From Folioceros fuciformis (taxonomy: Eukaryota), in assembly GCA_049999805.1 (NCBI GenBank), contig JBNGIO010005876.1, forward strand, positions 72,379-92,378: a DNA stretch of 20,000 nt, in the 5' to 3' direction. The notes beneath the pieces were generated by a model. That model did not search any database, was not told where the DNA came from, and saw only the letters and a program-made list of their open reading frames with translations. The translations under genes were made by a program, and so were the position numbers. How positions within the stretch are numbered: position 1 is the stretch's first letter; each line of letters starts with the position of its first letter. This document shows, piece by piece, positions 1 through 20,000 of the stretch.

Positions 1-1301
1 GCTGCCGTGACAGTAACCTCCACATCCAGGATCTCGGTCTTGGTCATCTTGGCAGTAGGGGACAATCACGAAGAGAACAAACGGTTTCTGGAAACACTTG
101 GCACGGGTGAGGTCTGAGGTCGTCAAGCCTGGACAGTCGCGACGAACCAAAACGAATGCAAGATAAGGAGCATTGAGTACCACGTAGCTTTGAAGTGCCG
201 AAGCTGCACTCTAGGCACCTGCGTTGCCAGCCAGATCGAGCGTCACTCCGACTGCTGGCTTTGGGTTCTGCCTTTCCTCAATTTTATTCTGCAGCTCTCT
301 CTCTTGCATGCACTGTACAGAGCTGCCAGTGATCAGCAGACGTGCGGTGAGGCCACGGGGGCGGAGAATTTTAGTAATGAAGGCCCCAACCTGCAGAATG
401 TAGGGGTGGATGGAGTTAGATGCCTTCGCACAACAAGTCACTCCCCACAGTCGTCAATCAGCCTTCTTTCCTATGTCAAGTTCCAGGGTGTACCTTCTGA
501 AATCCTTCGGAAGCAGTCTCAATTTGGCTTGCGCTGTTGATTGCAACAGTCAGATACTGCTTCTTTCAGGCTATCCGATGCGATGTTCGACGGACCGTGT
601 TCCTTCTGAAACTCGTTGGGGGATGTCTACATTCCGATAGCACTGTTGAGAGCAATAGTCGTGCCATAGTAGCACTTTGGCTTATCCGCTCAGTACCTCG
701 ACAAACAGGAGAACTAGACTTCTCAAGCTGCTTCAAACCTGGCCAGCGGAAGCGGGGCTGCAAGAACCTAGACTGTGCAGAAGTAGAAATTCCCGGCGAC
801 GAGCTCCTCCGGAGCCAGCACATGCCGGCAGAGGGTCCCAGGCGACCGGGGGCTCCGCATCCGCCTGTAGGATAGCACGCGAGTAGGCGTTCTACATCAG
901 ATTCTCCACACCGCGCCGCAAAGCCTGCAGCGGCTCAGCCCTTCCGACCGCATCAGCACAGGCAAGTGAATGAAAATCTCTGCACTCGCCACATCTTTGT
1001 GTTAGGAAAAAATGTCGTAGAGGATTTGCAGACGTGAAATCTGGCGGCCCCGACTGCCAGCTTCTGGATGGCGGGATGCGCACGCACATGCGGGGGAAGG
1101 ACCTCCTGCACCGCCGTCTCGGTCATGGTGCGGAGCAGGCGGAATGCAGGCGCCGTTGTACCGCCTCACGTGGGAGTACAAGTCCGCGTCCCGGCCGCAG
1201 CTTTCGACGTCCTCTCACCTGGTCAGACACGCGCGTACGCATCCATAGTGGCCTAGCATCAGGAATTCGAGCACCCGAGAGCTCACGGCCCCGGCGGGCA
1301 T
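1..1301 (-). CDS. Probable spliced gene of unknown product, runs off the left edge; 5' exons uncertain
   Basis: Phase-compatible GT-AG introns at 493..391 (103 nt) and 218..129 (90 nt) join ...INSASQIETASEGFQK | VGAFITKILRPRG...DLAGNA | GLTTSDLTRAKCFQKPFVLFVIVP.... Further splice-like sites near 1218 (CAG/GTGAG) and 695, but I could not build one continuous upstream frame. No family recognised. Confidence 0.35.
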
Positions 1302-1759
1302 GACGCCGATGTAGTAGTACCCGATGACGACGAAGGGCTCCAACAGTCCTGCACCGCTCCGGGACGAAACGTGAAACGCCTCCGGCCGCCGCTTTGTACA
1401 GAGCAATCGAGACAATGGAGAATCCCTCTGCTTGTCACAAGCTCTGGCACACACCTAAAAGTCTTTGCCTACGAGCTCATGAATTTCAAGAGCAAATATA
1501 TTATTAAAAAAACAAGCCCACGGGCCCAACTAGGGCCCGCGGGGTATGGAGACACCGCCGCAAATCCAGTAGCCGAAGGGTCTGCAGAGCTCGGGCTTCC
1601 GGAGACCCTTCAGATCGCTGTCAACATCAGTGAAATCCAAGACAGGAGAGATCGTGTTCAGCAAGCACGCATTTCGGCAGTTCCTTGAGCCGTGCTTTAG
1701 AACGCCTTGCGATGGAGTTTGCTTGGACTGTTAGCACGGCGGTCACAGAAGCTCATGGC

Positions 1760-2128
1760 TCAAGAAGGAGAAGCTTGTTGGCTTTCCAATAGGCGAGTGA
1801 TCCAGTCCGCGACCACGTCCCCATGGCAGGCCAGGGGCTTGCAGTAGCAGGCCAGCTTGAGCTCAGGGTTTCCAGGTTGCGCCAGATGCACCAGCTGCAT
1901 CAGGTGCTCGAACTGCGGGTTGGTGCGGCCAGCAAGCCCCTCGCTTACCAGCTGCCCCAGCCAGCTCCTGTACTTGGCCACAACGTCCTGCCTGTCCCCG
2001 TCCACCCCGATCTTGAAAGGGTTGCCCAGCGGAGATCCCGCCAGATTGAACTTGGGGTTCCGCCTCCCGATGTAAACCACGCCTTCGCCTCTCCACCCCT
2101 CCTTGTACCCGTTCACTGCTCGCACCAT
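1760..2128 (-). CDS. DUF4326-domain protein, intronless, 122 aa
   Basis: Motifs VYIGR...SPLGNPF.IG.DGDR..VV.KYR.WL and the C-terminal LACYCKPLACHGDVV match the DUF4326 signature (YIGR / W-or-L-GNPF / LxCxCxPxxCHGD). Clean ATG-to-TGA ORF with GC-rich codons. Confidence 0.85.
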   Translation of the reverse strand: MVRAVNGYKEGWRGEGVVYIGRRNPKFNLAGSPLGNPFKIGVDGDRQDVVAKYRSWLGQLVSEGLAGRTNPQFEHLMQLVHLAQPGNPELKLACYCKPLACHGDVVADWITRLLESQQASPS

Positions 2129-2617
2129 AGCCGCGGCCCGCGCACCACTGCAGCTGGTATGCGTGTGTTGAGAACCTGAGGCAGTGCACGGGAGGGTGAA
2201 AGGGCTGCGAAGTCATGGTCTGCATGTGCATCTCACACCAGCGTAGGAGCTACGGCACATCCAAGCCGACTTACCAAACTGCCCGGAGCCTTCCTGCTCT
2301 CAGTCACAGAGATCTTATCCGAGCCCAGATATTTGCAGACTGTGCCATTTGCCTCAAAAGCAGACACTTCACTGTTGAGTTTGCATTTTGCGCCGGGCAG
2401 GAGGAAGGGTCGCAGGGTCTGGAGGGCCTGGAATCCGTACTGGGCCCTGACAGACTGTAGTGCGGAGATGGAAGGCTGTTGCTGGGCCTGAATGCAGCTG
2501 CCGGTGTTGCTGGGAGCAGGATGCGGGCTAGGGTAGCCGGAGTGCGGTGACTGTGCAGCCGGGCGGCGAAGGAAATACAAGCAGAAGTTCCGCATGCCGG
2601 GGTGCGGAGGGAGAGCA

Positions 2618-4685
2618 ATGGCTCAGGCTCTGGGGCTGAAGCCGTCCGTGATGGTGCCGTCGGGGCACCCGCTGTCGTCGCTCTCCGCCACCAACTGCGC
2701 CAGGCCGCTGCAACAGCGCTGCGCGCACCTGGCGCACGGCCTCAGATTGTGCTCAGCTACGGCCTCNNNNNNNNNNNNNNNNNNNNNNNNNNNNNNNNNN
2801 NNNNNNNNNNNNNNNNNNNNNNNNNNNNNNNNNNNNNNNNNNNNNNNNNNNNNNNNNNNNNNNNNNCTGAGGGAAGTGGAACTGGAGAGTGGTGCTGATT
2901 CCGACGGGTCAGAGGAGAAGCCTGGAGCCTGGAAGTGGGCCATCCGGAAGAAGATTTGGGACTTGCTGGAGGCCGAGAACTTGGCCCAAAGCCCGCGGCC
3001 TGTGCACCATCGGATTCCGAATTTCGTGGGTGCGAATGTGGCAGCTACCAAGGTGCTGCTCCTGTCAATGTCTGTGCTTTTGGGTTTTGGTGGATTTTCT
3101 TCCATTGTCTGGACGGTGCGGTGCTGAATCTTCTGTGCATCCTCAACATTGTGGAACTGTCCTAGGTGGCAAGTCTGCCAGAATTTGTGGCTGCCAAGAC
3201 TGTGAAAGTGAATCCGGATACTCCCCAGAAATTGGTGCGACGCTTGGTCTTGGCTGGTGAGAGCCTTAAGCGTTTTGAGTGAAGAGTATCGGATTTGCCT
3301 CCGCAAATGGCCTGAAGGATCCCGGCTTGAGCATGGGTGCAGAGGGCAAGAAGATGATAACTCCACAGCCTCGGCTTCGGACAGGCTTCTTTTCGTTGTT
3401 GGATCCTGCCGTTCTGTCTTCCGAAGCGATTAGGGAGTGTGTCACCTCAGCAGCGGTAGCCAAGCACGGGAAGCCCCTCACTGTCAAGGCGGACTTGAAG
3501 GTGGATCTGCTTGTTATCGGGTCTGTGGCTGTGGATCCTGCAACTGGTGCCCGTCTCGGGAAAGGAGAGGTAGAGGATGCAGCATGCGTTTCCTGGCTTG
3601 TGATTGTTTAGTGTGCCTTCACGTCAACTCTCCATTCAGCTCCTTTGGGCAATCTGCGATAGGGTTTTGCAGAGTTGGAGTATGGTCTGCTGCGCTACAT
3701 GGGTGCAATCGATGACTCCACTCTAATCGTCACGTCAGGTAGTCTACTTACTCTTCTTCGGTTGTTGGAAGGATGCACCCTCACGAGTCTCTCTCGGTAT
3801 GATCTGCTACTGATTGTGCCCCTGATGAGAGGGATGTGCGTTGTCAGTGCATGATAAGCAGCTGGTGGACAACATACCAGTGGAAAAGCTTCTTGTACAT
3901 GACGTCCCGGTGGACATCATCTGCACTCCTACCCAAGTCATCCGCACCAACACAACTATTCCGAAACCTACAGGTAACTCCATGCCATCTGGAATCAGCT
4001 GTAGAATGACTGCTGTTTCTGGCTTCTGTGAGGGACTGGAGCAAGGGAGCTGAGGACAGGAATGGCCTTCGGGGGGCACACAGGTATCTACTGGGACAAA
4101 CTGTCTCCAGAGAAGCTGAGCCAGATCAAAGTACTCAGGGACTTAAAGAGGCAGATCGAAGCTGAAACAGGGAAAAAGCTACCCACAGGGCCGAGTGAAA
4201 CACTACCTCCAGTGGCCAAAAGGGTTCCTATTGGCAAGGCTCGAGAACTCCCTCTCAAAGAGAAGCTCGTGCTCTGGTATCTGGATCCCAAGGTAACATG
4301 GTTTGATGTGAAGCAGCACGTAGAAAAGGTGGGAGGAGTCGTAGACAGCGTGACCATGTTCGGGGCAAGGACTGGGACACCAAAGCAAGCCGCTCGGGTG
4401 ACTCTGAAAGCAGGAGGGACTGCTCCGGTAGAAAAGCTGGCCGAATCTCTCCGGGCCTCGGTTCTGAAAGGCTCCCATGTCAGGGCCAGAGTTCTCCTAC
4501 CCAAGGACGGTGCTTCAGAATCGGTGGCGGACATCATAGATGAACAGGAGACAACAGTGCTGTGTACAGCCTCAAACACGGCGGGCGGGCCAGCATCCCG
4601 CGACTCCGAGTCTGAGCCTTCTCCAACAGAAGTAGCTGTTATCGCTACCGCCCAACATGTACGAATGCCCCACTGCCGTCCTTGA
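2618..4685 (+). CDS. COG0212: 5-formyltetrahydrofolate cyclo-ligase-like protein COG0212 / MTHFSD homolog, with plastid transit peptide and C-terminal RRM-like domain
   Basis: Exons 2618-3052 (includes N gap 2767-2866), 3166-3256, 3343-3569, 3663-3738, 3848-3973, then 4084-4658 if spliced or 4084-4685 if unspliced. All introns are GT-AG and phase-consistent. Motifs [40 protein letters not shown]...[40 protein letters not shown]. The Ser/Ala/Arg-rich N-terminus resembles a transit peptide. Confidence 0.92.
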
Positions 4686-4760
4686 CTCCCCGGCCAGATT
4701 AGTGAAGCGGGCCCTCGCGACAGGTCGTGGTAAAGTGTTGGTTCTAACGCTCTCATGCAG

Positions 4761-5315
4761 AGTGCACAGACTCGTCGACAGGCTCTCTGTTCTCTCTGCC
4801 TTGGAGCTCTCTCTCTGGCTGCTGATTCCCGCCAAGAAGCCCAGGCCCTCTTGGACAACACCCCTGGCTGCCGAAACTGTGGTGGCTCCGGTGCCGTTCT
4901 CTGTAAGTACTGCGTCCTTCATCCTCTCTGCATGTAACCTTGAAGGTAGTGCCGTCCCTCCAACTACATCGTCTGAACCCGCGATCTCGTGCTTCTGGCC
5001 AGGCGACATGTGTGGAGGGACTGGCAAGTGGAAGGCCCTCAACAGGAAGCGAGCCAAGGACATCTACGAGTTCACCGAATGCCCTAACTGCTACGGTATA
5101 TTCCTTCCTGATTCGAATCTCTGGAACGTGCTCTTGTTGCCGGCCAATCGTAGCCAACACCGTGCACTGATTTCCTCCTCGCAGGACGCGGCAAGCTCGT
5201 CTGCCCGGTCTGCCTCGGCACGGGCGTGTTCAATAACAAGGGGCTGCTTCGCAGACCCGAGGCCAAGGAGCTCCTGGACAAAATGTACCATGGTAGGTTG
5301 CTGCCGAGCAGCTAG
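4761..5315 (+). CDS. PSA2: PHOTOSYSTEM I ASSEMBLY 2 (DnaJ-type zinc-finger thylakoid lumen protein) exons; no independent first exon found
   Basis: Exons 4761-4902, 5003-5095, 5185-5315 give [121 protein letters not shown]. It has a twin-Arg Tat signal with an AxA site and four CxxCxGxG repeats, nearly identical to Arabidopsis PSA2/EDA3 as remembered. Confidence 0.93.
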
Positions 5316-6620
5316 CCGTTGCGTGTGTCCCGTCCTCCGTGCAATCACACCTTTTTTGTGGGGTTCACCCCGTCCGGTAGTAGAGACCATGGAAGCTTGT
5401 GCCTTTGCCAAAACGAGCCGTGGCCAACCCACGACGTCAGACAAGAGCACCAACAGTAACGACACGAAGTGCGTGAAGTGGGCCGCATCACGAAAACCAA
5501 CCACCTGTGTGGGCGGAGTACGGCCACCTCCAGAAACTGTGGTCTGTCACGAGAGCACACTTGCGTTGCGGATAGTGCTGCTGGAACAGAGAACTGTACC
5601 GAAGGGGCGGGGAAGCCGCCAGGAACCTCCGCGACGCTAAGGTTAAAGGAATTTCACCTACTGTACCAGCGGGATTTGAAGGCACGGCTGTGCAACAGAC
5701 ACGCGGAGTGGGGGAGATCCGCGACGCAGCCGGAGCGATTCAGCTCGGGCGCCGCGAGGCTGTATTGAATGTGGTAGGCCAGCTGCTGTGGCAGTGGGCG
5801 TGTGTCTGTGCCAGAGTGTTTCGTTGGTGAACGTGGATAGAATAAGACAGTAGCAGTCGGGCTTAGAAGCCTGATGTTGACACAGTCCTGTGACGCAAGA
5901 ATCCGTGTGCTACCGACCTCGACTGGGAGTGTGAACTTTCGAGGCAACTGGAGTCTTGTGGTCGGCTTGACCCATGTTTGTTGCACCCTTGTCTGATGTC
6001 AGTCAAGGTTCTGTGATGGCTACTCCTGCTTCTTGCCCCTATTAGCCTCTGGGATTATGCCCCAGGGTCCCGAATATCAGTGCCGGCCGGCCTTCTCTTG
6101 TCGCTCGCTGCCCTGACTTTGCGTCGGGTCTGTGACAATTAGTTCGTTTGAGATTTGGCGCCCCGACAGGCGGCGGTTTCGGTTTTGCAACCACTGCTCG
6201 GGCTGGGATTGAAGTCCTATTGGCAGGAACTTGTATTTGCTTTGGGCCTGGTGCTCGATTTTGGCCTTGGGCTGTCCGCTTGCTCCGAGACTCCTTTGTG
6301 TCTCTTCTTTGCTGAGTTGCGGGTCTGCATGTTGCGATTCTCTGCCCTGCAAGTGTTGAGGGTGCTAGCTCTGGTGGAGAAGGAACGTCCGCGGCGTGTC
6401 GGAAGCTGCCAGGTGCCGGGATGAACTTTGCGTGCAGAATTTGAGATTTGGGCGGGTGGATTTGGAGGTCCCGGTGGCAGGTTGGGGAGCTGCAAGCCGT
6501 TTGGTGAAGTTGTTGAAAAGGTGGCGAACAGAGTTTTCAAGATGCATGGTGGAAGACAGCGCTGTGGGAATGCTGCAAAGGGTAGAGGAGAGCGGGACTG
6601 TGGTGTGAGTGCCCACCAGC

Positions 6621-8105
6621 ATGTGCTTCCCCAAGCGTGCAACTCCGTCCAAGCCTGGGTGTGCTAAGGGACCGACAGAAAACACGGCGCGTAAGCAGAT
6701 TATGAAAAATGAACTCAGGCACATGGGTCCAGCAAGCCGAGCGGCACCAGCTGTTCATCAGGCCAGGGCTAAACCGCCCAGATTCCAGGAGCATCGGAGT
6801 TTAAATCCGTCGAGCAGCACGTCGTCGGGTCGGCAGTCGGGCTTCTCCAGGGAGTCTGCCAGCAGCGGGTCTCTGGCGGGAGTGAGACAGCTCGTGTCGG
6901 ATGGGGCTGTGGTGTACAGGCACAAGGAACTCAGCAGGGCCACAGACCATTTCAGCAGTTCCATGAACATCCCAGGCTCCAAGTCGGTGTTCCGCGCTTC
7001 TCTTATGGGGGTGGAGGTGGCAGTGACGCGGAAGAAACATGAAGGACAGGGTATGGACTTTCTGGCAGAGCTCAAGCTTCTTTGCAGTGTGCACCATACC
7101 AACATCGTGAAGCTCTTGGGGGGATGCTTTGTGAAAGGAGACTGTGTGTACCTGGTTCATGAACTGGCAGAAGGTGCTAATCTCAGGCACGCCCTTCGCA
7201 GTCCTCACAATCCGGGCTTCTGCCTTCTGGCATCTTTGGCATCCAGGCTGCAGGTAATCGCCGTCTGGCCTCAGGGTGATGTTTCTTTTCCATTCCTGCA
7301 TGGCTTGTGGACACTTGTTGCATGACAGTGACATGCATTACCTGGTGCGAGCTGCCAGGTTGGTTTGGATGTGGCCAAGGCTCTGGAATACCTTCACGAG
7401 TATGCCTACCCAACCTTCGTCCACAGGTTCGTACAGAGCTCCAACGTTATCATTGACAATGACCTGAGGGCCAAGATTGCAAAGTTCGGTGTCTCCAAGT
7501 TGATCGGAGACACAGTCAGTCAAACACCCACTCCAGATCCCTCCTCCAGATCAAGCGGCGAGCACTCAATATTCAGCGGTGAGATACAGCCGTCAACTGG
7601 TGCTGGAGGATCCGGAAGGAGTAGCCCGTTGGCAATAGCGCGACCCAGAAGCGGCCGGATTATAGGGACTAAGGGTTACATGCCTCCAGAGTACTGCTCC
7701 TCGGGCATTGTGAGCGTCAAGTATGACGTTTTTTCTTTCGGGGTGATTTTGCTGGAGCTCCTATCTGGCCAGGAGCCCCTTGTCTACGTTCCGGACAAAG
7801 ATCAGAACTCCGTCACCGTGAATTCCGTCACCGATGCAATTTCTTACATCATGGAAGACAGCAATGACAGCAGGACGAGGCTGAGGAAGTGGATGGATCC
7901 TCTTCTTCGAGACCAATACTCTCTTGATCATGCGTACCAGGCTGCAGCTCTTGCCAAGTCCTGTGTGGACCCAGACCCAACAATCCGCCCCCACATGCGG
8001 GATGTGGCTGTTAAACTGTCTAAGCTCCTGACAGCTACCACAGTGTGGGAGACTAACTTGGCTAGCGCCAAGAACGCGATGAGTGGCCCAGTCGAGGCAA
8101 GATGA
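6621..8105 (+). CDS. LysM-RLK-related receptor-like cytoplasmic (pseudo)kinase
   Basis: Exons 6621-7253 and 7359-8105 (105-nt GT-AG intron). Kinase subdomains ELKLLCSVHHTNIVKLLG, GLDVAKALEYLHE, GTKGYMPPEY, DVFSFGVILLELLSGQEP, LRKWMDPLL, CVDPDPTIRP. No signal peptide, LysM or transmembrane segment. Confidence 0.88.
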
Positions 8106-9095
8106 AGACAAAGCTTGGGCATTGCTGCTGCTTTAACTGCTGATGCCACCACTGGCAGGTCCTGGTTCTCAACTCAATGCTTGGCCTGGAGGGTTCTCCA
8201 CATGTTTCGCGTGGGCAGTTCTCGGATGAAAGCGTAGAAGGCTGGTCGCTTGACAATGCGGAAGTCACCAGCCAAGACTTGGGTCGTGAATTGTGAGGCA
8301 TACGTGATCCAGGTCTTCGGCAGACGTCACAAAGTCCTGGTCACAAGAGAGAAATCTGTGACCAGTTTGGGTTGCAGAGGTGTGGGTCACATCTAAAGGC
8401 AACCAGGGCAAGGAAATTCTTGTCCACGAGGAATCTCTCGTGCCACCAGGGTAGATGAGACGACTTACGCCTTTCCGAGCGTGCCAGGACAACTTCAGAA
8501 GTTGTTCCGAACACCAGAATTTCTCGATCCAGTCGAAATATTCATGTGAACATCCAAGGCGGCACGTGCGGTCACGTTCTTCTATTTGAGTTGAGGTAGA
8601 TGTTATTCAAGGCCTCCTAGCCCATGCTATGAGATTCATAGTTCACACAATAAGAGGCTTCCAGTTCGTTGTAGGAGACTGTACTACTAAGTTTCAGTTC
8701 ATTCAAGTCTGGTACGATTTACCAGCTTGTCTAACAATCCGGTTTTATAGGTGATAGCTTTCATAACAATTCGATTCTCTACATAATAGGTTTTCCAAGC
8801 ATTCATCTTTCTGCGTGAGAGCTTTTCTAACCATTCAATTAACATCTCCTTTGCTTTAACAGCCCTTCTAACTATTCATCAGAAGTGGCTATACCATTCC
8901 GGCGTTTTCCATGCTAGCCATTTTGGGCTAAACGACATGCATGTGAATGACAACAGCCAGCCTCAGTTGGGCTGAGACGTTACCAGCACAAAGAATAACG
9001 GTGATGACTACCATTTAGCAAGTACCCGGCAGATCTTCTTTTGTGTATCCACTCGAGCTACGTAGATGAATTCTGAAGTTCAATGTGACTTTGAC

Positions 9096-11169
9096 TTATC
9101 CGGTCGCAATGGTCCGTGCCTTTTCTCGAGGGGGCACTTTTAGCCAAGTCTTGAGAGTTTCGTACGCAGCAAATCCGATAGCCACAGAGGGCACCAACTG
9201 CACACAAGAGGACATTCCAAGGGTCAGTGCAGTAACAGCCAAGGAGAATGAAAGCAGATGGAGAGAGCCTCTTGAAACGCAGTAATATGCTAGCAGCCAT
9301 CTCTCGTTTGACCCGAGACCTTGATGTAGTTAATGCTGAGCCCTGCGTACATCTGCCTCCAGCCGTGAGTGCGGAAAATTGTGACTAGACCATGCCATGT
9401 TCCCTTGTAATGGACAGGGACCAATCCGGATCCTCTGTAAACGCCTTGTACCTGATCGCAGCAACAACTGTTAATTCTTGCAACAAGATGTCAAGGGGAG
9501 AGAGCAGAAACAGAACAAACATGCCTTCTGTAGTCTGTGATGAAATCTACCTGCATTTGTCGCCTGATTACATCAAGAGGATAGGTGCACGTTTGGCCCA
9601 CTAATCCAGCCACTCCTCCACAACCAAGTTTCCAGATTATAGAAGGCTCATCATCGCCTGGTATCTGCTTCTTCAATGATTCATACACAAAAAACTTGAG
9701 ACCAGCATATGGGAAGATTCCCCACAAAGTCGGTCCTGCAAACACAAGATGACAAATAATATGGTATTGCCCGAAAATGGACATGGCTGGAAAGCATGGT
9801 ACATCAATACCAGAAGTCAACCTAAAGAAGGGTCAATCTTAGCTAGCACATTGATACACATACACTTCGATGCCAATTTCAAAACACTTGTGATGTTGCA
9901 ACCGTTTAAGGTCCTCTTGAAGGCACATACCAACCCCTCGGTACAATCCACGGATACCGCTCTCTTTGTAAACCCTGGAGAAGACATCTCCAACACCCTT
10001 ATACACAACACCTCTAAAAGAACTATCCCCTGCTGCAGTGGAACCCGTCTGCCGAGAAACAAACTTGTCAGTGGCCCGCAAAACAATATCTACACATCTG
10101 AGCACCAGCAAAGCACAAAAGCCTTCCCTTGTACTTACATTGCATGCCAATCGAGTACGTGCGAGATCTAACGGGTACGTGCTGATGACCGCTGTTCCCC
10201 CGGCTAATGAACCAGCAATGAGGTCAACCACGGGCCCTGAACCTGCTGGAGGATAGTATTCTATAATCCATCGCCGATATTGCTCATAACTCATAAAGTG
10301 CAGAGCAGCGTATGGAACGACCCTCATGACGTTTGCACCATTCCCTCTGTTCCAAAAACCAGCCTTCTATCTCAGGCCACACAATAATAGGAAAGCAATA
10401 CCGGTAGCCAACAATTTGACAATTGAAACCCGCGCCACACTCATATTTACAGACCGGGTGCTAATTCAAGGTGGAAGACCCACCGGTAGAACCCACGAAT
10501 GCCTTCACTTGTCCATATAGACGTCAAGGACCGCCAGACTCCAAGTGTCTGAAAGTTGCCGTACCTAGTCTGCAGTTCACCAGACTCTGGCTAAGTGCTC
10601 CTCACAAAAAAAAGAACAGCAATACCATGACATGACCTTGAGTTCACGCTTCAAACTCTGCATCCGCCGACCAAGACCACTGCCAAACCACGTACAAGTG
10701 ATTCCTGTCGGCAAGCCAACCGTGAGAATGTGCGACATACAGTACCAGAGTACCAAGCTTGATGGACCTTCCAGCTTAAGATATAGCGTCAATTACCTTC
10801 GAAACCCTAAAAGAGCTACGAAAATACTGTCTCTTCCACAACAATTCACAATGACCTCAACAGCAGGTTGAAGTGAAACAATTTCCGACACTGGACCAAC
10901 GTCCCCAAGCATTTCCAGTGACAGGCAGTGCTCTCGTCTGAAGCACTAGCACAGGAAAGCAAAGCGCTAACCTGGTAAAGTATCTTAACACGCTCAAGAG
11001 GAGCCACGGCAGACTTAGCAAATCCGCCAGCCACACCTCCAGCTATTAGCTCCTTCGCATAGGTCGGCATCGAATCCCTCCAAGAATCCAGGCTCTCGTC
11101 CGTTTCAGCCATTGCCACAGTCCTGCTGTAATCCGGATTAGAAACCAAACTCCGGGCTCCGGGGTCCAT
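9096..11169 (-). CDS. COAC: Mitochondrial carrier family protein, CoA transporter CoAc1/CoAc2 (SLC25A16/Leu5-like)
   Basis: Seven exons 11169-10972, 10569-10484, 10346-10139, 10048-9931, 9735-9551, 9451-9320, 9197-9096, all GT-AG and in phase. Three carrier signatures ([30 protein letters not shown]), [27 protein letters not shown], and C-terminus WLKVPPREK. Alternative start at 11112 (MAETD). Confidence 0.92.
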
Positions 11170-11912
11170 CCTTCCGGAGTGACCGAAATCCACGGTATTA
11201 GAGTCTTTCGATCACCACAGAATTTTCCAGCGGTGATTCTGAGTTGGACAATGAGAAGCTTCTCCCCACACGCGAATTTCGCCAATCCTGCCCCACGACT
11301 AAAACATCGAGGCACCAGAAGGATAACATCCACGATTCCTCCGATTCTGCCGACGAAGAGTTGCAAACCTAGAAGACAACATCAACCTCCAAGCAACAAC
11401 CCCATCCTGGACATGCCAGACTCCACCACCGTGTCTGATCCAGCTTCTTCACCCTCTCACTGCCCAATCCGTAGCCTATAGACAATACCGTGCCGAATCT
11501 CCAGGGCATCTTCCTATCACTTGCGGCACTCAGAATGACGAGACAGCGGTTGCCTGGGATCCTGCTCACCGCAAGATCTTCAGAGCACACCCCATGCCTC
11601 CATCTATTGCCGGCGAACATGGGCAGAAGTATGGCAGATTTTCCAAGCAGTTGGGGATCTGACACCGAGTCTGAGGAAGGTAAGTGGCAACCCGGGCTTC
11701 CACCTGACGAAGAAAAAATGCAGCACCGCGCACAGCATTCGAACACGCAACATACACAAGGCATCACGGCCGCACTAGCCGCGGCAACTGGAATTTCAGG
11801 CCAGTTTCTGGATGGCCCACCAGAGCGTGGTGCACACCGGCCCGGCCTGAACGGGTCGGGTAACGGGCTGACGGGATCAGAAATTACGTGGATGGCCACA
11901 CATAAGGCTTTC

Positions 11913-11983
11913 TTTATATTGGTGCCGGGATCTCGGGTACGCAATGCGGGAGAGCGACCTAGACGGCACCGCCTCGTATAAAA
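11913..11983. promoter_or_regulatory. Back-to-back TATA boxes (candidate bidirectional promoter for the CoA carrier and snoRNA cluster 1)
   Basis: TATAAA on the minus strand at 11918..11913 and TATAAAA on the plus strand at 11977-11983, between the two divergent units. Confidence 0.5.
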
Positions 11984-12185
11984 GCCATTTTTTAGGGCAG
12001 TGCCGTGACATCCGGTCCTTCTGTTCTGCGGCAGAGCCTCATTTGCGTCGTAAAGCTTTAGGGCTTTCTGTCATTCTTGTTGTGGGGTCCGAGGATCTGT
12101 CGTTATTCTGGTTGTGGGGTTGGGGCGTTTGTGGTCAGCTTCGCTGTGTGGTCACCGTTGGTTGTCATCCTTGTTGTATGGTCTC

Positions 12186-12253
12186 GTGATGAATGAGTAA
12201 GCTGCAACAACATGCGCGGGCTTTGATTACTAGCAAACATTTCTCGATGCTGA
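12186..12253 (+). ncRNA. Box C/D snoRNA 'A' copy 1 (predicted guides for 18S rRNA and U6 snRNA)
   Basis: Box C GTGATGA at 12186, D' ATGC, C' TTGATTA, box D CTGA at 12250. D' guide AGCTGCAACAAC pairs with 18S GUUGUUGCAGUU. D guide CATTTCTCGAT pairs with plant U6 AUCGAGAAAUG. Conserved with copy 2. Confidence 0.75.
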
Positions 12254-13031
12254 TACTGCATGTTGCTCGGTCGGGTTCGGTCGGGTTGACAACATCAAGT
12301 CGGATTTGACTGATGAGAAGTGCGTTGTGATGAACGAGTGCCTTTCATCGTGGCAGTTCGTAGTCACAGCGTAGTCCCGCCTTCATCTACGGTGTCTGGG
12401 CTGGGAGGTGGTGAGGACTGCGTGTGATGTGCTTCAACGTCATTCTTTTACACATACTGTACCTTGCAGCGATTATGTTTTAATTAATCATGCAGCGATG
12501 ATGTTTTATCGTGCGCTGTGTGCTTTGTTTCGACCAGTTTTTTCATGGATACTAGGCCATTAGCTTAGGAGGGCCCCCTTGACTACAAGCATATATTTCT
12601 CAATGGTGATGAGTCCATGTTGCGAGGTGTGTGGCGTACAGCATCAAATCTTTCGTTTGCAGTTCAAGTAGCTGCAGGATCCGACTGAGCCTGCCTGCAG
12701 CCGCGGTGTCTGGGCTGCGCGACGGGGTGCAGCCGTAGTGTGTGGGCTGTGCGACGTGGTGCAGCGTCGGGGTTTACCTCTGCGGAGTGGTGCTCCCGTG
12801 GTGTCTGCTGTGCGAAGTGGTGTTAGATTTCAGTCTCATCTCTTGCAACGATATTTTGATATCATCACCAGTGACGTTAAGATTATTTATCACGATTGAA
12901 CAGAAGTTTTATCCGGAGCTGCTCATCTGTTCGGTGCCTTTGTGTCACTAGTTTTCAGCGTCTGTTAGGTCCTGTTGTAGGGTTTGTCAGTCTCTATAGT
13001 TTTCAGGGTCTGTTAGGGTTTGCTTCTCGCA

Positions 13032-13113
13032 GTGAAGATGATTGGAAGTGGTCTGTGTTTCTGACAGCTCAAGGCATATGAAGGTGCATTGTCTTTTTTT
13101 TTTTTCTCCTTGA
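13032..13113 (+). ncRNA. U18: U18/SNORD18-like snoRNA copy 1 (3' end degenerate)
   Basis: GTGAAGA, then TGGTCTGTGTTT-CTGA (one G-U pair against 25S AAACACGGACCA). The terminal region is replaced by a T-run. Confidence 0.55.
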
Positions 13114-13293
13114 GCCTCGTTGAGCCGGTGGTTCGTTTGATCTCAAATGTATTACATCCGGATAAGGTGCGAGTCGTTGGAACGGGCTGAACACTTGCAG
13201 GTCTTTCATTCCTTCGGCAGGACCGTAATGGTGACATCTGATTTCGTTTCCGAGTGCCCCTATCAGCTGGTGCTCCCTCACGTTCTGGCAGGG

Positions 13294-13371
13294 ATGATGA
13301 TGCAATTAGATGTCAGAGGTGGGTTTACCACTTGTGATGATAAAATCTTGAGGCATATCCATTCTTACTGA
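13294..13371 (+). ncRNA. Box C/D snoRNA 'D' copy 1, target not identified
   Basis: C ATGATGA 13294, D' CAGA 13314, internal stem GTGG/CCAC, C' GTGATGA 13334, D CTGA 13368, terminal stem GCAGG/CCTGC. Confidence 0.8.
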
Positions 13372-13668
13372 CCTGCTTTGCTCTGCGGTATCCTAGCTTT
13401 GATCAGGATCCCACCGGTAATATCTTTTGCGGCCTAGATATTCTTTCTACTGCTTTGGTTTCGTGTAGCTTCCTCGTGTCGGGTCCTTTAGCACAGTGAG
13501 TCCTTTGGTCTTCCATAGTTCAACAAAGTATGATATGGGGACAAAGTATCAGGCCTGTCGTGGGCAACCAGTCGTAGGTTCTGACTGCATGTCCCAGCAT
13601 GTCTCAGTGGTGTCTGGGCTGTGAAATGATGCGTATGATAGTGATTCCATCTCAATTCTCGTTCAGCG

Positions 13669-13737
13669 ATGATGAGTTCTCTTATACATGTTAGACTGTT
13701 GAGATGACTAATCATCAGTGAACACAAGAGTTACTGA
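13669..13737 (+). ncRNA. snoR58Y: snR58/snoR58Y-like box C/D snoRNA
   Basis: C ATGATGA 13669. Guide ATACATGTTAGACT (13684-13697) is antisense to 25S AGUCUAACAUGUAU. D' TTGA puts the +5 position on the C equivalent to yeast Cm663. D CTGA 13734, terminal stem GTTCAG/CTGAGC. Confidence 0.8.
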
Positions 13738-13815
13738 GCTGCGCAGCTGACCAGTCAGCTGTGTTTTAGTTTTCAGGGCCAGGTTGGATCTTACGCATTG
13801 TCTTCGATCTCTTCA

Positions 13816-13876
13816 ATGAAGATCACTGGATTTGGTCTGTATTTCCGACAGCCAAAGGTGCAAGAAACCTTTTTGA
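13816..13876 (+). pseudogene. U18-like snoRNA copy 2, diverged
   Basis: ATGAAGA...TTGGTCTGTATTT-CCGA...TTTTTGA. Guide and boxes are mutated relative to the other copies. Confidence 0.5.
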
Positions 13877-14546
13877 TTTTCTGGGAAAATCCGTTGAGGC
13901 GGTGTTTCGTTTAGTCCCAAGCGTTGTAGATGCGGGTAGGATGTGTCATTGTTCCTTGCCAGTGCAAGGGGTTGAACTGGTGCAGTTCTTTCATCCCCTG
14001 CGTTGGCAGTACCGCAGACAGTGACCGGCGAGTGTTGTCATCTGGCTTCGTGCCTATTTCCGGGCATTGGCTGTTTCGTGCAAACTTTCTAGATGCCAGG
14101 AGATGTTAGATAAGGGGTTACCACTTTGTTGACTAAACCTTGAAGCGCATCCTGTCTTATTGATCTACCTTGGTCTACCGCCTGCTGTTTTTTATTTGAT
14201 GCACGCTCATTGTCTTTTGTTATCTAGATATTGTTGCGAGTGTGTTTGGGCTTCGTCTTGATTCCCAGTGGCCCGTCCTGTTGCGCAGTGGATCCTTCAC
14301 GTGTTTCCCTGCTGTGGTAGGTAGCTGGGCTCTTCTGATCGAGAGCAAGTATGGCACCCCATACGGATAGAAGAGCTTGACTAGGGTCGTAGATTATTGA
14401 GTCAAAGAATCAGGGCTTTCCTAACTCCACCCGCTGTAGATTGTGACTTGAGTGTCCCTGCGTTCAGGCTTCTGTCTGGGCTGTGAAATAGTGCAGACTT
14501 GAGTGATTGTGCTTGAGTCAAGTTCCCTGGAATTATACCTTACAGC

Positions 14547-14616
14547 GATATGAGTTTTTCCTCGACATGTTACACTGTTAAGATGTTTGATCGCAGTGAA
14601 CTCGAACTTATCCTGA
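14547..14616 (+). pseudogene. Degenerate snR58-like copy (another at ~12848-12917)
   Basis: GATATGAG...ACATGTTACACTGTTAAGATG...GTGAAC...TTATCCTGAG aligns to 13669 and 16502 with box C and guide mutations. Confidence 0.55.
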
Positions 14617-14700
14617 GTTGCGCTGCCTACCAGTGTCGAGTGTGTTCTTGCTTTCAGGGTGTGTTGTGTAGCGCTTGTGTAGGGTTTACGAGCACTCTCA

Positions 14701-14769
14701 GTGAAGATGATCGCAATTGGTCCGTGTTTCTTATAGCCAAAGGCATACGAAGACACTTGACCTCTCTGA
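14701..14769 (+). ncRNA. U18: U18-like snoRNA copy 3
   Basis: GTGAAGA, perfect guide TTGGTCCGTGTTT, D' CTTA, D CTGA 14766. Confidence 0.65.
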
Positions 14770-15297
14770 TCCTCTGAGAAACACGTCGGTCTTTCTGACG
14801 CTTCGTCGGAAGTGTTACGAACTCCCGGCAAAATCCGAACCTATCGGAAGTAGGTGATGTCTTATTGTCAGCTGTCGGGCACGATGTACGCTCCTCTCCT
14901 TGTGTACAATTATGGTGTTTGGCACTCACTGTTTTGTTTTATATTCGTAGACAATCATTCCAGTCTTTTGGAATAATTAATGTGTATTGTGATTAACTTA
15001 TAGAAAATCACTGGTTCCTAAGTGTTTTTTGGCAAATTTTCGATGGTATTCCTTCTTCGCCTACACTATATCTCACCGTCGATGCTCCAAACTATGCATG
15101 ATGCAAAATGTGATATACAATTTTTGGGCACCGATAACTCTTGGTACCAAAACCTACGGTGCCCGGTCGCGGGTTTGCTAAACATGCGACTGCTCAAACC
15201 CGGGGCCGTAAGTAACGGGCCGGGGTTCCGGGCGAGGGCGAGGGCGAGGGCGAAGCCGCCCCACACAGGTTGGAGCGCGACATCAGGGTTCCAGCAC

Positions 15298-15305
15298 TAT
15301 AAAAA
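15298..15305 (+). promoter_or_regulatory. TATA box of snoRNA cluster 2
   Basis: TATAAAAAGCC matches TATAAAAGCC at 11977. Both lie ~200 nt upstream of snoRNA A and are followed by homologous leader sequence (TGTCATTCTTG..GTGGGGTCCGAG). Confidence 0.6.
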
Positions 15306-15490
15306 GCCGGGTTAGGGGAAAGCTGTGGAAGTGGGTAGGTCATTTCTCTCTGCGGTCGAGGCGGCTCTTGGGGCCTCATTCGTGTCGTGAGTCTCTGGGA
15401 TTTGTGTGATCCAAGTCGAGGGTTCCGAGTGTTCTTGTCATTCTTGGCGTGGGGTCCGAGCGTTCGCCGTCATTCATGTTGTAGGATCAC

Positions 15491-15558
15491 GTGATGAATG
15501 AGAAAACTGCAACAATATGAGCACGCTTTGATTAGAAGCAAACATTTCTCGATGCTGA
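15491..15558 (+). ncRNA. Box C/D snoRNA 'A' copy 2
   Basis: C GTGATGA, D' guide AACTGCAACAA, D' ATGA, C' TTGATTA, D guide CATTTCTCGAT, D CTGA 15555. Confidence 0.8.
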
Positions 15559-15853
15559 TGACTAAGTGTTGCTAGGTCAGGTGTACAGTATCAACTGCAC
15601 CGTTTCCAGTTCAACTATCTGTCGGATCCTTCTCAGTTTGTCTGCCTTGCAGCCGCGGTGTCTGGGCCATGCCTGATATACTGGGTGATCTGGTGCCGTG
15701 GTGTCTGGGCTTTGTGAAGTGGTGCAGCCGTGGTGTCTGCTCCGCGAAGTGGTGTGTGTCTCTTGCTACGACGTGTTTTGATATCATCATCACTGCCTTT
15801 GGGCCCCAGTTTTCAGGGTCGGCTAGGGCCTGGTGTAGGGTTTGCCAGTCTTA

Positions 15854-15914
15854 GTGAAGATGATTGGATGTGGTCCGTGTTTCTGACAGCCATGAAGACG
15901 CATGATCTTTCTGA
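15854..15914 (+). ncRNA. U18: U18-like snoRNA copy 4
   Basis: C GTGAAGA, guide TGGTCCGTGTTT plus D' CTGA (+5 rule gives the A equivalent to yeast 25S Am649), C' ATGAAGA, D CTGA 15911. Confidence 0.8.
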
Positions 15915-16087
15915 TCCGCTTCGGATCCTCGTTGAGGCGGTGGTTCTTTTTATCTCAAGTTTATTATCATGTGTAGTGTGCTGGACTGGTGCAGGTCTTT
16001 TACTTCCTCTAGAAACCCTAGGTGGTAACATCTGATTTCATTTCTGATTGCCTTTGTCGGCTGCTGTCGTCTAACGTTCTCGCAGGG

Positions 16088-16165
16088 ATGATGATGCAAT
16101 TAGATGTCAGAGGTGGGTTTACCACTTTTGATGATTAAACGTTGAGGCATATCCATTCTTACTGA
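16088..16165 (+). ncRNA. Box C/D snoRNA 'D' copy 2
   Basis: Near-identical to 13294-13371, with both guide regions unchanged and the GCAGG/CCTGC stem. Degenerate copies lie at ~14090-14163 and ~16930-17002. Confidence 0.8.
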
Positions 16166-16501
16166 CCTGCTTTGTTTTGCCGCTTCCTATCTTTGATTAG
16201 GATTCCACTGTTTATGTCTCTTGCGGTCTAGATATTTGGAAATTTGCTTTGGTTTCGTCTTGCATCCTCGTGTCTGATCCTTTTGCACAGTGTGTTGGTT
16301 TGTCTTCCATCCCAGCTGTAGCAGGTTGCTTTGCTTCTTTGTTCACTCCCGTATGGTATGAGGACAAAGTATCAGAAACCAGCTGCAGGTTCTGCTTGAG
16401 GGTCTGACTGCGTGTCCGTACCCACAGCCGTGGCATCTGGGCTGTGAAACAGTGCAGATTTGTTCGCCTGATTTTGTTCCCATCTCAAGTCTTGTTCAGC
16501 A

Positions 16502-16572
16502 ATGATGAATTCTCTTATACATGTTAGACTGTTGAGATGCCTGTTCATCAGTGAACGCAAGACTTATCCTGA
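16502..16572 (+). ncRNA. snoR58Y: snR58/snoR58Y-like box C/D snoRNA, second intact copy
   Basis: C ATGATGA, guide ATACATGTTAGACT 16517-16530, D' TTGA, D CTGA 16569. Confidence 0.8.
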
Positions 16573-16664
16573 GCTGCGCATCTGACCCTTGTTAAGGGTG
16601 ACCTAGTTTTTATGGGAAGTTGGGCTGTTGTGCAGGACCTTGTGCGGGTGCACGAGTGTCCTCG

Positions 16665-16735
16665 GAGAAGATGATTGGAACTGGTCCGTGTTTCTGACAG
16701 CCTAAAAGGCACTTGAAGAGACTTAACCTTTCTGA
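16665..16735 (+). ncRNA. U18: U18-like snoRNA copy 5
   Basis: Guide TGGTCCGTGTTT-CTGA 16682-16697, C' TTGAAGA, D CTGA 16732. Box C is altered (GAGAAGA / AGATGAT). Confidence 0.65.
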
Positions 16736-17667
16736 TTCTCTGGGAAAATCTGTGGACGACTTTTTGGGTTTGTCCTCTCCGCAATAGATTCTTGTAGGGT
16801 GTTTGTCGCCGTTTCTGGCCAGTGTAGTGGATTGAATGGTGTCTTGTGTGGGCATCGCCGTATATGGTGACTTTAGATCGTCATCTGCCTTCCTTTTCAG
16901 TTTCTCTTTTCTGCTGTTGTCCCCTAACTTCTGGGACATTGGATGTCAAAATAATTTGCCAGTTCTGATGGCTGAACCTTTAGGGATATCTATTCGCTCT
17001 GAGCTTTGTTTTGCGCCTGCTGTCGTCGATCGGAATCTCCTCAGTCGATTGAGCTATGCGGGTGTTTTGGCTTGGTCGTGTCTCCTTTTCCCTTCCTGTC
17101 GCAGGGTGGGTTTTTTCCGTGCCTTTACCTCATCTGTGGCAGATTGCGGATCTGGGTCACAGGTCTTGTTTCGATACACGCCATGCGAGCGTAACAGTTC
17201 CACAATGGTAGTGGAGTGAGGAGGCCAAATGATGAGACCTTTCCTAGGTCAACCATGATGCGGGCAGATGCTTTCCGGCATATCTGAGAATTATGTATTT
17301 GATGGCCCCCCCGAAAATAGCCGTTCCAGCCTTTTGCAACTTAGGTATTCGAAATCCAGTGCACTCGTGTTGTGGACAGCATTGGGAAATCCATATCCTT
17401 GTCACCAAAGAGGTAGTTGGATCCAGTAAACTGCGTTGAAAGTGTGCAGCGGGCCATCTTGGCCAACCGTCACTGTAGCATCCGAAAGGATAGTAATCTT
17501 GGATGAAGCTATATTATATATAGTGAGTCCTCTAATGGGCTTCGCTCAACTTTTTATCCTGTGGATAGCCGACCTGTGACCTCCCTACTGAATGATGGGT
17601 TTGAGTAACACCCTCTTCAAGGTGGGGCAGAACCACGCAGTTCGAAGCCAGGGTTAATTTTAAATAC

Positions 17668-18005
17668 CGGACACAGCACTAGGCCTCCAAGTAGCCTGTC
17701 CTCCAGCATACCTTTGCTGCTGCTCTTTATTCGGACATAGCATTAGGCTGCTGCTCTTTATTCGGACACAGCACTAGGCCTCCAAGTAGCCTGTCCTCCT
17801 AGAAGCTCCAAGTAGCCTAAGTAGCCTGTCCTCCTAAAAGCTCCAAGTAGCCTAAGTAGCCTGTCCTCCTAGAAGCTCCAAGTAGCCTAAGTAGCCTGTC
17901 CTCCTAGAAGCTCCAAGTAGCCTAAGTAGCCTCCTAGAAGCTCCAANNNNNNNNNNGAAGCTCCAAGTAGCCTAAGTAGCCTCCTAGAAGCTCCAAGTAG
18001 CCTGC
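17668..18005. repeat. Tandem repeat, ~35-bp unit AGAAGCTCCAAGTAGCCTAAGTAGCCTGTCCTCCT
   Basis: Units at 17801, 17836, 17871, 17906 and onward, plus a preceding duplicated CGGACACAGCACTAGGCCTCCAAGTAGCC. Contains a short N gap. Confidence 0.95.
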
Positions 18006-18095
18006 CCTCCTCTTCTAGGAGGATTCGTAGGCAGCATCCTTGCTGCTGCTCTTTATTCAAATTACGAGTCAACAAGAACATACAGAATTGGAGGG

Positions 18096-18143
18096 CTAGA
18101 GAGAACTCCCTATCTTTGCCTAGAGAGAACTCCCTATCTTTGC
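18096..18143. repeat. 24-bp direct duplication CTAGAGAGAACTCCCTATCTTTGC
   Basis: Two adjacent exact copies. Confidence 0.9.
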
Positions 18144-18199
18144 CTAAGCTAGGAGTTTAGCTCTCCCTTCTCTTGGCCTCCTCCCACAGCTCCTTCACA

Positions 18200-18812
18200 G
18201 CACCTTTCATGTGCTTTCACAACCCAAGCAACACATGCTCTCAAGGCAAAAAAGCCCAAGCACCCAGTGCTCTCAAGGCATAGCCCAAGCAACACATGCT
18301 TTCACAGCCCAAGCAACACATGCTTTCACAGCCCAAGCAACACATGCTCTCAAGGCAAAAAAGCCCAAGCACCCAGTGCTCTCAAGGCATAGCCCAAGCA
18401 ACACATGCTCTCACAGCCCAAGCAACACATGCTCTCACAGCCCAAGCAACACATGCTTCAAGGCAAAACAACCCAAGCACCCAGTGCTCTCAAGGCATAG
18501 CCCAAGCAACACATGCTCTCAAGGCAAAGCCCAAGCAGCACCTTTCATGTGCTCTCATAGCCCAAGCAACACATACTCTCAAGGCAAAGCCCAAGCAGCA
18601 CCTTTCATGTGCTCTCACAGCCCAAGCAACACATGCTCTCAAGGCAAAAAAGCCCAAGCACCCAGTGCTCTCAAGGCATAGCCCAAGCAACACATGCTCT
18701 CAAGGCAAAGCCCAAGCACCCAGTGCTCTCAAGGCTTTGAGGAGATACTCATCTCAACTCCATTGTACTCTCAAGGCTTTGAGGAGATACTCATTTCAAC
18801 TCCATTGTACTG
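18200..18812. repeat. Compound satellite built on GCCCAAGCA / TGCTCTC(A) modules (24-bp core), ending in a 42-bp duplication
   Basis: ACAGCCCAAGCAACACATGCTYTC and AAGGCAAAAAAGCCCAAGCACCCAGTGCTCTC variants are interleaved. CTCTCAAGGCTTTGAGGAGATACTCAT.TCAACTCCATTGTA occurs twice. Confidence 0.95.
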
Positions 18813-19154
18813 AACTTCCCTTAGCCCTTGGCTAGGTCCCCTTTTATACACAAGCTCAAGTCACTAACTTAGCAACTACTTACTTAAGCACTTACTTAAG
18901 CCTTAAGCTATTATTCACTACCACACACTTTTTCCTAGGGCTGCATGCTTCTCATGCTCTTAGTAACCTGCTCTGCTAAACATGCCTCTACATGGAGCTT
19001 ACTTGCTTGGCACTCAAACCAACGTTGTTACTGTTTGGGTACTTCCTATCTACTCTCTACTAAATAGCGGGTTTTTCAGCGCTTAAACCTCACCCAAAGT
19101 TTATTGCCTTCTCGAAGTTTATTACCTTCTTTTGGAGAGGCGTGCAGCATTCTC

Positions 19155-19410
19155 TGTTTCGCGCTCGGCCACCGGCTAGACAAAGAAGCTGTGGTGCATC
19201 CAATTGTTCCGCGCTCGGCCACCGGCTAGACAAAGAAGCNNNNNNNNNNGTGCATCCAATTGTTCCGCGCTCGGCCACCGGCTAGACAAAGAAGCCAGGG
19301 TGCATCCAATTGTTCCGCGCTCGGCCACCGGCTAGACAAAGAAGCCGTGGTGCATCCAATTGTTCCGCACTCGGCCACCGGCTAGACATAGAAGCCATGG
19401 TGCATCCAAG
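19155..19410. repeat. 50-bp tandem repeat, about 5 copies
   Basis: TGTTCCGCGCTCGGCCACCGGCTAGACAAAGAAGCnnnGGTGCATCCAAT at 19261, 19311, 19361 and earlier. Confidence 0.95.
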
Positions 19411-19544
19411 TCCTGCATTGTGCGGGCTTTTGCATTTGCGGGCTAGAGAGTTTGAACGGGCTTGGTCTCTTTAGATCTTTGGTCGATTGTGCAAGCAAAG
19501 GCTCAAGGGTATTCTGTAGTAGGTCTTCCTCTTAAGTAACCCCG

Positions 19545-20000
19545 TCTCAAGTTCAAGGGTATCCAGCAACGATCTCAAACACTCAAACGCAACGATCTCA
19601 NNNNNNNNNNNNNNNNNNNNNNNNNNNNNNNNNNNNNNNNNNNNNNNNNNNNNNNNNNNNNNNNNNNNNNNNNNNNNNNNNNNNNNNNNNNNNNNNNNNN
19701 CGCAACGATCTCAAACACTCAAACGCAACGATCTCAAACACTCAAACACAACGATCTCAAACACTCAAACGCAACGATCTCAAACACTCAAACGCAACGA
19801 TCACAAACACAAGGGTATTCAACAACTCCAATCTCAAGTTCAAGGGTCTTTAGTAACCCAGATCTCAAGTTCAAGTTCAAGGGTATCCAGCAACGATCTC
19901 AAACACTCAAATGCAACGATCTCAAACACTCAAACGCAACGATCTCAAACACAAGGGTATTCAACAACTCCAATCTCAAGTTCAAGGGTCTTTAGTAACC
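19545..20000. repeat. 23-bp tandem repeat AACGATCTCAAACACTCAAACGC with higher-order blocks
   Basis: Repeated units flank the 19601-19700 gap. The block CAAGGGTATTCAACAACTCCAATCTCAAGTTCAAGGGTCTTTAGTAACC occurs twice. Confidence 0.95.

Follow-up and report, generated by a model that had tools for sequence, protein, structure and literature searches.

In-frame splicing joins COG0212-RRM and PSA2 coding sequences in Folioceros fuciformis: a candidate chloroplast polyprotein

Introduction

In the textbook view of chloroplast targeting each protein has its one presequence, and natural precursors holding two unrelated proteins destined for two sub-compartments are, to our knowledge, very rare in the green lineage. 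The thylakoid polyprotein PsbY of Arabidopsis is said to be one precursor with several products, in work attributed to Mant and Robinson in 1998 and Thompson et al. in 1999. A single nuclear-encoded plastid precursor with an internal signal peptide is reported to give more than one mature product, and it is to this that we liken the precursor proposed here for Folioceros fuciformis. PsbY yields two similar small membrane proteins, whereas here one product would be a stromal enzyme and the other an unrelated protein soluble in the lumen, the latter exported by a twin-arginine signal.

A second precedent is provided by Tat substrates with internal signals. [quoted passage not shown] The FecR signal is bacterial and is not cleaved, whereas in F. 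fuciformis the A-x-A motif points to cleavage, with the thylakoid as the presumed membrane. These two known kinds, a polyprotein as in PsbY and an internally placed Tat signal, serve as precedents for reading the F. fuciformis locus as a fused precursor.

The two proteins concerned are encoded by separate genes in Arabidopsis, as the first-pass annotation of this DNA had stated, COG0212 by At1g76730 and PSA2 by At2g34860 (excerpts of PMC4120688 and PMC11449065). Plant COG0212 has been linked to thiamin metabolism, but even for the Arabidopsis protein the activity is given as unknown (PMC4120688). PSA2, for its part, has been described as a soluble photosystem I assembly factor of the thylakoid lumen, with a predicted lumenal cleavage between A93 and L94 in the Arabidopsis protein (excerpts of PMC11449065). 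In animals, MTHFSD (PDB 2E5J) has a cycloligase-like domain followed by an RRM, the same domain order as in F. fuciformis (excerpts of PMC2504292).

Results and Discussion

Structure of the locus

The locus lies on the + strand of a 20,000-nucleotide window of F. fuciformis DNA (assembly GCA_049999805.1, contig JBNGIO010005876.1, positions 72,379 to 92,378), and has the form of a plant-type nuclear gene of nine exons occupying 2618-5315 of the window (Table 1). The spliced reading frame is 1899 nt long, corresponding to 632 codons. This includes 103 letters across an assembly gap in exon 1, presumed free of stop codons and judged to be in frame by length, since a contig from public sequencing run X1 places 149 + 103 = 252 nt between ATG 2618 and 2867. 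A second in-frame ATG is found at 2594. Among the 49 residues translated ahead of the gap none is acidic and Ser, Ala and Leu are abundant, so that in composition the N-terminus from M2618 is transit-peptide-like. Downstream of the gene, AATAAA, ATTAAA and TGTAA are absent from 5316-6700 in a motif scan, although such poly(A) motifs are uninformative for plants.

Table 1. Features of the COG0212-RRM/PSA2 locus of F. fuciformis, in positions of the window
Feature	Position	Strand	Evidence
First part of exon 1, opening with ATG 2618	2618..2766	+	covered by X1 contig
Assembly gap within exon 1, 100 N	2767..2866	.	103 letters in X1 contig instead
Exon 1, second part; 5-FCL-like (PF01812) core begins	2867..3052	+	PF01812 E 0.005, profile positions 1-40; joint 3052^3166
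Exon 2, COG0212 core	3166..3256	+	X1 joints, homologue alignment
Exon 3, COG0212 core	3343..3569	+	PF01812 33.9 bits vs cut-off 27; X1 joints
Exon 4, COG0212 core	3663..3738	+	X1 joints, homologue alignment
Exon 5, PF01812 domain ends	3848..3973	+	profile positions 164-186; X1 joints
Exon 6 residues 1-46, conserved C-terminal helix of COG0212	4084..4223	+	72-80% identity to angiosperm proteins, which end here
Exon 6 residues 60-138, predicted RRM fold	4263..4499	+	predicted structure pLDDT 72-91; PDB structure matches; kept in P0177 and Sphagnum
Exon 6 residues 139-191, predicted disordered acidic Ser/Thr-rich linker ending ...ATAQH, no stop codon	4500..4658	+	pLDDT ~35
Intron, 102 nt, GT..AG, phase 0	4659..4760	+	X1 joint 4658^4761
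Exon 7, twin-arginine motif, hydrophobic core, AQA, first CxxCxGxG	4761..4902	+	translation, alignment, X1 joints
Exon 8, second and third CxxCxGxG of PSA2	5003..5095	+	translation, X1 joints
Exon 9, with the last of the four CxxCxGxG and the C-terminus conserved in PSA2; TAG stop codon 5313-5315	5185..5315	+	81-93% identity among 120 listed matches; X1 joints

Judged by its sequence, the upstream part is a COG0212-type paralogue of 5-FCL, with PF01812 collinear across the core. The spliced core is 69-73% identical over ~265-281 aa to angiosperm COG0212 (the 25 best of 72 matches), and many of the matches to exon 6 carry the name COG0212. This bears out the identity assigned in the first-pass annotation, and the core is followed by what is predicted to be a true RRM fold, as the annotation had it. 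When PF01812 was aligned to separate exon pieces, exon 3 scored above the cut-off and exons 1 and 5 below it, as expected for fragments. The core of plant COG0212 (At1g76730) is collinear with that of F. fuciformis, but the frame of the latter continues into PSA2. Arabidopsis-type COG0212 ends 3 residues beyond the helix encoded at the start of exon 6, so that the angiosperm proteins stop ~145 aa before exon 6 of F. fuciformis does.

The downstream part is identified as PSA2 by homology, starting at the twin-arginine motif and continuing through to the C-terminus. It comprises 121 aa, with CxxCxGxG motifs at its residues 37, 48, 74 and 85, and between the RR motif and the C-terminus it is 65-75% identical over ~120 aa to PSA2 proteins (the 25 best of 125 matches). 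Many of the 120 listed matches to exon 9, out of 372, are named PSA2 or EDA3. Standalone PSA2/EDA3 (Arabidopsis At2g34860; Chlamydomonas ZNJ1) similarly has four CxxCxGxG motifs, and an A-x-A before the mature part. The F. fuciformis sequence departs from these in that its first PSA2 coding exon follows, by in-frame splicing, the final exon of a different gene. From orthology we infer for this part a site in the lumen and a role in photosystem I assembly. Both the COG0212 and the PSA2 parts look intact and appear to be under selection.

The junction between exons 6 and 7

Exon 6 (4084-4658) ends with the codon CAT at 4656-4658, directly followed by the GT at 4659-4660. The intron contains CTAAC at 4744-4748 and terminates in CAG at 4758-4760, and exon 7 keeps the codon phase, beginning SAQTRRQAL..., so the junction is phase 0 on both sides. 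Matching phase alone would arise by chance in about 1 case in 3. There is no stop codon in the COG0212 frame before the junction, and the sole one available lies inside the intron that is removed. The donor at 4659, the 102-nt phase-0/phase-0 intron, CTAAC at 4744, ATG 4755, TGA 4683 and M4356 are all present as annotated earlier, and the other introns of the gene (113, 86, 93, 109, 110, 100 and 89 nt) agree with the 86-113 nt range to which the 102-nt intron had been likened.

One 7531-nt contig of run X1 matches the window with 0 mismatches. All eight predicted introns are removed from it, each GT..AG, including the 102 nt skipped at joint 4658^4761, where there are 142 letters on the shorter side. 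A further joint, 7250^7356, belongs to the gene that follows. The identification of X1 as RNA is a recorded guess, and the ten GT..AG joints in X1 argue for cDNA. Runs X2 and X3, from other organisms in the same study, contain next to no sequence words of the window. We conclude that the splice 4658^4761 is not a chance feature, and that an in-frame COG0212-RRM/PSA2 fusion exists at the RNA level, as proposed from the DNA alone.

The RNA support comes from one run as contigs, which are without local depth, 5' ends or rare isoforms. The X1 contig passes through a DUF4326 gene upstream (minus strand) and a kinase gene downstream, so overlapping transcripts have been merged, and exons 1 to 9 as seen in it may come from more than one molecule. 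The junction was to have been sought on transcripts that also contain upstream COG0212 exons; all eight joints are indeed found in one contig, but it is one that merges neighbouring genes.

Retention of the 102-nt intron would generate a standalone COG0212-RRM protein, with the fused form being a minor read-through ('conjoined') transcript or serving as a source of PSA2 only. The retained intron would end the frame at TGA 4683-4685, 8 codons in. The nearest homologue, P0177, is 48% identical in exon 6, and its gene lies on a contig of 18.8 kb assembled from a public sequencing run. This protein ends 5 residues past the aligned exon end, and its final Val could be a GTN donor read through. Contigs drop rare variants, so the failure to find a contig or joint in X1 corresponding to intron retention or exon skipping is not evidence of absence. 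Nevertheless 4659-4760 is covered by no X1 contig, and the sole contig aligning within 1500-8200 is the spliced, fused one, making this the only assembled path; moreover translation of PSA2 would still have to begin at an ATG upstream of 4658. We regard alternative splicing of this kind as very improbable.

Targeting signals of the PSA2 part

The RR codons occupy 4773-4778 and are placed behind ~510 residues. They are followed by a hydrophobic core of 15 residues with a mean Kyte-Doolittle hydropathy of 1.7, and by AQA (A-x-A) at 4839-4847. The standalone PSA2 homologues examined have 65-150 residues ahead of the RR motif, whereas alignment with the F. fuciformis sequence begins at exon 7 residues 1-4. 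Tested for a presequence of its own, the PSA2 part thus has the lumen signal (RR, hydrophobic core and AQA) and lacks a start codon and transit peptide. This agrees with the earlier claim that PSA2 is here without its own transit peptide.

A start codon would be available if transcription of PSA2 began within the 102-nt 'intron'. ATG 4755 is in frame, two codons ahead of exon 7, and translation from it would give a protein with the twin-arginine signal only. Assemblers of this kind typically clip 5' ends of less than about 100 nt as short tips, and a 5' end lying <~100 nt from 4761 would in consequence be invisible in the contig. Yet such a product would look to the cytosol like a secretory signal peptide and not a plastid precursor, every PSA2 homologue examined has a long presequence, and the region is spliced out in the sole RNA form seen. 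A start at ATG 4755 is therefore hardly credible.

The RRM and linker of exon 6

The part of exon 6 beyond the COG0212 helix is predicted to fold in the order beta-alpha-beta-beta-alpha-beta, with strands at residues 60-66, 86-93, 101-107 and 133-137 and helices at 72-82 and 115-124. A single-sequence AlphaFold model of exon 6 was of low confidence (pLDDT 49) and is superseded by the model at pLDDT 72-91. In a Foldseek search of the PDB all 46 listed matches (ranks 1-49 with gaps) contain an RRM, with target TM-scores up to 0.77. Pfam RRM_1 gave 13.3 bits (E 0.077), below its gathering cut-off of 20.7, and a sequence search of the PDB with profile A2 found no significant match. From the predicted structure we assign the domain as a true RRM fold, with RNA binding putative.

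The RRM region is conserved in P0177 and in Sphagnum, and the end of the exon 6 tail aligns with the tail of P0177. MTHFSD is not known to be a plastid protein. The RRM plus tail query did not match animal MTHFSD at E <= 0.001, so that common descent of the RRM with that of MTHFSD would be conjecture.

The linker of ~50 aa is predicted to be disordered and would thus be open to a protease. The first-pass annotation had seen in it a stromal processing site and the acidic spacer of PSA2 presequences. The likeness in composition holds, but the alignment that might have made it homology was rejected: with composition correction off it extends into the linker, and does so through low-complexity Ser, Glu and Pro only.

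Exon 6 contains a single in-frame Met, M4356. Two overlapping transcription units would be created if a shorter mRNA began inside exon 6 and PSA2 were translated from this codon, the second half of the RRM and the linker (101 aa) acting as transit peptide and spacer; the long mRNA would then serve COG0212 or be a by-product. The prior ATGs at 4298 and 4306 open frames of just 2 and 1 codons. The product would be 222 aa, which lies within the size of bryophyte PSA2 (222-234 aa) and counts against the fused precursor, and among its first 60 residues 10 are basic and 5 acidic, with Ala, Ser, Thr and Gly abundant. P0177 retains the Met, which is Leu in Sphagnum, and an internal start would leave no trace in contigs. 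On the other hand M4356 lies within strand beta-2 of a conserved and confidently folded RRM, so the sequence is explained without a targeting role, and since COG0212 would still be without a stop codon the long mRNA would still yield the fusion protein. We consider that an internal start at M4356 is unlikely.

Search for fused forms in other organisms

No fused form was found among the listed matches from other organisms, an observation that counts against the fused precursor. Among longer proteins matching exon 6, 0 of 56 are fused, all 56 having PF01812 only (338-456 aa), and none of the 120 listed of 372 matching exon 9 contains PF01812 (96-378 aa). The RRM plus tail query was run against 1.84 billion representatives and gave six matches, none fused: two true homologues, three ordinary multi-RRM proteins and a lectin/LRR protein. 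The longer proteins found with profile A2 (0/2 fused) are both from Sphagnum. At 24 metagenome COG0212 loci there was no PSA2 match (best E 0.59), and none of the 24 shares the neighbouring genes of the F. fuciformis window. In a literature search of the main text of papers, none joined 'photosystem I assembly 2' with '5-formyltetrahydrofolate'.

Among the closest known proteins are two from Sphagnum named 'methenyltetrahydrofolate synthase domain-containing protein' (P0202 and P0203), which have the RRM extension in the same exon as here. Unlike the F. fuciformis gene, Sphagnum COG0212-RRM has a stop 18 aa past the RRM in both genomic and spliced DNA, with no PSA2 nearby.

A proposed route from one precursor to two products

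A polyprotein is the simplest reading of the sole RNA form seen, with its processing putative, and on balance we favour a genuine fusion whose parts come apart once it has been imported. From its N-terminus onward the 632-aa precursor would have a segment resembling a transit peptide, the 5-formyltetrahydrofolate-cycloligase-like core of COG0212, the RRM, the linker, the twin-arginine signal and the PSA2 zinc finger. It would be imported by means of its N-terminal transit peptide, and the internal twin-arginine signal would insert as a loop into the Tat machinery of the thylakoid. Insertion might follow a stromal cut in the linker, or might be direct, with the folded COG0212-RRM left on the stromal side. 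The PSA2 domain would cross to the lumen, where the thylakoid processing peptidase would free it after AQA, and the two products of one precursor would reach different compartments.

If the precursor were made and never cut, the twin-arginine segment would become a signal anchor, giving a single-span thylakoid protein whose COG0212-RRM part faces the stroma and whose PSA2 zinc finger faces the lumen. Uncleaved anchoring signals (Rieske) and internal ones (FecR) are known (excerpts of PMC13673990), and the length and hydropathy of the core would suit such a role. This is at odds with the presence of AQA where the homologues examined have their predicted lumenal cleavage site, and with the description of PSA2 as a soluble lumenal factor (excerpts of PMC11449065), and we think an uncut fusion improbable.

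A stronger form of the proposal that the precursor is separated after import is that PSA2 is made only as the C-terminus of the 632-aa protein, behind a stromal enzyme and RRM of ~510 residues, with Tat taking an internal cleavable signal. We regard this as possible and somewhat doubtful; we know of no internal cleavable Tat signal described in chloroplasts.

Were the fusion the real source of PSA2, it would provide a natural test of whether an internal signal preceded by a folded domain can serve Tat, and of the protease by which precursors of this type are separated. A photosystem I assembly factor would also be expressed 1:1 with an uncharacterised, thiamin-linked enzyme. In the stronger form above, unrelated proteins for two plastid compartments would be joined in one natural polyprotein, and the chloroplast would have its first natural 'class V-like' Tat substrate. 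Should PSA2 instead start at M4356, half of a folded domain would have taken on the role of transit peptide. Both outcomes would be informative about the gain and loss of targeting sequences. The locus is likely to be split or mis-modelled by gene callers.

RNA evidence for the fusion

The fused gene occupies 2618-5315 on the forward strand and can be read as nine exons, separated by introns of 86-113 nt that are GT..AG in every case. The full frame is 1899 nt (632 codons plus stop), counting 103 gap letters by length. Eight codons upstream of ATG 2618 there is another in-frame ATG (2594-2596), and either could be the start.

Exons of the fused gene and the flanking genes reached by the X1 contig
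Feature	Coordinates	Strand	Remark
Exon 1	2618-3052	+	broken by 100-N gap 2767-2866
Exon 2	3166-3256	+	
Exon 3	3343-3569	+	
Exon 4	3663-3738	+	
Exon 5	3848-3973	+	
Exon 6	4084-4658	+	
Exon 7	4761-4902	+	
Exon 8	5003-5095	+	
Exon 9	5185-5315	+	
DUF4326 gene	1760-2212	minus	crossed by X1 contig
Protein kinase gene	6609-8105		intron 7251-7355; entered by X1 contig

The first-pass annotation proposed that COG0212 is joined to PSA2 across the intron following exon 6, and its elements are found in the sequence. The donor reads CAT|GT at 4658|4659, and the 102-nt intron carries CTAAC at 4744-4748 and ends with CAG at 4760. Exon 7 opens SAQTRRQAL... in the same phase as exon 6. Within the intron lie the ATG at 4755 and a TGA at 4683-4685 that would stop translation were the intron retained.

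Within the public sequencing run X1, which is kept as contigs, 69% of sampled words of 2867-6000 are present, and comparison with 1500-8200 gives a single contig of 7531 nt with zero differing letters. Joints in this contig match all eight predicted introns and are GT..AG in every case after the stated cut offsets. The predicted junction 4658^4761 is among them, with the joint running 'from 4658 to 4761, skips 102'. A further joint, 7250^7356, lies in the next gene downstream. The RNA label on the record of X1 is a guess, but with ten precise intron removals in the contig a cDNA origin is the only reasonable reading. The assembly gap in the first coding exon is spanned by 103 letters in the contig and is thus essentially closed by RNA, with the frame preserved by length alone; 149 + 103 = 252, which places ATG 2618 in frame with 2867 as judged by length.

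The contig is unbroken over 1606-2766 and 5184-7250, i.e. across both 'intergenic' regions, and neighbouring transcripts in this compact locus overlap or read through. Because the contig merges them, it does not prove a single molecule running from exon 1 to exon 9. Its loose end at 1606 suggests that the upstream gene has a further splice. Contigs carry neither local depth nor 5' ends, and short tips can drop out. No alternative path with a retained intron or another 5' exon was seen in the X1 assembly, where rare isoforms may be lost. The existence of the 4658^4761 splice is nevertheless established, as is the joining of the first coding exon of PSA2 to the 3' end of exon 6. This shows that the in-frame fusion is real at the RNA level, beyond chance.

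The two halves of the fused gene

By sequence similarity, exons 1-5, together with exon 6 up to residue 46, are assigned to a paralogue of 5-formyltetrahydrofolate cycloligase of the COG0212 type. Individual exon pieces match PF01812, and the spliced core is collinear with the best 25 angiosperm matches of a longer list, many named COG0212, with 69-73% identity. The angiosperm proteins (338-456 aa, PF01812 the only domain in 56 of 56) end three residues past the point matching exon-6 residue 46, and the exon-6 frame runs on for another 145 residues. Modelled with a small alignment (A1), residues 60-138 form a beta-alpha-beta-beta-alpha-beta fold with pLDDT 72-91. The sequence score for Pfam RRM_1 is under the cut-off, and in a Foldseek search of the PDB all 46 listed matches (ranks 1-49 with gaps) contain an RRM. 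Disorder is predicted for residues 139-191.

An all-against-all HMMER search gave two true homologues of the RRM extension, which is therefore not peculiar to Folioceros fuciformis. P0177, a 233-aa ORF fragment, comes from a public sequencing run, where it lies on an assembled contig of 18.8 kb. P0180 belongs to a Sphagnum group whose full-length forms, P0202 and P0203 (562 and 566 aa), have a long N-terminus, PF01812, the RRM and then, 18 residues on, a stop, which is TGA in one genomic and one spliced metagenome contig. In Sphagnum (loci L001-L006; P0202, P0203) the extension shares an exon with the conserved C-terminal helix; angiosperm COG0212 has no RRM. Animal MTHFSD is described as having the same domain order (PMC2504292), and gave no sequence match in the HMMER search with the RRM region. 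At least some non-seed plants thus have an MTHFSD-like architecture, which angiosperms have probably lost.

Exons 7-9 are identified from their sequence as PSA2. This part contains four CxxCxGxG motifs, and the 120 matches listed for exon 9, out of 372, have 81-93% identity to it; many are named PSA2/EDA3. Over its 121 aa the PSA2 part has 65-75% identity to homologues, the alignments starting at residues 1-4, just ahead of the twin-arginine motif. The 16 PSA2 homologues compared have a presequence of 65-150 residues upstream of that motif, whereas the PSA2 part of the fused gene has none of its own. Its lumen signal is intact, with the RR motif, a hydrophobic core of 15 residues, and AQA at the position of the A-x-A site of the homologues. 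Arabidopsis PSA2 is described as a soluble lumenal photosystem I assembly factor of 10 kDa when mature, with predicted cleavage at A93-L94 (PMC11449065). Both halves are well conserved, so that neither resembles a decaying remnant. A faint similarity between 'GAWKW.IRK..WD' near the COG0212 N-terminus (2899-3000) and the PSA2 stretch 5010-5060 gave noise hits (E about 0.6-3) and was judged to be chance.

Translation and proposed targeting

Exon 6 has zero stop codons in the COG0212-RRM frame, the sole usable stop lying within the intron that is removed from the RNA. With no stop before the splice, translation from the 5' start of the observed mRNA must enter PSA2. By default this mRNA therefore yields the fusion polypeptide, and PSA2 can be made from the spliced form only together with 101 or more residues from the end of exon 6. 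A shorter mRNA starting inside exon 6 may also, or mainly, supply PSA2 by initiation at M4356, correctly located by the first-pass annotation and the sole in-frame Met of the exon. Its product, at 222 aa, would match bryophyte PSA2 in size, upstream frames within exon 6 are of 1-2 codons only, and the Met is common to P0177. However, M4356 lies in beta-2 of the conserved fold, which accounts for the sequence without a targeting role.

For the fusion polypeptide, we infer the following fate at the protein level. It would be imported via its N-terminal transit-peptide-like segment, which has zero acidic residues among the first 49. The internal twin-arginine signal would then insert as a loop, the small zinc-finger domain would be translocated, and cleavage would follow AQA in the lumen. 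The disordered linker may first be cut in the stroma, but this step is not needed. The linker had been interpreted as a 'stromal processing site plus acidic spacer'; its composition and spacing fit the homologues, but the alignments are low-complexity and were not counted as homology. PsbY of Arabidopsis is reportedly a polyprotein of the thylakoid that carries dual signal peptides. In bacteria, 'class V' Tat substrates such as FecR are described, in which the signal is internal and follows a folded domain on the cis side (PMC13673990). The fused gene would be a variation on plastid polyproteins, internal Tat signals and gene fusions, all of them known.

Occurrence of the fusion

In other organisms, no fused form was found among the 56 exon-6 matches, the 6 RRM-region matches, the two Sphagnum proteins matched by a profile and the 120 listed of 372 PSA2 matches. 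The best exon-9 identity is 93%, and thus the organism's own lineage seems to be absent from protein collections. None of 24 metagenome COG0212 loci is adjoined by PSA2, the Sphagnum loci giving up to 9 kb downstream. A full-text literature search found both gene names together in no paper. P0177 has a tail that can be aligned to the last part of exon 6 and that ends five residues later in Val. An ORF caller reading through a donor would leave such a pattern, and the fusion may therefore be conserved in that relative.

Elsewhere in the window, exons of the mitochondrial carrier family (PF00153) lie on the minus strand at 9491-11211. At 18148-18835 and 19523-19999, short peptide-like units repeated in tandem (…QATHA…, …SNTQTQRSQT…) make up long open frames in DNA that is AT-skewed, lower in GC and interrupted by N gaps; they are probably satellite or minisatellite DNA, not genes.
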